From assembly GCA_032986305.1 (NCBI GenBank), contig GCA_032986305.1_3672.1: DNA of 64,000 nt; one strand, given 5' to 3'. This DNA is from a phage. The notes beneath the pieces are model-generated. The model saw nothing but the letters and a program-made list of their open reading frames with translations, ran no database searches and was not told the origin of the DNA. Numbering within the stretch: the first letter of the stretch is position 1; every line of letters begins with the position of its first letter. The position numbers and the translations under genes were made by a program. Below are positions 1 to 64,000 of the stretch, one piece after another.

Positions 1-372
1 ACGATCCACAACCCTGTCTGGAACATCATGAATGCTTTTATTACCATGGCGGTTTTCAACCACGATCACGGTATAACTATACCCATGACTGATCGCCATG
101 TCAATATATTCTTGCACATATTTTTCTTTTGTAAACGTATTACTTACCACGATACGGTCGTATCCCATACGCATCATATCTTCTACGTTATCTTTGCACC
201 ATTTTGCTGCAAGTGTTACTTTACTTGCATCCCAGTTATAATTTCCATCATCGTCGTACCAGAACATGTCGTTCTCAAAATGTGGATACAGACCGTCTAA
301 AGATAGCGCATTTGCCAGTGTTGATTTGCCAGACCCTGGCAGACCACGCACGATATATAGCATTTTAGACAT
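1..372 (-). CDS. P-loop kinase, polynucleotide-kinase-like (3' end outside window)
   Basis: Minus-strand ORF starting ATG at 372 with RBS GGAGG; N-terminus MSKMLYIVRGLPGSGKSTLANAL has Walker A; divergent from RNA ligase. Confidence 0.55.
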   Translation of the reverse strand, partial: MSKMLYIVRGLPGSGKSTLANALSLDGLYPHFENDMFWYDDDGNYNWDASKVTLAAKWCKDNVEDMMRMGYDRIVVSNTFTKEKYVQEYIDMAISHGYSYTVIVVENRHGNKSIHDVPDRVVDR

Positions 373-472
373 AGTAATCCTCCGTTTTAATTTCAACGAT
401 AGTATACCTGACTGTTTTGTTAATTTCAAGTGTTGACACTAGGTTATTTGTGTGGCAGGATAGGCTGACAAA

Positions 473-1408
473 ATGACAAATGAGGAACGTATGATGAAGT
501 ATTTTAATGCAGATGACCTAGTAGACAAAGGTCTTGTAACCAGTCGGTATTATCCAGATCTTGGATTAAAGATCTATAAATATGCCAGAAAAGTATTCTA
601 CAACAATCTGTGGCATTTGTCTCCGCGTTTACTGGAGTGCCGAGGTATTGTTGTTGGCAATGAGGGGAATGTTGTGGCATGGCCTTTCACAAAAGTATTC
701 AACTTAGGAGAAAACTCCACCAACCTACCGGACAGTAAACTTGTTACTGCGGTAGAGAAAAAGAACGGATTCCTTGGTGTGGTATCATCTCATAAAGGTG
801 AACTATTGTTCTCAACAACCGGATCTCTTGATTCTCCATATTGTAACCTCACAAAGGAAACCATCCAAGAGCAATGTGGTAATTTAGATCTTATCAAGAA
901 GGTTATGGGCAATGAAAACATGACATTCATGTTTGAAATTTGTCACCCTTCAGATCCGCATATTGTTCAGGAAGATCATGGCGCATATTTGATAGGTTGC
1001 AGATATAATGATTCTGGAATAATGCTGCCAGAAGCAGCTTTAGATGGGATTGCCAAATACCTTGGCGCAAAACGTCCTCACACTGTGCGTGAAATTCCGT
1101 TCAGCTATGCAAAAGAATTGGCTGCAGAAACAAGAGGTGAAGGGTATATGATTCGTAAGCCTTACTACCCTTATGATCTGCAGCTGAAGATCAAGTCTCC
1201 ATACTATCTGGCACGGAAGGCCGTAATGAGGGGTAAAGCTTGGAAGATTTGGGATGATGATATCTTTAAACGTGTTGACGAAGAGTTTTACGGCATGGTA
1301 AACTTCATTCGTAGCAATTACACAGAAGATGTGTGGAACTGCCTACTGGAGCAGGAACGCAGGGAGATACTCGACCACTATTTCCACAACGAGGACTATA
1401 TGCAATGA
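473..1408 (+). CDS. RNA ligase (T4 Rnl1-like)
   Basis: 311 aa; LECRGIVV segment matches recalled T4 RnlA ALECRGIMF region. Confidence 0.7.
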   Translation: MTNEERMMKYFNADDLVDKGLVTSRYYPDLGLKIYKYARKVFYNNLWHLSPRLLECRGIVVGNEGNVVAWPFTKVFNLGENSTNLPDSKLVTAVEKKNGFLGVVSSHKGELLFSTTGSLDSPYCNLTKETIQEQCGNLDLIKKVMGNENMTFMFEICHPSDPHIVQEDHGAYLIGCRYNDSGIMLPEAALDGIAKYLGAKRPHTVREIPFSYAKELAAETRGEGYMIRKPYYPYDLQLKIKSPYYLARKAVMRGKAWKIWDDDIFKRVDEEFYGMVNFIRSNYTEDVWNCLLEQERREILDHYFHNEDYMQ

Positions 1409-1755
1409 AGAAGTTGATTGTGTGGCTGGATGATTTGAGAGATCCGTCAAATTATGGACTCCCAGACGCTGTTTGGCTGAAGAATTCCTCCGAGTTTATG
1501 GATTTTATTAACGATAATGGAAAGCTCTACAGACGCGTTTCTGAGTGGCATATGGACAACGACTTAGGAGAAGTATTCGAAGGATATGATTGCCTATCCA
1601 TGTTGGAGGAAAAATTTGTATTCGGTAAGCCTCCCGTGGTTGACAACGTGAAGATTTTCGTACATACTTCTAATCCATCAGCGGCTCGTAAATTCATGCT
1701 TGCAGCTGACTCGTTTAAAAAGTTTGGAATAGAGATTAAACAAAACATCTACTGA
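1405..1755 (+). CDS. hypothetical protein
   Basis: ATGA overlap with RNA ligase stop; 116 aa MKKLIVWLDDLRDP...; no family recognised. Confidence 0.5.
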   Translation: MKKLIVWLDDLRDPSNYGLPDAVWLKNSSEFMDFINDNGKLYRRVSEWHMDNDLGEVFEGYDCLSMLEEKFVFGKPPVVDNVKIFVHTSNPSAARKFMLAADSFKKFGIEIKQNIY

Positions 1756-1763
1756 GGACACTT

Positions 1764-2525
1764 ATGCGACGACTGATTATTATCTCCGGTGCTGGTTTGA
1801 GCGCTGAATCTGGTATTCCCACTTTCCGATCTGGTAGCACTGCAATGTGGGAGAATTTCAGCATCGATGAGGTGTGCAACATCCACACCTTTGCCAAGAA
1901 CTACTATAAGGTGCATGACTTTTACAATGCACGTCGTGTAGCTCTGGGCAGTGTTGATCCTAACCTTGCACATCTTCGGATCGCTGAGTGGTATTCCCGC
2001 TGGTCTGGTCGTGTGATCAACCTTACCACCAATGTAGATGATTTGCTGGAGCGTGCTGGTGTAAAACATGAAGATATTTTACATGTCCACGGGTATTTGC
2101 CTGAAATCACCTACGAAGATGCTGAAGGTAATGATGTAATTAAAAATATCGGATACACGGAGGTAGATACAGGTAAGTATACCTGGGTTAAGCCCAATGT
2201 AGTGTTCTTCGGTGAGGTTGCTCCTAAGTATACAGACATGTATGACCTGTTGACATCTCTCACAAGCAATGATATGGTGATCCTGGTAGGTTGTTCTAAC
2301 ACAGTTATTAATTTTAACTGGGAATTGTTTCCTGCTACTTGTAAAGGCACAAAACTGCTGATTGTAAACAAGTATGATTCGCAGAGTGCAGATGGAAGTG
2401 GCATTTCACGTAGCGACCTTTATCAATATGAGGATCGCGGGATCCCTGTATGGTTTAACGGTGCTGTTGACGCTTTCTCTGATAAAGTATTTATTGAAAC
2501 TGTAGAAAACTTTATGGAACTTTAA
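1764..2525 (+). CDS. Sir2-family NAD-dependent protein (sirtuin-like, zinc ribbon absent)
   Basis: GAGLSAESGIPTFR NAD-binding motif, TTNVDDLLERAG, catalytic HG (HVHGYL); no CxxC pairs where sirtuin Zn ribbon normally sits. Confidence 0.8.
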   Translation: MRRLIIISGAGLSAESGIPTFRSGSTAMWENFSIDEVCNIHTFAKNYYKVHDFYNARRVALGSVDPNLAHLRIAEWYSRWSGRVINLTTNVDDLLERAGVKHEDILHVHGYLPEITYEDAEGNDVIKNIGYTEVDTGKYTWVKPNVVFFGEVAPKYTDMYDLLTSLTSNDMVILVGCSNTVINFNWELFPATCKGTKLLIVNKYDSQSADGSGISRSDLYQYEDRGIPVWFNGAVDAFSDKVFIETVENFMEL

Positions 2526-2538
2526 AAGGAGACCTTTA

Positions 2539-3252
2539 ATGCTGAATACTAAACTGATCGACAACCTGGAAAAACTGTCTCAGCCTGAAAACTACCTTTG
2601 GTCTGCCAACTGGGTGGAAAACTGGAACCGTGTGGCAGCTAAGGTGAAAAAATCATACACACCATTCGAATTACAGCTTAGCTTCATTGAGGAAGAGTTC
2701 AATGAAGTTTTGGAAGAGCTGGAGAAAGGTGATGGTGGAGATCACTTGCTAAAAGAGGCCTGCGATCTTCATGTTGTCACAAGTTATGCCGCTTATCTTG
2801 TTAATGACAATCACGAAAAGTGGTCAAACCTGTTTGATAATCCACGAGGTATTAAGTTCAAGATTGGTGAGTTCTATGATACACTGATCGCTGCGAAAAA
2901 CACCTCTAAGCAAAGAGCGTCTGCTTACCGCTTAGCAGAGTTGTCAACAGCTTTGCTGTTCCAGCTTCGCGGAGATGTGTGCGGGATGATGCGTAAGGTT
3001 CTCAAATCGAATGACAGCAAGTTTGCACGGGTCAACCATCTACGGTATTCACACGGTGCCAGTGCAGATATGCCTGCTGAACAACTCATCGAGTTGGAGA
3101 TTAAAGATCTTGAGCGACGCTTTGATGGTCGATATGAAGGTTTTGTTGCTAAGGAAGAATTCTACAACGGTAATAAAGTTATCATATTCCTTGACAGTAA
3201 AGGTAAGATCATGAAGCCTTCAAGCTTCAAGGATGTAACAGGGTATATTTAA
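2539..3252 (+). CDS. MazG-like nucleotide pyrophosphohydrolase (putative)
   Basis: EEEFNEVLEELEKGDGGDHLLKEACDL resembles MazG E-x2-E ... E-x2-D motif. Confidence 0.5.
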   Translation: MLNTKLIDNLEKLSQPENYLWSANWVENWNRVAAKVKKSYTPFELQLSFIEEEFNEVLEELEKGDGGDHLLKEACDLHVVTSYAAYLVNDNHEKWSNLFDNPRGIKFKIGEFYDTLIAAKNTSKQRASAYRLAELSTALLFQLRGDVCGMMRKVLKSNDSKFARVNHLRYSHGASADMPAEQLIELEIKDLERRFDGRYEGFVAKEEFYNGNKVIIFLDSKGKIMKPSSFKDVTGYI

Positions 3253-3258
3253 CAACAT

Positions 3259-3285
3259 AGCCGGGATCACCCGGCTTTACTTGTT
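3259..3285 (+). terminator. intrinsic terminator
   Basis: AGCCGGG-atca-CCCGGCT hairpin followed by T-rich tail. Confidence 0.5.
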
Positions 3286-3624
3286 GTGGAAAGTATGCAA
3301 GTGAGGCAGATAGTTATGTACAAGCACTCTAGAGATCTTGAAAACGATGCTGTGTTTGGGGATCAGATGAAAGAGTTGGTTAAACTCATAGGCAGGATAG
3401 AGGATAAGTTTGACACTAAGATCTACATCGACAGCAAAGTATTCAACCACAAAATATGGACAAATCTGTGTGTTGGACTACATGGAGATAAAGATGTTGT
3501 AAATTTAGTTGTAATTAAGTTCATAGTGTGGCAGAATAAGACTATACGTTATTCCGATCCACACTTACTTGTTTATCCTATAAAAGACCTACTACAGAAA
3601 GAGGACTGCAATGCCGTTATTTAA
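3286..3624 (+). CDS. hypothetical protein
   Basis: 112 aa ORF, co-oriented. Confidence 0.4.
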   Translation: MESMQVRQIVMYKHSRDLENDAVFGDQMKELVKLIGRIEDKFDTKIYIDSKVFNHKIWTNLCVGLHGDKDVVNLVVIKFIVWQNKTIRYSDPHLLVYPIKDLLQKEDCNAVI

Positions 3625-3880
3625 TCTTGCTAAACCTGTAGAAGCCCACCAGTTTGACGGAAGCTCTTCATCAGTATCTGATCTGCAACGGTGGATTGAT
3701 ACAGGTGTGTTTACATCGTCACCTGTTCGGACCAGAGATCTTCGTCGCATGTGTGAGCTTGTCGAGCCTTTTGGTAACCTTGTCTTGTACCAAGGAGATT
3801 GGCTAGTTGACTTTATGGGAGACTGGTTGGTAATGAGTAAAGAAGAGATGTTTAAAATTTTTAAGGAAGAGGCCGAGTAA
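3611..3880 (+). CDS. hypothetical protein
   Basis: 89 aa ORF; stop overlaps ligase start (TAATG). Confidence 0.4.
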   Translation: MPLFNLAKPVEAHQFDGSSSSVSDLQRWIDTGVFTSSPVRTRDLRRMCELVEPFGNLVLYQGDWLVDFMGDWLVMSKEEMFKIFKEEAE

Positions 3881-5163
3881 TGCATCAAATCAAAACAACA
3901 CTGTACGCACTGAACAAAGATGGCAGCTACCAACAGTGGAAAGTATTCACTGATGGCGAAAAGGTTATCGTAGAGTTTGGCAAGCTTGACGGTAAATTGC
4001 AGTACAAAGAGACGGTATGCACACCTAAGAACGTAGGTCGTGCCAATGAGACTACAGCTGAGCAACAGGCCGAGCTTGAGGCTATCAGCAAGTGGGAAAA
4101 ACAAGTCCGTCTGGGGTATGTTGAAAACATGGAAGATTGCGAGCAGGGTGTTGATCTTTTACCCATGCTGGTGCATGACTACCTGAAGCGTGGCAAGGCA
4201 CTTAAACTACCTTGCTGGATCTTGCGTAAGTTAGATGGCCTTCGTCTGCTTGTTGTTTTCCAAAATGGTGAGCCTAAATTTATTTCCCGTGGTAATAAGT
4301 CCTACCCTATTCAAGGAAAGCTTTTAGAGCAACTTCGTTCTTTCCATTCTACCACTGGGATTAAACAACTTGATGGGGAACTATACATTCATGGTCTTCC
4401 TTTGCAGAAAATAGTGTCTCTTGCTAAACGGTGGCGAACACAGGAAGAGATTCAGGCCGAGATCGATAAAGACTATGAGGCAGATAAAAAACGCCGTCAT
4501 ACCGCAATTAAGGCAGGCTTATCAACATACAAAAACTTCAACAAGGTAGATATTCCTGTCGATGTTGAGCCTGTTCGTGATGATTTGCGTTACGGTGGGT
4601 ACTGTAGCTACGATCTTGAGTATCACATTTTTGATATTCCTAGCGACAAGGTGTGGTGGGATCCAGAAACAGAGTCTGGACGCTGCAAGGATCTTATGGA
4701 TGCAGAGGATACCGTTACCACTCTGATGCTTGACCATATCAAGGTTGTTGACGCAGAGCTTGCGTACACAGTTGATCATTGCGAAGAATCTGTTGGTATA
4801 TTCATGTCCGAAGGATATGAAGGTACTATCATGCGTAATTTCTGCGGTAAATATGAGTATGGTCAGAGAACATCTGAAGCATTGAAATGGAAAAAGTTCA
4901 ACGACGCAGAGGTGAAAGTTATTGACGTTGAGAAAGATAAGAATGATGAAGGTGTTCTTATCTGTGTTGACAAGGAAGGTGTTGTTGTTAAAATGAAGAT
5001 GAAAGGCACGCACGAGGAGCGTAGCTATGACAGGATGCAGGAAATGATCGGCAAGTTTGTCACCTTCAAATATCAAGCAAGGACAGAAGACAACAACTAC
5101 CAATTCCCTGTCGGTATCTGCGTCCGAAATGTTAACCCAGACACTTGGGAGGTGCTGGAATAA
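3880..5163 (+). CDS. ATP-dependent DNA ligase
   Basis: 427 aa; nucleotidyltransferase motif I KLDGLR; EGTIMRN motif; resembles recalled T7 gp1.3 layout. Confidence 0.7.
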   Translation: MHQIKTTLYALNKDGSYQQWKVFTDGEKVIVEFGKLDGKLQYKETVCTPKNVGRANETTAEQQAELEAISKWEKQVRLGYVENMEDCEQGVDLLPMLVHDYLKRGKALKLPCWILRKLDGLRLLVVFQNGEPKFISRGNKSYPIQGKLLEQLRSFHSTTGIKQLDGELYIHGLPLQKIVSLAKRWRTQEEIQAEIDKDYEADKKRRHTAIKAGLSTYKNFNKVDIPVDVEPVRDDLRYGGYCSYDLEYHIFDIPSDKVWWDPETESGRCKDLMDAEDTVTTLMLDHIKVVDAELAYTVDHCEESVGIFMSEGYEGTIMRNFCGKYEYGQRTSEALKWKKFNDAEVKVIDVEKDKNDEGVLICVDKEGVVVKMKMKGTHEERSYDRMQEMIGKFVTFKYQARTEDNNYQFPVGICVRNVNPDTWEVLE

Positions 5164-5316
5164 TTTAGGTATGCTTAGTAGATAACGGTAGCCAATTGAA
5201 TAAGTGTTTTCAATTTGCACCTACATATACCCTGATGTATGCACTGTGCAACCTAGCCACACCACACAGTGGTGCTGATCGGGGCCTCGTTATGAGTGAA
5301 CTGGAGAGTATGAAAA

Positions 5317-5787
5317 ATGAAACTTGATAAAAATGTTCAACGAAAAGCTTTCTTGGATATGATCGCATATTCGGAAGGCACAGATAATGGTAGACAACCA
5401 ACTAAGGATCGGGGATACGATGTCATAGTTGGTGGCAAGCTGTTTAGCGATTACAGCAAGCATCCAGGTGTGTACGTTAAGCTAAATGCTAAACTTACCT
5501 CCTCCGCTGCTGGGCGTTACCAGGTTTTGGAGAAGTTTGCTAAACACTACATGGAACAGTTAGGATTGCCAGATTTTGGCCCTGCCAGTCAGGACAAGAT
5601 TGCGTTGCAACTGATCCGTGAGTGCAAGGCTCTCTCCGACATTGACGAAGGGCGTATCCACGAGGCTATCCATAAATGCCGTTCCCGCTGGGCTTCGTTA
5701 CCTGGTGCTGGATATGGTCAGCATGAACAGAAGATCGAGAAGTTGATCGAGGTGTTTAAAAAGGCAGGCGGTGTTGTCCTTGATTGA
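5317..5787 (+). CDS. endolysin, lambda R-type lytic transglycosylase
   Basis: QRKAFLDMIAYSEGTDNGRQ...GYDVIVGG...RWASLPGAGYGQ closely matches recalled lambda R. Confidence 0.85.
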   Translation: MKLDKNVQRKAFLDMIAYSEGTDNGRQPTKDRGYDVIVGGKLFSDYSKHPGVYVKLNAKLTSSAAGRYQVLEKFAKHYMEQLGLPDFGPASQDKIALQLIRECKALSDIDEGRIHEAIHKCRSRWASLPGAGYGQHEQKIEKLIEVFKKAGGVVLD

Positions 5788-5850
5788 TCATTGACATAAC
5801 CACACGGACGTGGTATTGTTACCTCATAAAATGTTTAGCAGGGTTTAACC

Positions 5851-6057
5851 ATGAAAGATTTTCTGTTGGCAATTTTGTTCATGGCAGCATGTCTGGCCTG
5901 TGGTGTCGTGTTTGCAGGTGAAACAGCGTATCTTGTCGATGTATATCGGGACAATGGTAAACGTATTTGCCTTTATGAGACAAGTCAAGGTGAGCTCTAC
6001 GAGCTTGTGAAACAAGGCGAGGCTGGATCTTGTCCTCGCACCCATTTCTTTGAATGA
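5851..6057 (+). CDS. small secreted or lipoprotein (possible spanin-like)
   Basis: 68 aa; hydrophobic N-terminus with lipobox-like LAC; immediately downstream of endolysin. Confidence 0.4.
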   Translation: MKDFLLAILFMAACLACGVVFAGETAYLVDVYRDNGKRICLYETSQGELYELVKQGEAGSCPRTHFFE

Positions 6058-6066
6058 GGAGAATAC

Positions 6067-6531
6067 GTGGAAGACGGACGTTTAATGAAGTCTGAACGCA
6101 GGCTTATTGTGCAACTGATCCCAGAAACAGCTTGGTATAATAACCTCCGAAACGCTGTGAAGAAGAGTGAGTGGGATAAGATCCGTAAGAAGTGCTACAG
6201 AGAAGCCAACTACACTTGTGAGGTGTGCGGAGGCAAAGGCAGCAAACACCCTGTGGAGTGTCATGAACTTTACACTTTCGAAGAGGGAGTGATCCGGCTT
6301 GTCGGACTGATAGCGTTGTGCCCGGATTGTCACACATCGGTGCATCCTGGGTTAGCAAATATCCGTGGGAAGTATGCTCAGGCAGTTAGTCAGTTAGCTA
6401 AGGTGAATAAGATCACCAAGGGTATGGCGGAGGCCTATTACCGAGACTGCTTTGCAGAGTGGCGTGAGCTTAGTAAAGTTCCAGAATGGAAGACTGACTT
6501 TTCGTGGATAGAGGGTTACCTTGATGGCTAA
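6067..6531 (+). CDS. HNH-like nuclease domain protein (putative)
   Basis: CEVCGG...H...CPDCH metal-finger pattern; GTG start at 6067 or ATG at 6085. Confidence 0.4.
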   Translation: MEDGRLMKSERRLIVQLIPETAWYNNLRNAVKKSEWDKIRKKCYREANYTCEVCGGKGSKHPVECHELYTFEEGVIRLVGLIALCPDCHTSVHPGLANIRGKYAQAVSQLAKVNKITKGMAEAYYRDCFAEWRELSKVPEWKTDFSWIEGYLDG

Positions 6532-6814
6532 GAAACCTGTAAAAGAGAAATTTGATAAGACAGCTTTTGTATTCGATACACCTTTGGACGATATCATCAG
6601 AGGTATGCAAGACTTGTATCGGAAGGCTGAATCTGAGCAGCTGTCAGAATCAGAGCTTTACTGGTTGGGTTGGTGGGAGCTTAATCTACCTAAAGCTGAA
6701 AGATCTGATCTAAAAACCGTTAAAACGTGTGCCCAAGAAAATGCTGCACTTGGAATTTACCACAAAAGAAAAAGATCAACAAAAAGCTCTCCAAGAAAGA
6801 CTAAAAAGTCTTGA
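6521..6814 (+). CDS. hypothetical protein
   Basis: 97 aa ORF, basic C-terminus. Confidence 0.4.
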   Translation: MMAKKPVKEKFDKTAFVFDTPLDDIIRGMQDLYRKAESEQLSESELYWLGWWELNLPKAERSDLKTVKTCAQENAALGIYHKRKRSTKSSPRKTKKS

Positions 6815-6840
6815 CAAATGAGTCTCTGATCTGATATTAT
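6811..6840 (+). promoter_or_regulatory. sigma70-like promoter
   Basis: TTGACA - 18 nt - TATTAT. Confidence 0.4.
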
Positions 6841-6873
6841 CAGTTAACTATTTATTAACTAGGAGAACTAGGT

Positions 6874-7182
6874 ATGCTTAAAATTTTTATTGTTGAAGAT
6901 AAAGATATCGTCCAGTTGTATGCAAATGAGAATCACAAAGGTATGATTCTGAAGAAGGCAAAAAACCTTCATGAAAACACAATTCAACCGGGTGATGTAA
7001 TTAAGATCTGTGGTTATATGATACCAGACTCCTTGATGAAAATAACCCACCACTGGGGGTCTAATCCGTTCCTTTTTGAAAAGTATTGGGATGTTGAGTC
7101 ACTTATTGCAGAGAGTGATGATGCATTTCATTACAGCATCCAACCATCTTGCAGAATAACTAACAGGAGGGGCTTTGAGTAG
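6874..7182 (+). CDS. hypothetical protein
   Basis: 102 aa ORF with RBS AGGAGAA. Confidence 0.45.
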   Translation: MLKIFIVEDKDIVQLYANENHKGMILKKAKNLHENTIQPGDVIKICGYMIPDSLMKITHHWGSNPFLFEKYWDVESLIAESDDAFHYSIQPSCRITNRRGFE

Positions 7183-8314
7183 AGAATATCCACTTATTGA
7201 ATCTGTAGATTGTCTTGCTGATCTTCTCGAACCTGACGCTATAGTTTATTATGACTTCGACCAGGTTGCATATCAAGCTGCGGCAAGTTGTGAAAAAAGG
7301 ACAATTGAGGTAACACACAAAGCCTCCGGACGCAAGAAGATGTTTAAAACACGAACAGAGTTCTGGGGGCGGCAGAAAAACACCGTTGGTGGTTGGTTAA
7401 AAGCTGAGAATACCAACCGTGAAGCCGCATGTAAAAAGGCTGGAAAGGAGTTTATTCCGTGGACACGCGAAGATTTCGATGTCTTGGATATCCAAACCCC
7501 TGATCCTGTAGAGAACTGCTTACACACAATTAAGTGTAAAGCTAATGCAGTTCTTAACTATCTTGGTATTCCGGAAGAGCGATGTGTCGGGGTGTTGGGA
7601 GGCACAGGTAACTTCAGACTAGATCTTCCAATGCCGGAAAGATACAAAGCCAACCGTAACAATACTCTTCGACCACTGCTGCTTGGAGATGCAAGACAGT
7701 ATCTCCAAAAGCAGTATAATGCTCAAGTGATCAACGGTATCGAGGCTGACGACTGGTTAGCTATCCAGCAATTTGAAGGTTGGAACCACTACCAAAAAAC
7801 AGGAAAGTTCAACAAGTTTATTATCTCTATTGATAAGGACCAAAGAACACTACCGGGGCTTGTGTTCGATCCTATGCGAAACGATAAGGGAGATTTTGTA
7901 AGGGAAACCCCTATGCTGATCGATAACGGTATGGGGAACATCTTCATGAAGCCTAATGGAGAGGTTGGTGGTTACGGAATGCTGTTCTTCGGATACCAAA
8001 TGCTGTGTGGTGACTCTGCTGACAATATCAAGCCGTATCAAGGACTTATCGGTAAGGGTAAGTTCGGGGATGCCTCAGCATTCTACCTACTGTCTCAGTG
8101 CAGCACTCCAAAGGAGATGTGGGTGGCTATTATTGATCAGTACAAGAAGTGGTTCCCGAAAGGTGTTGTTAAGTACACTGATTTCAATGGTATTGATCGT
8201 AGAATTTCCGTAGGTCAATGGATGAGTATAATTTTTGACTGTTTGTATATGAAGCGAACATTCAATGATCAGACAAAACTTGTTAACGTTCTTAGAAATG
8301 TTGGAGCAATTTGA
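7175..8314 (+). CDS. 5'-3' exonuclease / flap endonuclease
   Basis: IEADD and GDSADNIKP motifs typical of FEN/Pol I 5' nuclease family. Confidence 0.7.
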   Translation: MSREYPLIESVDCLADLLEPDAIVYYDFDQVAYQAAASCEKRTIEVTHKASGRKKMFKTRTEFWGRQKNTVGGWLKAENTNREAACKKAGKEFIPWTREDFDVLDIQTPDPVENCLHTIKCKANAVLNYLGIPEERCVGVLGGTGNFRLDLPMPERYKANRNNTLRPLLLGDARQYLQKQYNAQVINGIEADDWLAIQQFEGWNHYQKTGKFNKFIISIDKDQRTLPGLVFDPMRNDKGDFVRETPMLIDNGMGNIFMKPNGEVGGYGMLFFGYQMLCGDSADNIKPYQGLIGKGKFGDASAFYLLSQCSTPKEMWVAIIDQYKKWFPKGVVKYTDFNGIDRRISVGQWMSIIFDCLYMKRTFNDQTKLVNVLRNVGAI

Positions 8315-8646
8315 TGACTAAAAATTCTGTAGATAGTGCAATTATGGAAGCTGTTTTTGAGGATGATCATACAACAGGGACCATTAAAACAAAAAATACA
8401 TTTATTGTTGCCACAGGTATGTGGCGGTTGTATGAAGATGACACTATTGCATACATCTTGTATACTGATGATTACGCAGATGATCGTGTATGGTCTGCTG
8501 TTTTAAAAGAGGATTGTGAGCTGATTGAGGGCGAGCGGTTATGCATGTTCACCAGTGTGGAAACAGATGTTAAGCTTTGCTCTCTCGTCTTGTTCAAAGA
8601 TAAGGCTTATGCTCCTGATGAAGGAGAGGAGGATGAGGAAGCATGA
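8311..8646 (+). CDS. hypothetical acidic protein
   Basis: 111 aa, ATGA overlap with upstream gene. Confidence 0.45.
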   Translation: MMTKNSVDSAIMEAVFEDDHTTGTIKTKNTFIVATGMWRLYEDDTIAYILYTDDYADDRVWSAVLKEDCELIEGERLCMFTSVETDVKLCSLVLFKDKAYAPDEGEEDEEA

Positions 8647-9272
8647 GAGAGCGCCTATTATCCATAGACCAGTCGTTGACACACACAGCTTGCGTTGTAT
8701 GGGACGATGGAAAGCCTGTTCATAAGGTTGTGTTACGAACTCAAAGCTCATCTGCAAAAGAGAAGAAACCAGGGACGGTTTCTTTTGCAACAGCTGCTGA
8801 GCGTATTGACTGGATCTGCAAACAGGTCAGATATTATATCCACACGCACGGAGTTGACACCGTGGTTATGGAAGGGCTTTCCTTTGGATCACGCGGAGAT
8901 GCCACACGTGAACTGGCCGGGTTGTTTTACGGTCTTGAAATTATGCTTTGGGATGCCTTAGCTGATTGTGAAAATGACGGCCTGTTTAAGGTCCACACAG
9001 TGACACCAACAACTGCCAAAAAGTTTGCTCGCAGTCATCTTCCTGAAGAACTTGCTTTTGAGGAGAAGAAAAAGCTTGACAAAAAGACAGGTAAAGAGCA
9101 TACTGTGAAGAAACCTGTTACAATGGATAAAAAGTTGATGGTTAAGGCCTGCGAAGTATCTGAACCGGGGTTCCTAGACGGGATCAATTTGGTACAAGGT
9201 AAGGCCGATCTCGCAGATGCTTATTGGATAGGCAGGGCTCATCTGGAGGGATTATCGCAAAGCGTAAAATAA
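8643..9272 (+). CDS. RuvC-like Holliday junction resolvase (putative)
   Basis: N-terminal LSIDQSLTHTACVV and VVMEGLSFGSRGDA resemble RNase H-fold resolvase acidic motifs. Confidence 0.5.
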   Translation: MRERLLSIDQSLTHTACVVWDDGKPVHKVVLRTQSSSAKEKKPGTVSFATAAERIDWICKQVRYYIHTHGVDTVVMEGLSFGSRGDATRELAGLFYGLEIMLWDALADCENDGLFKVHTVTPTTAKKFARSHLPEELAFEEKKKLDKKTGKEHTVKKPVTMDKKLMVKACEVSEPGFLDGINLVQGKADLADAYWIGRAHLEGLSQSVK

Positions 9273-9829
9273 GAAAGAAAGCTGTCAAAGCCCCAGTTCA
9301 TAACGGGTGGTTAAAAGATTCTAAGGACATAGCCAACTTTCGAAAAGAATTGTCAGAGGAGCAGGATGGTCTTGATCCGATCTTGTGCGAGCCACTTCGT
9401 AAGCCTTGTTTAGATCATGATCATCTGACTGGTCGTTGCAGGGGTGTTTTGTCTCAGTGCACTAATACCTTTGAGGGGTATGTGCTTAAATACTGGATGA
9501 AATACTGTAACGAGTATACAGATTGCAGTTTATCAGAGGCGTTGCGCCGGATGGCTGACTATTTGGAGAAAGACTACAGCGACTTCCCGCTCCACAAAAA
9601 CTACAGAGATGATATGACAAAGTTCTTGAGGAGATGCTCTAAAGCTACGATTATTGCACGAGCAGAATCAGATCTCAATCTTGTCATTAATCCGGAGTGC
9701 ACCAAGCATGAGGCTATTGAGTTCTACATGCAGGAGTTTATAAAGAAAACTGAGGAGAGAGATTTCTATGGGGATGAAAAAGGTATTCAATCCTTGCGAC
9801 TCAGTCCTGATCAGGATGAAATACCGTAA
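9224..9829 (+). CDS. endonuclease VII-like HNH protein
   Basis: CLDHDHLTGRCRGVLSQCTN matches recalled T4 endo VII CVDHCHKTGKVRGLLCNRCN; exact start uncertain. Confidence 0.6.
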   Translation: MDRQGSSGGIIAKRKIRKKAVKAPVHNGWLKDSKDIANFRKELSEEQDGLDPILCEPLRKPCLDHDHLTGRCRGVLSQCTNTFEGYVLKYWMKYCNEYTDCSLSEALRRMADYLEKDYSDFPLHKNYRDDMTKFLRRCSKATIIARAESDLNLVINPECTKHEAIEFYMQEFIKKTEERDFYGDEKGIQSLRLSPDQDEIP

Positions 9830-9989
9830 CTGGAAAGGTGTTGTTGCAGATCGCTGCGTTACTGAGCCTAATTTATGGTTTGGCTCTACAGAGTATCATA
9901 AAGAAGAGCAGTGGTTGATGCGTGCCTTCGATGTAGACAAGGGCGAATATCGTGACTTCGCTTTAAAAGACATTCTTCAGTTTTACTAA
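9768..9989 (+). CDS. hypothetical protein
   Basis: 73 aa ORF overlapping end of previous gene. Confidence 0.3.
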   Translation: MGMKKVFNPCDSVLIRMKYRNWKGVVADRCVTEPNLWFGSTEYHKEEQWLMRAFDVDKGEYRDFALKDILQFY

Positions 9990-10001
9990 GGAATCTTAAC
10001 G

Positions 10002-10985
10002 ATGATGACAAAGTTAACTCTTGAGCAAATTTTAACACTAAAGCAACAGGGATACACTAATAGACAAATTGCTCGTGAATTTTTAGGCCGTGAGTCACGT
10101 GAGAGCTGGATCCGACTACAGCTTAAACGTGCACAAGAGAATATGTCAGAGATTGTAGGAGAAGCAACGGAGCGCTTCCTTGAAGAGCACAAAGGTGCTA
10201 AAGTTTGGGTGTATGATACAGAGACATCCCCAACAAACGGCTGGTTCTTTGGGCACTATAAGACCAACATTCAAACCTGTGGTATTGAAGTTATGCCTTA
10301 TATGCTAACTTTCGCAGGTAAGTGGTTAGACAGCCCTAGTGTGGTTGACTGCGCTCTTCCAGATTACAAAATGTGGGATGAGGATATTCACAATGATCTC
10401 GAATTGATTCAGGATTTGTGGTATTATCTGGATAAATGCGATGTCGCAGTAGCCCACAATTCAGGTTTTGACTGCGGGTGGGCCAACCAACGATTTGCAT
10501 TTCACGGGTTGCCTCCAACAAGCCCCTACAAAGATGTTGACACCCTTAAAATGATCAAAAAGGCATTCCGTTTGAATGCAAACACTTTGGAGTATGCATG
10601 CAAATACTTCCAACTGGCCCGACAGAAACTGATTGATCACACATTTGAAATGTGGATCAAGTGTGTCCATGGCGATCTTGAGGCATTTAAACAGATGCGG
10701 GAGTATAATGTTGGTGATATCCTGTCTCTGGAAGGACTGTATTTGCTGGCTCGCCCGTTTGCTAAGCAGCACCCAAACATGTCATTGTACTACCAGGACG
10801 AGGAGCCAAAGGTTCGTTGCCCACGCTGTGGTGGAGAACACTTTCACGAGGAAGAAGCTTTGGCATATACTCAGCTGAGTGCATTTAAAACATACCGCTG
10901 CGAAGGTTGTGGATCTGTTGTTCGTGACCGTAACAACATCCGTACCAGAGAAGAAATGAAAAACACCCTGATTCAGATAATCTAA
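10002..10985 (+). CDS. DEDDy-type 3'-5' exonuclease with N-terminal HTH
   Basis: Exo motifs YDTETS, HNSGFD, YNVGD; C-terminal CxxC...CxxC. Confidence 0.55.
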   Translation: MMTKLTLEQILTLKQQGYTNRQIAREFLGRESRESWIRLQLKRAQENMSEIVGEATERFLEEHKGAKVWVYDTETSPTNGWFFGHYKTNIQTCGIEVMPYMLTFAGKWLDSPSVVDCALPDYKMWDEDIHNDLELIQDLWYYLDKCDVAVAHNSGFDCGWANQRFAFHGLPPTSPYKDVDTLKMIKKAFRLNANTLEYACKYFQLARQKLIDHTFEMWIKCVHGDLEAFKQMREYNVGDILSLEGLYLLARPFAKQHPNMSLYYQDEEPKVRCPRCGGEHFHEEEALAYTQLSAFKTYRCEGCGSVVRDRNNIRTREEMKNTLIQII

Positions 10986-10992
10986 CAATTAT

Positions 10993-11022
10993 AGGGAGGC
11001 TTGCGCCTCCCTTTTCCTTTTG
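10993..11022 (+). terminator. intrinsic terminator
   Basis: GGGAGGC-ttgc-GCCTCCC then TTTTCCTTTT. Confidence 0.55.
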
Positions 11023-11030
11023 GAGGCACT

Positions 11031-11849
11031 TTGAGCAAGAAAGAGTCCAACGACAAATATTACACAAACCCTGAGTATGCAGAATATCTTGTTGGTAAAG
11101 TAAAAGACAAGTATGGGAATTGTGCATACGTTGAGCCTTCTGCTGGAAGGGGTTCTTTTTCAAAACTATTTTCAAAGATACTGTCGTACGATCTAGTACC
11201 AGATCCTGAATTTGAAGGACCAACACAGTGCATTCAGGCAAACTTCTTGGAGGTGCATCCCAAGGCAGATGTCTTCATAGGTAACCCACCATTTGGCAAG
11301 AATTCATCTTTAGCTTGCAAATTCTTTAACCATTGTGCATCATTGCTAGAGCTTGGCGGGGCTATAGCCTTCATATTGCCACGGACATTTGAAAAAATAT
11401 TTTTTGCAAACAAACTGGACATGTCTATGCACCTTGTCTACAGCGAAAGGTGCCCTAAGAACTCGTTTTTACTTAATGGCAAACCTTACGACGTGCCATG
11501 TGTTTTCCAAATTTGGGAGAAAAAGGCGTGCAATAGGGATCCTGTAGAGATTGGAGAGAATAAGTTATTTTCTTTTAGCACTCCAGATGACTACGACTTC
11601 TGTGTAAGACGTGTTGGGTATAATGCTGGAAAAGTATTGGGGGATGATGACCCAAAATCTGAAGAATCGACATATTTCATAAAATCTTTAGTTGACGGTG
11701 TTGACAGAGTGTTTGCCGAATGCTATTCTTCTTTTCAAGAAGAAGCAGGTAAGACTGCTGGAATGAAGAGTATAGGCAAGAAAGAACTACAATACATTTT
11801 GGAGACCCGGTATGATCAAAAGCATAGACTTGACCAAAGAACTTACTGA
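11031..11849 (+). CDS. DNA N6-adenine methyltransferase (putative)
   Basis: Motif I VEPSAGRGSF and motif IV GNPPFG; probable TTG start after RBS GGAGG. Confidence 0.6.
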   Translation: MSKKESNDKYYTNPEYAEYLVGKVKDKYGNCAYVEPSAGRGSFSKLFSKILSYDLVPDPEFEGPTQCIQANFLEVHPKADVFIGNPPFGKNSSLACKFFNHCASLLELGGAIAFILPRTFEKIFFANKLDMSMHLVYSERCPKNSFLLNGKPYDVPCVFQIWEKKACNRDPVEIGENKLFSFSTPDDYDFCVRRVGYNAGKVLGDDDPKSEESTYFIKSLVDGVDRVFAECYSSFQEEAGKTAGMKSIGKKELQYILETRYDQKHRLDQRTY

Positions 11850-12270
11850 TGCAAAAGCTTTTGGTGAGACAGCGGTACAAAGAGGCCAGGCGATGGGACT
11901 GGCACTACCTTTCGTCTTAAAAGAGCACTTTACAGATTTTCAACTTATCAAAGGTGATAAGGGAATGCTTATCCTGGAGCATAAGTTGAGTAAGAAACGC
12001 TACAAAGTTGTTTTTAATTCTAAAGCCCCAACAAAACTTGGATTCAGAACTTACAATCTCAACCCATCCTATACTAAGGGTGTTGGAAGGGTAGAACAAC
12101 AGCATTTCAGTGCTAGAGCTTCTTTAGCCCCTTTGATGCTAAATTTCTCAGGGGTGGCTTTAGGATACCTTGATAAGAAAAGAGTTCTTCATGTCCGTTT
12201 CACAGACTTTGTAACGCTTTTAGCTAACAACGAAGTTGATGAAAAGGGACGTGTAAAAACAAACTTCTAA
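11812..12270 (+). CDS. hypothetical protein
   Basis: 152 aa ORF. Confidence 0.4.
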   Translation: MIKSIDLTKELTDAKAFGETAVQRGQAMGLALPFVLKEHFTDFQLIKGDKGMLILEHKLSKKRYKVVFNSKAPTKLGFRTYNLNPSYTKGVGRVEQQHFSARASLAPLMLNFSGVALGYLDKKRVLHVRFTDFVTLLANNEVDEKGRVKTNF

Positions 12271-12285
12271 TAACGCATAGTATGA

Positions 12286-12489
12286 TTGGAGACCGCAATG
12301 ACACTAAAGTTAACAATTACAGACAGCTTTTCAGAAAACTTTATCCCAGAAATGATGGGTAAGATGCGATCATTGCTTGATCAGATTGAGGAAGCTGTTT
12401 GGGAAGACGATGCTGTAGTGGCTAACGAGCTAGTAGATAAGTGTAAAAGTATTATTGATGCAGTTGAAGAATATCACGGAGGTTTTTGA
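12286..12489 (+). CDS. hypothetical protein
   Basis: 67 aa acidic ORF. Confidence 0.35.
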   Translation: METAMTLKLTITDSFSENFIPEMMGKMRSLLDQIEEAVWEDDAVVANELVDKCKSIIDAVEEYHGGF

Positions 12490-13103
12490 TGGATATTATT
12501 GTTCTTAACGCCCCACCTAGCAGCGGCAAGGATCACATTGCAGATCTCTTGTTGGAAGCTATTCCTAACTCACACCACCGTGAGGTTAAGGAGATGCTCT
12601 TCAGTGTGGCAATTAAGGCAGCTGGTGTAACTCCTCAACTCTGGAATGCACTTTATGACCGCCACTACAAAGAAGAGCCTTGCCCTTTCTTAATGATAGA
12701 CGGCAAGCATGTTTCTCCGCGAGAGTGGATGATCCATTGTAGTGAAAATCTGATTAAACCTATCTTTGGTGAAGATGCTTTCGGTAAGGCCGCAGTCACA
12801 TCCTTGAAGAAAGATTTCCCTAAAGGTAAAGGGGTTGTTGTTTACTCCGATGGTGGATTCAAAGAGGAGCTGGCATGCCTTAGTGAGTACGCATACAGCA
12901 CAGGTGGAGATCTGTTGTTGTTCCGTATTCACCGTGTCGGATATGACTGGGGAAATGATTCCAGAACCTATCTAAGCCTGGAAAAGAACGGAATAAAAGG
13001 GATTGAGTTCGATGTTGTAAATCCTGAAGGTGCACCTTGGGAATGTGCATCGGAGATTGTGTGCAAGTATATTGATGCTAAAGAGGCCCAAGAAGAATGT
13101 TAA
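12486..13103 (+). CDS. P-loop kinase, dNMP-kinase-like (putative)
   Basis: NAPPSSGKD Walker A-like; ATGA overlap with upstream gene. Confidence 0.45.
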   Translation: MMDIIVLNAPPSSGKDHIADLLLEAIPNSHHREVKEMLFSVAIKAAGVTPQLWNALYDRHYKEEPCPFLMIDGKHVSPREWMIHCSENLIKPIFGEDAFGKAAVTSLKKDFPKGKGVVVYSDGGFKEELACLSEYAYSTGGDLLLFRIHRVGYDWGNDSRTYLSLEKNGIKGIEFDVVNPEGAPWECASEIVCKYIDAKEAQEEC

Positions 13104-13690
13104 TCGGAATTGATGTAGATTTGACACTGGTAGATTCAGGAACAGCATGGTGGGAGTGGTTGGAGCGTTTGTATGGTCCAGCCAGTAAGACAGTCGTTAA
13201 ACCTTCTAATGGGCTGATGTATTACGATCTGTCAAAGTATTGGCCTGATCGCCCCAAAGAAAACATCATAGGACCTTTTGATTTCTGGAGTGATCCGTTC
13301 CTCTACGACTTTCTTAAGCCTGAAGAGGGGGCTATTGAGGTTATGAAAGATTTGGTGGCTCGCGGTCACAAGCTCGCATTTATCTCGGTATGCAAGAAAG
13401 GTCACCTTGCATCTAAATCAAGGTTCTTAAAGCGCTGGACCAGTGATTTTATGGATCTGGATGATCACACCCAGGGTCACGGCTTCTACGCCACACATTT
13501 CAAAGGTAATGTGGCTGTAGATGTTATAATTGATGACAGGCATGAATACCTGAACCAATTCGCTTCACGACCTGAAGTTATTAAAATCCTAAAAGACACG
13601 CCTTATGAGCAATTCGAAGAGTTAAAGGTCAGTGTTGACTATACCGCTAATAGCTGGTATAAAATAGGAAAGTTTTTAGAAGGTATTTGA
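13097..13690 (+). CDS. HAD-family 5'-nucleotidase-like hydrolase (putative)
   Basis: N-terminal GIDVDLTL (DxDxT) and downstream IIDD. Confidence 0.45.
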   Translation: MLIGIDVDLTLVDSGTAWWEWLERLYGPASKTVVKPSNGLMYYDLSKYWPDRPKENIIGPFDFWSDPFLYDFLKPEEGAIEVMKDLVARGHKLAFISVCKKGHLASKSRFLKRWTSDFMDLDDHTQGHGFYATHFKGNVAVDVIIDDRHEYLNQFASRPEVIKILKDTPYEQFEELKVSVDYTANSWYKIGKFLEGI

Positions 13691-13691
13691 A

Positions 13692-13892
13692 ATGGGCAGA
13701 TGTTCTAAAGGTGGCGATCCTGTAGTCAGATACGGTGACTGGCTAGAGGTGTATGATCTGGGAGGTAAGCTGGTGTATGCCTCCAGGATCACCCAAGACA
13801 TGTGCTCCGATATGTTCAACAGATACCTTGCATTTAAGGCTAACATAAACCCAGACGAAATTTCCAAAATTAAAACAAGGAGAGCTAAATAA
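13692..13892 (+). CDS. hypothetical protein
   Basis: 66 aa ORF. Confidence 0.35.
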   Translation: MGRCSKGGDPVVRYGDWLEVYDLGGKLVYASRITQDMCSDMFNRYLAFKANINPDEISKIKTRRAK

Positions 13893-14875
13893 TGCTAAAA
13901 CTGTGCACTGCAAAGATCATTGCTGACAGCATTTCCGAGAAAGGTAAGCGTATCACCACTTTTGAGCTAGAGTATCCTCGAATTATTCACTCAGAGCTTA
14001 TGACACATCGAGTGTTCAGCCGAAACGCCATGTCTTCCCGTGCAGTGCCTGTAGGCAAGATGCTACAACAGATTGTGGAGAATCCGGCAATGCCAGTTCG
14101 CTTCGGTGTAAATAAGCGAGGGATGGAAGATGGTGGGAAGCACGATCAAAAGATCCGTGTAGAGTACACCGACATGGAGCTAACTCCTGAAGAGTTTTGG
14201 AAAGAAGCTGCAAAAAACGCCGCTTGGCATGCAGAGAAGTTCGCCCTTGCTGGTTACCATAAGCAAGTATGTAACCGCTTAGTGGAGCCGTTTCAGCGCA
14301 TGAAAACAGTTGTAACAAGCACAGAGTGGAATAATTTCTTCCATCTCCGTTGTTGGCACGATGCTGACCCTACTATTCAGATGTTGGCTAATTGCATGTG
14401 GGAGGCTCTTATGAATAGCACTCCTGAAATCCTTAAACCGGGTCAATGGCACACTCCATATGTAGAGCACGTTTATTTGGACGGAGAGTTTAACTACGCT
14501 GTACGTGACACAGAAGGAAAGCTCTGTATTCTCGATACTAAAGAAGCTCTGTCTATTAGTGCTAGTTGCTGTGCACAAGTATCTTATCGAAATATTGACA
14601 GCACGTTTGAAAAGGCAGATAGTGTGGCTAAAAAATTGATTGGTGGGGATCGTATTCATGCAAGCCCTTACGAGCACCAGGCAACACCTATGGATCACGA
14701 TAACGCAATGGAACGTTTAAACTACTATCTATCTTCATGTGAAATCACACAAGACAGCTGTGTTTGGCAGGAAGGTGTAACCCATCAAGACCGTGATGGT
14801 AAATTCTGGTCTGCCAACTTTTGTGGGTGGGTTCAGCACAGACAACTGCTTAATAACCACTTTGTGAAAGGTTAA
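13892..14875 (+). CDS. thyX: flavin-dependent thymidylate synthase ThyX (putative)
   Basis: SELMTHRVFSRNAMSSR resembles ThyX RHR-x7-S signature; RBS AAGGAG. Confidence 0.65.
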   Translation: MLKLCTAKIIADSISEKGKRITTFELEYPRIIHSELMTHRVFSRNAMSSRAVPVGKMLQQIVENPAMPVRFGVNKRGMEDGGKHDQKIRVEYTDMELTPEEFWKEAAKNAAWHAEKFALAGYHKQVCNRLVEPFQRMKTVVTSTEWNNFFHLRCWHDADPTIQMLANCMWEALMNSTPEILKPGQWHTPYVEHVYLDGEFNYAVRDTEGKLCILDTKEALSISASCCAQVSYRNIDSTFEKADSVAKKLIGGDRIHASPYEHQATPMDHDNAMERLNYYLSSCEITQDSCVWQEGVTHQDRDGKFWSANFCGWVQHRQLLNNHFVKG

Positions 14876-14904
14876 TCCTATCACAGCGATAGGTAACTTT
14901 TGTG

Positions 14905-14933
14905 TTGACTAATAGTATCAGATAGTCTATAAT
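14905..14933 (+). promoter_or_regulatory. sigma70 promoter (near consensus)
   Basis: TTGACT - 17 nt - TATAAT. Confidence 0.55.
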
Positions 14934-14973
14934 AATGGCTCACTTTGTTGGTGAGCCAGAAATGGAGACAGAT

Positions 14974-15435
14974 ATGAGTAATGTTATGATTCCTAAAAAG
15001 ACATTTATTTCAGTTACTTTAGATTTCCTAGCTACCGTCCCTGGGTTTAACGTTCGCACACGAAACGGTCTCCGAGCTGCACTCTTCACCGTAGGGTTTG
15101 ATTTAAAAAATATTGATGTTCTTCGTGGAAAAAACGTTAGATGCAAAAATAAGCCAACCCATTATCGAAAGGCAGATGTATTTGCTGGTGTCATGCGTGC
15201 AGACTTTAGATACCCACAAATGTATAACGGTGTAGATATTTTAGATGTAGATAAAGCACCTGGTGAGGCAATGCTTGTTCAAGATCTTCCGTATGATATC
15301 TCTGTAGAGGATCGTGTTAATGTAAGAAAGTATACAAAACAATCTGAAAAGGCTGAAGATATTCATATTGTTGATGAACCTTTCAATTTTGAAGATCTGC
15401 ATCGCCTGGAAAAATTATTCGGTATTGAAAGCTAA
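14974..15435 (+). CDS. hypothetical protein
   Basis: Start moved to ATG with RBS GGAGA because the promoter -10 lies upstream of the tracked start. Confidence 0.4.
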   Translation: MSNVMIPKKTFISVTLDFLATVPGFNVRTRNGLRAALFTVGFDLKNIDVLRGKNVRCKNKPTHYRKADVFAGVMRADFRYPQMYNGVDILDVDKAPGEAMLVQDLPYDISVEDRVNVRKYTKQSEKAEDIHIVDEPFNFEDLHRLEKLFGIES

Positions 15436-15445
15436 GGTGGTGAAG

Positions 15446-15676
15446 ATGAGTCATAACTCCAAGTGGAAGGATCTTGGTTTTGCAAGTCGGGCAGAATATG
15501 TTGGTTGGCTTTGGTTCAACGGCCTGACAAACGATATTAAAATGTATGATGATGTTTATTATGATGAGTATACAGGTAAAATTATAAATATCTCTGTAGA
15601 AGAGGATACCTTTATTCAGCAAGATACTGATACCTGCCTTGATAAATACGTTAATGAAGTGGAGGAAGCAAATTGA
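15446..15676 (+). CDS. hypothetical protein
   Basis: ATG after RBS AAGGTGG; 76 aa. Confidence 0.4.
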   Translation: MSHNSKWKDLGFASRAEYVGWLWFNGLTNDIKMYDDVYYDEYTGKIINISVEEDTFIQQDTDTCLDKYVNEVEEAN

Positions 15677-17988
15677 TCACCAAGGTAATTAAAAGCAACG
15701 GATGTGAAGTGGCATTCGACCCAGAACGTTTAAATAAGGCAGCTATTTTCGGTGACGACGGTAACGGCAATTGGTCACACATTGCACTGGATGCATACAA
15801 ACGACTGTATGATGGATGTACAACCAAAGAAGTTAACCAAGCTATCATAGACTCCTGTGTTAGCCGTAAAGACGAAGCACATTCCCGTATGGCTGGTCGT
15901 GTTCTTATTGGTCAGATTTATAAAGAGGCTTTTGGAGGGTTTACAAAGATCCCTTCCTTACCATCATTTTACAACGACATGGTTGAGAAAGGGTATTGGG
16001 AGGATATGGGTTATAGCTTTACCGAGCTAAATACTTTAGACGCTGTTATTGACCACAGCAAAGATCTCGGTTACGGCTATGCAGTCCTTAAACAGTTTCG
16101 CGACAAATACGGGATCAAGGATACTCTTAAAGACACCCTGTTTGAATCTCCCCAGATGATGTTTATGGGGATAGCAATGGCTGTCATGAAGAATATGCCG
16201 AAAGAACGTCGTATCAACGATGTTGTAAAATTATACACTTATCTGTCCGACTTAAAGATCAATGCTCCGACACCGTACTTAAACGGGCTGCGCACAGGTA
16301 AGACAGGGTATGCATCTTGTTGTGTAATAAAAGCGGATGATACAGCAAAATCTATTGGTGTGGCACGTGAAGTTGCGTACACAATGACGGTTAACCAAGC
16401 AGGTATCGGCTACTATTTATCATCAAGATCTGCAGGCGATGGTGTTCGTGGTAACACTATTAAACACATGGGTAAGATTCCATATTATCGAGGTATTGAT
16501 GCTGGGGTTAAGGAGAACAGACAACAATCGCGTGGCGGTTCTGCAACAGTATCATTCCTTGCACTAGACCCGCAGATTGATGAGCTAATCCGTTTGAGAA
16601 ACCCTATGACTGTTGCTTCAAAAAGAATCAACACCATGGACTACTCTATAGGTATTAATAGGTCGTTTATCAACCGTGTGGCTAAGAATTTAGATTGGAT
16701 GCTTGTTTCTTATAAGCACGCTCCTCAACTGCATGAAGGTATCTTCACCATGTCTATGGAGGAGTTTGATGCAGAGGTTGATCGTATCGCTAAAGATGAC
16801 AGTATTCCTAAAACATGGATCCGAGCTAGAGATCTTGCTGTTGAGCTGATCACGCAGCGTACCGAAGTGGGGAGGCTGTACGTATACTGGACAGATGAGA
16901 TGAATAGACATACACCTTTTAAAGATGTGATCTACTCAAGTAACCTGTGTGCAGAAATAGCCCTCCCGACAAAAGGCTATTCAGATATGCGTAATATCTT
17001 CAAGTACGATGCTGATGATGGCGAGGTTGCATTGTGCTTCCTGTCATCTCTTGTAGCTGGAAGGGTTACCCCAGAGGAGTATGAGGATGTTGCATACTAC
17101 ACGGTGCTTATGATTGACAATGTTATGGAAATCATGACATATCCGTATGAAAATATGGAGAGCACTGTTAAAAAACGCAGATCCATCGGGGTTGGCCTTA
17201 CCAATGTTGCACATTTTATTGCCAGCCACAAGGTTACTTACGGATCTCCTGAAAGTAAACAGCTTGTTCACGATCTTGCAGAACTTCACAGCTACAGCTT
17301 GCATAAGGCAAGTTTACGGTTGGCAAAAGAGCGTGGTGTCTGCGAGTGGATGCATAAAACAAAATATCCAGAAGGTTGGTTACCAATCGACACCTATAAC
17401 AAAGAGGTAGATAGCGTGGTGAAAGATCCTTCTCTTAAACAGGATTGGGAAGGGTTACGTAAAGAAATCATTGAAAATGGTGGGCTACGTAATAGCGTTC
17501 TTGAAGCATATATGCCTAATGAAAGCTCTTCGCTGGCAACAAACACCACTAATGGGGTTTATCCTGTCCGTGAGCACATTATCTTTAAAAAATCGCCACA
17601 AGGGCAGGTGCTGTTTATCGTTCCTGACTATGATGAGTTGAAAGAGTATTACACCTCGGCTTGGGACGTTGATACTAACGACATGATCGATATGTATGCT
17701 GTGATTCAAAAATTCACAGGTCAGGCAATCAGCGCGGATTTATACATAGACTACACCAAGTTGAAAGATGGTAAAATTTCAATGAAGGAGCAGCTAGGGT
17801 ACCTTATCCGTGCCACTAAATTCGGGATGAAGACATGGTATTATTTAAACTCTAGGGTTGGTGCTGGTGACTCCTTGGCAGAGGAACTTCATGCCAAGAA
17901 ACAGGCTGAAGATGAAACCAGAAAGAACTACCCTTTGATTGCAGATAGTTCAGTTGAAGATCCGTATTGCGAAAGCTGTGCACTATAA
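15673..17988 (+). CDS. nrdA: ribonucleotide reductase class Ia large subunit
   Basis: 771 aa; N-terminal ATP-cone-like; SSNLCAEIALPT active-site motif; apparent TTG start. Confidence 0.9.
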   Translation: MITKVIKSNGCEVAFDPERLNKAAIFGDDGNGNWSHIALDAYKRLYDGCTTKEVNQAIIDSCVSRKDEAHSRMAGRVLIGQIYKEAFGGFTKIPSLPSFYNDMVEKGYWEDMGYSFTELNTLDAVIDHSKDLGYGYAVLKQFRDKYGIKDTLKDTLFESPQMMFMGIAMAVMKNMPKERRINDVVKLYTYLSDLKINAPTPYLNGLRTGKTGYASCCVIKADDTAKSIGVAREVAYTMTVNQAGIGYYLSSRSAGDGVRGNTIKHMGKIPYYRGIDAGVKENRQQSRGGSATVSFLALDPQIDELIRLRNPMTVASKRINTMDYSIGINRSFINRVAKNLDWMLVSYKHAPQLHEGIFTMSMEEFDAEVDRIAKDDSIPKTWIRARDLAVELITQRTEVGRLYVYWTDEMNRHTPFKDVIYSSNLCAEIALPTKGYSDMRNIFKYDADDGEVALCFLSSLVAGRVTPEEYEDVAYYTVLMIDNVMEIMTYPYENMESTVKKRRSIGVGLTNVAHFIASHKVTYGSPESKQLVHDLAELHSYSLHKASLRLAKERGVCEWMHKTKYPEGWLPIDTYNKEVDSVVKDPSLKQDWEGLRKEIIENGGLRNSVLEAYMPNESSSLATNTTNGVYPVREHIIFKKSPQGQVLFIVPDYDELKEYYTSAWDVDTNDMIDMYAVIQKFTGQAISADLYIDYTKLKDGKISMKEQLGYLIRATKFGMKTWYYLNSRVGAGDSLAEELHAKKQAEDETRKNYPLIADSSVEDPYCESCAL

Positions 17989-17992
17989 TTTT

Positions 17993-18016
17993 AAAGGGGC
18001 TTCGGCCCCATTTTAG
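17993..18016 (+). promoter_or_regulatory. hairpin between nrdA and nrdB (attenuator or partial terminator)
   Basis: GGGGC-ttcg-GCCCC then ATTTTA, 10 nt before nrdB RBS. Confidence 0.35.
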
Positions 18017-18026
18017 AGGTAGAATA

Positions 18027-19115
18027 ATGGCTGTATTTAATGCTGAGAACACCGCTCATAAAACTGGTGACTATCCGCTGTTTCTGGGACAGCAAATGGG
18101 TATGTACGACTCTATCAACAAAAAATATCCACAACTGTTCGAACTGTACAAAAAACAAAAAGAACAAGACTGGGCAGAGGATGAAGTGGATTTGTCGCAA
18201 TCTATTTCAGATTTTGTAACATGCTCCAAGTCAACTTATGATGTGATGGTGCAGACCTTGATGTGGCAATGGGAGGCTGATAGCGTTGCGGCAAGATCGA
18301 TCATCTGCCTCTTTTCACCATTCATCACTAATAGTGAGCTTTTCACTCTATTGATGAAACAGTCAGAGATTGAAGTTCTTCACGCGCTAACTTACTCAGA
18401 GATTGTTAGACAATGCCTCCCCAATGCCCGTGAGATTATAGAAGAGATTCAGGAAAACCAAAACGTTCTGAGCAGATCTGGCGTTATTGTCAAATACATG
18501 CAAGAGCTTGAGGTTATTGGTGCAAAATACCGACTGGATCCTTCTAGTGTTGAAGAAGATATTGTGCGGAAATGCATTCTTAGAGCGCTTTTTGCACTTT
18601 TAGCCCTGGAAAGTATTGAGTTTATTGCAAGTTTTGCATGCACTTTCGCAGTAGCTGAACAGGGTATTTTTGTTCAGGTGGCGCAGCTTGTTCAAAAAAT
18701 CATGCTTGACGAAATGCTACATTCGAAAGGTGATTTTGCCATCATTGATATCCTGCTTAATGATCCGGCATGGGAGAAAAGCTTCCTTGAGATAAAAGGG
18801 GAGTTAAAAGAGATTCTTGATGAAGTACGAACCAAAGAGTACGGTTGGAGTGACTATATTTTCAGCGAAGGAAGAGCGATTATAGGTCTTAACTCACCAT
18901 TGCTTAAAGAATGGGTTGACTATAACTGCTCACCGATTTATGATTACTACGGCATCGACAAAGACTTTGTGCCGCCAACAAAGGACCCTCTACCGTTTAT
19001 GCAGGTGTGGATGAAACCTTCATTGCAACAGACGGCGAACCAAGAAATGTCGAACACTGACTACCGCGTCAACACAACTGTTAATGACGCTGAAGAAGAA
19101 ATTTGGGAGTTTTAA
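18027..19115 (+). CDS. nrdB: ribonucleotide reductase small subunit
   Basis: ATG at 18027 after RBS AGAGGT; sits directly after nrdA. Confidence 0.85.
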   Translation: MAVFNAENTAHKTGDYPLFLGQQMGMYDSINKKYPQLFELYKKQKEQDWAEDEVDLSQSISDFVTCSKSTYDVMVQTLMWQWEADSVAARSIICLFSPFITNSELFTLLMKQSEIEVLHALTYSEIVRQCLPNAREIIEEIQENQNVLSRSGVIVKYMQELEVIGAKYRLDPSSVEEDIVRKCILRALFALLALESIEFIASFACTFAVAEQGIFVQVAQLVQKIMLDEMLHSKGDFAIIDILLNDPAWEKSFLEIKGELKEILDEVRTKEYGWSDYIFSEGRAIIGLNSPLLKEWVDYNCSPIYDYYGIDKDFVPPTKDPLPFMQVWMKPSLQQTANQEMSNTDYRVNTTVNDAEEEIWEF

Positions 19116-19118
19116 TAC

Positions 19119-19397
19119 ATGAGCTGTGAAAAATCTTTTTTCTTTATTATTTACGGTAAAGATAACTGCCCACATTGTGTAAGAGCAAAAGAATTTGCAG
19201 TCAGTAAAGGTCTGCCTTTTGTATATAAGACACTTGGCGAGGGTTACACAAAAGAAGAGCTTATTGAGAAGTGCAGTCCAATCGTACCCAGAACGTTGCC
19301 GCAGATCTTCTTAGAAAGCAATCTTGAAAGTGCCCATATAGGCGGTGCCGACGATTTCATCTCTTTTGTTAAGAATGGTTTTGGAGAGAAAAAGTGA
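19119..19397 (+). CDS. glutaredoxin/NrdH-like redoxin
   Basis: 92 aa; CPHC redox motif; between nrdB and nrdD. Confidence 0.7.
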   Translation: MSCEKSFFFIIYGKDNCPHCVRAKEFAVSKGLPFVYKTLGEGYTKEELIEKCSPIVPRTLPQIFLESNLESAHIGGADDFISFVKNGFGEKK

Positions 19398-20254
19398 AAG
19401 TTGTAAAACGGGACGGTAGAGAAGAGGTCTATAACGGAATTAAGGTGATCAAGGCGGCAGAGTCCGCCTTACTTGAGTCTGGACATACTGAAGAAGAAGC
19501 TTACCGGATCGCCTGCGCGGTTAATGAAGTTGTTGCTAACAATCTACCAACCGACCAGTGCACGATCTCTGTAAAAAATATCCATATCCTTGTTGAAGAC
19601 GCTCTTATGGATATGGGTTTAAAATGTGCAGCCAGAGAATACATCCAGTATAGGCAGACAAGAGATAATAACAGAGAGGCAGGTGGAAAACTGCTTGCAG
19701 ATATTAGTGGCTTCTTGGATCGCACTTGTGATGAATTTACAAAAGAAAACGCAAATAAGCCTACCAATCATGTACACACTCATCGTGACCTGCTTGCAGG
19801 CATCCTTAGCAAACACCTTGCATCAACACAGATCCTGCCAGACCGTGTCTCAGAAGAGCACAATAAAGGCTTCATCCATGTGCATGATCTTGACTACTTG
19901 ATCAGTCCGTTAACAAACTGTTGTTTGGTAAATTATCCAGATATGTTGGAAAACGGATTCAACATTGGTAACGCCCATGTCAGTAAGCCGAAGTCAATAG
20001 GGGTTGCAACAACAATCCTTAGCCAAATTTCTAGTGCAGTAGCTAGTGCTCAGTATGGGGGTCAGACTATGAGCCATATTGATCATTATCTGGCACAGTA
20101 TGCTGAGGCGACCTATGAGAAGAATCTTAAATTTTGCCAGGAACACTGGTTGCCAGATGCTGAGACTGTTGCAATGCAAATGACAGATAAAGACGTATTT
20201 GACAGCATGCAGACTTTGCTCTATCAAATCAATACGTTAACCTCTGTCAACGGT
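19394..20254 (+). CDS. nrdD: anaerobic ribonucleotide reductase NrdD, exon 1
   Basis: GFIHVHDLDY...TNCCLV...GNAHVSKPKSIGVATT matches recalled T4 NrdD; ends ...NTLTSVNG then in-frame stop. Confidence 0.8.
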
Positions 20255-20511
20255 TAACAAACTGGCCGTTTTAAAACTCTGCTAACCTCAGTATGAGGGG
20301 TCAGCTGATCGCTGGCTAACGGGGAACGCTAAGGCGAAAGCTATGCCAATCCCGTGACTAGCTTCACAAGGAGTGAGGCGGTTGTAACGACTAACCTTTT
20401 GGTGTAGGGATTATGGAAGATTCCGAAACGCAGAGGTCTGATTAAGAATCACACGGTGTGATTTCAGGCAAGAGATAGTCTGGCCTTGTGGAAACATAAG
20501 GGTGGGGACCG
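20255..20511 (+). mobile_element. group I-type intron 1 in nrdD (ORF-less, 257 nt)
   Basis: Interrupts NrdD between SVNG and QTPF; upstream exon ends in U, intron ends in G. Confidence 0.6.
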
Positions 20512-20811
20512 CAAACCCCTTTTATCACATTAAGTTTAGGTCTGGACACCTCAGTATTTGGTAGAATGATTACCAAAAACTACTTGAAAGTCCACAAAAT
20601 GGGTCTTGGTGAAGAATGTATCACACCTGTGTTCCCTAAAGTGCTGTTCTTCCTAGAAGAGGGTGTCAACATGAACCCTGGAGATCCTAACTATGATTTG
20701 AAACGTTTAGCTCTGGAATGCTCTGCAGAGCGGATTTATCCTGACTTTGTTTCTGTTCCACTAAATCGTAAAGTGACAGGCTCGACAGATGGCAAAGTAA
20801 CGAGCATGGGT
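20512..20811 (+). CDS. nrdD: NrdD exon 2
   Basis: QTPFITLSLG...ITPVFPKVLFFLEEGVN...DPNYDLKRLALEC continues the T4 NrdD alignment. Confidence 0.7.
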
Positions 20812-21573
20812 AAACTATAACTGCTCATGTAAAATCTATCTAAACGGGGAAACTCCAGAACGGACAATCCCGTGCTAAACGTAACAGAACTCCTGACCAA
20901 GAGGAGTCCTGAAATGAGAAAACAAATTCGTGATTTTGAAGGTTATGAAATTGACGAGATGGGCAATGTTTATTGCACCCGCTACGAAAATGAAAGAATT
21001 ATTCATTCGTGGGAAGAGATAAACACAGGTTACCGTCTTGTTAGGATACGCAAGAACAAAAAGACTGTTTGCCTAAGGGTTCACAGACTTGTTGCTGAAG
21101 CGTTCTTACCAAATCCAGACAATTTACCCTATGTTAAGCACAAAGGGGACAACAGGAAAGATAACAGTGTATACAACCTTGAGTGGGGAGCTTGCCCAGA
21201 CAATACGCAAGAAGGATACAACAACAACTGTTATGCTTTTTACACAAGATGCCACGGTGTGAAAGCCACCAACAAATTAACTGGTGAGGTTTTCCACTTT
21301 AAAAGTCTGAGATGTTGTGCTGATGTTTTAGGAGTGGATAGAAAAAGAATATCTGCTATCCTGAAACGTGGTGCGCCTAATAACTATGATTACGAGTTCT
21401 GTTACGAAATGCCTAACGACTAACCGTGATGAATGTAGCGGTGTAGGGTGTAAGCCGATGACACTCGAAATGGTAGACACACTAAGTGTGAAGATATAGT
21501 CTGATCTGCATGGGAACATGCAGCAGCACGTAAAGGTGCGGGGGTGGACTTGCGAACCACCCTGAACATAATG
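20812..21573 (+). mobile_element. group I-type intron 2 in nrdD carrying HNH endonuclease ORF (762 nt)
   Basis: Exon 2 ends ...TSMG (last nt U); exon 3 resumes CRSFLS; intron ends in G. Confidence 0.6.
20914..21423 (+). CDS. HNH homing endonuclease (intron-encoded)
   Basis: RBS AGGAG 7 nt before ATG; VHRLVAEAFLPNP...HKGDNRKDNSVYNLEW typical of phage HNH endonucleases. Confidence 0.7.
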   Translation: MRKQIRDFEGYEIDEMGNVYCTRYENERIIHSWEEINTGYRLVRIRKNKKTVCLRVHRLVAEAFLPNPDNLPYVKHKGDNRKDNSVYNLEWGACPDNTQEGYNNNCYAFYTRCHGVKATNKLTGEVFHFKSLRCCADVLGVDRKRISAILKRGAPNNYDYEFCYEMPND

Positions 21574-22536
21574 TGTAGAAGTTTCTTATCGAAATATAGC
21601 GACCCTGTAACAGGCGAGGAGAAATACCTTGGCAGATTTAACTTAGGCGTTGTTAGCCTTAACCTGCCAATGATTGCGGCAAAAGCCAAGACGGAAGGTG
21701 TTGATTTCTTTGCAGTTCTTGACGAATACTTGGATCTTGCATACGAGGCTCACCTTGTAAGGGTTAATCGTCTAAAAGGAACAAAGGCAGGGCAGAACCC
21801 CATCATGTGGTGTGAAGGCGCTCTTGCTCGCCTGGATCCTGAAGAGAGTGTTGATAAACTCTTCTATGACGGGTACGCTTCCATCAGTATTGGGTATATT
21901 GGTGTGTATGAAACCTGTCAGATTTTGGGTAGAGAGGGTGACAAGGCTTTAGCTCTTGGAATCCTTCAGCACATGAGAGATGCTTGTGAGCGATACAAGA
22001 AGGAAAGTAGACTAGCGTTTAGCTTGTACGGCACTCCTTCTGAGAGTCTATGCTATAAAGCTGCAACCTGTCTGGATCGTGAATATCCGGAAGTGTTGAA
22101 GCACGAGCATGAATATCTCACCAACAGTTTCCATCAGCCAGTATGGATAAATAGCTCTCCTTTTGATAAGTGGGAGTATGAGGAAGGTTTTGCTATGATC
22201 TCCTCTGGTGGCAACATCGGATACGTAGAAACACCTAACCTGAAAAACAACCTGGATGCTTTAGAGGCTCTTGTTGACTTCGGGTATAAACATATTATGT
22301 ACTTCGGTATAAACCAGCCTGTTGACCAATGCTTCAAGTGCGGTTTCCAGGGAGAATTTAAAGCCTCTCCAAGAGGTTTTATATGCCCTTGTTGTGGAAA
22401 CCATGAGGAGGGAACGATCAGTGTAATTAGACGTGTGTCTGGATACCTTTCCAGTCCTAACTCCCGTCCTTACAATAAAGGTAAGCAAGCGGAAGTTATA
22501 GAACGGGTTAAGCACTATGGAAGTTGTAGTTGCTGA
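21574..22536 (+). CDS. nrdD: NrdD exon 3 (glycyl-radical domain)
   Basis: C-terminal Zn site CPCCG and glycyl radical motif RRVSGYL. Confidence 0.8.
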   Translation, partial: CRSFLSKYSDPVTGEEKYLGRFNLGVVSLNLPMIAAKAKTEGVDFFAVLDEYLDLAYEAHLVRVNRLKGTKAGQNPIMWCEGALARLDPEESVDKLFYDGYASISIGYIGVYETCQILGREGDKALALGILQHMRDACERYKKESRLAFSLYGTPSESLCYKAATCLDREYPEVLKHEHEYLTNSFHQPVWINSSPFDKWEYEEGFAMISSGGNIGYVETPNLKNNLDALEALVDFGYKHIMYFGINQPVDQCFKCGFQGEFKASPRGFICPCCGNHEEGTISVIRRVSGYLSSPNSRPYNKGKQAEVIERVKHYGSCSC

Positions 22537-22602
22537 TACTTGACAGAAGCCACAAGGATGTGGCATACTTGGCTAATCTATGAGAACCAAGAGGGATCAA
22601 AG

Positions 22603-23559
22603 ATGCCTAGAGGAAAACAACTTACAACTGAAGAATTTACAAAAAGAGCTAGAGAAGTACATGGCGATAAATATGACTATTCAAAAACCGTATATAAAAC
22701 TGCTAAAAGTAAGGTTGTAATTGTATGCCCTGTTCATGGTGAGTTTACGCAGATCGCTGGACATCATATCCTTGACGGTAGTGGGTGTCCTAAGTGTGGT
22801 AGAGTGCCAGTAGGCAATAAGCTTAGAAACGATTCTAGTGATATTATCAAAAAATTTGTAAAAATCCACGGTGACACCTATGATTATTCTAAGGTTGAAT
22901 ATGTTAACTATAAAACTCCTGTAAAAATTGTATGCCCTGAGCACGGAGTGTTCTTGCAATCCCCATCTAACCATTTGAAAGGCCAAGGGTGCCCTGAGTG
23001 TAGTAAACTCATTAGCGCAGCAAAAAGGAATAAAGGCCCTGAATTCATAGAAAGAGCCAAAGAAATCCATGGCGATAAATATGACTACTCTTTTGTAGAT
23101 TATATGACTTGCGAAGATAAGGTAGAGATAATCTGCAACACTTGTGGAAATCACTTCACCCAGACACCTTCTTGCCACCTGTCTGGTCGTGGATGCCCTA
23201 AATGTGCCAAAAACGGTTTCTTATCTCACAACTATGGGAAGCTTTACCTCATGGTTGATAACTTAGAAGCGCCAACACTTATGAAGATTGGTGTGAGCGT
23301 CAATGTAGAAGCGAGGAAGGGAAGGATATTAAGAGCATCCAAGAAGGCTGGTGCAGGTATTTATGATCTCCACATAGTAAAAACATGGGGCGGATCGACT
23401 GAAAACATGCTGAGTGTAGAAAAATCTGTGCATGAAGCCTTCAATAAGTATAAAATAAACTTCTCTAAAGTATTTAGTGGAAGCACTGAATTCTTTCACT
23501 ACAGACCTGAAGTGTTTAGCATAGTGGAAGCAGTATACAAAGAGATCTGTGGTAAATGA
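22603..23559 (+). CDS. T5orf172/GIY-YIG-like protein with three tandem Zn-binding modules (free-standing homing endonuclease candidate)
   Basis: Three repeats of HGDxYDYS...C..HG.F.Q....HL.G.GCP.C, then KLYLMVDN...KIGVS...R core. Confidence 0.55.
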   Translation: MPRGKQLTTEEFTKRAREVHGDKYDYSKTVYKTAKSKVVIVCPVHGEFTQIAGHHILDGSGCPKCGRVPVGNKLRNDSSDIIKKFVKIHGDTYDYSKVEYVNYKTPVKIVCPEHGVFLQSPSNHLKGQGCPECSKLISAAKRNKGPEFIERAKEIHGDKYDYSFVDYMTCEDKVEIICNTCGNHFTQTPSCHLSGRGCPKCAKNGFLSHNYGKLYLMVDNLEAPTLMKIGVSVNVEARKGRILRASKKAGAGIYDLHIVKTWGGSTENMLSVEKSVHEAFNKYKINFSKVFSGSTEFFHYRPEVFSIVEAVYKEICGK

Positions 23560-23611
23560 TCGTAGAAAGATACACATGTCTTAAATATGCTATTAACTAA
23601 GGAGGTGCAGT

Positions 23612-23728
23612 ATGTCATCGGGTATCTATAAAATCTGCAAGTGCGGTTGTCATTGTAATCTTCGTTGGTGCAAGGCACTGGACGATTTTATTTGGCATTG
23701 CCCTAAATGTGATGCGGAGTATCTATGA
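23612..23728 (+). CDS. small Cys-rich protein (zinc-ribbon-like)
   Basis: 38 aa with RBS AAGGAGGT; CKCGCHC...CPKC; ATGA overlap with nrdG. Confidence 0.3.
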   Translation: MSSGIYKICKCGCHCNLRWCKALDDFIWHCPKCDAEYL

Positions 23729-24198
23729 ATATTGCCGGATACACAGAAATATCTTACACCGAAGGGCCAGGTATTAGAACTGCCTTATGGGTATCTGGGT
23801 GCCCACACGCTTGCCCTGGTTGCTTTAATCAGGCATTTTGGTCAAAAGATAAGGGGAGAGAGTTTACTGAAGAAGACTTGCAAAAAATCTTGTCAGATTT
23901 AGATAACCCGTCTGTGTGCGGTATCTCTCTGCTGGGTGGAGAACCCTTAGCATACTATAATGAGCCAGATATTATTAGCCTGATGGAGAAAATTAAGGAA
24001 AAATTTGGTGACAAGAAAACTATTCTTGTATATACTGGGTTCACATTTGACCATATCTCTAGTGATGTTCTTAAACTGGCTGATATCATCATTGACGGTA
24101 AGTATGTAAAAGATTTACCAACCAAGAAACCGTTCCGAGGTAGTGATAACCAAAGAATGTTTAAAAAAGTATCAGGCGGTTGGGTTCAGGTAGACTAG
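23725..24198 (+). CDS. nrdG: anaerobic RNR activating protein (radical SAM)
   Basis: CPHACPGC cluster; directly downstream of nrdD. Confidence 0.75.
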   Translation: MNIAGYTEISYTEGPGIRTALWVSGCPHACPGCFNQAFWSKDKGREFTEEDLQKILSDLDNPSVCGISLLGGEPLAYYNEPDIISLMEKIKEKFGDKKTILVYTGFTFDHISSDVLKLADIIIDGKYVKDLPTKKPFRGSDNQRMFKKVSGGWVQVD

Positions 24199-24201
24199 TT
24201 G

Positions 24202-24231
24202 TTGACAAAGCTTTGTTAAGTTGGTTATAAT
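24202..24231 (+). promoter_or_regulatory. sigma70-like promoter
   Basis: TTGACA - 17/18 nt - TATAAT. Confidence 0.45.
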
Positions 24232-24260
24232 TGTCGTAATGAAAGCAGAGGAGGTGCCAA

Positions 24261-24374
24261 ATGGCTAAAAAAGCCTTGAAGAAGGCGTACAAGAAAGAGA
24301 TTGCGCTTGAGCTTAAGAAAAAACACAAGCGTGAAAAGAAACATCATGAGGATGAAGAGGGGGTGCAACAGTGA
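24261..24374 (+). CDS. small Lys-rich protein
   Basis: 37 aa with RBS GAGGAGG. Confidence 0.3.
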   Translation: MAKKALKKAYKKEIALELKKKHKREKKHHEDEEGVQQ

Positions 24375-24721
24375 CACAAGAACGTATCGATTTGGCTAAT
24401 AAGTTTGTAGATCTCATTTTGCCACGGTTAGTTACTCAACATGCAGACGCTATTTCTACTAATCTTGATGGCTTACGCCTAATGCTGAATCGCACAGATG
24501 ACCCTCGTATTCGGGCTGATTTAGAAGCCTCTGCCAACAAACTGGAAAAGTTCTTGCAAGTAGATACGCAAGAGGCCTTACACAAGATTATGGTGGAAGG
24601 TTTCTCTAAAGAATTTACCATTAAAGAGCTTAAGGAGCTGATCCACCAAGAAGAGATGAATATCCGAGTTCAGGCTGTTGCAAGCAGCATGGAAGCGGCT
24701 ATTGAAAAACTGTTGCAGTAA
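24371..24721 (+). CDS. hypothetical protein
   Basis: 116 aa, GTG start overlapping upstream stop. Confidence 0.4.
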   Translation: MTQERIDLANKFVDLILPRLVTQHADAISTNLDGLRLMLNRTDDPRIRADLEASANKLEKFLQVDTQEALHKIMVEGFSKEFTIKELKELIHQEEMNIRVQAVASSMEAAIEKLLQ

Positions 24722-24759
24722 AAGTGCTTGGTACATCTCAATCTGAAAGGAGTCCCAAC

Positions 24760-25548
24760 ATGGGTCGAGCTAAAGAAACAAAACGCATGCGTGATGAAGC
24801 TAGAGAGGCTCGCAAATCTGATCGCCTGCGTAAGGCTGCTGAGAAATTTGCTGACGAACGAGAGCACACCGCTCCAGCTCTCCGACCAATGAATAAGAAG
24901 CAGCAAAAGTATCTTGATTATCTAGGGTCACGTAAGATTATTATTGTAAACGGTGTGTTTGGATCCGGTAAGACATTCATGGCATCTGCATATGCAGGTG
25001 ATCTTCTGCGTAAGAACGAGATTGATAAGATCATTGTTGCACGTCCTTATGTACAGACCGGAAAATCAAGCGGATACAAACCGGGAACGTCAATGCAGAA
25101 GCTTTGGCCTTACCTTCGTAGTATGATGGACACTATTTGTCGTCGTGTTGGCAAAGGTGCTTTTGCCGCAATGCTAGGAGACGGTCAGAACAGCCGTATC
25201 GAGATTTGTGAAGTTGAAAGCATTCGTGGTCGTAGTTTCGATGAGCGATGCTTTGTCCTGATTGACGAGGCACAGCAAACTAACCCTGAAGAAATGTTGT
25301 CAATTATCACAAGGATCTCTGATCAGGCAACCCTTGTAATTATGGGCGATAATAGCCAACGTGACATCCCTGGTAAATCTGGCCTTGCATGGGTGACGGA
25401 TTTCTTTACTCGTCATCCAGATCCTGAGGTTGGAATGATCAGCTTTGATAGTCCAGACGATGTCGTTCGTTCCGGGTTGGGTCGTCAGATTGCACTCAAT
25501 CTTATTGAGGATCGTGCAAATCATATTTGGACCCCTGTTTCCGAGTAA
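24760..25548 (+). CDS. phoH: PhoH-like ATPase
   Basis: GVFGSGKT Walker A, LIDEAQ Walker B; start set at ATG after RBS AAAGGAG. Confidence 0.85.
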   Translation: MGRAKETKRMRDEAREARKSDRLRKAAEKFADEREHTAPALRPMNKKQQKYLDYLGSRKIIIVNGVFGSGKTFMASAYAGDLLRKNEIDKIIVARPYVQTGKSSGYKPGTSMQKLWPYLRSMMDTICRRVGKGAFAAMLGDGQNSRIEICEVESIRGRSFDERCFVLIDEAQQTNPEEMLSIITRISDQATLVIMGDNSQRDIPGKSGLAWVTDFFTRHPDPEVGMISFDSPDDVVRSGLGRQIALNLIEDRANHIWTPVSE

Positions 25549-25592
25549 TACAGAAGGGTGGTTATTCCACCCTTAAATATCTAAAACAGTTG

Positions 25593-25621
25593 TTGACAAA
25601 TAGGCAAGCTTTAGATATTAT
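25593..25621 (+). promoter_or_regulatory. sigma70-like promoter
   Basis: TTGACA - 17 nt - TATTAT. Confidence 0.4.
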
Positions 25622-25649
25622 TATCGGACAAAACAAGGAGGAGGACAGT

Positions 25650-25961
25650 ATGGCTACAATACAAGAGAAACTGAATAAAATATACTGCCTGTTTGTCTAT
25701 AACGGCGAGACAATTTTGGCAAATAAAGGATCCAAGAATGTGTGGATCAAGGACAGTGGTGGTAATATAATCAACTTAGCGTTGCTACGTGAGCGCCGAC
25801 ACAGATTCTTTATCGAGTCTCGGATTATTGAAAGCAGCACCTGCTACAGAACAGGCGATAAAGTAATTGTTGACAATGATACGTGGTATGTGGTAGACTG
25901 GCAATCATTGAGTTGTGATGCTTCTGACAATCGTAAGTATTCCATAGTGATTGCTAAATAA
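25650..25961 (+). CDS. hypothetical protein
   Basis: ATG after RBS AAGGAGGAGG. Confidence 0.45.
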   Translation: MATIQEKLNKIYCLFVYNGETILANKGSKNVWIKDSGGNIINLALLRERRHRFFIESRIIESSTCYRTGDKVIVDNDTWYVVDWQSLSCDASDNRKYSIVIAK

Positions 25962-26021
25962 AGGTAAATGTGAATCAGGTTTAAATAAATAGCTTTCAAC
26001 TTCCAATATTAAGGATTTCTC

Positions 26022-27071
26022 ATGAATTTAACACCTCGCAGCACCATGGTACACGGCATGAAAGAAAAACAGAACGGTTTCGAACCTATGAGTAATAAAA
26101 TGTTTGGTATGCCGGGCGGTATCATGGAAACATACAGCTACCCAACACCTGTTGTTGACCACGTTCTTTATATCGACGATTTGGAAGACCTACAGGATCA
26201 TATGTCTCGTCTGCAGACGATCCGTATGGCTCAGCCGGAAGAAAGCATTCGGGTAATCATCAATAGCCCTGGGGGTTGCGTGCACATTGCAATGGCTTAT
26301 CTGCAGGCATTCCGCGAGTCTCAGGCAAGCGTTGTTGCACATGCTGAAGGGATGTGCTGCTCTGCTGGAACAATCCTATGGCTGGGTTGCAAAGAACGCA
26401 CCGTGGCTCCGGACACAGAGTTTATGTTCCACTACTATCAAGGCGGCACTTATGGTAACGGTGTGAACATGAATACTCAGGTCAGCTACTGGAAAAAACG
26501 TTTCGAACGCCTGATCGAAAAATACTACGGTGGGGTGCTTACAGAAGATGAGATCGCATCCATCACAGCTGGTGGCGAAGTGTGGTTGGACGGAGAAGAG
26601 CTGGCAGCACGCACTGGAGCTATTATTCTGGATGAAGGCAACATACAACGCATCCAGAACGGACAAAAACCGAAAAAGCTTCTGGCAAAAGGTGATGAAG
26701 AAGGCGTGTTAGGTGAAGCAGGTCTTCCGGAGATTCACCAGTGCACATCTTTAGATGAGTTAGTTCATGCTGTTGAATCTGCAAAAGCGGGTGGTTCGAA
26801 AGGTGATGTTCACACTGTGTTCCTGAATCTGCAGATGGAGAGTGGCGAGACCGTCAGAATTGCCCTGGGTGAGATTACTTCAGAAGATCTGCAGAGATTC
26901 TCTGTCGTTGAACTTCAGGATATTCTGTCTCAATTGAAGACTACTCTGAACGGCGGTGAAGAGGTTAAGGTGAAAGATAAGACTCGCAAGCGTCTGGTGG
27001 ACAATATTATTAAAACAGCAAAAGAGCTCAATGAAAAAATCCTGGGTGCAGGAATTGTCGAAGAAGCTTAA
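26022..27071 (+). CDS. ClpP-like serine peptidase with C-terminal extension
   Basis: INSPGG, GMCCSAGT (Ser), MFHYYQ (His) in ClpP order; about 150 aa extra acidic tail. Confidence 0.6.
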   Translation: MNLTPRSTMVHGMKEKQNGFEPMSNKMFGMPGGIMETYSYPTPVVDHVLYIDDLEDLQDHMSRLQTIRMAQPEESIRVIINSPGGCVHIAMAYLQAFRESQASVVAHAEGMCCSAGTILWLGCKERTVAPDTEFMFHYYQGGTYGNGVNMNTQVSYWKKRFERLIEKYYGGVLTEDEIASITAGGEVWLDGEELAARTGAIILDEGNIQRIQNGQKPKKLLAKGDEEGVLGEAGLPEIHQCTSLDELVHAVESAKAGGSKGDVHTVFLNLQMESGETVRIALGEITSEDLQRFSVVELQDILSQLKTTLNGGEEVKVKDKTRKRLVDNIIKTAKELNEKILGAGIVEEA

Positions 27072-27083
27072 ACATTAATTCTA

Positions 27084-27108
27084 AAGCCCTCTTCGGAGGG
27101 CTTTTATG
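27084..27108 (+). terminator. intrinsic terminator
   Basis: AAGCCCTC-ttcg-GAGGGCTT then TTAT. Confidence 0.5.
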
Positions 27109-27122
27109 ATCTGGAGATTTGC

Positions 27123-27656
27123 ATGACTTGTGCTAGAAAACCTGATGAACAACGTAACGCCTACGATGAGTATGTGACACCGGAGTGGTGTGCAGAAGGG
27201 CTGTATGACCTTATTCCGTTCCCAGAAGACTGGACCTACTTAGAGCCTTGCAGGAATAGTGCCTCAGGTGTGTTCTACTCCCGTATGCCGTTAGGATCTG
27301 CATGGGGAGAAATCCAAGAAGGTGTTGACTATCTGAATACAGAATACAACCATGTTGACTGTATTATCACCAACCCACCATACAGCCTGGCTCGTGAGTT
27401 TGTAGACAAGGCGTTGAAAGATGCTGACGTAGTTATTATGCTTTTGCGTCTTAATTTTCTGGAAAGCAAAACCAGATTCGAATGGTGGCTTGATAATGCA
27501 CCTACCACTGTGATCACAATATCTAAGCGCCCGTCATTCCAATCCAATGGTAGAACGGATGGGCAGGCATATGCATATTTTGTATGGGACAAGAAAAACC
27601 GTCTAGACTTGCCGCCATTTATGTGGTTGGCACCACCAGAGGCAGACTTGAAATGA
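27123..27656 (+). CDS. DNA N6-adenine methyltransferase, small phage Dam-like (putative)
   Basis: YVTPEW and IITNPPYS motifs. Confidence 0.55.
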   Translation: MTCARKPDEQRNAYDEYVTPEWCAEGLYDLIPFPEDWTYLEPCRNSASGVFYSRMPLGSAWGEIQEGVDYLNTEYNHVDCIITNPPYSLAREFVDKALKDADVVIMLLRLNFLESKTRFEWWLDNAPTTVITISKRPSFQSNGRTDGQAYAYFVWDKKNRLDLPPFMWLAPPEADLK

Positions 27657-27937
27657 AAATGAGTGCTAAGGACAAGTTGCACCAGTTAGCGCTAAAACGT
27701 CCTGTAACGCTCCCTGACGAGCTTAACTCCATTTATGATGCGATTGTAGGGGAGATACAAAATAAAGCGTTAGCAGGCTTTCTGGGATGCGGATTTTCGA
27801 TAAATCTACCCTCACATCTCTCAGATTACTTCCCACACATTGTTGGGGATTTGAGGGCAGGAGGTCTGCAGGTGGATGTTGTTGGCATCTCTCCGGAGAA
27901 AAATAACACAGTTGCCTACTTGACAGTGACCTGGTAG
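27653..27937 (+). CDS. hypothetical protein
   Basis: ATGA overlap with MTase stop. Confidence 0.4.
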   Translation: MKMSAKDKLHQLALKRPVTLPDELNSIYDAIVGEIQNKALAGFLGCGFSINLPSHLSDYFPHIVGDLRAGGLQVDVVGISPEKNNTVAYLTVTW

Positions 27938-27974
27938 TAGTGTATTTTGTTTTCAACAAGAGGGGGGGTCATCC

Positions 27975-28214
27975 ATGTATAAGTCATTTTCAATTTACTC
28001 AAGACAGGCAAAACACTACACAGAGATTCTGATCACTCAGAAAAAATCTGTAGAAGGTGAGTGGGAATATCATCATAAAATGTTGCGTCCAGACTGGGTT
28101 TTTGATAGACTTATTGCTATGATCCCTCTTGGAGAAGTATACCCTATGACAGGCCATAGGGATGCTTGGGATTTAATTGACTATATAGATTCATTTAAGG
28201 AGCCCAGTGTATGA
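27975..28214 (+). CDS. hypothetical protein
   Basis: 79 aa ORF. Confidence 0.4.
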   Translation: MYKSFSIYSRQAKHYTEILITQKKSVEGEWEYHHKMLRPDWVFDRLIAMIPLGEVYPMTGHRDAWDLIDYIDSFKEPSV

Positions 28215-28609
28215 AGATTGAGATCACTAAAGAAGGTAAGAAAGTGTCTGGAGACTATGCAACAGTAATTCGAGATTTAATGTTTGAAACCACCAAGTTC
28301 GGCACATCTAAAGTTGGTCAAACTGTTAGTGTGCAAGGTAATATCGTCTCAGGAGAGAAGATAATCATCGTAATAAAAGGCCAGGACCCTGTAGAAGGGA
28401 CAGTGGGCCGAGGAGGCTACCTGTGTATCTCTGAAGAGCCTCGTATGCTAGTTGCTGATAACTCTACAGGTAAAAAGCGGGTATGTAACACGGACGAGGT
28501 GATGATTATCTATCCAGTCAACCCAGATGATCCGGCAACATGGATTGTGGGAAATGAAATCTTCTCTTTAGAAGAGTTATCCTTCCCAGCTCCGCGCTCT
28601 GTTCAGTAA
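28211..28609 (+). CDS. hypothetical protein (MKIEIT-type small paralog family)
   Basis: 132 aa, begins MKIEITKEG. Confidence 0.45.
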   Translation: MKIEITKEGKKVSGDYATVIRDLMFETTKFGTSKVGQTVSVQGNIVSGEKIIIVIKGQDPVEGTVGRGGYLCISEEPRMLVADNSTGKKRVCNTDEVMIIYPVNPDDPATWIVGNEIFSLEELSFPAPRSVQ

Positions 28610-28648
28610 TAATTTATCTTACCAGGGACGGTAGAAGTAGGAGGTAGC

Positions 28649-28882
28649 ATGAAAGTTAAATTTCTTACAGATTTAGGGTACCCTTCCTTGGTTGACTGCA
28701 TTGGTAAAATTGTGGAAGCAAAACGGCTATCTGCAAACGATAATGTTGTCATGGTTAAGGGAAAAGATTTATTAGCTGCAGGTGCAGAGTCTGGCAGGAT
28801 CTCTCCTGACTATACATATTACCTATCTTTAAGTAATCTACCAGAACGAGGTGGCAAAGGCCTTGAAGTTGTGGAGGAGTGA
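28649..28882 (+). CDS. hypothetical protein (small paralog family)
   Basis: MKVKFLTDLGYPS...LLAAGAESG shares motifs with ORFs at 32323 and 32537. Confidence 0.45.
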   Translation: MKVKFLTDLGYPSLVDCIGKIVEAKRLSANDNVVMVKGKDLLAAGAESGRISPDYTYYLSLSNLPERGGKGLEVVEE

Positions 28883-28887
28883 CAGGT

Positions 28888-29412
28888 ATGCTTCTTATTA
28901 ACTGGGAAGACCTCTATGGGGACAAAGACCCTGTTGCGTTTGTTGATCGTAGATGGAGATATACTGAAGAACAACTGGCTGCAAAAAATTTAACTGCGAA
29001 ACGCAGAAAGATCATCCAGTGCAAGTATAAATACGCACAGTTTGCTGCAAAAGTGTCTCCACAAATCGAGAGCTTTGTGCTTAAATTGTATGACGAGTAC
29101 CTCAAATTCAGATTGGATTTTGTACAGGTATACCGTACACAGTTGCGCCCAGATACTAGCATTTGTAGATGGAAGGTTGTTTGTGACGGTAAAGATTTGC
29201 CGCTCAGCTTGACAATTGAGCAGCGTTGTGGGTATCATGAGTGCGGTCTGTATGAGACTTGGGATGTCATTGTAGATCCTGCTAAGTACCTGAACACGGA
29301 GGAGCTGGAATATATCAATAAGGTTATTCTAGATATGTTTTTCAGCTACACCTGTGAAAACTCCAAGAAAGAACGGGATACTTTTCTTGACACCATAAGC
29401 AACCATCTGTAG
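28888..29412 (+). CDS. hypothetical protein
   Basis: ATG after RBS GGAGGAG. Confidence 0.4.
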   Translation: MLLINWEDLYGDKDPVAFVDRRWRYTEEQLAAKNLTAKRRKIIQCKYKYAQFAAKVSPQIESFVLKLYDEYLKFRLDFVQVYRTQLRPDTSICRWKVVCDGKDLPLSLTIEQRCGYHECGLYETWDVIVDPAKYLNTEELEYINKVILDMFFSYTCENSKKERDTFLDTISNHL

Positions 29413-29442
29413 TATACAATTTAACCTACAAAGGGAGGGCTA

Positions 29443-29679
29443 ATGAGTATAAATGTTGTGTTAATAGGTTACCTGGTAATATCCGTTATAACAGCGGTAT
29501 TCTTGACAGGTATATGCATCGTGTCCAGACGAAGGGTGAAGTTTGATGATTTTATCACCATCATCACTGCTGCACCTTTTTGGCCTGTTGTTATCTTCAT
29601 AGTGATAATGTGTCTGGTTGATTACTACAAGAATATCCGTAAGGAGAAAAAGGAGAGTAGAGATGGATACCGCACCTAA
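29443..29679 (+). CDS. small membrane protein
   Basis: Two hydrophobic helices, basic C-terminus. Confidence 0.4.
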   Translation: MSINVVLIGYLVISVITAVFLTGICIVSRRRVKFDDFITIITAAPFWPVVIFIVIMCLVDYYKNIRKEKKESRDGYRT

Positions 29680-29815
29680 AACTATCTATGCTGTTCTTAA
29701 AGAGATTGCGTTCTACGCAGATCTTAGCAAGGCACCTTTATGGGAAAAGAGCATGTATTTAAAATGGTGCGTTAATTTAGGGAGACCTTCTAGTGTTTCA
29801 AGCCATGTTTATTGA
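29663..29815 (+). CDS. hypothetical protein
   Basis: ATG after RBS AGGAGAG. Confidence 0.3.
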   Translation: MDTAPKTIYAVLKEIAFYADLSKAPLWEKSMYLKWCVNLGRPSSVSSHVY

Positions 29816-29898
29816 GATGCTATCCGGGGTATTGTTACTGGTAGCCATCTTAGGTGGTGCAGTTCTGATGTATAACTATCTTGAAAAAGGAGACAGCA

Positions 29899-30084
29899 AT
29901 GGTAAAAAATAAATCTTTAGAGCAGGCTGAAAACCTTCTCCACGAGCTGGTAAAGGAGTGGAAAGTTGAATACTCAGATTTTAATGCACGAGAGGGTGAA
30001 GATTATTGGCCTACGGAGCGCTCAGAGGGAGAGTGGTATCAAGATTTTATAGAATGGCTATATCAGACGTGTGATGAGGGGTGA
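29899..30084 (+). CDS. hypothetical protein
   Basis: ATG after RBS AAAGGAGA. Confidence 0.4.
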   Translation: MVKNKSLEQAENLLHELVKEWKVEYSDFNAREGEDYWPTERSEGEWYQDFIEWLYQTCDEG

Positions 30085-30086
30085 CG

Positions 30087-30542
30087 ATGTTTGTTAAATA
30101 TGTAAAAACGTGCCTCAACAATCTTGGTAGAGAGCATTGGTACACCTTGCTTGAAAAAGGAGAAATTTTAACAAAATCTGGAAAGATAACTTTGATACCC
30201 TTGGACGATAAAGATCCGTCACTACTTATCATAGATGATTACGTTACAGGTGTGTCGTACGAGGTCTCTGTGGAGAGGTTAATACGTAGATCTGGAGGTC
30301 CTTATGACCGAAGAGAGTATGTTTTCGATTCTGTTACAGAGAAGGAAGATCCGTCTCTAATGTTTAGGATGGTAATCAGGGATATGAAATCATCTATAAA
30401 TAGGATCGTAAAGGACATTAAGGAGCCTTTTAGGGTAAAAGTTAAGAAGTTTTTTGATTCTAAGATTAACATACTTGCCGTTGTGCTAGGCGTAATTCAA
30501 CTTCTGTTAATTTTGCACTATCTTGAACTGTTGTTTAAGTAG
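30087..30542 (+). CDS. hypothetical protein with C-terminal TM helix
   Basis: 151 aa; C-terminal ILAVVLGVIQLLLIL. Confidence 0.4.
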   Translation: MFVKYVKTCLNNLGREHWYTLLEKGEILTKSGKITLIPLDDKDPSLLIIDDYVTGVSYEVSVERLIRRSGGPYDRREYVFDSVTEKEDPSLMFRMVIRDMKSSINRIVKDIKEPFRVKVKKFFDSKINILAVVLGVIQLLLILHYLELLFK

Positions 30543-30602
30543 CGTGCAATAAGGCACAAAGGATGTGCCATAATTAAATAGGTTAAGAAAGAGGTAGAGA
30601 GA

Positions 30603-30968
30603 ATGACAAATATTAAATCGATATTAAAATGGGTAGCTGCTATGGGGCTGGTAACCGTCGTGGCTTTTATAGGGTACTGGGTTTGGGAAACTGAATTAAA
30701 AGATATCGGATATACCAGTCTTGAGAGCAAGGCGTGTATTGGCATAACCGATGCATTCAGGCAAAATGCCATGGATCACGAATGTGTCGATGCAGATATA
30801 GATGAGAAACTGTCTAAGGACAAAGATTTTTACCATGGTCATGCCTTGCTTGATAGTGGTGACACTGTAGAATTCTGGTCGTGGTTCCGTGAAGATGGAA
30901 CAATAAAGACAGCAGTAAAGATTTCCAACAAAGAGTTAATGCTGTTGCAGCAGAAGGAGGTGCAATGA
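30603..30968 (+). CDS. hypothetical protein with N-terminal signal anchor
   Basis: RBS GAGGTAGAGAG; hydrophobic N-terminus. Confidence 0.45.
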   Translation: MTNIKSILKWVAAMGLVTVVAFIGYWVWETELKDIGYTSLESKACIGITDAFRQNAMDHECVDADIDEKLSKDKDFYHGHALLDSGDTVEFWSWFREDGTIKTAVKISNKELMLLQQKEVQ

Positions 30969-31252
30969 TTTGGATATCCTACACTGATGGCACCATGCTG
31001 TATACTGCAGGTACTAGGTATGAAGTCCAGGAGGACGATAAAAAATTTATCGTAAAAACATTTGACAAGGACGACAACCTTTTGTTAGAATTGACTTACA
31101 AGGTTGGGGAGGTATCTAGCATCCAATTGGATTGCGGTCATAAAGATAACCCGCTCAAGAAACCTGGGGTAGGTAAAGCTTCAGAAGAACGCCTGTCTCG
31201 TATTGCAGAAAGCGTTTCTGCACAAAAATCTAAGAAGGGGACTAGAAAATGA
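30965..31252 (+). CDS. hypothetical protein
   Basis: ATGA overlap, 95 aa. Confidence 0.4.
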   Translation: MIWISYTDGTMLYTAGTRYEVQEDDKKFIVKTFDKDDNLLLELTYKVGEVSSIQLDCGHKDNPLKKPGVGKASEERLSRIAESVSAQKSKKGTRK

Positions 31253-31443
31253 AAAACTTACGTTTTAACACTTATTACTACAACACTTTGAATGATTTGT
31301 ATTATATTATTCGAAGTAAAAGTCCTGAAACAGTCCTATTCTGCCGCGAACCTTTCAAAGGAGAGGAAGTAGAGTCTGAGATGAATGTTAGCCATATTAC
31401 CTCTTTGTTGCTCTCAGGTGCAATGGAAGAAGCAATATTCTAA
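31249..31443 (+). CDS. hypothetical protein
   Basis: ATGA overlap, 64 aa. Confidence 0.35.
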   Translation: MKNLRFNTYYYNTLNDLYYIIRSKSPETVLFCREPFKGEEVESEMNVSHITSLLLSGAMEEAIF

Positions 31444-31460
31444 ACCGGGCGGGAGGGTTT

Positions 31461-31646
31461 ATGAAGCACTATTGCCTGTTTGGTAGGATGGGTGTAGAGT
31501 GTGATTGGGTTTTCTTAAAACTTGTCAGCATCCGAGAGTCAATCCCAGAGGAAGAGCAAGAAAGTGAGCTGATGTCATGGATCAACTATTACGGCAACAC
31601 TTTCCGGTATGTCAAAATGGAAGGGCTGCCAAGCGAGGATGATTGA
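31461..31646 (+). CDS. hypothetical protein
   Basis: 61 aa after RBS GGGAGGG. Confidence 0.35.
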   Translation: MKHYCLFGRMGVECDWVFLKLVSIRESIPEEEQESELMSWINYYGNTFRYVKMEGLPSEDD

Positions 31647-31741
31647 TTATGATTGCATCAATATTAACGTTTATGGGTGGCGTGGCAGTCGGATTCATTA
31701 TTTGCCTGTTTATAGTGATTATGTCTATGCGAGGCTGACTT

Positions 31742-32026
31742 ATGAAACTGTTCGAGTGGTTTAAAAAGTTTAAATATCGGGCCGTTGCTGTATCGAAATG
31801 GACCGTCCGCTGGGTGGACAATGATGGAACACAAATTCCCGGTGATCAGGATACCGGATACTGGGTTATGATGGAGAACGGATTTGGGAAAAGGAAGTTT
31901 AAATGTGTTGGTGCTCCTACTCTTTTAAATGTTAGAAGTGTGCCAGGGTACAGCACTATGGTTGTTTGGGAGCTATCCGGTGTTCCTCCTGCCAATGTGC
32001 AATATCTGCCAAACCCAGAAAAATAA
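31742..32026 (+). CDS. hypothetical protein
   Basis: 94 aa ORF. Confidence 0.4.
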   Translation: MKLFEWFKKFKYRAVAVSKWTVRWVDNDGTQIPGDQDTGYWVMMENGFGKRKFKCVGAPTLLNVRSVPGYSTMVVWELSGVPPANVQYLPNPEK

Positions 32027-32038
32027 AAGGAGAAGATA

Positions 32039-32323
32039 ATGAGCAATGGTGTTAGCAATAGTGCTGCAGAGTTTAAAGTGATCTGTGAAGGAACTTATTG
32101 GATAGTGAAACAGAAAGTGTACCTATTCGGTTTCATACCGTTTTGGCAGAGATTTTGCTGGGGAGCTAACGAGCTTAAAAGATACGCCACCAAGTCTATG
32201 GCACTTATTGGTATAGCTGAATACATTGCTGCCAGAGACAGAGAGGGGAAAACTTGTTACTACACTGCTGACGAGATTCGTAACAGTGTTTACGTTCCAC
32301 AGCCGCCCGATGGAGACCGCTGA
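32039..32323 (+). CDS. hypothetical protein
   Basis: RBS AAGGAGAAG; 94 aa. Confidence 0.4.
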   Translation: MSNGVSNSAAEFKVICEGTYWIVKQKVYLFGFIPFWQRFCWGANELKRYATKSMALIGIAEYIAARDREGKTCYYTADEIRNSVYVPQPPDGDR

Positions 32324-32547
32324 TGAAAGTGAAAGTTTTAGATTCAAACTTCTATATTGGTCAAGAGCCTTTAGTTGGAAAAGTGTTTACCGCTATCCCT
32401 AACGAAGATTATCCTGACCTTTTAAAAATAAAAGGGGCAGATCTTATTGCCGCTGGCGCGTCTCAGGAATGCTTTGACAGTCAGTGGGCCTACAACTTTG
32501 CCCTAGGGGAGGATGTGGAGATAGTGGAGGACGATTATGAAGGTTAA
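32323..32547 (+). CDS. hypothetical protein (MKVK paralog)
   Basis: MKVKVLDSNFYIGQ...DLIAAGASQ; paralog of 32537 gene. Confidence 0.5.
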   Translation: MKVKVLDSNFYIGQEPLVGKVFTAIPNEDYPDLLKIKGADLIAAGASQECFDSQWAYNFALGEDVEIVEDDYEG

Positions 32548-32791
32548 AATTCTTGACTCTAACGTCTACTTGGGACAATCATTCCTGAAGGGAAAGGTAG
32601 TACCTGCTGTATACTTCGAAGGGTTGCCGTGGGATGATCCTGTGCGGCAAAATCACAGCTATGTAGGCCACAATGTGGTGTTCATTTTGGGATCAGACCT
32701 GATCGCGGCTGGTGCTCCGGAATATTATTTCGGAGAGGACTCGTATTATGCCTTTGGGGTAGGGTCAGATGCAGATATTTTAGAGCCGTGA
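32537..32791 (+). CDS. hypothetical protein (MKVK paralog)
   Basis: MKVKILDSNVYLGQ...DLIAAGAPE; tandem paralog. Confidence 0.5.
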   Translation: MKVKILDSNVYLGQSFLKGKVVPAVYFEGLPWDDPVRQNHSYVGHNVVFILGSDLIAAGAPEYYFGEDSYYAFGVGSDADILEP

Positions 32792-33202
32792 TTGGGGACT
32801 GTTGTGAAAAATAAACTGTTCAAAGTTACAATGAAAATTCGCGGAGCTTGGAGCGTAAAGCAAGGGCGTATCCCAGAGTTTGAGAAAGACTTCTACGTAG
32901 TCTCCACCTCTAAAGAGGCTGCATGCTGGCAGGCTGGATATGCCTATGCAAGAACCTGGTACGAAGGATACCAGACTGGAGGCTATGACGGAGAAATTGT
33001 CAGCAAGGGTGTGGAAGAAATTAATGTGTTGACAAGTGAAAAAGTTTTTGTTATAGTGCATCCTGATTCCAGAGTGAAGCATTACTGGAATGCCAGAACA
33101 AAAACTTGGACACCGTTTGCAGATTCTGCTACACCACTTTTAAACCAAAAAGCTCTTGACTCTGCCCCGAGCTATGGGGTTGTTGAAGAAAAGCTAGACT
33201 GA
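32792..33202 (+). CDS. hypothetical protein (paralog of 35012 gene)
   Basis: Shares VxHPxSxxxYW...WTP C-terminal motif with 35012..35407; start uncertain (TTG/GTG/ATG). Confidence 0.4.
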   Translation: MGTVVKNKLFKVTMKIRGAWSVKQGRIPEFEKDFYVVSTSKEAACWQAGYAYARTWYEGYQTGGYDGEIVSKGVEEINVLTSEKVFVIVHPDSRVKHYWNARTKTWTPFADSATPLLNQKALDSAPSYGVVEEKLD

Positions 33203-33219
33203 AACAGTGAGGTGCCACT

Positions 33220-33510
33220 ATGATGGATTTAGTTCTGAATATTGATAACGCAGGAGAGGTTAAAGACGATGGTGTAACAAGCATGGACCAACCATGCCCT
33301 GCCAAGATTGACTCAAAATGGACATATAAGTTTGACGGAGAGATCTTTGCAAATGATGAAAAGGTTGTAGATGCTGCAGCCATTTTGAACGCTCTAGGGT
33401 ACGACCCTGTGAATTCTTTGATCAAGGATCCTGTTGAGTTTGCAGAGTATGTTCGAAAAATGGCAGATCTTGCTGTAGATATTTTAGATACTATCGACAA
33501 CAATCTGTAA
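33220..33510 (+). CDS. hypothetical acidic protein
   Basis: 96 aa after RBS GAGGTG. Confidence 0.4.
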   Translation: MMDLVLNIDNAGEVKDDGVTSMDQPCPAKIDSKWTYKFDGEIFANDEKVVDAAAILNALGYDPVNSLIKDPVEFAEYVRKMADLAVDILDTIDNNL

Positions 33511-33516
33511 AAACTG

Positions 33517-33545
33517 TTGACACAACGCTTCAGCTATAGTATTAT
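33517..33545 (+). promoter_or_regulatory. sigma70-like promoter upstream of HPF homolog
   Basis: TTGACA - 17 nt - TATTAT. Confidence 0.5.
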
Positions 33546-33592
33546 TGTTTTCAAAGAGGGTTTGGTTCCCTCTTCTTTAAAAGGAGCACGTT

Positions 33593-33910
33593 ATGCAAAT
33601 TGAAATCACTGGCAACGTAGAAATCACTGAAGGCATGGTGTCTTTCATTTCCCACAAAATGTCAAAACTGGAGCGTCTACATCCTTCTGTAAATCATGCA
33701 CGTGTAAGTGTAAAAGTTGAAAATGACCACCAGGAAGTTATGGCGTTCATTTTTGACAATTCTGGAAAAGAAGTTATTGCCAAAGCTAAAGGTAGTGATG
33801 CTTACGAGGCAACTGACCGTATGGTAGATGTTGCAGCACGTCAGCTGGCTAAGTGCGGTGGAAAGAAAGGTAAGGGGAAAGGCAAAGTAAAGATTGACTT
33901 TGGAGAATGA
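33593..33910 (+). CDS. ribosome hibernation promoting factor homolog (HPF/RaiA, S30AE family)
   Basis: MQIEITGNVEITEGM...KLERL...VSVKVE...GSDAYEATDRMVDVAARQLAK aligns along length with recalled E. coli HPF. Confidence 0.7.
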   Translation: MQIEITGNVEITEGMVSFISHKMSKLERLHPSVNHARVSVKVENDHQEVMAFIFDNSGKEVIAKAKGSDAYEATDRMVDVAARQLAKCGGKKGKGKGKVKIDFGE

Positions 33911-34047
33911 GGTGCTATAATGGGAGTGATTAAGAAATTAGTCCCAAATGTAGAGATTGCATGCTTTGAAATTATGTTTGCAATCGCAGTTGTAGTTAAT
34001 GTGTTAGGTTACGGCTATTAATATCAAATAATTGAGGAGACCTCTAA

Positions 34048-34317
34048 ATGAAAATTAAATTATTCAAAACTGAGCTGGCAGACAAAAACTGTGGACTGGT
34101 TGAAGGCATGATTGTTGAAGCACAACCAGTGGACTATATGAAGGTGGTTCGTGATGCACTGGGTGAAGGCTTTGATCTGATGGAGCCAGCTCTGCGAGAA
34201 GATGTTATCGAGATGGCTAAAAAGCACACACCTGAAGGCTTGGTGGTGTTTGTTGCACCAGGTAACGGAGAAGAGTTGATTGTAACTCCTGATGTGTATG
34301 AGATTGTAGAAGGGTAA
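34048..34317 (+). CDS. hypothetical protein (small paralog family)
   Basis: MKIKLFKTEL..., RBS GAGGAGA. Confidence 0.45.
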   Translation: MKIKLFKTELADKNCGLVEGMIVEAQPVDYMKVVRDALGEGFDLMEPALREDVIEMAKKHTPEGLVVFVAPGNGEELIVTPDVYEIVEG

Positions 34318-34411
34318 TCCTGCTTGGATTAGCATACTCCCTCAATAAAAAGAAAAGTTTGTAATTATTTGTGGGAAAGGAATCCCCATCTCTTGCCAGA
34401 GGTGATACTAT

Positions 34412-34675
34412 ATGATTGTTTATTTTAAAACTTCAGGTGGATACCCTGATTCTCAAAGCTTGATCGGAAAAACGTGCACAGCATACTCACCTCTTGATGA
34501 GGAGGTAAGCGATATCCTACGAGATATGTATCGGATTGATCCCCAAGAAGCTTTTGATCAAAACCTTGTATTTGTCAAGGGCTCAGACATGAAGTCTTTG
34601 GGAGCATTTCCTGAAGCAGATGATGATGCCGTTTATTCGTTCATGACCCCTTTTGAAGCTATGGTTGTTGGGTGA
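34412..34675 (+). CDS. hypothetical protein (small paralog family)
   Basis: 87 aa, acidic. Confidence 0.4.
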   Translation: MIVYFKTSGGYPDSQSLIGKTCTAYSPLDEEVSDILRDMYRIDPQEAFDQNLVFVKGSDMKSLGAFPEADDDAVYSFMTPFEAMVVG

Positions 34676-34679
34676 GAAT

Positions 34680-35012
34680 ATGAAAGTACGATTTATTGGT
34701 GAAACAATTCCTGTGCATCTCCGGTCTCCTGAAGATTCTGCAGATCTTGCATCTCAGAAGGCGAGAGGTTATGATAAGAAAGTAATCTCAACCGATGTAG
34801 AACTTGAGGCTACTAGTTTACCTGACCCTGCTGCATTCTTTAATCATTATGGATACTATTTCAGCAATCTTATGAATATCGGTGAGCTTGTGTTTATTAG
34901 TGGTGGAGAAATTGTTAGCAAGCTTGGCGGCGATCCGGATATCTTTCATGAAACCTGTCCTTTTGCATTTGTGGTGGGTTCAGATGTGGAAGTTATTGAG
35001 GAGGTGCGGTAA
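34680..35012 (+). CDS. hypothetical protein (small paralog family)
   Basis: MKVRFIGET...; ends ATGA-type overlap at 35012. Confidence 0.4.
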   Translation: MKVRFIGETIPVHLRSPEDSADLASQKARGYDKKVISTDVELEATSLPDPAAFFNHYGYYFSNLMNIGELVFISGGEIVSKLGGDPDIFHETCPFAFVVGSDVEVIEEVR

Positions 35013-35407
35013 TGGTAAGCCTATACCGTGTTGAGTATAGCTCAGATACTGTATACAACGTAAGAAGCAAAGATCGCAGCGACAGAGTGCAAGAAATGTA
35101 TGTTCTTGCCGACAGTCCGTTATCTGCAGCGTTCAAGGCAGGGGCTCTTGCATCTCGTTGGAAATTTGAAGGCGGATCTTTCTATGAAGAAACCCTTGAA
35201 GATTCTGTTGTTATTTCTTCTGTAGAGGTTTCAGATGACTACGAAGGGAAAAAGTTCGTAATGCGGCACCCACACAGCAACATTGCGTACTACTGGGATG
35301 TTCTGAACAACGAGTGGACCCCAGATCTTCAGAAGGCTACTGTGCTAACACCGTTTTTGGCAGATAAGTTTCCACCAGAAGGTAATTTATCCGCACTGTT
35401 TCAGTAA
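35012..35407 (+). CDS. hypothetical protein (paralog of 32792 gene)
   Basis: MRHPHSNIAYYWDVLNNEWTP matches VIVHPDSRVKHYWNARTKTWTP. Confidence 0.45.
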   Translation: MVSLYRVEYSSDTVYNVRSKDRSDRVQEMYVLADSPLSAAFKAGALASRWKFEGGSFYEETLEDSVVISSVEVSDDYEGKKFVMRHPHSNIAYYWDVLNNEWTPDLQKATVLTPFLADKFPPEGNLSALFQ

Positions 35408-35425
35408 TTTTCTTGCACACAGGTG

Positions 35426-35454
35426 TTGACAACGCCAACCCTGTGTGAAATAAT
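35426..35454 (+). promoter_or_regulatory. sigma70-like promoter
   Basis: TTGACA - 17 nt - AATAAT. Confidence 0.4.
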
Positions 35455-35486
35455 ACCTTCATCTTAACAAGACAGGAGACCGATTG

Positions 35487-35744
35487 ATGAAGATTAAATT
35501 GAAAAACCTTGAAACGGCAGAGATTCAGGACGGTGTGGATTTCCGTTCTAAAGATGGTGACATCTTAGAGGTAAATATTCCAACCTACGAGCTGATCAAA
35601 GGTTTTGGCAACGTCCCCGAGGAAGGTATCGCAGACGTTCTTCTAATGTTAATCGTTAGTGGGACAGTGTTCTTGGGGGAAGGTGAGAACGCTATTGCAA
35701 TCCCAAGCCATTTTTATGAAGTAGTTGACGAAGAGGTGCTGTAA
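35487..35744 (+). CDS. hypothetical protein (small paralog family)
   Basis: MKIKLKNLE..., RBS AGGAGA. Confidence 0.45.
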   Translation: MKIKLKNLETAEIQDGVDFRSKDGDILEVNIPTYELIKGFGNVPEEGIADVLLMLIVSGTVFLGEGENAIAIPSHFYEVVDEEVL

Positions 35745-36095
35745 ATGAAAGTAGAAATTACTGGTTTTGATGTGAATGTGGTTCCGGAAGATATTTTAGC
35801 TAAACTCCCGGAAGGTTTTGGTAACGGTGTTGTGGTGGATGCTGTTCCTCCTACCAAAGACATTCTGCTGCAGTATGGTGTAGCAGAGGAAGATGTTGAT
35901 AAAGTTCTTACAATGATGGCAATCGATCGTGTTGTCGTTGTTAAGGGTCTCGATAATTTTGAGAGTGATCCCCTGATTATTCGTGGAGATGACTACAAAG
36001 TCATCGATAATGAAGGCCAAGAGTTCTATGAGCCTTGTGCAGAAGATATTCTTAACTTATTACTGGAAGCAGGCACCGAAGAGGAGGACGAATAA
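35745..36095 (+). CDS. hypothetical protein (small paralog family)
   Basis: MKVEITGFD..., acidic tail. Confidence 0.45.
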   Translation: MKVEITGFDVNVVPEDILAKLPEGFGNGVVVDAVPPTKDILLQYGVAEEDVDKVLTMMAIDRVVVVKGLDNFESDPLIIRGDDYKVIDNEGQEFYEPCAEDILNLLLEAGTEEEDE

Positions 36096-36424
36096 TGAAG
36101 ATTGACCAGTTACTGAAGGCTCGTGCAGAAAAAGCTTACACCATTAAGCTTACCAACCTGGTCCCTACTTGTCATCCGGATGTAGGTTGGCCCGAAGGTT
36201 TGGTGGAGGGAACTGTAACAGCTGCATACCTTCCTAACATCAAATACCTCATGGAGATCTTAGAGATGGATGAGGAAACTGCAGAACAGTTCCAGTTGGA
36301 TATGAAACAGAGTGGGACTCTGGTTATTCACGGGTGGTATAATACTAAAGATGCAGAAGACCCTCTGGTAACTTCTAATCTGGCATATGAAATCTTAGGG
36401 CCTTTGAACCTGGAGGAAGACTAA
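36095..36424 (+). CDS. hypothetical protein
   Basis: ATGA-coupled, 109 aa. Confidence 0.4.
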   Translation: MKIDQLLKARAEKAYTIKLTNLVPTCHPDVGWPEGLVEGTVTAAYLPNIKYLMEILEMDEETAEQFQLDMKQSGTLVIHGWYNTKDAEDPLVTSNLAYEILGPLNLEED

Positions 36425-36711
36425 TGAAAGATCTGGTTAAGATTAAGATTAAAGATACCAATGGGGAGCTCAGCCATTTTGGAATTAATGATGGTGACGA
36501 GCTGATCGCACACCTGCCTACCAAGGAGGTTGTAAGCAAAGCAGTTGCCGGAGAAGAAGCTGCAATGCAGGCTGCAGGTGTGGATGAAAACTATGTAGCT
36601 ATGTGCATGTGCCGAGATCAGGTTGTTCTGTATAAAGCGTATCGACCAAGCGGAGCCACGGAGTGGCTTGTATTCCGACCCGAAGGGTATGAAATCTTAG
36701 AGGCACTATGA
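36424..36711 (+). CDS. hypothetical protein
   Basis: 95 aa, coupled to upstream gene. Confidence 0.4.
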   Translation: MKDLVKIKIKDTNGELSHFGINDGDELIAHLPTKEVVSKAVAGEEAAMQAAGVDENYVAMCMCRDQVVLYKAYRPSGATEWLVFRPEGYEILEAL

Positions 36712-36800
36712 TAAATCTTGCCAAGGTTGCAACGGCACTGCTAATTATTTGCTGGTCAGTAACCTTAACACTGTGTCTTGTATTTCAGTGAGGTGCTTGT

Positions 36801-37064
36801 ATGAACATCCTGATGTGGGTTATAGCAGTGGCGTTTGTTGCATGTTTTTGCTGCTGGGTTGCGGTGAGGATTTCTGTAGCTACCCTTCGGAAGTTAGGGT
36901 TCTCAGAATGGGATATTAATATCCTTTCTTTTCGCAATGAGACAATATCAGCCGCCCTGCTTTGTAAGAAATTCAAGTGGGAACCTTGTGAGGTCATGAA
37001 CTATCTAAGAACTGGAGATATCCCTGAAAGATTTAAAAAAGTTCTTGACGGTAAGGATAAATGA
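36801..37064 (+). CDS. small membrane protein
   Basis: N-terminal hydrophobic helix ILMWVIAVAFVACFCCWVAV. Confidence 0.4.
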   Translation: MNILMWVIAVAFVACFCCWVAVRISVATLRKLGFSEWDINILSFRNETISAALLCKKFKWEPCEVMNYLRTGDIPERFKKVLDGKDK

Positions 37065-37219
37065 TAGTATAGTGACTAACAAGAGGTGAGGAATGACAGA
37101 TTTTACTGAAGCTTTAATGATGGCCTTGTCTGTTTTAGCGCTATCGGTGTGTTTTGGGGCGTTATTCACATCTCTGGTTAAAGTTTTACATACAGTATTA
37201 TTACCCAAGGAGCGCAGTA

Positions 37220-37471
37220 ATGACGAAGATTGACTTGAATGCTGGCGACCATGTTGTTGTCAAATGCATCGGAGATTATCTTGGATTCACAATCGGCAAT
37301 ACTTACGAGGCGGTAGTGGCGAAGGTTTATCATGATAAAGTCCTCAGTCTTGTATTTGACTGCGATGATGATGGGGATGACCGATACGTTTGTGAGGTGC
37401 TGGCACGAGACGATAGTGAAGACCAGAAATTCCTGGTTATTGAACTGAACGGTATTTTTGTAGAACGTTAA
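37220..37471 (+). CDS. hypothetical protein
   Basis: MTKIDLNAGD..., 83 aa. Confidence 0.4.
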   Translation: MTKIDLNAGDHVVVKCIGDYLGFTIGNTYEAVVAKVYHDKVLSLVFDCDDDGDDRYVCEVLARDDSEDQKFLVIELNGIFVER

Positions 37472-37499
37472 TTTAAAACAACATAAGGAGACTCTTACT

Positions 37500-37805
37500 A
37501 TGGCTAAATCTAAAGTTGAACTGTTCACCTCTCTTCCTTCTGACACTGCAGAGCGTGATCGCCTTCGCAAGACAATCGAAGAACTGGTTGAACTCCAACT
37601 TCAGATTAAAGATCTGAAAGATGCCATTAAGGATATCATTCTCGTTGAGAAGCAGGATCATCTGTATTCTCCTAAATTCATCAAATCTCTGGTGGCTACC
37701 GAGTTCGATATTCGCTATGAGGCTGAAAAACGTCGAGCTAAAATCGAAGAAGAGGTTGAGCACATGTCTGAGGCAGACATTCTGTTCAAACGCTCTGTAG
37801 AATAA
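37500..37805 (+). CDS. hypothetical coiled-coil protein
   Basis: RBS AAGGAGA; charged heptad-like sequence. Confidence 0.45.
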   Translation: MAKSKVELFTSLPSDTAERDRLRKTIEELVELQLQIKDLKDAIKDIILVEKQDHLYSPKFIKSLVATEFDIRYEAEKRRAKIEEEVEHMSEADILFKRSVE

Positions 37806-37811
37806 TGACAA

Positions 37812-37838
37812 AGAGGGGCTTTGACCCCTCTTTTTACT
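37812..37838 (+). terminator. intrinsic terminator
   Basis: AGAGGGG-ctttga-CCCCTCT then TTTTAC. Confidence 0.55.
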
Positions 37839-37858
37839 ATCTATGAAGGAGATTTGAG

Positions 37859-38185
37859 ATGGGTATACCGGTCACTGTAAAAGAATTGAATGAACGTGAT
37901 GCAGGTGGTCTATGGCCTGCACGAAAAATACGCTGCGTCTACATGAAAGAGAACCTTGAACATCTTGATCAACAGATCAAGGTCGGTGATATTTTCGAGG
38001 TCTTCTATTCCAATCGTCGCAACTGGGAAACCATTCAGCCTTCTGGTTTTGTTCTTGCCAAACTTGACACTGGAGAAGTGATTATTCCAGGGTTGGATAT
38101 TGTCTTCGAAATTATCCAGGAGTGGGATCCGGATAAGATTAGATACGAAGAGTTATTCGGTAAAGGTATTATCAAACCTGTGTGA
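37859..38185 (+). CDS. hypothetical protein
   Basis: RBS GGAGA; 108 aa. Confidence 0.4.
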   Translation: MGIPVTVKELNERDAGGLWPARKIRCVYMKENLEHLDQQIKVGDIFEVFYSNRRNWETIQPSGFVLAKLDTGEVIIPGLDIVFEIIQEWDPDKIRYEELFGKGIIKPV

Positions 38186-38193
38186 GGTGGATT

Positions 38194-38493
38194 ATGTCTA
38201 CAAAGGCGGCTAAATACTCTTACATGCCATCAACCTCTGCAGAGGTAGACTTTAGTTTTGATGTGTTTCCACTGTTCGAGGTGGTTCTGGCATACCCAAC
38301 AATACTATCTACCCCTGAATCACTTGTGCCTGTTAAGTTGCAGAACGCTATGCATTCTATGCATTACAACAATAAATGTAGGCACAGATGGTGTCAGGAC
38401 GAGGAAAAGGATCTGGACAGTTTGAGAGATTTTGACAATCACCTTTTGACACCTTTCAGCTACTCCAACCTTGATAAGCCCTCATGGATATAG
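38194..38493 (+). CDS. hypothetical protein
   Basis: ATG after RBS GAGGTGG. Confidence 0.4.
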   Translation: MSTKAAKYSYMPSTSAEVDFSFDVFPLFEVVLAYPTILSTPESLVPVKLQNAMHSMHYNNKCRHRWCQDEEKDLDSLRDFDNHLLTPFSYSNLDKPSWI

Positions 38494-38517
38494 CAAAATA
38501 TCAAATTTAAGACACCT

Positions 38518-38550
38518 AGGACGCTCTGTGGCGTCCTTTTCTTTATTTAG
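38518..38550 (+). terminator. intrinsic terminator
   Basis: AGGACGC-tctgtg-GCGTCCT then TTTTCTTTATTT. Confidence 0.6.
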
Positions 38551-38706
38551 TGCACGATTGCATACCTTGGACAGATAATCTCATTACAGAGCGTTTAAGA
38601 GCTTCCTGCAAACAACTCCATATTTCGAGCGTAGCGAGAACGCACGTCCGTTTTGACCAAAATCACCATACGCTCGGATTTTAACCAAACCCTCGCGGCG
38701 TTTATG

Positions 38707-38735
38707 TTGACACATTACCGCTCTCGTGATAGTAT
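38707..38735 (+). promoter_or_regulatory. sigma70-like promoter
   Basis: TTGACA - 17 nt - TAGTAT. Confidence 0.5.
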
Positions 38736-38853
38736 CCACACATAGTTTGTAGAATATGGAATACACAATGAAAACATTGTCCGAAGTTTTGGTAGTGATC
38801 CTGATGATCATTACGTCCATAGCAGCTGTTGCCGGAATACTCACGGGTGGAAC

Positions 38854-39066
38854 ATGATCAACACACATGTATCTGAAGAGACATCCAAAGGGGTGACCAT
38901 CTGTCACTTGGCTGAGCCAGTGCAAGAGGAAAACTTCGATTCTGAAGATTCTCCATCTTCGCTACAGGTAGATCCTGAGGCTGATGACCTGACGTGGGAG
39001 GACATCGTAGATATCTGGTTCTCTATTATGCCTGAGCACGAAGAGTTCAGGGGTGGTAGACTATGA
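38854..39066 (+). CDS. hypothetical acidic protein
   Basis: 70 aa; preferred over antisense ORF 38584..38925. Confidence 0.35.
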   Translation: MINTHVSEETSKGVTICHLAEPVQEENFDSEDSPSSLQVDPEADDLTWEDIVDIWFSIMPEHEEFRGGRL

Positions 39067-39187
39067 AGCACCGAGCCCACACAGGTTCCTCATGCTAAAG
39101 CATGGCCTGAAGAGGCAAACGTGCATAATTCCTGTGCATTGGAACGTATGAAACCCTGTTCACACTCTCATTTCCAGAGGAGATTTC

Positions 39188-39403
39188 ATGAAGATAGAAA
39201 TATTTGGTGGAGCTGACAACACTCGTGGCCTGATTTACCTTGAATTCGATGAATCATACCTGCCAGAGGTGTTAAATATAAACTCTGTTGCTGAGGCTTT
39301 GGGAGTAAACCCTAAAGAACTCCACTCTTGTGCTGAGATCGATGGTTGGGAAGAGACCATGAACATTGATTTCAGTGAAGTAGAGGATGAACCGCTGGAC
39401 TGA
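39188..39403 (+). CDS. hypothetical protein (MKIEI small paralog family)
   Basis: MKIEIFGGADNT..., RBS AGAGGAGA. Confidence 0.45.
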   Translation: MKIEIFGGADNTRGLIYLEFDESYLPEVLNINSVAEALGVNPKELHSCAEIDGWEETMNIDFSEVEDEPLD

Positions 39404-40985
39404 CACACAATTAGCTGCCCGGCTAAAGTGCTGGAAGCACCTATAACACATCTTTCAACTAAATTTCCCACCACCACAATCACTTACCTCCCACACATGA
39501 CTGTTTGCTTGTTTAGTGAGCAGTCATGCCTTGACATTCTTGCCTATCCTGATAAAATTAAGTTCTTCTCTTTTCTTTTACCGAGTAATTCGGGTTTTCT
39601 GTTCTCTTCGGTTTGAAGAGGTATGGAGATACACCTGAGTGAACAGGGTGAACAACCGAACCATTGGCTATGGCATTAGCATGGCGAAGCGGACGGGTGA
39701 CGAAAGAGGGGCCGGAGGACACCAGTCACTGCCATATGATATACGGGTGATAACCTGAAGAGTCTGAATAAGTGTTTAAGTACCAGTCAGAGGAAAAGGT
39801 GAATGGTAGCCGAAGGGGGAGGGGGGTTTCTTGTATCTTTAATTTGTATATTATGTATACACTTGTAAACCAATCTCATCTGAATCTGTTTACTACACAA
39901 AGCTGATAGGGACAAATATTACCTATTAAACTTGAATTATTTATAGAAAATACCACAACACAACTTAAGTCTTTGATTTTACACACAAATCCTGCAGATA
40001 TTCACCCTCCATATTTAACATACTTGTAACATATTCCATACTCTACCTACCTGATCAATTTACCCACCAACATCCTCCATATTTTCCCTGTCTGTACCAC
40101 CCCTGCCCCGCCGGGAGTCCCGTCATATCTGGCTTTCCAGCAAATATCACACCCACAAATATCATTGCCTGAAGAGGATTTCATCTCATAATACATGCCT
40201 TGCCTGAAGAGCGCTTCATACACCACGTAAATTTTTTAATTGACCCCCTCCCCGCCGCCGGAGAGGTTGGCTTTTCCCACACAGACCTGAAGAGTCAGCC
40301 AGAAATATCTGAATGGACCCAATTCTGCCCTGTTATGAGCCGTAGCTACTGGAGTGCTGCCAGGCGGACGAAATGGGAATACTTCTCATTCTTATAACAA
40401 TTCTCAAATATCAAGGCAGTGAGTCAAATTAATAGGCGAGGCCGTTCACACAGTGGCACAACATTTGCAACCTATCTTGTGGGGGTGAATGAGAATACCT
40501 ATCATTGTGAGAATAGTTATCATTACGGGCAATTTAACATAATACCCATTATGCGCACCACTGGCGATACATACAGGGATTGATAACATGAGTTACTGTT
40601 TACGCATATAACAATTATATTTCTTACTATTTGTGTGGGATATAGTTAGCAGCCAATAGATTAGATATTGACCTGTAGACTTCCAACCGTCTAGACGTCT
40701 AAACGCCCACACAGCAAGGGTTATACATACACTTCTGAATGTAAACAGGGCCGCAAAAATGCTACCATACCAGTTTGTAAATTTTTCATGCAGCACTTGA
40801 CAAAGAGGAGAAAAACTTGTCTGACACTTTAGACACAATAGTGACATACTATGACACCTTTGACACTTTTGCATACCTGATTGTTTGCATGTCTAATAGT
40901 TTACATGGATAACTGTTCACATACTTATCATTTACATGATTGACTGTTTACACAAATATGATAAGCCATGACATTCGTTTGCATG

Positions 40986-41045
40986 AAAACAATTAACAAG
41001 ATAACAATTGACAAGCTAACAGCCAACAAGCTGACAATTAACAGG
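40986..41045. repeat. four tandem 15-bp iteron-like direct repeats
   Basis: AACAATTAACAAG / ATAACAATTGACAAG / CTAACAGCCAACAAG / CTGACAATTAACAGG. Confidence 0.6.
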
Positions 41046-41056
41046 TTAATAATATA

Positions 41057-41229
41057 TGACATAATATAAAAGCAGGGCAACTATTAGCAGATCTATAGTT
41101 GCCTTGCTTGTTATGTCATGATTAACTAAATACAAGGCAACTATGATCTGATTAATAGTTTGCAGACAAACTATCACGGGGGTGATTGTTACTGCTTTTA
41201 TATTATGTCGCGACTCCGTCGCGACATGT
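41057..41229. repeat. nested inverted repeats (cruciform-capable locus)
   Basis: 19-bp arms TGACATAATATAAAAGCAG and CTGCTTTTATATTATGTCA; inner hairpin GGCAACTAT...ATAGTTGCC; 10-bp palindrome ATGTCGCGAC..GTCGCGACAT. Confidence 0.6.
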
Positions 41230-41854
41230 CATTCGTTTGCATAGTTGCCTTATTGTTACGGATAAAATAATTGTATTGTTAATTATTTCTTATCTTTCTC
41301 TTAGTCATCTAATGATTCCAGTCAGTATAGTAATGTACAGTAAACATTAGACGACTAAATATTTCTCTGATTATAGTAACCTATCGTGACAATTTCGGAC
41401 TGTTTACGAAAAATGTTGACACCTGGGCAGGTTTATGTTATGCAGTTTGTACGAATAATTATTTTATACAGGTATTGACTATTCCGTTATTCTGTGGTTG
41501 GAATAAATACTTTGCAGGCTATAGAATGATGTTCGTACGTGAATTCTGAGATCTGTCGGCTATAGTTACACCCGATTTTTCACGTAGGACACGCTTTTTG
41601 GTTTGTGTAAGTGTATGACTTATAAGGGTTTTTAATTGTTGACAGTATGCTGAAAATGTGCATCAGGTTAAATTTTGTGCAATAGCTGCATTACGTGCGT
41701 TTTTGGAAGGAAAAACGTGTAAAAATGACCCTGCTACCACAAGATGAAAGATTATGCAATAGTTATTTTATATGTATATTTGTACAGTGTGCGGGATTAA
41801 TGGCTCGTCAATTATTCCACTTGCCAGGTAGGGCCGTTTATGGTAGGAAAAGAG

Positions 41855-41883
41855 CAAACAAAAAGAAAGGGGCCTAAGCCCCT
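41855..41883 (-). terminator. intrinsic terminator for leftward gene block
   Basis: AGGGGC-cuaa-GCCCCU hairpin; on minus strand followed by UUCUUUUUGUUUG. Confidence 0.6.
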
Positions 41884-41895
41884 TGATAATGTTTA

Positions 41896-42243
41896 TTATT
41901 TGTTTCTCATCCAGCTTTCCCAAGCTGCCTGATAATCTGCCTCACTGCGGCGGATCTCTTCTTGCTCTTCAAGCCGGATCTCTTCTTCCAGGTACCCCAG
42001 GATATCAGCCTTTTTGGTCTGGCGTAACATCCAATCATCTTTTTTACGAGTAAAGATCTTGTACGCTTTCTCGCAAACCTCCTTTTTACTACCTTTTTGG
42101 ACTTCAATAACTTTGTAGGCCATGTACTGAACTAGTTTGAGCTGATCAAGGCGTTTCATGATGTTTTCCTCTTTATGGGGTTCTGGTTTGGTGGGCCTTT
42201 TGGCCCGTGTCATTATCTTATTACTTACGGCGGCAAAATTCAA
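41896..42243 (-). CDS. hypothetical protein
   Basis: 115 aa, basic/charged. Confidence 0.45.
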   Translation of the reverse strand: MNFAAVSNKIMTRAKRPTKPEPHKEENIMKRLDQLKLVQYMAYKVIEVQKGSKKEVCEKAYKIFTRKKDDWMLRQTKKADILGYLEEEIRLEEQEEIRRSEADYQAAWESWMRNK

Positions 42244-42493
42244 GTGTTTTTAATTGATAATCTTCTTCAGCCTGAAGTACAACCGCTTCAATCATTTCGT
42301 TGGCATTGTTGAAGCCATACCCTTGAGCGAACTCATCCGCGCCACCTTTGTGATCATGTTCTGCGTTCATCGCTTCCACAAAATGGAATTCAAGATTATT
42401 GAGGTAAGGGCTTGATGTTCCGTCCTCTTTTTCGATGAGATCCCAGATAGCATTAAAACGTGATTCAACTTTTTGATTAATCCAGCTTGACAT
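42221..42493 (-). CDS. hypothetical protein
   Basis: 90 aa; own promoter and RBS AGAGGAAA. Confidence 0.45.
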   Translation of the reverse strand: MSSWINQKVESRFNAIWDLIEKEDGTSSPYLNNLEFHFVEAMNAEHDHKGGADEFAQGYGFNNANEMIEAVVLQAEEDYQLKTLEFCRRK

Positions 42494-42547
42494 AATGTTT
42501 TCCTCTCTTCTGGTTGTTGTGTGGGCACTTTTGCCCCTTCAAGATAA

Positions 42548-42576
42548 ATGTTACCTAACCACCTGGCAGATGTCAA
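42548..42576 (-). promoter_or_regulatory. sigma70-like promoter (minus strand)
   Basis: Minus-strand TTGACA - 17 nt - TAACAT, followed by GC hairpin then RBS. Confidence 0.45.
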
Positions 42577-42696
42577 CTGTTTTTATAGTTTTTATATAAC
42601 GGGCACCCCCGGTGATTGTCTCCCCCCCGTCGCCAGGTGCCACCCGTGAGATAAGTATAACAAAAAACAGGACCATTGCAAGCCCTGTTTATTATC

Positions 42697-42831
42697 TTAA
42701 AACCAGTTGCCAACCGTTTCCAATAGATCACTGACTATCAGGACAATACTGATCAGCACATACCTAACCATAAAGGGAAAGATCGCCAACATTGCCGCCA
42801 CGATCCCTATGGTGATAATTATCTTTCTCAT
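42697..42831 (-). CDS. small membrane peptide (44 aa)
   Basis: MRKIIITIGIVAAMLAIFPFMV...; co-oriented, below ORF-track cut-off. Confidence 0.3.
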   Translation of the reverse strand: MRKIIITIGIVAAMLAIFPFMVRYVLISIVLIVSDLLETVGNWF

Positions 42832-42921
42832 GTTTTTGTATTCTCTTTCTGTTGCGTTCAAGGCGGTCACCGCCGCCTGCTTATGCTTTGTTAGTTAATG
42901 GGGCGTACGGTATAGATTAAA

Positions 42922-43146
42922 CTATGCTGTACGCTCAACTATAACAACGGCTTGAGGGATCTCACCTTCCACCACTATCAAGGCTTTTTTCTGCGTGATA
43001 GATATCTTTACCCGCTTCAGCGTGGCGGTAAAATCTTTCATTTCGTCACGTGGTGTTTTAGTGCAATACCAGATCTCAGGCTTACCTATTTGCAAGCCGC
43101 GTAAAAATTCCGTTTTGCCTGTTTTGTTCGTGATCATTTGTTTCAC
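42922..43146 (-). CDS. hypothetical protein
   Basis: 74 aa ORF. Confidence 0.4.
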   Translation of the reverse strand: MKQMITNKTGKTEFLRGLQIGKPEIWYCTKTPRDEMKDFTATLKRVKISITQKKALIVVEGEIPQAVVIVERTA

Positions 43147-43324
43147 CTTACCCGATACCGTGGGGAGATAGGATCATGTTAGCCATAGTTGCAACCACTC
43201 CAACCGATAATGCCATGCCAACTACTACAACCGTGAAAATTTTTTCTAACATGATTCCACCCTCATTAATGGGCGTTGCCTTATTGCCCCGCCCTATGTC
43301 GTACACTTTTCTTCTGATCCTCTG

Positions 43325-43588
43325 TTAGCATACGATAGCGATCACGCCGCCACAAATAAAAGGTAAATCAAAACGGTCTACCTTGCAAGCTATTTTTAAA
43401 CGAAAGGCAACATAAAAGAAAAGTTGCAAACAATCGATCATTGTGTTAGCTGTTGAAACACTGCCAGCATTAAACACCACCCCGCCCACGGCGTTAAACG
43501 TTGCGTTACTCACGAAAGCGAAAAGGCAAGCGATCACGGTGGCGATCATGATGTTGCGTTTTGTCAATCTGTAAATGATGTTTTTCAT
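43325..43588 (-). CDS. small membrane protein
   Basis: 87 aa with hydrophobic segments. Confidence 0.4.
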   Translation of the reverse strand: MKNIIYRLTKRNIMIATVIACLFAFVSNATFNAVGGVVFNAGSVSTANTMIDCLQLFFYVAFRLKIACKVDRFDLPFICGGVIAIVC

Positions 43589-43658
43589 TCTGTCATGTTG
43601 GCGGCATCGCTGCCGCCTTATGTATTATGCTTTGTAAGATGGCTGTTGTCAAACTATT

Positions 43659-43838
43659 TTAACGATAATCATCGTACGCTTTATTAACCTGGCGGATATA
43701 ACATTCAAAAGCCAGATCAATGGATTTATATTCACGGGTATATTCACCATAGGAAACTACATACATTTCTATAGCTTCCTCATATGCGAGGAGAATAGAA
43801 TCCAAGCCTACGATCTCAGTCTTTGCAATAATAGCCAT
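43659..43838 (-). CDS. hypothetical protein (59 aa)
   Basis: MAIIAKTEIVGLD...; N-terminus resembles that of 44203..44487 product. Confidence 0.35.
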   Translation of the reverse strand: MAIIAKTEIVGLDSILLAYEEAIEMYVVSYGEYTREYKSIDLAFECYIRQVNKAYDDYR

Positions 43839-43913
43839 GATTTTTTATCCTCTTTGTGGTTGGTGGGGCTTGTTGCCCCCTTGATTTATATATTACAGTC
43901 TTATATGGTCATG

Positions 43914-44147
43914 TCAACTATTTTCAAAAAATTTTTCTGCTGTGATATTCTTCCCGGTAGGGTTCGCTACTTTCAAAATTTTATCATGCACTGGACGCCC
44001 AAAAGAATAAGCGCCGTACACAGTAAACCAATAATCGCCGTCAGGTTGTACTATTACTGCCGCATATGGTACGCCTTTTTCGTTTTTGCTGACAGAATAG
44101 ATCACGTTGCCATTAATAGCCTCGGCGCGTTTAATTTGTTCCATCAT
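43914..44147 (-). CDS. hypothetical protein
   Basis: 77 aa ORF. Confidence 0.4.
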   Translation of the reverse strand: MMEQIKRAEAINGNVIYSVSKNEKGVPYAAVIVQPDGDYWFTVYGAYSFGRPVHDKILKVANPTGKNITAEKFFENS

Positions 44148-44202
44148 GATGATTTGCCTCTCTTTATTTTCATAATTGGGGGCCTTTTCGGCCCCGCCAG
44201 GT

Positions 44203-44487
44203 TTATTTATTGATAGCGTGCAGCGGGAAAGGTACGCCAGGTTGATAGATAACTTTTACAACCTCATCAGGGCAAAAGAAGTTGCAGAACTCACCGCAAT
44301 AGGCCTCATCCTCTTTCAACTCTTCATCAACATACTCAAAAAAGTAGTCGATGCTTGGATAATCTTGCCCTGGGTTATAGTCAACCATTGTCAGGACTAG
44401 TTCAAGATCGTTGCGTAGGATATGCATACCCGCTTTTAAGTATTTTGCTTCCATTTCTACTACATCGCCAACGGTAACAATAGCCAT
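44203..44487 (-). CDS. hypothetical protein
   Basis: 94 aa acidic, MAIVTVGDVVEM... Confidence 0.4.
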   Translation of the reverse strand: MAIVTVGDVVEMEAKYLKAGMHILRNDLELVLTMVDYNPGQDYPSIDYFFEYVDEELKEDEAYCGEFCNFFCPDEVVKVIYQPGVPFPLHAINK

Positions 44488-44712
44488 GATTTTAACTCCT
44501 ATCTATCCGGTTAATGATTGGGGGCCGCCCCCCTGACACGTCCTATTATCCATATTGTAGGGCTTGATGCAAGTACTTCTTTAAAAATTTTTTAAGCGCC
44601 TTGGGGGCCGCTGTAGCGCCAAAATAATAAAGGCCATGCAACCGCATAGCCTTTATGTGATTATATCGCTGCAGGCCCTGCCATGGGCCTTATTTTGCAT
44701 CATTTGCTGGAA

Positions 44713-45012
44713 TTATTCAGAGAAAACATCGTTCACAATAGCGATCACAATGCCGCCCACCTTGTCACGGTCAACAATGCACAAATCACCATAGATCATG
44801 TGGTAGTCTGGATGATCTTTCACGGAATAGTCAATGAGTGTTTTCTTATCGTCCAGCTTCGTAACTTCCATTCTCATAACGATATGAGAATCATCAAAGG
44901 CATTATTGCGAAAAGTCATAGCCTGACCGCCAGGGCACCCGGTGATCTCCACTTCCACACCGTCTACGATCTGACCATCAAAGAAATAAAGATTATTGGC
45001 GGGTATAAACAT
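44713..45012 (-). CDS. hypothetical protein
   Basis: Start set to downstream ATG because upstream codons AAAGGAG read as the RBS. Confidence 0.4.
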   Translation of the reverse strand: MFIPANNLYFFDGQIVDGVEVEITGCPGGQAMTFRNNAFDDSHIVMRMEVTKLDDKKTLIDYSVKDHPDYHMIYGDLCIVDRDKVGGIVIAIVNDVFSE

Positions 45013-45060
45013 GATCATTACTCCTTTTTGCACTGATTATTTTAACAGGGTTTAAATTTA

Positions 45061-45101
45061 CTTTATTGATGGCCTTGGAGTCAAGGCCATCTAAAAATAA
45101 A
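45061..45101 (-). promoter_or_regulatory. 45-bp repeated promoter/operator element, copy 1
   Basis: Minus strand: AT-rich, GATGGCCTTGACTCCAAGGCCATC palindrome containing TTGACT, then TAAACT; near-identical copies at 48780 and 49371. Confidence 0.5.
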
Positions 45102-45103
45102 TT

Positions 45104-45304
45104 TTACAGGCCTACAATCTCTTTGATTCGTTTTACTGCTGCCTCAGCGCCTTGAGGGTAGAAATTATGATAACCAATCACGCGGGTAATACTGATCGCC
45201 GCTTGGTGGTCCTCGTAGTCGCCTTTGAATATTTCTTGACCATCAACCAGCACAGCAATTTTTTCTTCTTTTTTGAAGTTAATAACGCGGATATTGTTGC
45301 TCAT
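45104..45304 (-). CDS. hypothetical protein
   Basis: 66 aa ORF. Confidence 0.4.
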   Translation of the reverse strand: MSNNIRVINFKKEEKIAVLVDGQEIFKGDYEDHQAAISITRVIGYHNFYPQGAEAAVKRIKEIVGL

Positions 45305-45361
45305 TTTGTTTCTCCTTTGGAACTTTGTCTGTGTGGTGGGGAGTGTCTCCCCGTTGATTGT

Positions 45362-45390
45362 TATTATCCATATTCAGGACCGGATTGCAA
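45362..45390 (-). promoter_or_regulatory. sigma70-like promoter (minus strand)
   Basis: TTGCAA - 17 nt - ATAATA, then hairpin GGGGAGACACTCCCC and RBS. Confidence 0.4.
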
Positions 45391-45589
45391 CACCCCGGAA
45401 GAAAAATTTTTTTGAAAAAAGTTAGGCCCCCAGGGATCGGGGGCCGTTATCAGGTGCGTACAGCGATAAAATACATCCCTACGCCTAACAATATTTCAAG
45501 GGCGATAATCTCCAGCCATACCATAACACGGCGCGCCTTATCGGTGCGGGGCTTATCCTTGGGTGTCATCGTCTCCCCCTTTCCTCCTG

Positions 45590-45811
45590 TTAGTAGTGAC
45601 GTGGTTTACAATGGTCCCCAGGAGTACTATCGCCACGCACATTACGAGAAAAATTATTTCTTCCGTTGTTCGGTCCATTGTTATAAAACCTCTCAAGATC
45701 AGGTCTAAAAGTAAATCTTTCGTTATTGAATCCGTCACGCCAGGCGGCTGGCTTCAAATCTTCACTAAATGGATTAATTAACGTGGCATTATTTAAACGG
45801 TTGGCCCACAT
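45590..45811 (-). CDS. hypothetical Asn-rich protein
   Basis: ATG after RBS GAGGA; 73 aa. Confidence 0.3.
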   Translation of the reverse strand: MWANRLNNATLINPFSEDLKPAAWRDGFNNERFTFRPDLERFYNNGPNNGRNNFSRNVRGDSTPGDHCKPRHY

Positions 45812-46160
45812 ATTTTCTATTCCTCTCAAATAGGCGATCCGCCTCAGTTAAACATATCTCATGGGCGTGATCTCTGGTTTTAGCTTCATCGAAAACCTGT
45901 TGTGCAAGGCTGCAACGTAGGGAGACTGGAAGATCACTATAATAGGCGTTGACAAACGTTTGAGCGTCGTACAGGTCTGAAAATACTTTACCCTTTCTAT
46001 TATTTCCCTTGTCAACAATTGCAAGGATAACCAATACAATAGTTGCAACCACCCCCAGGAAAATAGATATAATAAACCATAAAAAGGCGGATCTCCCCAT
46101 CTTGCCAGCGATCCAGGCGTTAAACAAGGCAACCAATATAGCCAAAATAATAAATTCCAT
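45789..46160 (-). CDS. membrane protein (two TM helices)
   Basis: MEFIILAILVALFNAWIAG...FLWFIISIFLGVVATIVLVILAIV. Confidence 0.45.
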   Translation of the reverse strand: MEFIILAILVALFNAWIAGKMGRSAFLWFIISIFLGVVATIVLVILAIVDKGNNRKGKVFSDLYDAQTFVNAYYSDLPVSLRCSLAQQVFDEAKTRDHAHEICLTEADRLFERNRKYVGQPFK

Positions 46161-46224
46161 TCTATGTACCTCTTTTACAGTTCTGATTAACAATAAGGCG
46201 GCAAATATGCCGCCTGTTACCTGA

Positions 46225-46605
46225 TTAAAAATTATCGCCGTAAATCTTTCCGCTTTCTACCCATACCACCACGCGAGGCATACTATCCCACACGTCTTGT
46301 TTTAGATTGAGCGCGTGCAATTCTTCGGTGGTGCTCATACCGGGCACGGGCTGATTGTATACTGCAAAACGACCGCCTGCATAATCATAGGCCAGGGTTA
46401 AATCACACTGGATCATCTTTTTGATCATGGCATTAAGCATGGCGTTAGCCGCATATTGATCACGTTTTAAAGGCAACTCTTTGATTAGTTTGCGATAGTT
46501 TTCGATATGGTCGCACACTGTTTCACGAGGAAGATCTTTCATATCCTCGCGAAAGGTAACCAGGTTAAACATAACGGTGTCAATGGCCTTGGTAGTGTTT
46601 TTCAT
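46225..46605 (-). CDS. hypothetical protein
   Basis: Start at ATG after RBS AGAGGA. Confidence 0.4.
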   Translation of the reverse strand: MKNTTKAIDTVMFNLVTFREDMKDLPRETVCDHIENYRKLIKELPLKRDQYAANAMLNAMIKKMIQCDLTLAYDYAGGRFAVYNQPVPGMSTTEELHALNLKQDVWDSMPRVVVWVESGKIYGDNF

Positions 46606-46694
46606 AATGTTATCCTCTCTGTTTTGTGTTGGGCAAGTCATCTCGCCCCTTGAGTTTTAATATAGCAGGTTTTTAGATTATTGCAACACTTTAT

Positions 46695-47318
46695 TTATGA
46701 AAAACTCATCTCCCCATATTCATCCACATCAAACCGCCAATCATTGGCTTCAATAAGGCCGATCAGGTTTTCGGTAGTAAACTGTTCAAGATAGGCCCCC
46801 TCCAGGTCTACGTAAACCTTGCGGGATAGCTCCCGTACCGTCTCGGTGATCAGCTCTTCCAGCTCTTCAACTTTATCCTCTTGCTTGGTGGTCAGGTCTA
46901 GCCAATTAGTATCGATGCACCCTCCTATTGTGTTTTCGTGGTGATAATGGCTAAACGGGATACGTTCAACACTAGCTGATAACTCGCCATCGTGCATTGT
47001 GCCGAACAAGTGACGAATTGATCGGAACTTGGTCAGGGCCTTGACTTTACGCAAGAATTTTTCTAAATCCACGTTTTCAGCACTGATTGACGCGCCATCG
47101 CCTTGACACCAAAAGCCGGACCAACGTACTTCGGTATCTTCAAGGCCGTACTCTGGAAAGACATATTCTTTATAGTGTTCAATTACGCTTTCTGCAAAAA
47201 AATTATCCCCGCTGTGTTCTTCTCTTTCGCGTACCATTTCAATGGCTTTTTCTTTTTGTTCGTCGGTCAGCACATCGAAAGATAAATTGTAACCTGTGGT
47301 AATGTTAACGGTGGTCAT
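46695..47318 (-). CDS. hypothetical acidic protein
   Basis: 207 aa, strongly acidic; consensus promoter upstream. Confidence 0.5.
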   Translation of the reverse strand: MTTVNITTGYNLSFDVLTDEQKEKAIEMVREREEHSGDNFFAESVIEHYKEYVFPEYGLEDTEVRWSGFWCQGDGASISAENVDLEKFLRKVKALTKFRSIRHLFGTMHDGELSASVERIPFSHYHHENTIGGCIDTNWLDLTTKQEDKVEELEELITETVRELSRKVYVDLEGAYLEQFTTENLIGLIEANDWRFDVDEYGEMSFS

Positions 47319-47346
47319 GATATTTTCTCCTGTTTTCTTTGTTAGT

Positions 47347-47365
47347 GGCGGGAAGTTTTCCCGCC
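47347..47365 (-). promoter_or_regulatory. 5' UTR stem-loop
   Basis: GGCGGGAA-gtt-TTCCCGCC between promoter and RBS of 46695..47318. Confidence 0.45.
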
Positions 47366-47375
47366 TGTGTGTTTA

Positions 47376-47403
47376 ATTATACTTATTGAGATTTACTTGT
47401 CAA
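47376..47403 (-). promoter_or_regulatory. sigma70 consensus promoter (minus strand)
   Basis: TTGACA - 16 nt - TATAAT; -35 abuts stop of upstream gene. Confidence 0.6.
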
Positions 47404-47653
47404 CACTATTTTTTAAATTATTGTGGCGCAAAATGTTTAAAATCTCTTCAACGTCATCAACACGGCGGCAATTTTTAAACGCTACCAATTGCCCCATGAT
47501 TTTAATCACTGGGCGGCCTTGCCAGTGCCCTTGGAGAAAGCGCGCCTTGACTTTATCGGTGGAACTATCACGCCACCAAATAGCCTTGTTGTTGCAGTAG
47601 TAAAAATTATTCAGGATAACATCAACTTTATCAAAATTTTTTAATTTACGCAT
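47393..47653 (-). CDS. hypothetical protein
   Basis: 86 aa ORF. Confidence 0.4.
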   Translation of the reverse strand: MRKLKNFDKVDVILNNFYYCNNKAIWWRDSSTDKVKARFLQGHWQGRPVIKIMGQLVAFKNCRRVDDVEEILNILRHNNLKNSVDK

Positions 47654-47871
47654 GGCGTTTACTCCTTCCTCTCTTTGATGTGGTTAGTATAGCTAACCTG
47701 TTGACGATGTCAATGATATTTTTAACGCCATAAAACGGCCCTGGGCGATGTTTTCAGGTTAAAGGGGGCGATTGCATAGGTGGGGGCCTTTTTGGCGCTT
47801 ACAGGGCCAACCAGGGGCGCTATTCGTATGATAGAAATAAAAAGCCCCGCACAATGGCGGGGCGTTGGTTG

Positions 47872-48069
47872 TTATTTGTCTTTATGGCGGTATCGTTCTG
47901 CCTGTCGTTCACGTTCCAAAAGTAGGCCGGGCAATTTACGATCATAATGATTACGCCAGATCTTCCCAAACCTTTTTGGCTTATTCAGTTTATTGTTACG
48001 CTGGCGGCGTTCTGGCAGCTCTTCGGAATCATGAGGGCGCTTTACAATTTTCTCGAAATTAATTTTCAT
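47872..48069 (-). CDS. hypothetical basic protein
   Basis: 65 aa, Arg/Lys-rich. Confidence 0.35.
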   Translation of the reverse strand: MKINFEKIVKRPHDSEELPERRQRNNKLNKPKRFGKIWRNHYDRKLPGLLLERERQAERYRHKDK

Positions 48070-48413
48070 ATATTCCCCCCCTTGCTAACTTCAATATTGG
48101 CCTGAATAGCTCGGATACGGCGCTTTATAACTTCCTGATCTGTGTGGTCGTATCCCCAAAAGTCTACAATTTTTGCGCCCCCCGCCTCCAGGCGGTATAG
48201 TGTTTCCTGCATTTTGTAAGCCGGGATCGGGCGCGGTGTTACTTGGTCACCTTCTTTATTTTTATACTTTATAATATAATCTTCGTTATCGTTGAATGCC
48301 CAAAATGGATATTCTGCAAGGGCGGTACTTCCTCTTTCCTTTTTATCCTGGATCTTATTTACAATTAAAGCCGTAGCAATAGCGCCAATAATAAAACTAG
48401 CCCCGCTAATCAT
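48066..48413 (-). CDS. hypothetical protein with N-terminal TM helix
   Basis: MISGASFIIGAIATALIV... Confidence 0.4.
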   Translation of the reverse strand: MISGASFIIGAIATALIVNKIQDKKERGSTALAEYPFWAFNDNEDYIIKYKNKEGDQVTPRPIPAYKMQETLYRLEAGGAKIVDFWGYDHTDQEVIKRRIRAIQANIEVSKGGNI

Positions 48414-48489
48414 GTGTACTTTCTCCTTTCATGGTGTTAATAAATTATCTTTATAGATGGCCCTGCAACCAGGACCACCGAAAAAATAA

Positions 48490-48735
48490 CTATTTCACAA
48501 TGCCTACAAAACAGATCCCGCCTTCACCTATGTAAGCAATATCGGTAACTTTATAATTTGTCAAGATCTGTTTATTTAGTTCATTAATAAAATCGGTCAT
48601 TGCGTTGGTGTAGTTGTCTTCCATATCTAAGGCATAATCCCAGGCGTAAACCTTTTTACGTCCGAAGCCTTTTACCATGATACGGGCGCTTTTGGTGTTG
48701 GTGGGCGCATAATATTTTGTGATTAGTGCTGCCAT
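48490..48735 (-). CDS. hypothetical protein
   Basis: 81 aa; RBS GAGGAG; preceded by 45-bp element copy 2. Confidence 0.4.
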   Translation of the reverse strand: MAALITKYYAPTNTKSARIMVKGFGRKKVYAWDYALDMEDNYTNAMTDFINELNKQILTNYKVTDIAYIGEGGICFVGIVK

Positions 48736-48779
48736 GGTTTTAACTCCTCATTAGTTCAGTGTTAACAGTGTAAAGTTTA

Positions 48780-48820
48780 CTTTATTGATGGCCCTGGAGT
48801 CAAGGCCATCTAAAAATAAA
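48780..48820 (-). promoter_or_regulatory. 45-bp repeated promoter/operator element, copy 2
   Basis: Near-identical to 45061..45101. Confidence 0.5.
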
Positions 48821-48822
48821 TT

Positions 48823-49134
48823 TTACTCGTTTTCTTCCAGCTCTGTCTGCAATTCCTGGTATTCTTCATCGTCCTCAATATCCAGGCTGTCGATGTAGTC
48901 GCTAAATCCGCAGCGGTAAGCGATAGGATCTAACTCCTTGAGGATACGCGACGGAAGAAAAGAAATGTTTCCGATCATAATTTCGCCGTAGATCTCGTCT
49001 AGCCATTCGTCATAGTTTTCGTCGTACTTGTCCTCGTCGATTTCAAAGTTATCGATCTTGTTCTCAAGGTCTGCGATCTGTTTTTTCAGCGCGGCGATCT
49101 GCATAGCTTTTTCTGCGGCGGTCATAGTAGTCAT
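48823..49134 (-). CDS. hypothetical acidic protein
   Basis: 103 aa, coiled-coil-like N-terminus. Confidence 0.4.
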   Translation of the reverse strand: MTTMTAAEKAMQIAALKKQIADLENKIDNFEIDEDKYDENYDEWLDEIYGEIMIGNISFLPSRILKELDPIAYRCGFSDYIDSLDIEDDEEYQELQTELEENE

Positions 49135-49370
49135 GGTGTTTTCTCCTTTTGTGTGTTCTGGGAAGTTTTCCCGTTTACGTGTTTAAGTATACCGATTTGG
49201 GTTAGCTTGTCAATTAAAAATTTAAGAAAAATTTTGCAAAACTGTTGGCGCTACTCATTAACATTTGCGCCAGGATGTAACCGACAACGCAAACGATAAT
49301 AGTTACCTTTGTGTATTGGCGTGTAGTGCTCATCTTAAAGCCCCCTTTTCGCTTAGTTGAGACTAGTTTA

Positions 49371-49411
49371 CTTTATTGATGGCCCTGGAGTCAAGGCCAT
49401 CTAAAAATAAA
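49371..49411 (-). promoter_or_regulatory. 45-bp repeated promoter/operator element, copy 3
   Basis: Near-identical to 45061..45101; upstream of a 39-aa membrane ORF. Confidence 0.5.
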
Positions 49412-49412
49412 C

Positions 49413-49817
49413 TTAATAAGTTTTCAGTACTTTACCGTCCAACCTGTCAAGCTGGATCTCAATAGCTGCAGAAAACCTATTGTACACCACGTCGCCCATA
49501 GAATCCAACCAATCTATGACGTTATATACCTGCTCTTTATTCTTACAGGTCCGGATCCGTTTCATGATGTAAGCCGGATCAATATTGGTACTCTCGTTGG
49601 TGTTCCCCTGTACCTGGTTTGCCGTATTAGTTACATCTTTAATGGCCTTTACCACCACCTGGAATGGCTTTAAGGTGCCTTTTGCGTTCATCTCACGCGC
49701 TTTTGCGGCGCGGTTGTTATATGTTACACAACGGCGGCAAATATTGATCAAATGCATGTCAATAATTTTTTCATCGTTTGCCAACTCGTTCATGATGCGG
49801 CGTACGTTCTTATTCAT
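49413..49817 (-). CDS. hypothetical protein
   Basis: 134 aa ORF. Confidence 0.4.
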   Translation of the reverse strand: MNKNVRRIMNELANDEKIIDMHLINICRRCVTYNNRAAKAREMNAKGTLKPFQVVVKAIKDVTNTANQVQGNTNESTNIDPAYIMKRIRTCKNKEQVYNVIDWLDSMGDVVYNRFSAAIEIQLDRLDGKVLKTY

Positions 49818-49899
49818 GGTCTTTTTCCTTTATGTTGGCGGGAAACATTCCCGCCTTTTGTGCCCAGTTTACTTGAATTTTGCAGCGTGTCAACAATTT

Positions 49900-50298
49900 T
49901 TATTCATGGGCGCATGTTACAATGTGCTTTTTATAGCCCAGGCGGTCAGCAAGTGCCGACAAAAACTCTTCTTCGTAGATCCAGCCGTCGGCAGTGATCC
50001 CCATAGTATTTAATGCGCTCTCAAGTGCTGCGTTGGCCTTATCATAACCGTGACCGCTCGCCTTGCCGCCAGTATAGCCGTACTTATTGTTCTTGTTGTC
50101 GTGTATCCAAAAAACGCAGTAGTAAGTGTTCCCGCTGGCGGCGGCATAGTACCGGATCTCCGCTACTTCGTGCAAATTATTATCATCGTCCAGGCCAACC
50201 AGATTATAAGCCTTGTAAAATCCACGATCACGGCGGCAATTTTTAACATCAGAAAAAGAGAAGTCGGCATTGTCAAAATTAAAGGTTGTGGTTTTCAT
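49900..50298 (-). CDS. hypothetical protein
   Basis: 132 aa ORF. Confidence 0.4.
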   Translation of the reverse strand: MKTTTFNFDNADFSFSDVKNCRRDRGFYKAYNLVGLDDDNNLHEVAEIRYYAAASGNTYYCVFWIHDNKNNKYGYTGGKASGHGYDKANAALESALNTMGITADGWIYEEEFLSALADRLGYKKHIVTCAHE

Positions 50299-50362
50299 GA
50301 TTTTATCCTCTCAGTGTCTTTTTTGATTTCAGTATATTTTGTGTCAGGCCATATGTCAATAC

Positions 50363-50560
50363 TTATTTTTTATTAAACCAGTGGTTGATCTGGCCTTTTG
50401 TCAGGGCGCAACGATTAAGTTGGTGCCGTGTATAGCTCTGACCGCGACGGAATTTATAAAGGCCTTGCCCGTTGTTGATGGTTACATCCACCCGGCAAAC
50501 CATTTGATCGGTGACCACCTGGCGAGTGTTGCGACGTACTTTGATTCCGTAGGCGTTCAT
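50363..50560 (-). CDS. hypothetical protein
   Basis: 65 aa ORF. Confidence 0.35.
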   Translation of the reverse strand: MNAYGIKVRRNTRQVVTDQMVCRVDVTINNGQGLYKFRRGQSYTRHQLNRCALTKGQINHWFNKK

Positions 50561-50645
50561 GATTTTTTATCCTCTCTGTTAATTGGTGTGGTGTTGTTCA
50601 CCTTGCGAGGATAAGAATAACAATAACTGTACGAGCTGTCAACCA

Positions 50646-50822
50646 TCAGTTAAAATTATTTTTTGGGTAGAATTCTCCAGCCGCCGCCCCTGCCAGGTTA
50701 ACCATCATTTTTTCGTACTCTTCTTTATGTTCCAACGCTCCCGCCATAGCCTTTTCAACCAGGGCGATAGCCTCAGCGTCATTAATAGCTACATTTTCCA
50801 GGGGGATCATGTTACCTTTCAT
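50646..50822 (-). CDS. hypothetical protein (58 aa)
   Basis: RBS GGAGGT then ATG; MKGNMIPLENVAIND... Confidence 0.35.
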   Translation of the reverse strand: MKGNMIPLENVAINDAEAIALVEKAMAGALEHKEEYEKMMVNLAGAAAGEFYPKNNFN

Positions 50823-50869
50823 TTTTGTACCTCCTCTTCAATTGTTACCTATCCTATAGCATAGGCCCA

Positions 50870-51838
50870 CCAGGTTTGCAAGCCTTCATTCTCTCCTACC
50901 TGGTCAGTTAGGTCCTACCAGGCTGGCCCCGCCAGGTTGCAGCGGTTAGCGCATCAGGTTAGAAAATTTTTTTGAAAAGTGTTGACAGCGGCCCAGCCAG
51001 GTGGCACAATATACCTATCGAAAGGACGGCAGGCACCGGTGACGGGGGAGACAACCACCGGGGATGGGCGCTGCATAAAATGAGAACGGTTATCATTATC
51101 CTTTAAAAATTTATGCAAAAATCCTTGCTTTCTTTGTCCTGTGTGATACTATAATAACAAGCCGGGGCAACAGGGGCCGGGAGACAATCACCGGGCCTGC
51201 CCGTTATTCTGCAAACGAGAATGATTATCATTCAAAATTCTAAATGAGAACTCCTCGCATTTAATAAATTTAATTAGCATGCTAATTACCCTCCGTAACA
51301 ATTTCCTATAAAACAGTATCCCATAAAATATTCCCATACAGAAATTTTAAAAATCCATTTCTGAAAACGAAAAATCGATTTCGTCCCCAAAAATTTCAGG
51401 TCGAGATCCGGAACGATTTCTAGAAAATCCGATTTAGAAAACGAAAAACAGATCGAGTACTGAGAAATTTATCGAGAAAAATTTTCAGAAAATTCAATCT
51501 TTGAAACGAAAAACAGATCGAGTACCTGGAAAGCTGCACTGCAACTTCAAGATAGTGGTTAGATTATTACCATAGAAGGTCAAGGGTAAGTGGAGGAAGT
51601 TCTAGTAGAAGGATGTGAGCATGTGTGGGAAATCTGTAATGGTGGCCTGAAATATGGTGCAAACGATAGGATGAGTGATTCAGCTTGTCGCGCCTACTCT
51701 GAAAAAATCCATTTTAGTTTTCGATCCATTTTCTGATTTTCTAAGGATTTTAAAATATCCGGCCCGGTGAAATATCAAAAGGAGGAAATCCATTTTAGAA
51801 ATCCCCCTTATACTTGATATGCCAGGAATTTTCAAGTA
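50870..51838. other. non-coding repeat-rich region
   Basis: No ORF of 60 aa or more; two paralogous promoter-hairpin units at about 50980-51240; direct repeats AAATCCATTT (x5) and GAAAACGAAAAACAGATCGAGTAC (x2). Confidence 0.5.
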
Positions 51839-52168
51839 TCAGCTGTCTTTGTTTTTAGGTTTGTACATGCGCAGAGGTATGGTCTTTGTAACATTCCATT
51901 TCCTCAACCCTTCCCAGCTCCAGTTGTGGGCGTGATACCCGGTTATGCATGCACTGCTGGCGTGATCATAAGCATAAGAGAACGCTATGTGCACCAGGTG
52001 GGGCCAGTCCTTCCACGGCTGTGGACCGTAAGCCTTTCTCCAACACCGACACAAACTAATTGTCTCAAGAATAGGGAGAATAACAATTCCATATACCACC
52101 ACCAGAATGGTCAGTGCAATGATTGTCAGGAACACATACCCTGCAGTTGAAATGATGATCTCTGTCAT
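51839..52168 (-). CDS. membrane protein
   Basis: N-terminal long hydrophobic helix. Confidence 0.4.
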   Translation of the reverse strand: MTEIIISTAGYVFLTIIALTILVVVYGIVILPILETISLCRCWRKAYGPQPWKDWPHLVHIAFSYAYDHASSACITGYHAHNWSWEGLRKWNVTKTIPLRMYKPKNKDS

Positions 52169-52368
52169 TTGTCGTCCCCTTTCTTACGAATATAGATGTG
52201 AGAGCCTGCCTGTATATAAATTTCTCGACCATCCTCTGCAAAGATATGAAATACACGATCACCTTCGTACTCGATACGAGATATCTTCATAATGGTCTTT
52301 CCACCTGGGGTACGGATCTCGTCCCCCACAGCGATGTTCCATGCAGATTTAAGCTTAAACATCTGCAC
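52165..52368 (-). CDS. hypothetical protein
   Basis: 67 aa, ATGA overlap. Confidence 0.4.
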   Translation of the reverse strand: MQMFKLKSAWNIAVGDEIRTPGGKTIMKISRIEYEGDRVFHIFAEDGREIYIQAGSHIYIRKKGDDK

Positions 52369-52600
52369 CCTCCTTTGGGAACTTGAACTCTGGCATAGCC
52401 ATATACGCTACAACAGGGTTGTGATCAAAGTAGAACTGACCGTTAATTATCCCGGTTTTGTCCACATAGTTACCAGATCCTGCAAGAACAACCTCACAAG
52501 CTCCGAAATCTACATTGCCATCCTCATCAGCCATGGCTACGATATACTTTCCAAGAGGCATGTTTTTAACGCCGTCTACAAATGTCCACCCTTTGCTCAT
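52355..52600 (-). CDS. hypothetical protein
   Basis: 81 aa ORF. Confidence 0.4.
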   Translation of the reverse strand: MSKGWTFVDGVKNMPLGKYIVAMADEDGNVDFGACEVVLAGSGNYVDKTGIINGQFYFDHNPVVAYMAMPEFKFPKEGADV

Positions 52601-52620
52601 ACTTTATCTCCTGCGCTTTC

Positions 52621-52953
52621 TTAAGGTAACCAGTAAACAATCTCGCCTTTCAGCTTCATGTCGTTTCCAACATAAATTTCCCAGCCATCCATCTTAGCAA
52701 CTGTAGGCCCAAAGTCATCCGCACCCCTTACCTCTTTCCAGGCTCCGTAGTCAGGTTGCCAGATATAGAATCCACCTTCTTTGTCCCATGCTCCGTACAC
52801 TACGTTTAACAGGTTTCCCATTGCAACAATGGTGGGCCGTGGGAATAATACATCTACAGATGCGCCACAATTTCGAGTATCTTTTAAGTTGCAATCCCAA
52901 AAGATGTCTGCCAGTGTGGCGGCAATAGCTTTACGTCTTTCCAATGTTACCAT
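52621..52953 (-). CDS. hypothetical protein
   Basis: 110 aa ORF. Confidence 0.4.
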   Translation of the reverse strand: MVTLERRKAIAATLADIFWDCNLKDTRNCGASVDVLFPRPTIVAMGNLLNVVYGAWDKEGGFYIWQPDYGAWKEVRGADDFGPTVAKMDGWEIYVGNDMKLKGEIVYWLP

Positions 52954-52963
52954 GGCACGATAC

Positions 52964-53155
52964 TCACTTGTTGTTAATAAGTTCTAAAACTTTCTGTCTT
53001 ACTTTGTCAAGGTCTGTTGATTCAAAAACTGTGCGATATCCCCAACTTTGCCCATAAGAGTGACTGCAATCCCCGTAGCACCATTGCTCAATTTGATAGT
53101 ATTCAAGGAATGGGTGCTGCCTGACTATGATACCGTCTCGATTAAAAATTACCAT
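52964..53155 (-). CDS. hypothetical protein
   Basis: 63 aa ORF. Confidence 0.35.
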   Translation of the reverse strand: MVIFNRDGIIVRQHPFLEYYQIEQWCYGDCSHSYGQSWGYRTVFESTDLDKVRQKVLELINNK

Positions 53156-53218
53156 AATATATCCCTCTCTGCTAGTTTATGTTTGTACTATACCCCGCAG
53201 TTTTCAGATGTCAACCTC

Positions 53219-53413
53219 TTACAGATTGCTCCAGTACAATCGGCATTTACATTTTGGGCAATGAGGTTCTTTTATGTAATAACCGTCAGTCTTTGGAACA
53301 CTTTTTGGTGCAGTTTTAAGATTGTACCTGGTAAAACATCGGAAGCAGGTTACCTCTCCCACCTGTTGATCGTTGATCCACTCACCAGAGTAAAGCTCTT
53401 TCTTGTTTCTCAT
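53219..53413 (-). CDS. small Cys-rich (zinc-ribbon-like) protein
   Basis: CFRC...CPKCKC; start set at internal ATG with RBS GGGAGAG. Confidence 0.35.
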   Translation of the reverse strand: MRNKKELYSGEWINDQQVGEVTCFRCFTRYNLKTAPKSVPKTDGYYIKEPHCPKCKCRLYWSNL

Positions 53414-53664
53414 AATTCTCTCCCAAATCCTCTGCAATCTTATACCAAAATCTCCAGCCAGAAAGCACACGGGAACACCTTGAGGATTGAATCTTTACTT
53501 GGCTCGGAAGTTCTTTTTCCGTATGGTAGGTAGAAATACCCCCCTGCAGATTCGAATATAGCTCCTTCGGTTGTATCTACCACAGCAAGAATTAAGATTT
53601 TAGTCTCCACAGTGCTCTCCTCTCTTAGTTGTTGTGGAAACTATATCACCTCAGAAGATGGTCG

Positions 53665-54129
53665 TCAACACTTTTTGTACTCTACTACAACCACATCAAT
53701 ATCTGTGGTTGCAAGATTAATTACATCTTCTACATGTTCCCACTTTAGACCGCCAATACCGCATCCAATTTTAGGAATGTAGAACGGCAATGACACACCT
53801 TTGAATACCTCGTTGACTCGCTCAAAACCTTTCATTATTGAGAAGTATTCAGCATTGGGCCCTGGGTAGAACTGGGTATACAGGTTGATTCCATATACGA
53901 CCCTGTTCTTGGCAAAATGCTCCCAACAAGAAAACATACCCAGCTTGTCCAGATTACCATAGGCAGTCTCTTTGTCGGCTGCCAGTGCTTGAGGGAACTC
54001 ACGGGCAATATCTTTCGCTATGCCTGCACCCATTGTATGAAAGCAGTTACAACCGTGGATCAGGTGACCAGCACCGCTCTTAAAAAGGGAGATTAAATCT
54101 CCCGCTACAGTATCAATAATCGCGGTATG
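53665..54129 (-). CDS. macrodomain protein, TARG1/OARD1-like ADP-ribosyl hydrolase (start codon unclear)
   Basis: GDLISLFKSGAGHLIHGCNCFHTMGAGIA...PKIGCGIGGLKWE resembles recalled TARG1/DarG macrodomain; reading frame opens at 54129 without ATG, first ATG is internal (54033). Confidence 0.6.
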   Translation of the reverse strand, partial: HTAIIDTVAGDLISLFKSGAGHLIHGCNCFHTMGAGIAKDIAREFPQALAADKETAYGNLDKLGMFSCWEHFAKNRVVYGINLYTQFYPGPNAEYFSIMKGFERVNEVFKGVSLPFYIPKIGCGIGGLKWEHVEDVINLATTDIDVVVVEYKKC

Positions 54130-54538
54130 TCAGCTCCTCTTCCGCAATTTCAAAAAACTCATCCCAACCTTGTGGCATATTTGAGTTGCCGAAGTGGCTT
54201 TCATAGTAAAGGTTCTCACCACTTGGGAGATAGAAATCTGTTACCTCGTAGAATCCACAATCGTCGCACTCGCCTTCTTCAAACTTGGCCTCAACCTTAA
54301 TACCTAGGAAGGTGAAAAGTTTATGGATATCTTCAGTTTCGAACTCCCAGCAGATATTGTTTTCCGCATCGGTGTAGAACTGGATCAGCAGACCATTATC
54401 CAGTTTACCAAAATATTCTGTGAAGTAACTACCTTCCCAGAAATCTTTATGACAAATAATATCCATGCGCTTGCCCATGATAAAGGTGTGGGCGTTTTGG
54501 GCATCGTCACGAATCAGTTTTGGCATTTCATAGATCAT
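54113..54538 (-). CDS. hypothetical protein
   Basis: 141 aa; 3' end overlaps open frame of macrodomain gene. Confidence 0.4.
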   Translation of the reverse strand: MIYEMPKLIRDDAQNAHTFIMGKRMDIICHKDFWEGSYFTEYFGKLDNGLLIQFYTDAENNICWEFETEDIHKLFTFLGIKVEAKFEEGECDDCGFYEVTDFYLPSGENLYYESHFGNSNMPQGWDEFFEIAEEELTYRDY

Positions 54539-54606
54539 CTTAGTTCTCCGGGTTCAACAGGTGGTGGTGCTACAGGAAGATCATAAAACATAGCTATCAC
54601 AGTCTC

Positions 54607-54804
54607 TTACACAGGAATTGCTTCAAACAGGCCGTTATCTATACCGTCCTTCAGATAGAGATTATATTCTATGTCGGTATCTGTATAAAGGGCAGCATCC
54701 AGCATTCTATCTGTGAGTCCATCCATTGGGTGGAGAAACCACCACCCACGCCAGTCAAAGTAACAGCCTGGTGCATCTTCTCTTACACGGATTCGATAAA
54801 TCAT
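54607..54804 (-). CDS. hypothetical protein
   Basis: 65 aa ORF. Confidence 0.35.
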   Translation of the reverse strand: MIYRIRVREDAPGCYFDWRGWWFLHPMDGLTDRMLDAALYTDTDIEYNLYLKDGIDNGLFEAIPV

Positions 54805-54900
54805 GGGCAGTGGCCTCCTGTTAGTTATACATCCCAGTTTTCTTCGTTCATCACGTCCTCCCGTTCTATGAAGTTATAATTGCACACCTTTCCACCTGTG

Positions 54901-55317
54901 TCAACAGAAAACTTCAACAAACTCTTCCACAGTTTTAATGTCGTGGGAAAAAGGTTTACGGCTATAACGGGCAATAGCACTATCAACCACCGCCCGGTAC
55001 TCCAAATCTTCAGAATATTTCATGAAGCATTGCAGCGTCTCTGGGCAGATAGCTAAATAGCTCCACCACCCTTCTTCAGATTGGTAGTCGAATCCCATAC
55101 TTTCCAACCATGAAGCATATACTCCTGCACCCTCAAGCCAGTGAGTATTTTCATCCAGAAACTTGTTAATAGACATGTGAGCTTCTAAGCATTTATCCAG
55201 CTCTTTTCCGTTAACCAGCCACGCACTGACCGTGGCGCATCCAAGGTCTACAGATTGAGTTGACAGGTTGTATTGGTCATAGTTCTCAGGTTTAACAATG
55301 ATATCTTCTAATGTCAT
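54901..55317 (-). CDS. hypothetical protein
   Basis: 138 aa ORF. Confidence 0.4.
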   Translation of the reverse strand: MTLEDIIVKPENYDQYNLSTQSVDLGCATVSAWLVNGKELDKCLEAHMSINKFLDENTHWLEGAGVYASWLESMGFDYQSEEGWWSYLAICPETLQCFMKYSEDLEYRAVVDSAIARYSRKPFSHDIKTVEEFVEVFC

Positions 55318-55328
55318 TTTTCAGATCT

Positions 55329-55364
55329 CCTTATACAAAAATGCCCCACCCTTTCGGGCAGGGC
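55329..55364 (-). terminator. intrinsic terminator downstream of SSB-like gene
   Basis: Minus strand GCCCUGCCC-gaaa-GGGUGGGGC then AUUUUUGUAUAA. Confidence 0.55.
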
Positions 55365-55379
55365 TATGTTAACTAATTG

Positions 55380-56606
55380 TTAAAAAGGGATGTCATCATC
55401 AAAGGAGTACTGTGCTGGATTCTGATCCATCGGGTCATCTTCCCCATCATTTACAGGAGGAGCGTCTACAGTGTTTTGCTGTGGAGCTGCTTCCTGTTTG
55501 GCAGCCTTAGGTTCTTGATGGTCAGTTGACCCAGCACCGTTCTTGATCCAATCGTACAACGGCTCAGCCAGATTAGTCAAGACATCTTTTGCTTCTGCAG
55601 TAATTGCCGCTGCAAAATCATCAACTTTCGTTTTCTTGTCAATACGGCGACAAGCGTTCAACACCGCATTACCGACACTGGCACCTACTTCATCTTCAGT
55701 TCGGTTGGTGGCTTGAGCATACTCTTTCTTAAGCTCAATGGTGACTACGTGCAGTGTTTTAGCCACGCCCAGTGGGTCGTCTACCTTAAACCCGCGATCC
55801 AGGATGATCTGCAACGCATTGATGCTATGCCCCGTTTCCACACCGATAGGGTCGTAAGAGGATTTACGCTTGCCACCAGAGCCTTGAGTGCCGTTCTCTG
55901 CCTTAGGAGGATAGGCCTTGAAACCACTGATAATGTTTCCGGTGTCTTTGTCAACAATGGCTGCAACACGACCACCTACCACCAGGTCTTTAAGCTGCTC
56001 ATCAGTTACAACCATAGCACCTTCGCCAATCTTGTGGTCATTAACAGTAACCACGTTGCCAACAATCTGAGTCACATCACCATAGATGCGTAAAACGTCC
56101 TGATTGGCATTCTGCTGAGGTTTCTGCTTCTGGCCTTGTGATTGTGCACCTTGTTGCTGTTTTTGCTGCTGAGTCGCTGCTGGAGCCTCTCCTGCACCCA
56201 GCTTGACCATCTTAGCCAGTGAGCCTTTGTAATAGGTCTTACCGTTATGCTCGTTTGCCTTCAAAGGAATATTTACGATCCATCCCGGCGTTACGGTTTC
56301 CCACTTGTCATCAATTTTAACAGAGACAGAGTCTTGATGACCAGGTTTAAGCAGCTTATCACCCATGCTGATCCAAACTTCTTCACCACCTTGAAGCAGG
56401 TTATCAGAGGAATCCAGTTCAGAAATCAGTAAAGAGATGGTGTGGCTGGATTCAATTTTCTTACCTTGCCACACAGTGGTTTTAATACCTGTTGTAGGAT
56501 CAGCACCTTTGATAGGCTTGATGCTGACACGTTTAATCATGCCGTGAGCCAGTAAAACAGTTTCACGCGGATTCATCGGGTTAGCGAATTGTTGAATAAC
56601 GCTCAT
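55380..56606 (-). CDS. SSB-like protein with host-SSB-type C-terminal tip
   Basis: 408 aa; Gln-rich linker; C-terminus ...YSFDDDIPF identical to E. coli SSB tip DDDIPF. Confidence 0.55.
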   Translation of the reverse strand: MSVIQQFANPMNPRETVLLAHGMIKRVSIKPIKGADPTTGIKTTVWQGKKIESSHTISLLISELDSSDNLLQGGEEVWISMGDKLLKPGHQDSVSVKIDDKWETVTPGWIVNIPLKANEHNGKTYYKGSLAKMVKLGAGEAPAATQQQKQQQGAQSQGQKQKPQQNANQDVLRIYGDVTQIVGNVVTVNDHKIGEGAMVVTDEQLKDLVVGGRVAAIVDKDTGNIISGFKAYPPKAENGTQGSGGKRKSSYDPIGVETGHSINALQIILDRGFKVDDPLGVAKTLHVVTIELKKEYAQATNRTEDEVGASVGNAVLNACRRIDKKTKVDDFAAAITAEAKDVLTNLAEPLYDWIKNGAGSTDHQEPKAAKQEAAPQQNTVDAPPVNDGEDDPMDQNPAQYSFDDDIPF

Positions 56607-56971
56607 TATTTGTCTCCTTGTTCTTCGTTAGTGTTTGCCGTGTGTGCAAACCCTGCTTGAATTAATTTGTCCTGAACTTGAGCCAACAGCCCCATTGCAA
56701 AACTTGTGGTCCCAGAGAGGGCCATCAGCATATCTCGTTGTTGAGCTACCCAACCTAAGGCATAGTCCAAACGACGATATTTTTCTTCTTCACGCAGAGC
56801 TTGAAATAATTGTTCAGCCTCTGGTTGTTGTGTGAGCTCCTGAAGTCTTCCCATGAAAGAAGAAAGCACTAGTAGAAGAGACACTTGATCTTTACTTAAC
56901 CCTAAGAAAAATTCTTGAGGTTGTTCTTGCTCGTTCATCGCAACCGACGCTTGATCGTTCATTTGTTCCAT
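56606..56971 (-). CDS. hypothetical protein
   Basis: 121 aa; stop overlaps SSB-like start. Confidence 0.4.
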   Translation of the reverse strand: MEQMNDQASVAMNEQEQPQEFFLGLSKDQVSLLLVLSSFMGRLQELTQQPEAEQLFQALREEEKYRRLDYALGWVAQQRDMLMALSGTTSFAMGLLAQVQDKLIQAGFAHTANTNEEQGDK

Positions 56972-57054
56972 TATGGAATCTCCGATTTTATTTGAACAAC
57001 ATAGAAGGAGACACTATTTTAGCATCCCCTTCTGCAAATTACAATAGGTATTTG

Positions 57055-57300
57055 TTAGCCAATCACTTCGAAAGTTCCCCAATTCCCGTCCAGCAGGCAG
57101 GTGATCGGATCCCCATCGTCGTCAAAGATTTCAAAGTTTTCAGCATCCAGGATGTGGCCCTCGAACACAATACTTTCGTCGCCACCACCAGAAATAACAG
57201 CGTATTCCTTACCTTCAGTCAAGTTTTGACACCCTTTGCCACCAAAACCTACTTCAACACAACGTACTTTCTGTCCTGCGCGAGCAACTACTTCAGTCAT
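57055..57300 (-). CDS. hypothetical protein
   Basis: 81 aa ORF. Confidence 0.4.
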   Translation of the reverse strand: MTEVVARAGQKVRCVEVGFGGKGCQNLTEGKEYAVISGGGDESIVFEGHILDAENFEIFDDDGDPITCLLDGNWGTFEVIG

Positions 57301-57317
57301 CTTAAGGTCTCCTGATA

Positions 57318-57638
57318 TTAATCGTCAAGTTCAAAATAGATTTTAACAGCTTCATCAAAGATTGGAATCCCAATGTTGTTGATAAGCTGCCAAACTACCA
57401 TATCTTTACCTGGATCTGGGAGAATGTCAACCTTTCTCCATGCGCTGTATATCCAGTTCGGACCACCTTCTGCACTAACTGGCAGATTTTCACCAGCCTC
57501 CTGCAGATACTTATACAGCAAAAGATATTCTGGATACTCTAGAACACTGTCCTCTGTAGTATATAGCAGTTCACGGTATACTTTTAAGAACCCTGCTGGG
57601 GTAATGTTTTCAGTCTTCATTTGCCGCTTCTCCTGCAT
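57318..57638 (-). CDS. hypothetical protein
   Basis: 106 aa ORF. Confidence 0.4.
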   Translation of the reverse strand: MQEKRQMKTENITPAGFLKVYRELLYTTEDSVLEYPEYLLLYKYLQEAGENLPVSAEGGPNWIYSAWRKVDILPDPGKDMVVWQLINNIGIPIFDEAVKIYFELDD

Positions 57639-58002
57639 TCATCAGGTCTGCCATAGCGTCACCTACGAAGAGAACAACCACATCGTTGACAGCGTCAGCA
57701 TCATCTTTATTGACGTTGCTGAATTTAGGACACACCGCAATGATCATATAGACACCGTTACCAACCTGAACTGTCCGTGTGGTGCACATCATGGCGGTAT
57801 TTGTGCCTTCTTTGAAGGCGAAGCCTTGAAGACGCTCCTCTAAAGTGTTACCGGTAGATTTCAGAAGCGCCAGCTCGTCCAAGGCATAGATGATATCTCC
57901 GGAAGTTAGTGTTGCCTTGCCATCAGACACCATAATAACTCCATCAGCACCGTCAAGCTTAGAGGCTTCAAAGATATCAATATCCCAAATATTTTTCATC
58001 AC
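57610..58002 (-). CDS. hypothetical protein
   Basis: 130 aa ORF. Confidence 0.4.
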   Translation of the reverse strand: MMKNIWDIDIFEASKLDGADGVIMVSDGKATLTSGDIIYALDELALLKSTGNTLEERLQGFAFKEGTNTAMMCTTRTVQVGNGVYMIIAVCPKFSNVNKDDADAVNDVVVLFVGDAMADLMNAGEAANED

Positions 58003-58319
58003 GCTTCCTCGTCGTCTAAAGAGTTGAAGATTTCACCGAAGTATTCTAAGACTTCTAGCTCCCGTGTGGTGCAGAAAACACAGTCACCGTTGTCATCCTC
58101 GATAACGGCCTCTTTACCCAGCACATCTACTTCAAGTTTATCGTTCAACAGGACAGCCCCTGTGTAAACTTTGTCGGCTGTGCAGTCCCGAAAAGCAGAG
58201 TCTTTCTCCAGATAGTCTGGCTTAACCTTGGCTTTAATTCGTTGGTATTGTTTGGTCATTGCTGTGGTCCCCTTTCGTTTTGATAGGGCCATTATATTAG
58301 GCCCCATCACTGTTGTCAA
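57999..58319 (-). CDS. hypothetical protein (paralog of 58323 gene)
   Basis: KPDYLEKDSAFRDCTADKVY...DDNGDCVFCTT parallels 58323 product. Confidence 0.4.
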   Translation of the reverse strand: MTTVMGPNIMALSKRKGTTAMTKQYQRIKAKVKPDYLEKDSAFRDCTADKVYTGAVLLNDKLEVDVLGKEAVIEDDNGDCVFCTTRELEVLEYFGEIFNSLDDEEA

Positions 58320-58322
58320 GTA

Positions 58323-58577
58323 TTAATGTTCAGGTTTTACAAAAACTACTTCATTAACAGTGCACCAGACAGAGTCTCCTTCATCATCTTTAAAGGTAAG
58401 GCACTGTGCTGAGTTTTCCAGCTCATCAATCTCTTCTTGTGATAAAGGGGCCCCTTCTTCCAAAAGGGCTTTTACCAAAGGGTTCTCACAAAACTCTGCT
58501 TCATAAATAGTGCCAAGTGTGCAATCTTTAAAAGCTCGGTCGTTTGCAACGCATTCTGGTTTCAACATGATTTTCAT
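58323..58577 (-). CDS. hypothetical protein (paralog of 57999 gene)
   Basis: KPECVANDRAFKDCTLGTIY...DDEGDSVWCTV. Confidence 0.4.
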   Translation of the reverse strand: MKIMLKPECVANDRAFKDCTLGTIYEAEFCENPLVKALLEEGAPLSQEEIDELENSAQCLTFKDDEGDSVWCTVNEVVFVKPEH

Positions 58578-58653
58578 CTTGGAGGTCTCCTTAATTATTT
58601 AACAATCAATACTCTGTTTGTGGGGAGTATCTTACATCTAACCTTACTTCTTG

Positions 58654-59052
58654 TCAACGACTATTTTCAATCATCCACCAAGGATCAAGGTAGGTTTGTT
58701 GACTTTTTGCCCACTGGCAAACATCTTCGTACATCTGAACTTCGTTTTCAGTCAGTTCACGAATAGGCTCATCTATACCCTCATTTTTGTGGTAATCCCA
58801 GTCGGCATCGATCTCCCACAACCACGACTTGTTGTCACCACGCTTACGCACACAGAAGTCACCGGGACGGCCTGCCAATGCATTTAAGAACTCGTTCTCC
58901 GCTCGCTCCTGAAGAATACTAAGGAGCAAAACGTTGGAGCATGACCGTAAAATATGCTTCAGCTCACAATCATCAATCTCAACTTCAATACGTTGTTTGA
59001 CTGTGTGGGTACCTTTTACTAACATCCTACCTCCTCTAAACGAACTCTGCAA
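58654..59052 (-). CDS. hypothetical protein
   Basis: 132 aa ORF. Confidence 0.4.
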   Translation of the reverse strand: MQSSFRGGRMLVKGTHTVKQRIEVEIDDCELKHILRSCSNVLLLSILQERAENEFLNALAGRPGDFCVRKRGDNKSWLWEIDADWDYHKNEGIDEPIRELTENEVQMYEDVCQWAKSQQTYLDPWWMIENSR

Positions 59053-59230
59053 GAGTTGTGTTGTTCACTGCACCGCAGTAAATGGAGTATCCCAGCCCAT
59101 TAGAGTGCAGAAACCACGGCGTGCCGAAATTATCTTTCACGTAGACATCGCCGTTGTTTGTAAAGGGCCAATATTCTTCACCAAGGGTAAAATACCTATT
59201 CATATCTTCAGCAAGATACTTTACTTTCAT
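59036..59230 (-). CDS. hypothetical protein
   Basis: 64 aa ORF. Confidence 0.35.
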   Translation of the reverse strand: MKVKYLAEDMNRYFTLGEEYWPFTNNGDVYVKDNFGTPWFLHSNGLGYSIYCGAVNNTTLAEFV

Positions 59231-59454
59231 AGGTCCTCTTCAACAACTACAAACTTGGCAAGCAAAGTGGTTCCGTAGATATGATACTCACCGTTTGCCA
59301 GGTGAGAGATATACCAGGCAACCCCTTCCTCGTCTTTAATCATTTTGTTTGCACGAGCTTTATCGTAATAAACCTCGTAGGTCTTTCCTTCTTTAAAGAA
59401 GGACAGGTCTGTCATCTTTTCTTCTACAAAAGTAGCTTTAACCAAAGTTGTCAT
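59227..59454 (-). CDS. hypothetical protein
   Basis: 75 aa ORF. Confidence 0.35.
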   Translation of the reverse strand: MTTLVKATFVEEKMTDLSFFKEGKTYEVYYDKARANKMIKDEEGVAWYISHLANGEYHIYGTTLLAKFVVVEEDL

Positions 59455-59768
59455 TGATCGGTCTCCTTCTTGTTAAGTCTGAATACTGCAATAATAGCAT
59501 TCCCAAGGTGCAGTGTCAAATCATTTCCAAGATACCACAACATTCCACGGTCATCTTTAATGAAAGGGTAACAATCTGGTGCCTTCCAGACATTGTACAC
59601 TTTCCCAACCTGAAAGAAATCAGGCCCTGTTGGGATTTTGGTGCCAGGCCACACTTGAGATACCTGAACACACTCCACCTGCATAATAACAGGAATGGTC
59701 ATGGATGTAAATGTTTTTGTTGGCTCTACTACCATAAAAGTCTCCTCTTTGCTCAACAACACTTCCAT
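59451..59768 (-). CDS. hypothetical protein
   Basis: Start set at MEVLL... to avoid overlapping polymerase exon. Confidence 0.35.
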   Translation of the reverse strand: MEVLLSKEETFMVVEPTKTFTSMTIPVIMQVECVQVSQVWPGTKIPTGPDFFQVGKVYNVWKAPDCYPFIKDDRGMLWYLGNDLTLHLGNAIIAVFRLNKKETDQ

Positions 59769-59784
59769 GTGTTGATAGTTTACA

Positions 59785-60138
59785 TTAGTGACAATCACCC
59801 CAGTTACGACCACACAAGTATTCACCTGTGATCTGGAACGGGACTCCCATCATTTTAGAAGCTTGCCAGAAGCAATGCACCACCATTTCACCCACAGGGC
59901 TCCAGATAAGTTCAAGCTTTCCGTCATCGTTCAGGATAGGATCGTACACCGTGTTTCCGTCTCTGTCAACCACCTCGTTTCCGTTTTCATCCTTGCGTGC
60001 CTTTTTGTACTTATGACCGTCGAACACATGAAGTTTGGCTTCCTGCTCTGCCTTAAATGCTTCCAGTTCTTCAATTGTGTCGAAGGTGTACACAGTCTTA
60101 TACTTAGGTGTGTCAGGGACCTGAAGTTGGTACTCATC
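59785..60138 (-). CDS. DNA polymerase (family A, T7 gp5-like), exon 2
   Basis: Begins at motif C (H)DEYQLQV; ends ...GRNWGDCH resembling recalled T7 gp5 C-terminus GPNWAICH. Confidence 0.6.
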   Translation of the reverse strand, partial: DEYQLQVPDTPKYKTVYTFDTIEELEAFKAEQEAKLHVFDGHKYKKARKDENGNEVVDRDGNTVYDPILNDDGKLELIWSPVGEMVVHCFWQASKMMGVPFQITGEYLCGRNWGDCH

Positions 60139-60414
60139 CAATAGTTCAGGTAGGTCGTTAAGCTACCCCGCACCATTACGTGCATAGCCATACGTTTTCA
60201 CGTAGGATCGGACCATCTCATATTCCTATGATAAGCAACCACAGGAATCCTCCCATTTCGACCGCACTTGCTGGTCTACTTCCTTTCGGAATGGCCTCTG
60301 AGCGTTCGCTCTTTTGAGCGCTTCGTTGCGGATTACCTTGCCATAAGGTTTAGGCTTCCCGCAGTTAAAGAGGTTATTCGACATAGATTACTCTATGAAG
60401 CCACAATGTTATTT
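60139..60414 (-). mobile_element. group I-type intron in DNA polymerase gene (ORF-less, about 276 nt)
   Basis: Separates ...IIYYH from DEYQLQV at motif C; exon 1 ends in U, intron ends in G. Confidence 0.5.
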
Positions 60415-62838
60415 ATGGTAATAAATAATACGACGAACACCTTCATCGTACCACCCACGCTTCACCATTTGGTGGTGCATGAGTATCCCAACTAAGTCAC
60501 ACAGCGATGCACCACCATTCTGTTGGTATGCATTAAGTAAAGAGTGTTTAGATCGGGTCCAGATGGCATGACCATCAAAAGAGTAGATAAACTTCTTACC
60601 CGTTGCTTCCCAGAATTTCTCCAGATCCTCTTTACGCCCCTTAAGACCAGGGTTGGCATCCCAAAGTGCATCGATTACCCTTTGTCCCAACTCTGGAGAG
60701 ATGTCCAGCATATCTGCAACTTTATCTTTTTGTGCCCCGTACATAACCCCATACGTGATAGGTTTACCGTCGTTACGGGACACCTCTCTGCCTGCTACTT
60801 TTGTATATGCCTCAGCATTGTTTTGGTGTGCGTCTCCGTTACTTACAACATCGTAATACAGGCCGTTGTCGAACTCAAAGGCACCCCAAGCCCCGATAAG
60901 CTGCTCTAAGTTGGACCCGTCGATACCGATCTCAAAGTATCCTGGAGGAACACCCCACAAGCTACGCATCTCTTTACCCATAACCACTTTAGGAGAGGGT
61001 TTAGGCATGTTTGCACAAATACTGTGTTTCTGTCTGGAAGTGTTTGTTAATCCAGAGCTTTTAGCAGGAAGCTTATGGTCAATCTTCAAGCGTGGGTGAT
61101 TAAGAAGACCAGTATCAACCTTATCCTCCTTGATCGGATCAAGGACCGATCTGCGGTTTCGCAATGATAACCACAAGACGATATCTTTAGCCATCTCTCC
61201 GTTCAATTTTTCAAGATTCGGACATAGGTGTCCAAACGTATCTTTCAGTTGCGGAGAAGTAATAAGTGCCCTAGCTTTTCTACGTATTTTCCTGAATACT
61301 TCCTTTTTAATCCTTTCGGAGTTAGGAAAGCTTCGGAACTTGTGCACAGTTGTCTGGAACTTAGCATCAGTTTTGTTCCAGAAGTTGATAATTAGGTCAC
61401 AATACTCTGACTCCAAAAGCTCGTCCATATATGCATATACTCGTGCATCAACATCTGCATCAGGTAAAGCTTTCTTCTTGCTGTCTTTAGTTACATCCTT
61501 AGTTCTCCACATTGTCGGAAGCCAGCCAGCACTGATCAGGTATCGCTTAATGTCGTCCTGGTTGCTGATTTTCATAGGTATCTTGCAGTCCGGCATTCGC
61601 TTCTGCTGTAGATCACTTATTGCCTGATCCATCAACTCTTTAGGTAAAGGGTGTGGTGTGGAAGTGCCCTTAATATAGCCTCTCAAGAAATCAGCCATCT
61701 TATCGGGGTCTTTGCATCCCATCTCTTCACACCATTTTATCCCCATCTTGCTGACATCTCCTGTAGAGGTAAATGCTCTCTTAGGCGGGGCTTTGAACTC
61801 TAAAGCGCTCATGTCTACAGGATATCCAAGCTTATCTTTTAACCATTTCCAACCATTATTAGAGATTGTCCCGTCTTGGTTAAACGGCTTTTCAGGGAAC
61901 TTGGGCCGCTGAGACATTGACAGCTCTTTTAAAGGCAGTTGTGGTTCAACACGATCAGCGATTTCTTTCATCCACGCATCGCAACGGTCACGTAAAGCAA
62001 TAGCTCCATCTATGTCGAAATATACGCCCTGACGGGCCTGCAGCTCCATCAGGAAGTGCTGCAGCATACCTCGGCGCAATGCGTTCTTCCAGGTGATCTT
62101 CTTGAACCCTTTTGGCTTCTCTTTGGCAGGATCGTACATAAAGTTCTGCATGTCAGATTTGCCGTAGAATACACCTTTTGATTCCGCTACCAGCTCTTTC
62201 CAGAGCAACTCCTGGATGATAACGTCCTCGAATACACGATCCACATACTTCCACAACGGAAGATCGCGCCAGTCATCAATTTGAACTTTCTGGTTACCAA
62301 GGGCGTAGCCCCATGCCATAAGGCCGTGAGGACCAACAGGCTGCATTTTCTTAGTAACCGGGTTGAATACAGCGTCCGGACAACCTTTTGGTAAAGGGCG
62401 ATCAGGCCACAAGATTCGGCTCATCGCCAACGTATCAAACAGGTTAACCTGGTGGTCGTTGATAGTCCCCATACATTTAGGATCACGGAACATATCAAAA
62501 TGAATACCGGATAATCTCTCCATCAGCATAAAGTCATAACTATAGCAGTTATGGCAGTTCAAAGCTGTTGGTGACCAGTCGGAATTGCCTGTAAGCCAAC
62601 CTTCCAACTCCGAAAAATCTGCTATGCGAACTTCAAAATCTTTATAAAGAGCTTTCTTTGCCAGAATAAAGTTCTTAGCCTTCTCTATATCCTCCTCGGA
62701 GTAGTGTGTGCGGTCATTTAGAGGGAGGAACAGCATAAAACGGTTCTTATTCAGCTCTTTAAACAGGCCGCAGTGATAATAAAGATCTGGGTCTTCCAAA
62801 AGCCCGGAGGCCTCAAAATCGAAGCTATACATGCTCAT
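60415..62838 (-). CDS. DNA polymerase (family A, T7 gp5-like), exon 1
   Basis: N-terminal exo FDFEASGLLEDPDLYYHCG like T7 VSDIEANALLESVTKFHCG; motif A GIDGSNLEQL; motif B RNDGKPITYGVMYG. Confidence 0.8.
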
Positions 62839-62896
62839 AAAGTGTTCTCCTTAAAGGGGAGGCGGTTGTACTACCCCTCCCACTCTTGGTTAAACA

Positions 62897-64000
62897 TTAA
62901 AAAGGCGTTTCATCATCCTCAAAACCAGGGACAGGGTCAGAGGACGGATCATCGTACTGGAGGTCTTCCTGCGTGTCAACAGGCTTAACAGTAGGAGTTA
63001 CAACCTTATCAGCCACAACCTTGCCCATAGGTGTTTCTACAACTGCATGCTCCTGATCCTCAAACATAGCCTGAGGTCTCCAAACAACCTCCCCACCTTC
63101 TCCATCTGTAAACATTTGCATTTCTTTGTCCCAGTACCAATTACTGGCATCATGGAACTTACCTGTATGTGGGTCCATAACCAAAGTGTCTGCAATACCC
63201 AATGTTTTTGCTGGGCGGTTTTTAAGACCTACTAAACGGACACGCCCACGAGAACGATCCACCATTTCTTCGGCCTCAACACCTATGACTACCCAACTCA
63301 ACTGTTCAAGCCCAGCCGATCCTCGCAAATTCTCTTTTCGCACAGGATACCAGAAAGGTAATGGGTTACCATCCTTGTCCTTAGGAGGCACAATCTCTGT
63401 ACGTTTGAGGTGAGCGATCACCAAGATAAACACGTTAAACTGCTTACAAAACGCAGCCAGCTGAGTCATAGCCATGTCCAGTTCTTTTCGCTCATCTTTA
63501 ACATTAAGCCCTGAAATTACCATAGACAGGTGATCCAGCACAATATAGCGACAATGATACAGGCAGACCATTTGCTTAAGCTTGGTAATCAACTCGTCCA
63601 CTGGAATAGACCCGAAATGTTTGAACACTTTGATTTTTCCAGCTTTTGCCCATGATTGGTGAATCTCTGCGTGTTCTTGATCAGTTAAAAACTGGCTAGG
63701 ATCTTCAACAAACTCTTTAACATCAAACCCTAGCTGGTTTGCATACAAGGAGTTAATTGCTTCCTCTGGGTCCTCCTCAAGATGGATCATGCATAGACGA
63801 TCATCCTCTTCATAGTCATCGGCCTTCGGGCATGTCGGGTCCATCAAGTATCTTGCAATACAATGTTCCAGTTTTTTAGCTACAGTTGTTTTACCGCCCC
63901 CTGATGGCCCTGTAAGCATTACGAGTGTCCCTTTGTGCAAGCCTTTTAGCATTTTTTGCAGTTTTGGAAACTCTGCGCTGATATCTACCCCGTTGGAAGT
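62897..64000 (-). CDS. primase-helicase, helicase domain (T7 gp4-like; 5' end outside window)
   Basis: Walker A GPSGGGKT; acidic C-terminal tail ending ...FEDDETPF; frame stays open to window edge. Confidence 0.7.
   Translation of the reverse strand, partial: TSNGVDISAEFPKLQKMLKGLHKGTLVMLTGPSGGGKTTVAKKLEHCIARYLMDPTCPKADDYEEDDRLCMIHLEEDPEEAINSLYANQLGFDVKEFVEDPSQFLTDQEHAEIHQSWAKAGKIKVFKHFGSIPVDELITKLKQMVCLYHCRYIVLDHLSMVISGLNVKDERKELDMAMTQLAAFCKQFNVFILVIAHLKRTEIVPPKDKDGNPLPFWYPVRKENLRGSAGLEQLSWVVIGVEAEEMVDRSRGRVRLVGLKNRPAKTLGIADTLVMDPHTGKFHDASNWYWDKEMQMFTDGEGGEVVWRPQAMFEDQEHAVVETPMGKVVADKVVTPTVKPVDTQEDLQYDDPSSDPVPGFEDDETPF

Follow-up and report, generated by a model that had tools for sequence, protein, structure and literature searches.

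Predicted Fur-box arrays of an rV5-like Escherichia coli phage, one within its terminal repeat and one within a promoter-hairpin cassette

Six Fur-box-like copies of a palindromic motif were found in a 64-kb stretch of phage DNA (the whole of which is termed the window hereafter), where they form two clusters, three in a direct terminal repeat (DTR) at 40.5 kb and three in a cassette of promoters and hairpins at 51 kb. The phage is a Vequintavirus, that is, an rV5-like phage of E. coli, and its motif copies are probably binding sites of the host iron regulator Fur, to judge from the tests made at the level of sequence, all of which agree with the Fur box. This fit suggests that the phage may read or manipulate that regulator. 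The Fur box is a textbook bacterial operator, a known kind of site, whereas its setting here is new and undescribed: in the literature searched, no account was found of conserved Fur-box arrays from virulent phages, nor of Fur boxes within a phage terminal repeat or this promoter-hairpin cassette, and the motif strings did not appear there in a phage context.

Identity and frequency of the motif

The original prediction had placed two adjacent copies of a shared motif at 40486-40525 and one copy each near 51092 and 51219. A scan of the window for GAGAAYRGTTATCATT at up to two mismatches returned four matches (40491-40506, 40509-40524, 51082-51097 and 51217-51232), all of them on the + strand, which confirmed the copies and placed the predicted coordinates within a few bases. 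Shuffled sequences give an expectation of 0.29 matches, and none of 100 shuffles reached four, so that the frequency of the motif is non-random. GAGAAYRGTTATCATT is part of an imperfect palindrome of 19 bp, of which it covers the 3' five-sixths; in full this is a 9-1-9 inverted repeat that reads AATGAgAAT-N-ATTmTCATT.

With the corresponding 19-bp template AATGAKAATNATTMTCATT, which allows G or T at position 6 and A or C at position 14, five sites with three or fewer mismatches were detected in the 64-kb window (40372, 40488, 40506, 51079 and 51214) against 0.24 expected, and every one of them is confined to the 40.5-kb and 51-kb loci (Table 1). Two copies of the motif, at 40372 and 51243, are weaker, and further weak sites overlap L1 and L2 with a shift of 6 bp (51085 and 51220). 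In JES2013, a close relative with a complete genome of 136.9 kb, sites with up to three mismatches occur only in the two homologous loci and in one other place. The motif had also been proposed to link the two non-coding loci functionally; it is non-randomly placed, is common to both and looks like a protein-binding site, and it is in this restricted sense that the loci are linked.

Table 1. Features of the terminal repeat and of the 51-kb cassette, with positions in the window
Feature	Position	Strand	Remarks
Direct terminal repeat (DTR), 459 bp	40363-40821		Exact end repeats in GenBank relatives; houses the three boxes of the 40.5-kb locus
Putative Fur box D1, AATGGGAATACTTCTCATT	40372-40390		2 mismatches (19-bp template); begins 10 nt away from the left edge of the DTR
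Putative Fur box D2, AATGAGAATACCTATCATT	40488-40506		2 mismatches
Putative Fur box D3, TGTGAGAATAGTTATCATT	40506-40524		3 mismatches; abuts D2, start-to-start distance 18 bp
Unit 1 promoter, sigma-70-like, TTGACA-17-CACAAT with TG	50982-51010	+	
Unit 1 GC-rich hairpin, loop GAGACAACCACC	51029-51074	+	
Putative Fur box L1, AATGAGAACGGTTATCATT	51079-51097		2 mismatches; second overlapping site +6 bp, 51085-51103
Unit 2 promoter, TTGCTT-19-TATAAT	51125-51155	+	Orthologous to P2 of related genera (17-bp spacer there)
Unit 2 GC-rich hairpin, loop GAGACAATCACC	51165-51202	+	Outer stem covaries (A-U/G-C/G-U)
Putative Fur box L2, AACGAGAATGATTATCATT	51214-51232		1 mismatch, best copy; orthologue of AATGAGAATGATTATCATT
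Degenerate third box, AATGAGAACTCCTCGCATT	51243-51261		4 mismatches; 29 bp past L2, spacing as in relatives
Three direct repeats, 62-74 nt (…GAAAACGAAAAACAGATCGAGTAC…)	51332-51532	+	Downstream of the boxes; locus feature kept in relatives

The terminal repeat locus

The DTR was inferred from database records of relatives. The GenBank records of YN3 and EdH4 carry exact repeats of 458 and 459 bp at both ends, which equal positions 40363-40821 of the window, while the bov11CS3 record begins at 40363 and those of ECP2309, EdH4 and Aya stop at about 40821. The comparison was made with GenBank relatives, and a search of IMG/VR anchored on the terminal repeat returned a single contig. Across nine Vequintavirus genomes, conservation of the block is about 95%, and both of its flanks diverge; because the whole DTR is conserved to this extent, its boxes do not stand out by conservation. 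Between phages, D3 varies at three central positions only. No conserved promoter was found over the DTR boxes among the relatives compared, and the best candidate (TTGACT-16-GAGAAT, - strand, 40427-40400) was rejected, its -35 element not being conserved in relatives. The same DTR also holds, 160 bp from the Fur boxes, a MetJ-like array of three met boxes (two matches against 0.10 expected), which might be taken for a MetJ site by its resemblance to the consensus.

The promoter-hairpin-box cassette

At 51 kb, a sigma-70-type promoter is followed by a GC-rich hairpin and, about 50-60 nt downstream, by a box, and this unit is duplicated as a whole, giving two units in the window. The "paralogous units" of the original prediction are promoter-hairpin-box cassettes, which are kept across phage genera. 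It is common to the Vequintavirinae and the Stephanstirmvirinae, two phage subfamilies, in which one to six boxes follow the hairpin. When loci were anchored on an unrelated upstream RNA element, 17 of 18 distinct loci had one to six boxes at the same place; in the remaining locus, a segment with an ORF has been inserted and breaks it up. Across the 18 loci the spacing of the boxes is mostly 29 bp, and single boxes turn over, differing in sequence with the palindrome kept. Box 1 lies at a near-constant distance from promoter and hairpin across genera, and the AATGAGAATGATTATCATT form is present in most related loci of other genera.

A third promoter-hairpin module at 42.6 kb carries no box, which indicates that hairpin and box are separable. 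Counted from the predicted transcription starts of P1 and P2, the boxes fall at roughly +50 to +100, and the predicted + strand transcripts of the cassette would oppose the - strand early genes and enter the downstream repeats. An Rfam search of the window and of four related loci returned nothing at either locus, and a tRNA scan found none; elsewhere, Rfam returned one chance match below threshold and, at 60.2 kb, a group I intron. The pseudo-ToxI of phiTE was considered as the same locus and discarded, for its description does not fit and no sequence resemblance was seen.

Resemblance to Fur boxes

The 19-mer equals the Fur-box consensuses published for Xanthomonas (AATGAgAATcATTctCATT), Shewanella (AATGATAATAATTATCATT) and Bacillus subtilis (aaTGAtAATnATTaTCAtt), and the phage copies share the 19-bp inverted-repeat template of chromosomal Fur boxes in E. 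coli and other bacteria, whose consensus GATAATGATAATCATTATC is made of two overlapping 7-1-7 repeats. Five window sites agree within three mismatches with AATGATAAT-N-ATTATCATT, or with the 7-1-7 form TGATAAT-N-ATTATCA. The phage copies, with one to three mismatches to the template, are as close to it as validated host sites, the fhuA box having three, nohA two and nohD one, and the fhuA promoter box of E. coli K-12, read as its reverse complement, shares all 16 nt of window positions 51213-51228. The E. coli regions upstream of nohA and at the fhuA promoter have both been tested by gel shift, and the nohA site has been validated. The arrangement of the sites is likewise that of chromosomal Fur boxes, in which overlapping or adjacent sites are phased by 6 bp: an offset of 6 bp separates 51079 from 51085 and 51214 from 51220, and 40488/40506 are adjacent. 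Chen et al. described clusters of Fur sites in E. coli with neighbors offset by 6 (or 3) bp, and reported that clusters lying between promoter and gene repress weakly.

The genomic context of the motif was assessed with ATGAGAATGATTATCATT, the 18-mer of the orthologous box from related phage genera, from which the best window copy differs by one base. Bacterial genomes that contain this exact 18-mer number at least 120 and come from many phyla; among the matches listed, 108 of 120 bacterial occurrences are intergenic. Its flanking genes are classics of the Fur regulon, including TonB Plug (10), ZnuA (6), Fe3+-binding proteins (6), FUR (5), Peripla_BP_2 (4), EfeO-type cupredoxin (4), SufE (3), FeoB (2), FTR1 (2) and ferritin (2), whereas no Plug, ZnuA, FUR or Peripla_BP_2 appeared among the 25 commonest families of control genes more than 2 kb from the 18-mer.

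The phage boxes depart from chromosomal Fur boxes in their placement. They neither overlap nor abut a -35 or -10 element, they have no iron gene as neighbor, and they belong to a virulent phage, where they are located within a terminal repeat and beyond the predicted start points of non-coding transcripts. The Fur reading is weakened by this placement, which is unlike that of classical Fur operators; the weak repression by clusters between promoter and gene, the box-free module at 42.6 kb and the free choice of promoter distance in unrelated phages also count against it.

The 18-mer in unrelated phages

The phenomenon may be general, because the 18-mer recurs in more than 100 unrelated phage contexts (viral contigs). 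In these unrelated phages, 38% of the sites form clusters of two to eight and 80% lie outside ORFs, and the consensus of the flanks extends to aAATGAGAATGATTATCATTtGCAtt, in which a pair of overlapping dimer sites can be read; (GAGAAT)n hexamer runs also adjoin a box. In 106 unrelated phage contexts, the distance to sigma-70-like promoters showed no preferred value. In 95 intergenic contexts from mostly unrelated phages, the annotated function most often seen in the flanking ORFs was that of a terminase subunit, and at least five such subunits were confirmed.

Proposed function and alternative explanations

On present evidence, an explanation by Fur boxes that serve as an iron-dependent brake at phage control regions is modestly favored. 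In an iron-replete host, Fur dimers would occupy the box arrays of the phage; in the 51-kb cassette they would, depending on iron, slow or block the non-coding transcripts of the + strand, and in the terminal repeat Fur would cover each genome end or concatemer junction, whereby the non-coding control regions of the phage would be tied to the iron status of the host. Such coupling may be relevant because the phage brings its own iron-dependent ribonucleotide reductases, NrdAB and NrdDG. What the analysis shows is the identity of the motif, its non-random placement, its conservation and its turnover, and from these we infer that Fur would bind, that it would block elongation and that a physiological pay-off would follow; the roadblock or operator function in particular is put forward only tentatively.

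Alternatively, the terminal repeat and the cassette could be decoy arrays that have no role for phage genes and soak up Fur, possibly also MetJ, as replication raises the number of genomes into the hundreds. The de-repressed iron-uptake regulon of the host would then feed the iron-dependent reductases of the phage, the MetJ array might titrate MetJ likewise and perhaps switch on the supply of S-adenosylmethionine, and arrays near genome ends or terminase genes would reflect a widespread and so far unrecognized exploitation of Fur by phages of many hosts. The sites do lie in gene-free DNA outside the classical promoter overlap, the range of one to six boxes among relatives would be expected of a dosage function, and the clustering and extra-ORF placement seen in unrelated phages point the same way, as do the MetJ-like three-box array in the same terminal repeat and the several methyltransferases encoded by the phage alongside NrdA/B and NrdD/G. 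The principle is that of the Fur titration assay, in which a Fur box on a multicopy plasmid de-represses fhuF::lacZ and which also recovered the prophage site nohB; the assay shows that many copies of the box can de-repress the regulon, and is itself a laboratory plasmid artefact. We know of no phage that exploits Fur titration. A pure sponge, however, would not need the near-constant distance between box 1 and hairpin across genera, and an E. coli cell contains thousands of Fur molecules. With six sites per genome, titration would have an effect only at a late stage of infection, by which time host transcription may no longer count. The MetJ part, moreover, is a matter of consensus resemblance. 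Titration is regarded as an unlikely explanation.

Somewhat less probable still is an architectural role, akin to that of IHF at lambda cosB, in which Fur near the DTR boundary would aid terminase cutting or packaging, end protection or DNA entry, and the 51-kb copies would serve a separate use. The position of D1 close to the left DTR boundary, with three boxes inside the DTR, would suit such a role, and so would the prevalence of terminase subunits beside the 18-mer in phages. Further support comes from E. coli K-12, where nohA (Qin) lies 224 bp and nohB/nohD (DLP12) 242 bp downstream of a Fur site; since nohA and nohB/nohD are terminase small-subunit homologues of lambdoid prophages, these sites would fall in the cos region. 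The nohA site is gel-shift confirmed, nohB/nohD is positive by Fur titration and was not gel-shifted, and both sequences, GATGATAATTATTATCATT and AGTGATAATGATTATCATC, fit the 19-bp template. Like the phage copies described here, they are Fur sites in phage DNA near a packaging or genome-end region, but they are single and belong to temperate cos-type cryptic prophages, in contrast with arrays in a virulent myovirus with a DTR and a second array in a cassette. The IHF site I1 in lambda cosB likewise places the site of a host DNA-binding protein beside the action of terminase, a likeness by analogy only, as protein and sequence are different and the IHF consensus is absent at the motif. Against the architectural role, the 51-kb cassette, 10 kb from the end, is left unexplained, the apparent terminase enrichment is modest, and no obvious reason for iron-dependent packaging presents itself. 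In addition, the DTR is taken from database records, and one genome announcement described related phages as circularly permuted.

That a DNA-binding protein of the phage itself uses the boxes as operators, their likeness to Fur boxes being due to chance, is improbable. The copies favor G at position 6 (TGAGAAT/ATTCTCA) over the enterobacterial T (TGATAAT), a preference that leaves room for a different binder, yet natural E. coli sites such as fhuA tolerate G at this position. JES2013 has an uncharacterized "transcriptional regulator" gene (ORF149) at a distance of 2.5 kb from the repeat, and a Pfam search of ten ORFs adjoining both loci revealed no DNA-binding domain, Fur-like or other, with one match to DUF7170 (GAP31). 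The identical 18-mer beside Fur-regulon genes in bacteria of many phyla argues against this explanation, and its occurrence in more than 100 unrelated phage contexts is beyond any single phage protein family.

An element acting at the RNA level, in which P1/P2 transcripts contain folded palindromes or an upstream UCAUUCU is the pairing partner of box 1, is very improbable. The boxes are probably transcribed from P1/P2, the minimum-free-energy fold of unit 2 pairs GUUAUUCU with AGAAUGAU, and 85.6% of cells pair among 16 relatives; but column shuffles pair as well, 228 of 500 reaching the observed value for the stem TCATTCT/AGAATGA, which shows no covariation beyond the shuffles. The DTR copies are unstructured (z = +1.0), the stem of the most conserved copy is broken in its middle by a G/A mismatch, a loop of 1 nt is too short to be closed by a 7-1-7 repeat, Rfam has no match, and the same sequence is a DNA operator in bacteria. 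RNAalifold on the unit was weak overall (-1.27 kcal/mol), and it is the adjoining GC hairpin, a separate element, rather than the motif that shows some covariation.

The resemblance of the core to DnaA-box or IHF sites suggested by the original prediction can be practically discounted: the TTATC core is also the first five bases of the DnaA box and both loci are non-coding and repeat-rich, but neither protein explains a palindromic 19-mer, the DnaA 9-mer TTATNCACA has one match in the window (37162) against three expected and none at a motif copy, and the IHF consensus WATCARNNNNTTR has 11 against eight expected and none at the copies of either locus, whereas the Fur box fits.

Implications

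A Fur operator is also carried on phage DNA at the stx1 promoter of Shiga-toxin phages, which is Fur-repressed; that operator, however, is a classical one that overlaps its promoter, controls one cargo gene and resides in a temperate phage. If Fur binds the boxes described here, a function would be offered for the Fur sites that precede nohA and nohB in prophages, which have long been known but not explained. rV5-like phages are therapy candidates against E. coli O157, and the iron-starved setting of an infected host is sharply different from laboratory broth; provided that Fur binds, these phages would respond to, or interfere with, the iron regulation of their host.

Identity of the Repeated Motif

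Four matches to GAGAAYRGTTATCATT with at most two mismatches were located in the window, at 40491, 40509, 51082, and 51217 and all on the + strand, compared with 0.29 expected from shuffled sequences, and none of 100 shuffles reached four. The original prediction of a motif common to the non-coding loci at 40.5 kb (locus 1) and 51 kb (locus 2) was thus substantiated beyond chance, whereas its suggested likeness to DnaA-box or IHF sites is unlikely to hold, the consensus of neither being fitted by any copy. Degenerate copies emerged from repeat finding, namely TGGGAATACTTCTCATT at 40374 and AAATGAGAACTCCTCGCATT at 51242.

Extended three bases leftward, the motif forms an imperfect 19-bp palindrome, AATGAgAAT-N-ATTmTCATT, alternatively read as the 7-1-7 repeat TGAGAAT-N-ATTATCA, which coincides with the published Fur-box consensus of Xanthomonas (AATGAgAATcATTctCATT), Shewanella (AATGATAATAATTATCATT), and B. 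subtilis (aaTGAtAATnATTaTCAtt) and, after a 3-bp shift, with the classical E. coli 19-mer (PMC1790865). Judged by its sequence, the repeated motif is a truncated Fur box. A scan of the window with the palindrome as template yielded five sites with at most three mismatches against 0.24 expected, all in loci 1 and 2; across all 136.9 kb of the JES2013 genome, such sites are restricted to the two homologous loci and one other place. At 51085 and 51220, weaker second sites overlap with an offset of +6 bp, a spacing typical for E. coli Fur clusters (Chen et al., PMC2189734). Just past the third box of locus 2 lies a perfect palindrome, which may be another operator.

Coordinates of the features in the window
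Feature	Position	Strand	Remarks
Direct terminal repeat	40363-40821		459 bp; exact repeats at both ends of YN3 and EdH4 GenBank records
Fur box D1	40372-40390
Fur box D3	40506-40524
MetJ-like array	40685-40708		Three tandem 8-bp units, AACCGTCT AGACGTCT AAACGCCC
31-nt repeats	40877-40954
15-bp-period repeats	40989-41053		Four units, ACAATTAACAAGATAACAAT
Third promoter and GC hairpin	42590-42690	-	TTGCAA-17-TATACT; loop GAGACAATCACC
Fur box L2	51214-51232		Best copy
Perfect 18-bp palindrome	51271-51288		TAATTAGCATGCTAATTA
Direct repeats	51332-51532		Three, 62-74 nt; A/T tracts; GATC-containing core AGATCGAGTAC (CGATCGAGAACC in relatives)
Group I intron	60189-60424	-	Rfam RF00028, 64.7 bits

Correspondence with Bacterial Fur Sites

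The E. coli K-12 fhuA promoter contains TATAATAATCATTCTCGTTT, to whose reverse complement, AAACGAGAATGATTAT, window positions 51213-51228 are identical over 16 nt. Mismatches to the template number two in the site of the gel-shift-tested nohA upstream region, three in the fhuA box, from a promoter likewise assayed by gel shift, and one to three in the phage copies. The bacterial context was assessed with the exact 18-mer ATGAGAATGATTATCATT, the orthologous box of related phage genera, which is one base off the window's best copy. It occurs in at least 120 bacterial genomes, which among the matches listed include Gamma-, Beta-, and Alphaproteobacteria, Bacillota, Cyanobacteria, and Chloroflexota, and 108 of the 120 listed occurrences are intergenic. 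Fur-regulon functions dominate the 111 ORFs directly flanking these listed matches (TonB-receptor Plug 10, ZnuA-type binding proteins 6, Fe3+-binding proteins 6, FUR 5, siderophore-binding Peripla_BP_2 4, EfeO-type cupredoxin 4, SufE 3, and FeoB, FTR1, and ferritin 2 each). For comparison, 107 control ORFs were taken from these loci at distances above 2 kb, and their 25 commonest families include none of Plug, ZnuA, FUR, and Peripla_BP_2. On this evidence, the 18-mer serves as a Fur operator across bacteria. Host Fur probably binds the phage arrays, and a phage-encoded protein is unlikely to be what the boxes attract.

Locus 1 as the Probable Direct Terminal Repeat

Vequintavirus (rV5-like) E. 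coli myophages, among them JES2013, naswa, and rV5, share 91-97% identity with the window. On the JES2013 map, the + strand genes constitute a nucleotide-metabolism block including NrdA/B and NrdD/G and the - strand genes an early and replication block, the two converging in the 40-41.7-kb gap; at both motif loci the relatives are annotated as gene-free or with doubtful small ORFs. The group I intron lies in a region matching the DNA-polymerase/HNH-endonuclease part of JES2013.

From database records we infer that locus 1 is the direct terminal repeat of the genome, i.e., a genome end or concatemer junction. Exact end repeats of 458 and 459 bp in the YN3 and EdH4 records correspond to this block, the bov11CS3 record begins at 40363, and several others end near 40821; one announcement described related phages as circularly permuted. 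Among nine Vequintavirus genomes the block is about 95% conserved, with flanks that have indels on the left and break up into variable GACA-rich repeats on the right. All three boxes lie within the repeat, D1 starting 10 nt from its left boundary and D3 varying between phages at three central positions only, and a search for a conserved promoter over these boxes found none.

In the same repeat, 160 bp from the Fur boxes, three tandem units look like met boxes (consensus AGACGTCT), the operator of MetJ, and make up a second host-repressor-like site; a two-box probe gave two matches against 0.10 expected, and the central unit is invariant in the nine phages. Immediately right of the terminal repeat, a GACA-rich array differing between phages is followed by 31-nt and then 15-bp-period repeats, and these repeats (within 40822-41060) could be packaging or origin signals.

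The Promoter-Hairpin-Box Cassette of Locus 2

Positions of approximately 51177-51268 are 72-86% identical to sequences in phages of other genera, among them Mydovirus, Seunavirus, Certrevirus, and Phapecoctavirus, the last belonging to another subfamily. Four loci were read, along with 14 more for which an unrelated RNA element upstream served as the anchor, giving 18 distinct loci with a shared architecture: promoter P1 precedes a structured RNA1, promoter P2 precedes a GC hairpin with loop GAGACAAACACC, and after a spacer some 12 nt long, with consensus GTCATTCTGCAA, come one to six Fur boxes, mostly 29 bp apart, and then several repeats of about 70 nt in which A5T6 tracts and CGATCGAG abound. 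Boxes occupy this place in 17 of the 18, the exception being interrupted by an inserted ORF-bearing segment. Single boxes vary (AATGAGAATGATTCTCATT, AATGCGAATCACTATCATT, AATAAGAATGCTTCTCATT, and others) with the palindrome kept, a pattern that marks selection for a binding site and not for the sequence as such; a role of the motif at the RNA level is unlikely.

RNA1 (L003-L006, L132-L143) is conserved and precedes the boxes by about 190 nt; its sequence, …GCCACCCCACGGCGaAAAGGCGGGGCUAAC…ACCnGG-loop-CCnGGU…, folds into a hairpin with a variable loop, possibly contains a pseudoknot, and has no Rfam match. It is absent from the window, in which, as in Vequintavirus generally, a second promoter-hairpin-box unit takes its place. 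The outer stem of the hairpin displays A-U/G-C/G-U covariation. The third promoter-hairpin module, at 42.6 kb, carries no Fur box, so that hairpin and box are separable; next to it come another promoter and a gene of 90 aa, and it is kept in JES2013 with stem changes. The occurrence of three such hairpins per genome, each close to a promoter, points to a cis-acting RNA element, possibly put-like. The direct repeats downstream of the boxes are iteron-like and could mark a replication origin or another protein-binding array.

Fur Boxes in Other Phages

The 18-mer was found in at least 120 IMG/VR stretches, 113 of them distinct and mostly of unrelated context. Among the matches listed, 80% of the sites do not overlap an ORF of 100 aa or more, and 38% are accompanied by one to seven additional sites no more than 300 bp away; sites number 1.33 per kb in the vicinity versus 0.06 per kb elsewhere. 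The flank consensus extends to aAATGAGAATGATTATCATTtGCAtt, which reads as two overlapping candidate dimer sites, and no preferred distance to sigma-70-like promoters was found in these contexts. At contig ends (one 41-kb contig; L021, L059, L126), (GAGAAT)7 directly adjoins the box, recalling the model in which Fur binds arrays of hexamers.

Of the functions annotated for the flanking phage ORFs, that of a terminase subunit, small or large, is the most frequent, with at least five confirmed. Boxes just upstream of terminase genes occur in unrelated phages and prophages (L039, L047, L069, L073, L090; E. coli K-12 580592 and 1636591). The two K-12 positions are known sites that rank among the strongest for Fur in this strain: one precedes nohA by 224 bp and was confirmed by gel shift, the other precedes nohB/nohD by 242 bp and was positive by titration, and these genes encode homologues of the terminase small subunit in the prophages Qin and DLP12. 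The phage boxes echo these known sites, and Fur boxes may be linked more generally to packaging or genome-end regions.

Proposed Role of the Arrays

What Fur would do once bound, we infer. The reading that we favor, still tentatively, is an iron-dependent brake. The nearly fixed place of box 1 just after the promoter-proximal hairpin across two subfamilies argues that Fur there would stall or stop the non-coding P1 and P2 transcripts, which would run against the early genes and into the downstream repeats. In the terminal repeat, the array would bring Fur to genome ends or concatemer junctions. The box position, however, is unlike that of a classical operator, and downstream Fur clusters repress only weakly in E. 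coli (Chen et al., PMC2189734). That the arrays are decoys titrating Fur is unlikely, despite their placement in gene-free DNA, the varying box number, and the nearby MetJ-like array. Rather improbable is Fur as a host factor acting at genome ends, with which the boxes within the terminal repeat, the noh precedent, and the terminase neighborhood are consistent.

The Fur box itself is a known type of site; no description was found in the literature of Fur boxes deployed in the terminal repeat of a virulent phage and in a cassette that different phage subfamilies have conserved. The chance that these arrays reveal a general phage strategy aimed at Fur is moderate.

Follow-up and report, generated by a model that had tools for sequence, protein, structure and literature searches.

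Why should a phage place a small GC-rich hairpin between the promoter and the ribosome binding site of so many of its early genes? The question is raised by the block at 41.9-50.8 kb of the window, the 64,000-nucleotide stretch of DNA analysed here, which is a Vequintavirus, an rV5-like E. coli phage. The block is a plastic early-gene region assembled from small ORFan gene cassettes. It holds 26 curated minus-strand genes, running leftward from 50822 to 42159, and all ten of the proteins tested from it belong to PHROG families of unknown function. A sequence-only reading had described a promoter, a hairpin and an RBS before each small gene. The pattern is present, but 'each' was an overstatement: about 17 of the 26 genes have their own sigma70-like promoter, and nine (about a third) have promoter, GC hairpin and RBS together, namely 49817, 49134 (weak), 47318, 46605, 45304, 44487, 43838, 43588 and 42493. 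Three hairpins (44195, 42206 and 42878) have no or a weak promoter, three strong promoters (50359, 47713 and 50642) have no or a weak hairpin, and four units carry a different repeat, termed class-2, whose hairpin encloses the -35. The rest of the genes overlap or abut the upstream gene.

A typical unit consists of an AT-rich tract, a near-consensus sigma70 promoter, an optional GC stem-loop of 13-19 nt, an unstructured A/C-rich leader (55% A, 25% C, 11% G, 9% T), a strong SD and an ATG. AT content reaches 80% in the 20 nt preceding the -35, as against 57% for the block. The hairpin starts about 10 nt past the -10 hexamer, at the predicted +4/+5. Of 28 units pooled from this phage, phi92 and PD06, 20 had a stem start 9-11 nt past the -10, with a modal gap of 10 nt; the units are paralogous and so not independent. 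Spacing is tighter on the promoter side than on the RBS side only as a non-significant trend (p = 0.11). The distance from the -10 to the ATG is 48-58 nt with a hairpin and 31-37 nt without one. When 28-nt segments beginning 5 nt past the -10 were folded, a hairpin of -8 kcal/mol or better was found behind eight of about 12 plausible block promoters, compared with 2.9% of all 28-nt windows. The hairpin-after-promoter pattern is beyond chance. Promoters elsewhere in the window, outside the early block, are followed by no such hairpin. The predicted UTR folds comprise about four free nucleotides (3-4 unpaired), the hairpin and an open leader and SD; against shuffles, whole-UTR folds reach z -4.1 to -5.4 in four UTRs and -1.8 to -2.3 in three, and are not significant in two.

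The nine full cassettes all lie on the minus strand. That of gene 47318-46695 (207 aa) occupies 47347..47403, and here the promoter singled out earlier, TTGACA-16-TATAAT at 47403-47376, was confirmed with a 12/12 match; it corresponds to P185 of the rV5 genome paper. After a 10-nt gap it is followed by GGCGGGAAAACTTCCCGCC at 47365-47347 (UTR z -5.37). The 73-nt cassette has matches in 117 phage records, every one of them rV5-like. A degenerate paralog, a 66-nt direct repeat with 74% identity to 47338-47403, forms the cassette of gene 49134-48823 (49160..49213), in which TTGACA-16-TATACT (49213-49186) precedes a weak hairpin, GGGAAAACTTCCC, at 49172-49160; its UTR fold is one of the two lacking significance (z -1.05). 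Gene 49817-49413 (cassette 49837..49893) has TTGACA-16-TAAACT at 49893-49866, a 10-nt gap and GGCGGGAATGTTTCCCGCC at 49855-49837 (-14.6 kcal/mol, z -4.07), a hairpin kept in 10/10 orthologs, with the inner stem replaced in L003 and the loop flipped in L015. For gene 46605-46225 (46631..46686), TTGCAA-16-TATATT (46686-46659) and a 10-nt gap lead to GGGCGAGATGACTTGCCC at 46648-46631 (z -4.24). Its orthologs show at least five different stem sequences, all folding, among them one with a paired insertion (L012) and one that is flipped (L005).

Gene 45304-45104 (45338..45390) is served by TTGCAA-16-GATAAT at 45390-45363, a 10-nt gap and GGGGAGACACTCCCC at 45352-45338 (z -2.30), and 11/11 orthologs have precisely this gap of 10 nt. 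Before gene 44487-44203 (44520..44572) stand TTGCAT-16-GATAAT (44572-44545), an 11-nt gap and GGGGGGCGGCCCCC (44533-44520); this is the other non-significant UTR, and it contains one compensatory pair, GC in five sequences, AU in two and GU in one. The cassette of gene 43838-43659 (43865..43917) combines TTGACA-16-TAATAT at 43917-43890, a 10-nt gap and GGGGCAACAAGCCCC at 43879-43865 (z -1.96); in phage Gotham (L002) a 4-nt deletion has removed the hairpin, which is therefore dispensable there. The variable gene 43588-43325 (43600..43652) has TTGACA-17-CATAAT at 43652-43624, a gap of only 6 nt and GGCGGCAGCGATGCCGCC at 43617-43600 (z -4.56), and a replacement breakpoint recurs within it at 43610-43644 in nine relatives. 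Lastly, gene 42493-42221 (42523..42576) is preceded by TTGACA-17-TAACAT at 42576-42548, which corresponds to P168 of the rV5 paper, an 11-nt gap and GGGCAAAAGTGCCC at 42536-42523 (z -1.84).

The hairpins quoted by the sequence-only reading were all located, GGCGGGAAAACTTCCCGCC, GGCGGGAATGTTTCCCGCC and GGGGAGACACTCCCC in the cassettes above and GGGGCCGAAAAGGCCCC at 44195-44179 (minus strand). The latter lies 8 nt past the stop of gene 44487 and 31 nt ahead of gene 44147, with no recognisable promoter ahead of it and no U-tract behind; the phi92 ortholog of gene 44147 (89% amino acid identity) has a TTGACA promoter and a GGCGGGAAGTGGTTTCCCGCC hairpin instead. The GGGGCC..GGCCCC example belongs to the set of 44195, 42206 and 42878 and has no clear promoter before it. 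In that set, also on the minus strand, GGGCCAAAAGGCCC of gene 42159 (42193..42206) follows a weak promoter, TTGAAT-17-TAAGAT (8/12), and at this site a 277-nt gene is inserted in four relatives via a 19-nt repeat of the RBS leader. AGGCGGCGGTGACCGCCT of gene 42831 (42861..42878) follows a decayed promoter with the -10 CATAAG and is a paralog of the 43652 cassette; relatives have CATAATACATAAGGCGG (L005) or a flipped hairpin (L003) in its place.

Comparison among relatives suggests that the hairpins are maintained as structures while their loops are free to vary. At a cut-off of -6 kcal/mol or better, a hairpin is kept in 95 of 112 orthologous UTRs, in 47 distinct sequences, and the changes among them include a GC to GU to AU path, paired insertions, an inner-stem replacement and three whole-hairpin flips. 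Variable columns make up 25% of stems versus 58% of loops (p = 4.5e-5); stems are not conserved above their flanks. By hand count in alignments and folds, there are about 7-8 sense-strand G.U wobbles against two antisense-compatible A.C mismatches. Formal covariation is weak, because the available relatives are 85-96% identical: the best UTR yields a single clean compensatory pair, a result equalled by 49 of 500 shuffles. The same promoter-hairpin module is found in other genera (phi92, PD06 and CR9) and across two phage subfamilies, although most CR9 units have no hairpin. A stem family, GGCGGGAA..TTCCCGCC, often after ACATA, is common to Vequintavirus, Justusliebigvirus and Certrevirus.

Indel junctions between relatives also cluster in the spacers: 28 of 40 breakpoint ends are intergenic, with intergenic DNA forming 23% of the sequence, and whole-gene insertions are flanked by repeats of 18-28 nt. 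The architecture of promoter-hairpin units proposed from the sequence is real, but their nature as exchangeable repeats and their role as recombination junctions had been overlooked. Such repeats are known in T4-type myoviruses (RB49/phi1, T4/PST and KVP40/nt-1) as promoter-early stem-loops, or PeSLs (Arbiol et al. 2010, PMC2839356; Comeau et al. 2014, PMC4122927). Both kinds are intergenic cassettes in hyperplastic, ORFan-rich regions, and each combines an AT-rich tract and a near-consensus sigma70 early promoter with a G/C stem-loop and an SD. The cassettes of either kind recur within one genome, they include subclasses in which the stem-loop lies around the -35 or past the -10, and the indel or replacement junctions of close relatives map to them. 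The lineage here, however, is Vequintavirinae/Stephanstirmvirinae and not T4-like. The dominant subclass has its stem at a fixed predicted +4/+5, so that it would be transcribed at the mRNA 5' end, whereas in phi1 the stem most often lies in the spacer of the two hexamers or overlaps the -10. A U-tract is also missing from the stems of this phage, canonical terminators being separate. The cassettes are real and tidy, but as close analogues of T4-type PeSLs they do not amount to a new type of element.

What, then, is the hairpin for? We give roughly even chances to the proposal that these are PeSL-like early cassettes in which, given the predicted starts, the stem-loop ends up as the 5'-terminal hairpin of the transcript and hinders decay, with the spacers serving as recombination linkers. 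It builds on the observed anatomy, fixed promoter offset, lack of a U-tract, hairpin retention, occurrence in two subfamilies and junction clustering. E. coli RNA polymerase would start at the conserved C-A some 7-8 nt beyond the -10, and the stem-loop would then become the 5'-terminal hairpin with about 3-4 unpaired nucleotides ahead of it. Such a hairpin may hinder RppH and 5'-end-dependent RNase E, so that selected early mRNAs would live longer; on read-through or processed transcripts it could mark a stable boundary. The repeated promoter, hairpin and leader would offer short homologies for cassette gain, loss and swap, as proposed for PeSLs. RNase E is far less effective on base-paired 5' ends (PMC3997798), and E. 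coli mRNAs are made more stable by stem-loops at the 5' end (PMC3997798 and its references 92-95). The ompA and papA stabilisers, which block RppH and 5'-end-dependent RNase E (Emory, Bouvet and Belasco 1992; Bricker and Belasco 1999, as cited in PMC3997798), likewise have a short stable hairpin a few nucleotides from the 5' end and an open translated region downstream. They are single gene-specific leaders, whereas here the 5' ends are predicted and the element, built into a cassette, recurs serially across many genes of the phage.

Because of the non-terminator tails, the 5'-terminal position with an open leader and SD, and the maintained structure, a 5'-end stabiliser seems the best single molecular reading on predicted transcription starts, and the hairpin probably protects against RppH/RNase E decay. 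The 3-4-nt overhang is itself a prediction, since no mapped start was found in the literature for any rV5-like phage, and an overhang of this size comes close to what RppH still accepts, which counts against protection. Also set against a stabiliser are the weak covariation, the stems being conserved no better than their flanks, the non-significant spacing trend, the three promoterless hairpins, the hairpin lost in one ortholog, the hairpinless promoters outside the block and in most CR9 units, and the observation of the PeSL authors that one stem-loop acted like a terminator on downstream expression.

It is unlikely that the stem-loops are attenuators or insulators that damp read-through from the upstream cassette and leave each gene on its own promoter. 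This is the role assigned to PeSL stem-loops of T4-type phages, where the RB49/phi1 PeSL211/210 stem-loop cut lacZ expression about as rrnB T1 does. The hairpins resemble intrinsic (rho-independent) terminators in their GC-rich stems of 5-8 bp, short loops and intergenic position; those at 44195, 42206 and 42878 stand behind a stop codon without a clear promoter, and a 'terminator' feature in one public record overlaps the 47340-47412 cassette. However, they lie downstream and not upstream of a promoter, and none has a U-tract. The earlier reading had thought terminators unlikely, and the sequence supports this for canonical ones: the tails are rich in A and C, with 0-3 T in the next 10 nt versus 5-8 in the block's true terminators (p = 0.0014). 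The phage terminates with canonical U-tailed terminators on the same strand, GCCCCGCCATTGTGCGGGGC + TTTTTATTTC at 47844..47863 and others at 45445-45425, 44656-44627, 42690-42665, 46215-46196 and 41884-41867. In three spacers such a terminator occurs together with a post-promoter hairpin; 45445-45425 shares the spacer of the 45304 cassette, and 44656-44627 lies upstream of the 44487 cassette. The rV5 genome paper had already predicted the promoters and terminators of the block; the canonical terminators correspond to its t164, t177, t181 and t184, and the post-promoter hairpins have no ARNold calls there. Moreover, a terminator behind the next promoter would also hit that promoter's own transcripts, and termination gives no reason for a fixed offset from the -10.

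We also regard it as improbable that the palindromes bind a phage-encoded factor, either as a DNA operator at +5..+23 through which early promoters would be shut off, or as an RNA hairpin recognised by a regulator (a factor for translation or stability, or one for boxB/N-like antitermination). The stem family common to three genera and the place just downstream of the -10, typical for operators, would suit such a factor. Small hairpins are similarly transcribed soon after early phage promoters in lambda nut boxB and HK022 put, and GAAAA-like loops occur in some hairpins; the GAAAA loop at 44195 resembles lambda boxB. Against this, a single genome has six or more unrelated stem sequences at this position, and no loop is conserved: the loops are hypervariable, the most variable part of the hairpin, and tolerated in either orientation. 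Compensatory changes preserve pairing and not sequence, about half of the block's promoter-bearing early units have no hairpin, and the hairpins sit on many monocistronic units with no boxA-like partner noticed in an informal look.

There is likewise a slim chance that the hairpins play no part at the transcript level and are DNA elements, either recombination hot spots or palindromes that are selfish or merely tolerated, kept because they promote the exchange of cassettes. Exactly such a role was proposed in the PeSL papers. In its favour are the clustering of breakpoints in the spacers, the unrelated, swapped cassette that one conserved gene has in phi92, and the inversions of whole hairpins, which point to hairpin or template-switch events at the DNA level. 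Many junctions, however, lie in the RBS leader or promoter and not in the hairpin, and the strict -10 offset, open leader and sense-strand G.U bias are unexpected for a purely DNA element. That the hairpins terminate antisense, plus-strand transcription entering the block is hardly credible: several are T-rich behind on the plus strand and were flagged by a scan (e.g. GGCGGGAAACATTCCCGCC TTTTGTGCCC), but a real T-run follows just one of them, the 41.9-50.8 kb block contains neither genes nor strong promoters on the plus strand, and the T-richness arises because it is the complement of the A-rich discriminator/start region.

The remaining promoters, all on the minus strand, include the hairpinless TTGACA-17-TATACT at 50331..50359, with a 32-nt leader, and two further contrast cases with no or a weak hairpin at 47713-47686 and 50642-50614. 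The class-2 cassettes are a four-copy repeat family, D1. Copy 1, before gene 49333 (49365..49425), has an AT-rich tract and the hairpin GATGGCCTTGACTCCAGGGCCATC at 49401-49378 enclosing the -35 TTGACT, then 18 nt and TAAACT. Copies 2 (gene 48735, 48774..48834) and 4 (gene 45012, 45055..45115) have hairpins at 48810-48787 and 45091-45068, and the diverged copy 3 (gene 48413, 48443..48503) has GGTGGTCCTGGTTGCAGGGCCATC at 48479-48456. In relative L014, a 544-nt deletion has class-2 copies 1 and 2 as its ends, with a 47-nt overlap.

The spacers of the leftward block at 41896-50830 often carry a sigma70-like promoter, a GC-rich stem-loop and a ribosome-binding site (RBS), in that order. This architecture is real, conserved and statistically supported. 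For its census, 26 minus-strand genes were curated, from 50822 down to 42159, and are named here by their start coordinates. The full order precedes genes 49817, 49134 (with a weak stem), 47318, 46605, 45304, 44487, 43838, 43588 and 42493. A hairpin with an absent or poor promoter is seen at 44195, 42206 and 42878, and a strong promoter with an absent or feeble hairpin at 50359, 47713 and 50642. Four units belong to a class-2 repeat of 61 nt, in which the hairpin GATGGCC-TTGACTCC-AGGGCCATC encloses the -35. The other curated genes overlap or abut their neighbours. All motifs quoted by the sequence-only reading were found where it had placed them. That reading is right in outline and over-generalised: one promoter per gene holds for around 17 of the 26 genes and fails for the rest, and a promoter followed by a hairpin before each gene holds for nine of the 26 and fails as a general rule.

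In 12 block units, the promoter scores 9-12 of 12 against the sigma70 consensus; these promoters were likewise predicted in the rV5 genome paper. The 20 nt upstream of the -35 have a mean AT content of 0.80 vs 0.57 for the block. Repeat families in the window comprise the 61-nt family (four copies), a 66-nt family (two copies) and RBS-leader families. Stems enclosing the -35 number five, that is, the four class-2 copies and one at 42690-42665. The latter, a composite on the minus strand, consists of a terminator-like hairpin, AAACAGGGC-TTGCAAT-GGTCCTGTTT, followed by a T-run. Its loop holds the -35 TTGCAA and its T-run continues into the -10 TATACT; thus, a terminator and a promoter are fused here. 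The element resembles the subclass overlapping the -35 among the promoter-early stem-loops (PeSLs) of T4-type phages.

The position of the post-promoter hairpin is narrowly defined. A hairpin of -8 kcal/mol or lower, within the 28 nt that start 5 nt after the -10, is present at 8 of about 12 plausible block promoters, against a background of 2.9% of all 28-nt windows in the 64-kb sequence, although the units are paralogous and neither this enrichment nor the stem offsets are independent counts. Promoters elsewhere in the window have no such hairpin at that position. In five units the stem begins exactly 10 nt past the -10; the distance is 11 nt in two others, 6 nt in another, and 13 nt in the weak unit of 49134. 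When the paralogous units of the window are pooled with those of phages phi92 and PD06, the start lies 9-11 nt after the -10 in 20 of 28. The distance from the -10 to the ATG is 48-58 nt with a hairpin vs 31-37 nt without one, as though the hairpin were an insert of about 20 nt that a unit may have or lack. In the predicted UTR folds (MFE and centroid), around 4 free nucleotides are followed by the hairpin and then by an unpaired leader, SD and AUG, the leader being 80% A+C. The fold z-scores are -4.1 to -5.4 in four UTRs and -1.8 to -2.3 in three, while two are not significant. A 5' overhang of 3-4 nt is predicted if transcription is assumed to start 7-8 nt after the -10.

It had been proposed that the hairpins are unlikely to be terminators as they lack U-tracts, and the sequence bears this out. 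The 10-nt tails of the nine post-promoter hairpins are A/C-rich and contain 0-3 T, vs 5-8 T behind the six U-tailed hairpins (Mann-Whitney p = 0.0014 against the block terminators). A GC stem passing directly into a U-tract, as in intrinsic terminators, is not found among them. Four of the six U-tailed hairpins, at 44656, 45445, 46215 and 41884, correspond to terminators t177, t181, t184 and t164 of the rV5 paper. In three spacers, upstream of 45304, 44487 and 42493, a canonical terminator and a post-promoter hairpin occur together. Thus, the phage terminates with ordinary terminators, and the post-promoter hairpins form a distinct class. An unlikely reading is that they act as attenuators: the sequence speaks against classical termination, there being no U-tract; in its favour, one PeSL stem-loop terminated strongly when assayed with lacZ (Arbiol et al. 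2010, PMC2839356; Comeau et al. 2014, PMC4122927). Public annotation of such features is inconsistent. OV101294.1 has a ‘terminator’ over the cassette matching 47340-47412, and OL631479.1 has a ‘rho-independent terminator’ within a CDS.

The block itself matched 247 phage records in a megablast search, the top one being Escherichia phage HMD-6 (94.7% identity). Annotated relatives are classed as Vequintavirinae, genus Vequintavirus, the rV5-like myoviruses, and the window is itself a Vequintavirus. Twenty-two records, MG0656xx, titled ‘Campylobacter phage’, share 92-96% identity with this block of an rV5-like E. coli phage; wrong host labels or contaminated preparations are the probable explanation. 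GC skew switches near 40 kb and the whole of 41.9-64 kb is read leftward. The related phage Gotham has its direct terminal repeat about 1 kb past the block end, and the layout of phi92 is alike; hence, the block is transcribed toward a genome end. All ten block proteins tested fall in PHROG families of unknown function, and gene content differs among ten relatives by whole-gene indels.

The UTRs of 12 hairpin-bearing genes were aligned over ten further Vequintavirus loci of 84-96% identity. A hairpin of -6 kcal/mol or lower is kept in 95 of 112 UTRs, representing 47 distinct sequences; it is lost in the Gotham ortholog of 43838. The stem of gene 44487 reads GGGGG/CCCCC in five sequences and GGAGG/CCTCC in two, and one further sequence has a G.U intermediate. 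That of gene 46605 has a paired C/G insertion in one relative (L012), and the inner stem of gene 49817 is swapped for GGCGGTTGA-TAC-TCAGCCGCC in another (L003). Loop columns are more variable than stem columns (58% vs 25%, p = 4.5e-5), while stems and flanks show no difference in conservation. Formal covariation analysis of the most variable UTR, limited by the closeness of the relatives, gave one compensatory pair, with 49 of 500 shuffles as good, and is not significant. A test of spacing constraint gave a trend only (p = 0.11). The hairpins might also be binding sites for a factor, which is rather improbable; unlike boxB/nut hairpins, they have no conserved loop, more than half of the loop columns being variable and the loops reverse-complemented in three orthologs.

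These three inversions concern 49817 in L015 (49837-49855 in the window), 46605 in L005 (46631-46648) and 42831 in L003 (42861-42878). In each, the orthologs share one stem and differ by an exact (in L003, a near-exact) reverse complement of the loop, a pattern indicative of mutation by template switching or of the cruciform type at these palindromes. It is equally improbable that the hairpins are elements of the DNA level only. Sense-strand G.U pairs number about 7-8 vs two A.C mismatches (G.U on the opposite strand), a hand count that is suggestive only.

Breakpoints were taken from colinear BLAST chains between the block and ten relatives. Of 40 ends, 28 are intergenic, vs 23% of the block being intergenic (binomial p = 6e-10, the events being partly common by descent), and most ‘coding’ ends are no more than 14 nt away from a start or stop codon. 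Locus L014 has a deletion of two genes, 49365-48820, between two class-2 repeat copies that overlap by 47 nt. Whole-gene insertions of 219, 269, 277, 343-349 and 585-587 nt occur at spacers in the relatives; those of 269 and 277 nt are flanked by RBS-leader repeats of 18-28 nt, and others adjoin the promoter at 47708/47691 or the terminator hairpin at 42690. Nine relatives have a replacement of the variable gene 43588, one junction being within its promoter-hairpin cassette. Gene 44147 and phi92 gp247 encode proteins that are 89% identical, whereas their upstream regions are unrelated, as in a swapped cassette: a hairpin without a promoter in the window, and a promoter with the GGCGGGAA hairpin in phi92. 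These comparative data support the suggestion that repeated spacer sequences serve as homology for cassette exchange.

The module is not confined to this genus. Of 16 early units in phi92 (Stephanstirmvirinae), nine are near-identical and run TTGACA-16/17-TAnnnT, a stretch of about 10 nt with ACATA at its end, GGGCGGGAAAtggTTTCCCGCC or GGGCGGCAatagTGCCGCTC, and an A-rich leader. PD06 has the module in 8 of 17 units. In Cronobacter phage CR9 (Certrevirus), 17 units follow the promoter-per-gene pattern and only two of them bear the hairpin, of the same family and at a similar offset. The module is absent from the replication-gene block of phi92 and from the rightward modules of the window. A search for related loci with a 207-aa protein gave only two close loci and six distant ones (24-31% identity), the latter with only four promoter-plus-gene units altogether. 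Two of these four, in locus L018, lack the GC module; their stems are unrelated, richer in AT and placed 5-7 nt from the -10. A Salmonella contig (L023), with a single weak promoter-gene unit and no hairpin, contributed nothing to the comparison. The promoter-hairpin module ACATA-GGGCGGGRA..TYCCCGCC is common to Vequintavirus, Justusliebigvirus and Certrevirus.

PeSLs are cassettes that lie between genes in hyperplastic regions and combine a sigma70-like early promoter with an AT-rich tract and a G/C stem-loop (Arbiol et al. 2010; Comeau et al. 2014). Their five subclasses differ in where the stem-loop sits, two of them being ‘overlapping the -35’ and ‘downstream of the -10’, and recombination between cassettes explains ORFan indels and makes mini-circles (same papers). 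Every sequence-level feature of PeSLs that could be tested is found here: a sigma70-consensus early promoter in an intergenic cassette, an AT-rich tract upstream of the -35, a stable G/C stem-loop in or beside the promoter (nine after the -10, five around the -35), a motif family repeated and conserved within the genome, a hyperplastic, ORFan-rich region of variable gene content between close relatives, and indel or replacement junctions of relatives at the cassettes. Unlike PeSLs, which were described from T4-type myoviruses, the present cassettes belong to Vequintavirus; a fixed stem position after the predicted start dominates, the stems have no U-tract and separate terminators are present. 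Among the papers searched, none reports PeSLs for rV5-like phages, maps transcripts of this group or describes these hairpins; the rV5 genome paper predicts true terminators and does not mention post-promoter hairpins. The cassettes are a PeSL-type promoter/stem-loop system in a phage group for which no earlier description was found, with the stem placed as the predicted mRNA 5' hairpin.

We propose that the host RNA polymerase starts at a conserved C-A 7-8 nt after the -10. The GC stem would then form at +4/+5 as the 5'-terminal hairpin of the mRNA, and the A/C-rich leader would keep a strong SD accessible, as the predicted fold suggests. The hairpin would slow the 5'-end-dependent decay of selected early mRNAs, and the repeated spacers would double as homology for exchange. 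This combined reading is held with moderate confidence. As with known 5'-terminal stem-loop stabilisers, the RBS is not occluded and the downstream leader is open in the predicted folds. Srd of T4 stimulates RNase E, and protection by a hairpin would thus, speculatively, be useful in the presence of such a protein. A homolog of T4 Srd is reported in the rV5 paper. RNase E cleaves far more poorly at a base-paired 5' end, RppH requires unpaired 5' nucleotides, and the ompA and papA mRNAs are stabilised by 5'-terminal stem-loops (review PMC3997798, refs 92-95).

A long shot, taken jointly, is that the ACATA-GGGCGGGRA..TYCCCGCC unit is mobile and has a dedicated phage factor and that, separately, the promoter-driven GC-rich element with core GGGAGACAAYCACCGG, at three copies per genome, is a phage small RNA or regulatory site not described before. 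The factor could be an RNA-binding protein marking early transcripts or a recombinase moving cassettes, and the spacers would then be an active gene-shuffling and expression-tagging system, not passive stabilisers. That the hairpins are antisense terminators is very improbable and was dismissed. A role in RNase III processing was also rejected, since this enzyme acts on substrates much longer than the 5-8 bp stems.

If the reading of slowed decay and cassette exchange is true, rV5-like and phi92-like phages, which are widely used in biocontrol and therapy, share the T4-type design for plastic early regions, and PeSL-type modular shuffling would reach beyond the T4 group. In that design, every gene comes as an independent cassette that brings along its own promoter and a strong RBS and, optionally, a 5' hairpin, and such cassettes can be swapped while the genes beside them are left undisturbed. 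A stem at +4/+5 and an A/C-rich leader would give a concrete rule for annotation and engineering, labelling these hairpins as terminators would be an error, and the cassettes would be compact natural expression modules for E. coli. The importance is moderate, as the current mechanistic understanding is unchanged.

The GGGAGACAAYCACCGG element, about 50 nt long, has three copies in the window, at 42590-42665 (-), 51020-51085 (+) and 51150-51215 (+). Further copies lie in L009 near 17136 (-) and L008 near 12488 (+). The element is seen in every Vequintavirus locus where the fetched stretch covers the site, and the stretches fetched from phi92 and PD06 have it once. Every copy directly follows its own sigma70-like promoter and folds at -20 to -24 kcal/mol; no ORF lies downstream of the copy designated A. 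RNAalifold gave no common structure for the element, and Rfam (gathering threshold and E<=1) gave no family for it or for the hairpins. The element is a candidate small RNA or protein-binding site.

Two of these copies lie in 50890-51800, about 900 nt without a convincing ORF that separate two leftward gene groups. The region also holds plus-strand promoters (TTGACA-17-CACAAT at 50982) and, at 51332-51532, three direct repeats of about 62 nt each. It could be an origin or regulatory region, and its correspondence to a ‘non-coding’ box on the rV5 map is possible only. Farther on, a group I intron lies at 60189-60424 (-) (Rfam RF00028, 64.7 bits, E = 4e-14), beginning 15 nt past the end of an 809-aa leftward ORF (62838-60409); in the homologous region of phi92, a spliced nrdD is annotated. 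Lastly, the coding motif AAAAATTGCCGCCGTG (peptide ..N/F-C-R-R..) recurs at 42226-42243, 47461-47478, 49730-49747 and 50229-50246, in four otherwise dissimilar small early genes. It is placed near the 3' end in 42493 and 47653 and in the first third of 49817 and 50298, which suggests a common short peptide module or a common recombination patch.

Follow-up and report, generated by a model that had tools for sequence, protein, structure and literature searches.

What is a 17-nt sequence doing at three loci of a phage genome, on both strands and each time beside a promoter? The question is raised by a stretch of phage DNA of 64,000 nucleotides (the window), in which a first-pass annotation placed the core at about 51046 and about 51178 on the + strand and, as its reverse complement, at about 42600. 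Each copy was said to lie inside a GC-rich stem and next to a sigma70-like promoter, a hairpin at 45339 was named as a relative, and the conservation of the core between differing flanks was taken to suggest a site recognised by a protein or an RNA.

The 41.5-52.5 kb stretch that contains all these positions shares 91-94% identity with rV5-like Escherichia phages (genus Vequintavirus), HMD-6 being the best match, and the window is assigned to Vequintavirus. Its genes lie on the + strand at 1-39.4 kb and on the - strand at 40.6-64 kb. The annotated genes around the motif sites are all small, early, on the - strand and of unknown function; comparison of ten neighbouring proteins with Pfam and PHROGs returned unknown function only and no recognisable family. 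The sole Rfam match at gathering score in the window is a group I intron (60189-60424).

The core is indeed present at three loci, with corrected starts for the two exact copies. Exact copies of GGGAGACAAYCACCGGG (core GGGAGACAATCACCGGG) occupy 42608-42624 (-) and 51179-51195 (+), rather than positions from about 42600 and 51178, and a copy with one mismatch (T->C) lies at 51046-51062 (+). Allowing up to three mismatches, no further match to the 17-mer was found in the window; 0.03 matches are expected from the shuffle control, and none of 100 shuffles reached three. The complete rV5 genome, searched at up to four mismatches, likewise holds three copies only, all orthologous to those of the window. 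A covariance model (R1), built from 28 family members of the element, recognises full-length elements only at 42594-42649 (-) and 51155-51209 (+), here called site 3 and site 2, while the one-mismatch copy marks site 1. A possible degenerate fourth copy, GTAACAATCACC-CCCGTGATAG at 41171-41196 (-), follows a hairpin and TATAAA in a 2.5-kb non-coding region and is kept in rV5 and HMD-6; the covariance model does not find it, and its status is tentative. Scanning viral contigs with a 15-mer taken from the core was not useful, as it gave at least 120 matches, nearly all of them chance matches on unrelated contigs.

The hairpin near 45339, GGGGAG-ACA-CTCCCC, exists at 45338-45352 (-), but its proposed kinship with the core does not hold: the covariance model has no match there, and the common ground is GGGAGACA only, by chance. 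Most early promoters of this region have, within 5-10 nt of their predicted start, a short GC hairpin with perfect pairing, and then a CA-rich spacer, an RBS and ATG (examples are the promoters whose -35 starts at 47403, 49213, 49893, 43917, 43652 and 42576). These hairpins have no sequence in common with the conserved block of the repeated element, and the one at 45338-45352 is simply another of these ordinary 5'-UTR hairpins, unrelated to the repeated element.

Site 3 is a module of about 55 nt (42594-42649, -; R1 56.9 bits, E 3.7e-14; core 42608-42624) that starts at about the predicted transcription start and carries the conserved block CACC-GGGGG-TGCCCGTTAT. Orthologues are found in rV5, HMD-6, ev168, FFH2, bov22_2, A141, phAPEC8 and tuntematon. 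Upstream of it, the promoter and terminator scans and the sequence itself point to a composite terminator/promoter (42654-42690, -), formed by a hairpin AAACAGGGC-TTGCAA-TGGTCCTGTTT with the -35 in its loop, then a T-run and TGTTATACT (extended -10). The predicted promoter, TTGCAA-16-TATACT with a TG extension, runs from 42681 to 42654 (-); the stem-loop that carries its -35 is the terminator hairpin of the upstream gene, and the element begins about 7 nt after TGTTATACT. The same terminator/promoter architecture precedes site-3-type copies in phAPEC8, tuntematon, L126, L148, L150 and L156. The next promoter, TTGACA-17-TAACAT (42548-42576, -), lies 17 nt past the site-3 TGCCCGTTAT block and has a short 5' hairpin and an RBS of its own, with its gene at 42221-42493. 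Because the next gene is equipped with a separate promoter, hairpin and RBS, the site-3 element is a predicted mini transcription unit without a gene. Farther on in its direction come two small genes, a terminator (41884-41867) and a repeat-rich non-coding region of 2.5 kb (41.9-39.4 kb). In the related phage Bas54, the 2 kb of intergenic DNA that follow the site-3 position are reported to be intolerant of transposon insertion (10.1101/2025.11.20.689424).

Sites 1 and 2 stand in tandem, 133 bp apart, on the + strand, antisense to the neighbouring - strand genes and inside an ORF-free region of about 1 kb (50865-51838). Promoter P1 (TTGACA-17-CACAAT, TG-extended; 50982-51010, +), detected by the promoter scan, is predicted to drive site 1 (51041-51066, +; core 51046-51062). 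This is a truncated, diverged copy that scores 15 bits (E 0.32) over model positions 19-45, and its downstream TGCCYG block has degenerated to TGGGCGCTGCAT. Promoter P2, predicted to drive site 2, was read from the sequence by its -10 region TGTGATACTATAAT (51142-51155, +), an extended -10 overlapping a perfect TATAAT; the promoter scan misses it because its -35 (TTGCTT) is weak. The orthologous P2 promoters of other genera are canonical, e.g. TTGCAA-17-TATATT. Site 2 itself (51155-51209, +; R1 56.8 bits, E 3.8e-14; core 51179-51195) is a full element with the block CACC-GGGCC-TGCCCGTTATTC.

From the -10 to the start of the core there are 30 nt at site 3, 36 nt at site 1 and 24 nt at site 2. 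In every genome examined the copy lies downstream of a predicted promoter and in the same orientation, starting at about +1 to +30. The early observation of a sigma70-like promoter beside each copy is borne out in this sense, since all three copies of the window follow a predicted sigma70-type promoter and are co-oriented with it. Both strands are used, as first described, but the two orientations have no meaning of their own, because each copy follows the direction of its own promoter.

Relatives carry the motif at orthologous positions. It is present in all Vequintavirus genomes examined, and diverged forms occur in at least five other genera, so that neither a chance repeat nor a single recent duplication accounts for it. 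Beyond Vequintavirus, BLAST with the site-2 region aligns only 59-74 nt at 83-89% identity, comprising the element and a palindrome that follows it, in Certrevirus (phiTE, CR8), Seunavirus (GAP31, SSE121), Mydovirus (Mydo, KpS11, KPP-1), ABPH49 and W70. In Phapecoctavirus the alignable stretch at site 2 is longer (about 116-134 nt, 72-76% identity), and site 3 is alignable as well. A metagenome scan with the conserved pattern gave 17 loci, and the comparison set comprised about 40 distinct elements from fetched genomes and metagenome loci.

Two syntenic loci carry the module in Vequintavirus and its relatives, and both are kept in Vequintavirus, Seunavirus-like contigs and Phapecoctavirus. Site-2-type and site-3-type copies are divergent and about 7.5-8 kb apart in the window, in L126, in L148 and in L146/L150, the last being two loci from one 147-kb contig; the Seunavirus-like site-3-type copy again directly follows a terminator/promoter composite. 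The two loci are old paralogues. Site 1 is found in Vequintavirus only; in the other genera the upstream tandem promoter precedes another RNA-like sequence, which is itself very conserved. Site 1 shares its 5' arm, ACGGCAGGCACC, unchanged with rV5 site 3; it is therefore probably a copy of the site-3 type that arose by duplication within this lineage. All three Vequintavirus copies have the same 5' half of the core, whereas Seunavirus-like paralogues differ in it (A-rich centre AGTACAAAACA versus AGGAAAGTCA, with CCGGAG...CACCGG-N3-TGCC kept), so gene conversion may explain some of the identity seen in the window. At site 2 the CC/GG and AACA/AGTA variants are found in each of the four possible combinations; CC/GG variants are also present at site 3. 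The module is phage-specific: E. coli genomes gave no match, and 185,579 species genomes gave one, at chance level. Plasmid matches, considered as evidence of a host origin, turned out to be a mislabelled phage genome and Fur-box-like 28-mers.

To define what is constrained, the elements were anchored on CACC and an information profile was computed per position. The 5' arm is near zero, almost free to vary, and the 5' half of the core (GGGAGACA; GGAGACAA) is moderately conserved across genera. Conservation peaks over CACC and, beyond five unconstrained positions, over TGCC, Y, G, YY and ATTC; after some five further unconstrained positions it peaks again over AA-N-GAGAAT-N-ATT-N-TCATT, with no indels across about 50 nt. 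In the alignment of 28 elements, invariant columns are found only in the 3' part (CACC and the next ~16 nt, N5-TGCCYGYYAT), and the conserved pattern with fixed spacing reads (A)CAAnCACC-N5-TGCCYGYYAT(TC). In L143, a distant relative on a 410-kb contig, the block directly follows the -10, without a 5' arm. A primary sequence that is kept while its 5' flank varies fits sequence-specific recognition, and this part of the original proposal stands; the constrained unit, however, is not the 17-mer itself.

Other readings of the same nucleotides were tried and rejected. A micro-ORF is contradicted by the lack of an ATG or RBS past the predicted start and by frame-breaking indels in relatives (GAP31 has 2 extra loop nt). 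A third promoter, placed within the module with GAGACA for its -35 and YATTCT for its -10, would have a -10 whose last position varies (T, C, A) and a spacer of 18-19 nt. The CRP, sigma54, PhoB, LexA, MntR and OxyR motifs, compared by eye, gave no consistent match across genera.

At the origin-like locus the conserved block runs on, in register, into a palindrome resembling a Fur box. After site 2 this palindrome is GAGAATGATTATCATTCAA (AAACGAGAATGATTATCATTC; 51217-51235; 15/19 to the E. coli Fur consensus), placed at a fixed spacing from the module and followed by a weaker repeat at 51242-51261. After site 1 it is GATAATGATAACCGTTCTC on the - strand (51082-51100; 16/19), the only match to the Fur consensus in the window at up to three mismatches, versus 0.05 expected. 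The site-2 sequence agrees at 27 of 28 positions with one on a Lysinibacillus plasmid that lies 12 nt downstream of the -10 of a Peripla_BP_2 gene (a siderophore-type binding protein), and this is the classical position of a Fur operator. Six such palindromes follow the element in phiWec188, and four more Fur-like palindromes lie at 40374-40522, in the 2.5-kb intergenic region of the window. The Vequintavirus site 3 has no Fur-like box, so module and palindrome are separable. By sequence resemblance, and by analogy with the Lysinibacillus operator, Fur may bind at 51082-51100 and 51217-51235; a phage protein of similar specificity is also possible.

Downstream of sites 1 and 2, in the direction of their transcription, lie three direct repeats of about 62 nt (51332-51532, +), each ending in AACGAAAAACAGATCGAGTAC and spaced 74 and 65 bp, within a stretch of 30% GC. 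They have the form of iterons, defined as at least three direct repeats beside AT-rich DNA, and GATCGAG-type repeats occur at the same place in GAP31 and phiTE. Searches for a DnaA box (at up to one mismatch) and for the IHF consensus gave no match, and no recognisable initiator gene is adjacent. Judged by its anatomy only, the 51.3-51.8 kb region is a probable candidate for a replication origin.

Taken together, these observations lead us to favour, tentatively, a reading in which the 17-mer is the centre of a promoter-proximal module of about 55 nt that would serve as a sequence-specific control site for transcription into non-coding regions resembling replication-control regions. The reading starts from what is observed at the sites, namely the copies, their association with promoters, their conservation and spacing, and the Fur-like and iteron context. 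Mechanistically, transcription from a dedicated, gene-less sigma70-type promoter would enter the module first. Assuming that this promoter fires, the module would act as a docking site for a factor that recognises it either in the DNA duplex or, directly after initiation, in the nascent transcript. This factor would determine whether transcription continues into the repeat-rich, untranslated regions that follow. From sites 1 and 2 this would be the AT-rich iteron region (51.3-51.8 kb), which would make the module a control on origin-directed transcription; from site 3 it would be the 2.5-kb intergenic region (41.9-39.4 kb). The GC-rich 5' arm could fold back on the conserved strand as an accessory, non-universal hairpin at the 5' end of the RNA. 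The co-orientation with promoters counts against a pure DNA operator, which would not need it, and the lack of covariation described below counts against a pure RNA element, which should show it. The promoter part of this reading is itself weakened by P2 of the window, which has no good -35.

An alternative that we consider doubtful places the whole function in the RNA. The module would be a cis-acting leader for processive antitermination or protection against Rho, like HK022 put or lambda nut, and the nascent 5' hairpin, whose apical and 3' sequence is conserved, would act on RNA polymerase, by itself or together with a phage protein, so that transcription could cross terminators and long untranslated stretches. 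The layout agrees with this idea, since the elements are promoter-proximal, number 2-3 per genome and are divergent, like nutL/nutR and putL/putR. The predicted transcripts enter untranslated regions where Rho normally acts, and the intrinsic terminator at 41884-41867 lies past site 3, although the + strand beyond sites 1 and 2 has no predicted terminator.

The hairpin on which such a leader depends is predicted in most lineages. The GC-rich stems of the first-pass annotation correspond to an imperfect hairpin predicted at each of the three copies (MFE -23.8, -23.5 and -27.4 kcal/mol), with modest z scores versus shuffles of -1.9, -1.3 and -2.6. In the MFE folds of many lineages, the first ~8 nt of the transcript pair with ...GCCYGYYAU as an outer stem, followed by an internal loop and a small apical stem CCGG/CCGG that closes an A-rich loop of 9-11 nt. 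The three variable positions of TGCCYGYYAT are always pyrimidines, opposite G or R, and among site-3 haplotypes arm and partner change together, although the register shifts between them (ACGGGTG/TGCCCGT versus GGCAGGC/GCCTGTC). On average, pairing with the conserved strand is better for the actual 5' arm than for its own shuffles (mean z -1.1, 17 representatives), and the sense strand folds about 1.3-1.5 kcal/mol better than the antisense, an effect that G-richness alone can cause.

A functional stem, on the other hand, is unsupported by the covariation tests: none of the four was significant. Own and swapped 5'/3' halves fold without difference (-15.8 versus -15.4 kcal/mol). In the sequence-based alignment 64.7% of cells pair, versus 63.9% in shuffles, and 29 of 500 shuffles reached the covariation score; in the model-fitted alignment 113 of 500 did so. 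RNAalifold on seven site-3 orthologues returned 0 compensatory pairs. The advantage in arm pairing is limited to Vequintavirus, Certrevirus and site 2 of Seunavirus/Mydovirus; in Phapecoctavirus, W70, ABPH49 and Seunavirus site 3 the hairpin is no better than shuffles, and L143 has none. Neither boxA (CGCTCTTA / GCTCTTTAACAA, at up to one mismatch to the 8-mer, in 42300-42800 and 50900-51500) nor a boxB-like 5-nt loop was found, and Rfam 15, at an E-value threshold of 1, gave nothing at the sites in the window or at the phiTE, GAP31, phiWec188 and phAPEC8 loci. From these folding models a 5' hairpin is likely in many lineages. We conclude that this hairpin is not universal and shows no demonstrable selection, in contrast to the fixed-spacing sequence block, which is present throughout.

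We hold it to be unlikely that the module is the leader of a transcript that primes or activates an origin, as at the T7 primary origin or T4 oriF/oriG. Here G-rich RNA from tandem promoters would form an R-loop that the module nucleates or stabilises, or the module would mark the primer RNA of the leading strand. The origin-like locus has the expected layout, with P1 and P2 in tandem leading into the 30% GC region and its three iterons, and the same architecture recurs in GAP31, phiTE and others. There is also a local excess of G over C on the sense strand (+0.12 to +0.15 at 50900-51199, with negative neighbours), and G-runs occur in all three copies. These runs, however, are not the conserved part of the module, and R-loop formation does not need a sequence block with fixed spacing. 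Moreover, site 3 has no iterons beside it, and the rV5 genome paper, in which the motif element is not described, reported no origin from skew analysis (PMC3606486).

It seems quite unlikely that the copies encode small RNAs that work independently, about 50-60 nt long and folded into one imperfect hairpin each, with an A-rich loop of 10-11 nt, and that would act as countertranscripts of, or decoys for, a common target. This proposal draws on the fact that each copy has its own predicted promoter and no ORF, the promoter of the next gene at site 3 being separate and 50 nt downstream, and that sites 1 and 2 run antisense to the - strand genes around them. It also agrees with the GenBank records of phiTE, phAPEC8 and EdH4, whose annotators placed terminators at these hairpins. 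A canonical terminator needs a GC stem with a U-tract directly behind it (at least 5 T in 8), and the terminator scan reports none at 42594-42649 or 51155-51209: the two full modules are followed by the tails TTATATAA and TTATTCTG, and the stem leads into UUAUAUA or UUAUUCU, or into GCUAUUCC in other genera. When the window and rV5 were searched for antisense targets, nothing elsewhere complemented the core convincingly; GGTGATTGTCAC at 59788-59799 (-), the best candidate, was rejected as it is not at a start site. A further point against this proposal is that the loop sequence differs between Seunavirus-like paralogues.

The Fur-type boxes suggest a more specific and, in our judgement, improbable scheme, in which module and boxes together would couple host iron to phage replication. 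Fur bound just past the conserved block would stop the promoter-proximal transcript. Once Fur has lost its iron, and with a factor of phage or host origin docked on CACC-N5-TGCCYG, transcription would enter the iterons, and the replication origin would be activated or primed; site 3 would act likewise for the essential 2.5-kb intergenic region. If true, this would amount to an origin gated by a host metabolite in a strictly lytic phage family.

Finally, we strongly disfavour, as very improbable, the view that the copies have no function and are merely what duplication, or gene conversion among ordinary 5' stabiliser hairpins, has left behind: short GC-rich 5' hairpins do follow most early promoters here, the variant combinations at sites 2 and 3 suggest recombination or conversion and the site-1 arm matches that of rV5 site 3, but the fixed-spacing block is kept across genera whose flanks are unalignable, only these loci carry it, and the ordinary hairpins nearby share no sequence with it.

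The preferred reading, a control site just downstream of the promoter, bears on a group of phages of practical interest. Phages of the rV5-like type (Vequintavirinae), together with related Stephanstirmvirinae, have been isolated widely and serve in collections for therapy and biocontrol, and the module is one of few non-coding sequences kept across this entire group. It marks two loci, the iteron region and the entry to the intergenic region reported to tolerate no transposon insertions, and it adjoins sequences that resemble binding sites of a host global regulator. The module thereby supplies mutable targets toward the origin, the switch from early expression to replication and a possible link to host iron. 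On the annotation side, the module loci are covered in GenBank records by spurious or doubtful ORFs and by 'terminator' labels, which can be corrected.

A literature search found no description of the element and no origin for this phage group. The kind of element, a promoter-proximal cis-regulatory site beside origin repeats, is familiar; this module appears undescribed, and its link in fixed register to Fur-type boxes likewise appears to be without earlier description. Compared with lambda nut and HK022 put, the module is similar in being promoter-proximal, transcribed from divergent promoters (as predicted here), present in two copies per genome and kept in sequence between the copies. The details differ: lambda boxB is a 5-bp stem with a purine-rich loop of 5 nt, whereas the predicted loops of the module have 9-11 nt and its stems are irregular; lambda nut works with an N-like gene, of which none was recognised here; and HK022 put is formed by two stem-loops with compensatory changes, whereas the module is a single irregular hairpin whose covariation is not above controls.

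The T7 primary origin consists of the tandem promoters 1.1A/1.1B and an AT-rich region, and T4 oriF/oriG are R-loop origins. The likeness of these transcription-dependent origins to the tandem sites lies in tandem promoters that lead into an AT-rich region at a non-coding locus. The locus described here differs in its host sigma70-type promoters, its iterons and its Fur-like palindromes, and the T7 and T4 origins are not known to carry a conserved sequence block between the promoter and the AT-rich DNA. ColE1 RNA I/II and R1 CopA are countertranscript or primer RNAs at plasmid origins, and resemble the short, promoter-driven, hairpin-forming non-coding transcripts predicted here beside replication-control repeats; by contrast with those systems, no terminator, rep gene, primer target on the opposite strand or complementary loop partner was found. 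The likeness to the Fur box (GATAATGATAATCATTATC) is confined to the palindromes after sites 1 and 2, with 16/19 and 15/19 agreement and, for the one after site 2, identity at 27 of 28 positions to an operator-position sequence, whereas the core GGGAGACAATCACCGGG is GC-rich, not palindromic and without a match to the consensus.

The last comparison is with the PeSL cassettes of T4-like phages, in which a stem-loop terminator and an early sigma70 promoter stand between small early genes (PMC4122927, PMC2839356). Most terminator/promoter cassettes of the window are followed by other, unrelated hairpins. The cassette upstream of site 3 (42654-42690) and those upstream of site-3-type copies elsewhere have this PeSL composition, and the conserved motif differs from PeSL in lying downstream of the cassette rather than forming part of it.

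Downstream of both plus-strand copies of the 17-nt core lie Fur-box-like palindromes of the form TGAGAAT-N-ATTMTCA, one at 51082-51100 after site 1 (51046-51062) and two at 51217-51235 and 51242-51261 after site 2 (51179-51195). The E. coli Fur consensus is matched at 16 of 19 positions by the palindrome at site 1 and at 15 of 19 at site 2. One of the window palindromes shares 27 of 28 nt with a sequence at the operator position of a Lysinibacillus siderophore-type transporter gene, and phage phiWec188 carries a row of six such palindromes (positions 1600-1800 of its locus, L125). The palindromes form a further cluster at 40374-40522, inside a 2.5-kb ORF-poor region (39404-41895) between the convergent plus- and minus-strand gene blocks. 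This region, which is the counterpart of the phage Bas54 intergenic region reported to be without transposon insertions, abounds in short repeats (AGGCAACTAT, TTGTCAATTGTTA and GTAAACAGT) and holds a possible degenerate copy of the core motif (41171-41196, minus strand), kept in rV5 and HMD-6. Annotated ORFs cover the non-coding region of sites 1 and 2 in HMD-6 (XLV53994.1) and rV5 (ORF 198/199); the window does not conserve these reading frames.

Beyond site 2, the DNA falls to 30% GC and contains three direct repeats of about 62 nt (51332-51532), iteron-like and each ending in AACGAAAAACAGATCGAGTAC, alongside four copies of AAATCCATTTTAG (51351-51798). GAP31 and phiTE have GATCGAG-type repeats at the equivalent position. 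We consider this repeat region a candidate replication origin.

Other genera carry additional elements around these promoters. An almost invariant sequence of about 85 nt (CGCCACCCCACGGCGAAAAGGCGGGGCTAAC...GGAAGGTGGATCGCCGG), driven by a promoter upstream of the site-2 promoter, is present in Certrevirus, Seunavirus, Mydovirus, W70, ABPH49 and Phapecoctavirus (1338-1425 in L122, 1325-1410 in L123 and 1385-1470 in L125, loci of related phages or metagenomic contigs). The window and rV5 lack it. Rfam gave no match for this sequence. It includes a variable hairpin with one compensatory pair, G-C in five sequences versus A-U in four, and is a candidate structured RNA, possibly folding into a pseudoknot; its 3' motif GATCGCCGG bears a loose likeness to AATCACCGG of the core. 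At several promoters of the non-Vequintavirus genera, a GTAAA-N5-GTAAA direct repeat adjoins the upstream side of the -35 (about 1424-1445 in L122, 1418-1440 in L123 and 1478-1500 in L125); in L150 and L156 it precedes the promoter downstream of the site-3-type copy. In both spacing and sequence this repeat agrees with the CpxR recognition consensus. The window and rV5 contain none.

Within the window, motifs of the form CCAGGT(T/G) cluster upstream of site 1 (50865-51003) and include the Dcm site CCWGG. Two promoters have GCCAGGTG in their spacers, that of site 1 and the one downstream of site 3 (42608-42624, minus strand), the latter copy at 42560-42567 (minus strand); the complement of GCCAGGTG is found within the site-3 5' arm, at 42632-42639 (plus strand).

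In the DNA-polymerase gene region, the minus strand carries a group I intron at 60189-60424 (Rfam RF00028, 64.7 bits). Among database records, many 'Campylobacter phage' entries marked UNVERIFIED are near-identical Vequintavirus genomes; CP057073.1 (137.6 kb), listed in PLSDB as an 'E. coli plasmid', is also a Vequintavirus genome.

Nearly all strong early promoters share one 5'-UTR order: a short perfect GC hairpin, at most about 10 nt from the predicted start, then a CA-rich spacer, the RBS and ATG. Minus-strand promoters with this hairpin have -35 elements starting at 47403, 49893, 49213, 43917, 43652, 42576 and 45390. The GC hairpin at 45339, which the first-pass annotation had linked to the core, is a member of this common early-promoter design. 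Between the small early genes stand composite terminator/promoter cassettes (42654-42690 and 45425-45445, both minus strand, among others). Their -35 lies within or directly beside the terminator hairpin, and their -10 comes after a T-run, an arrangement like that of the PeSL cassettes of T4-like phages.
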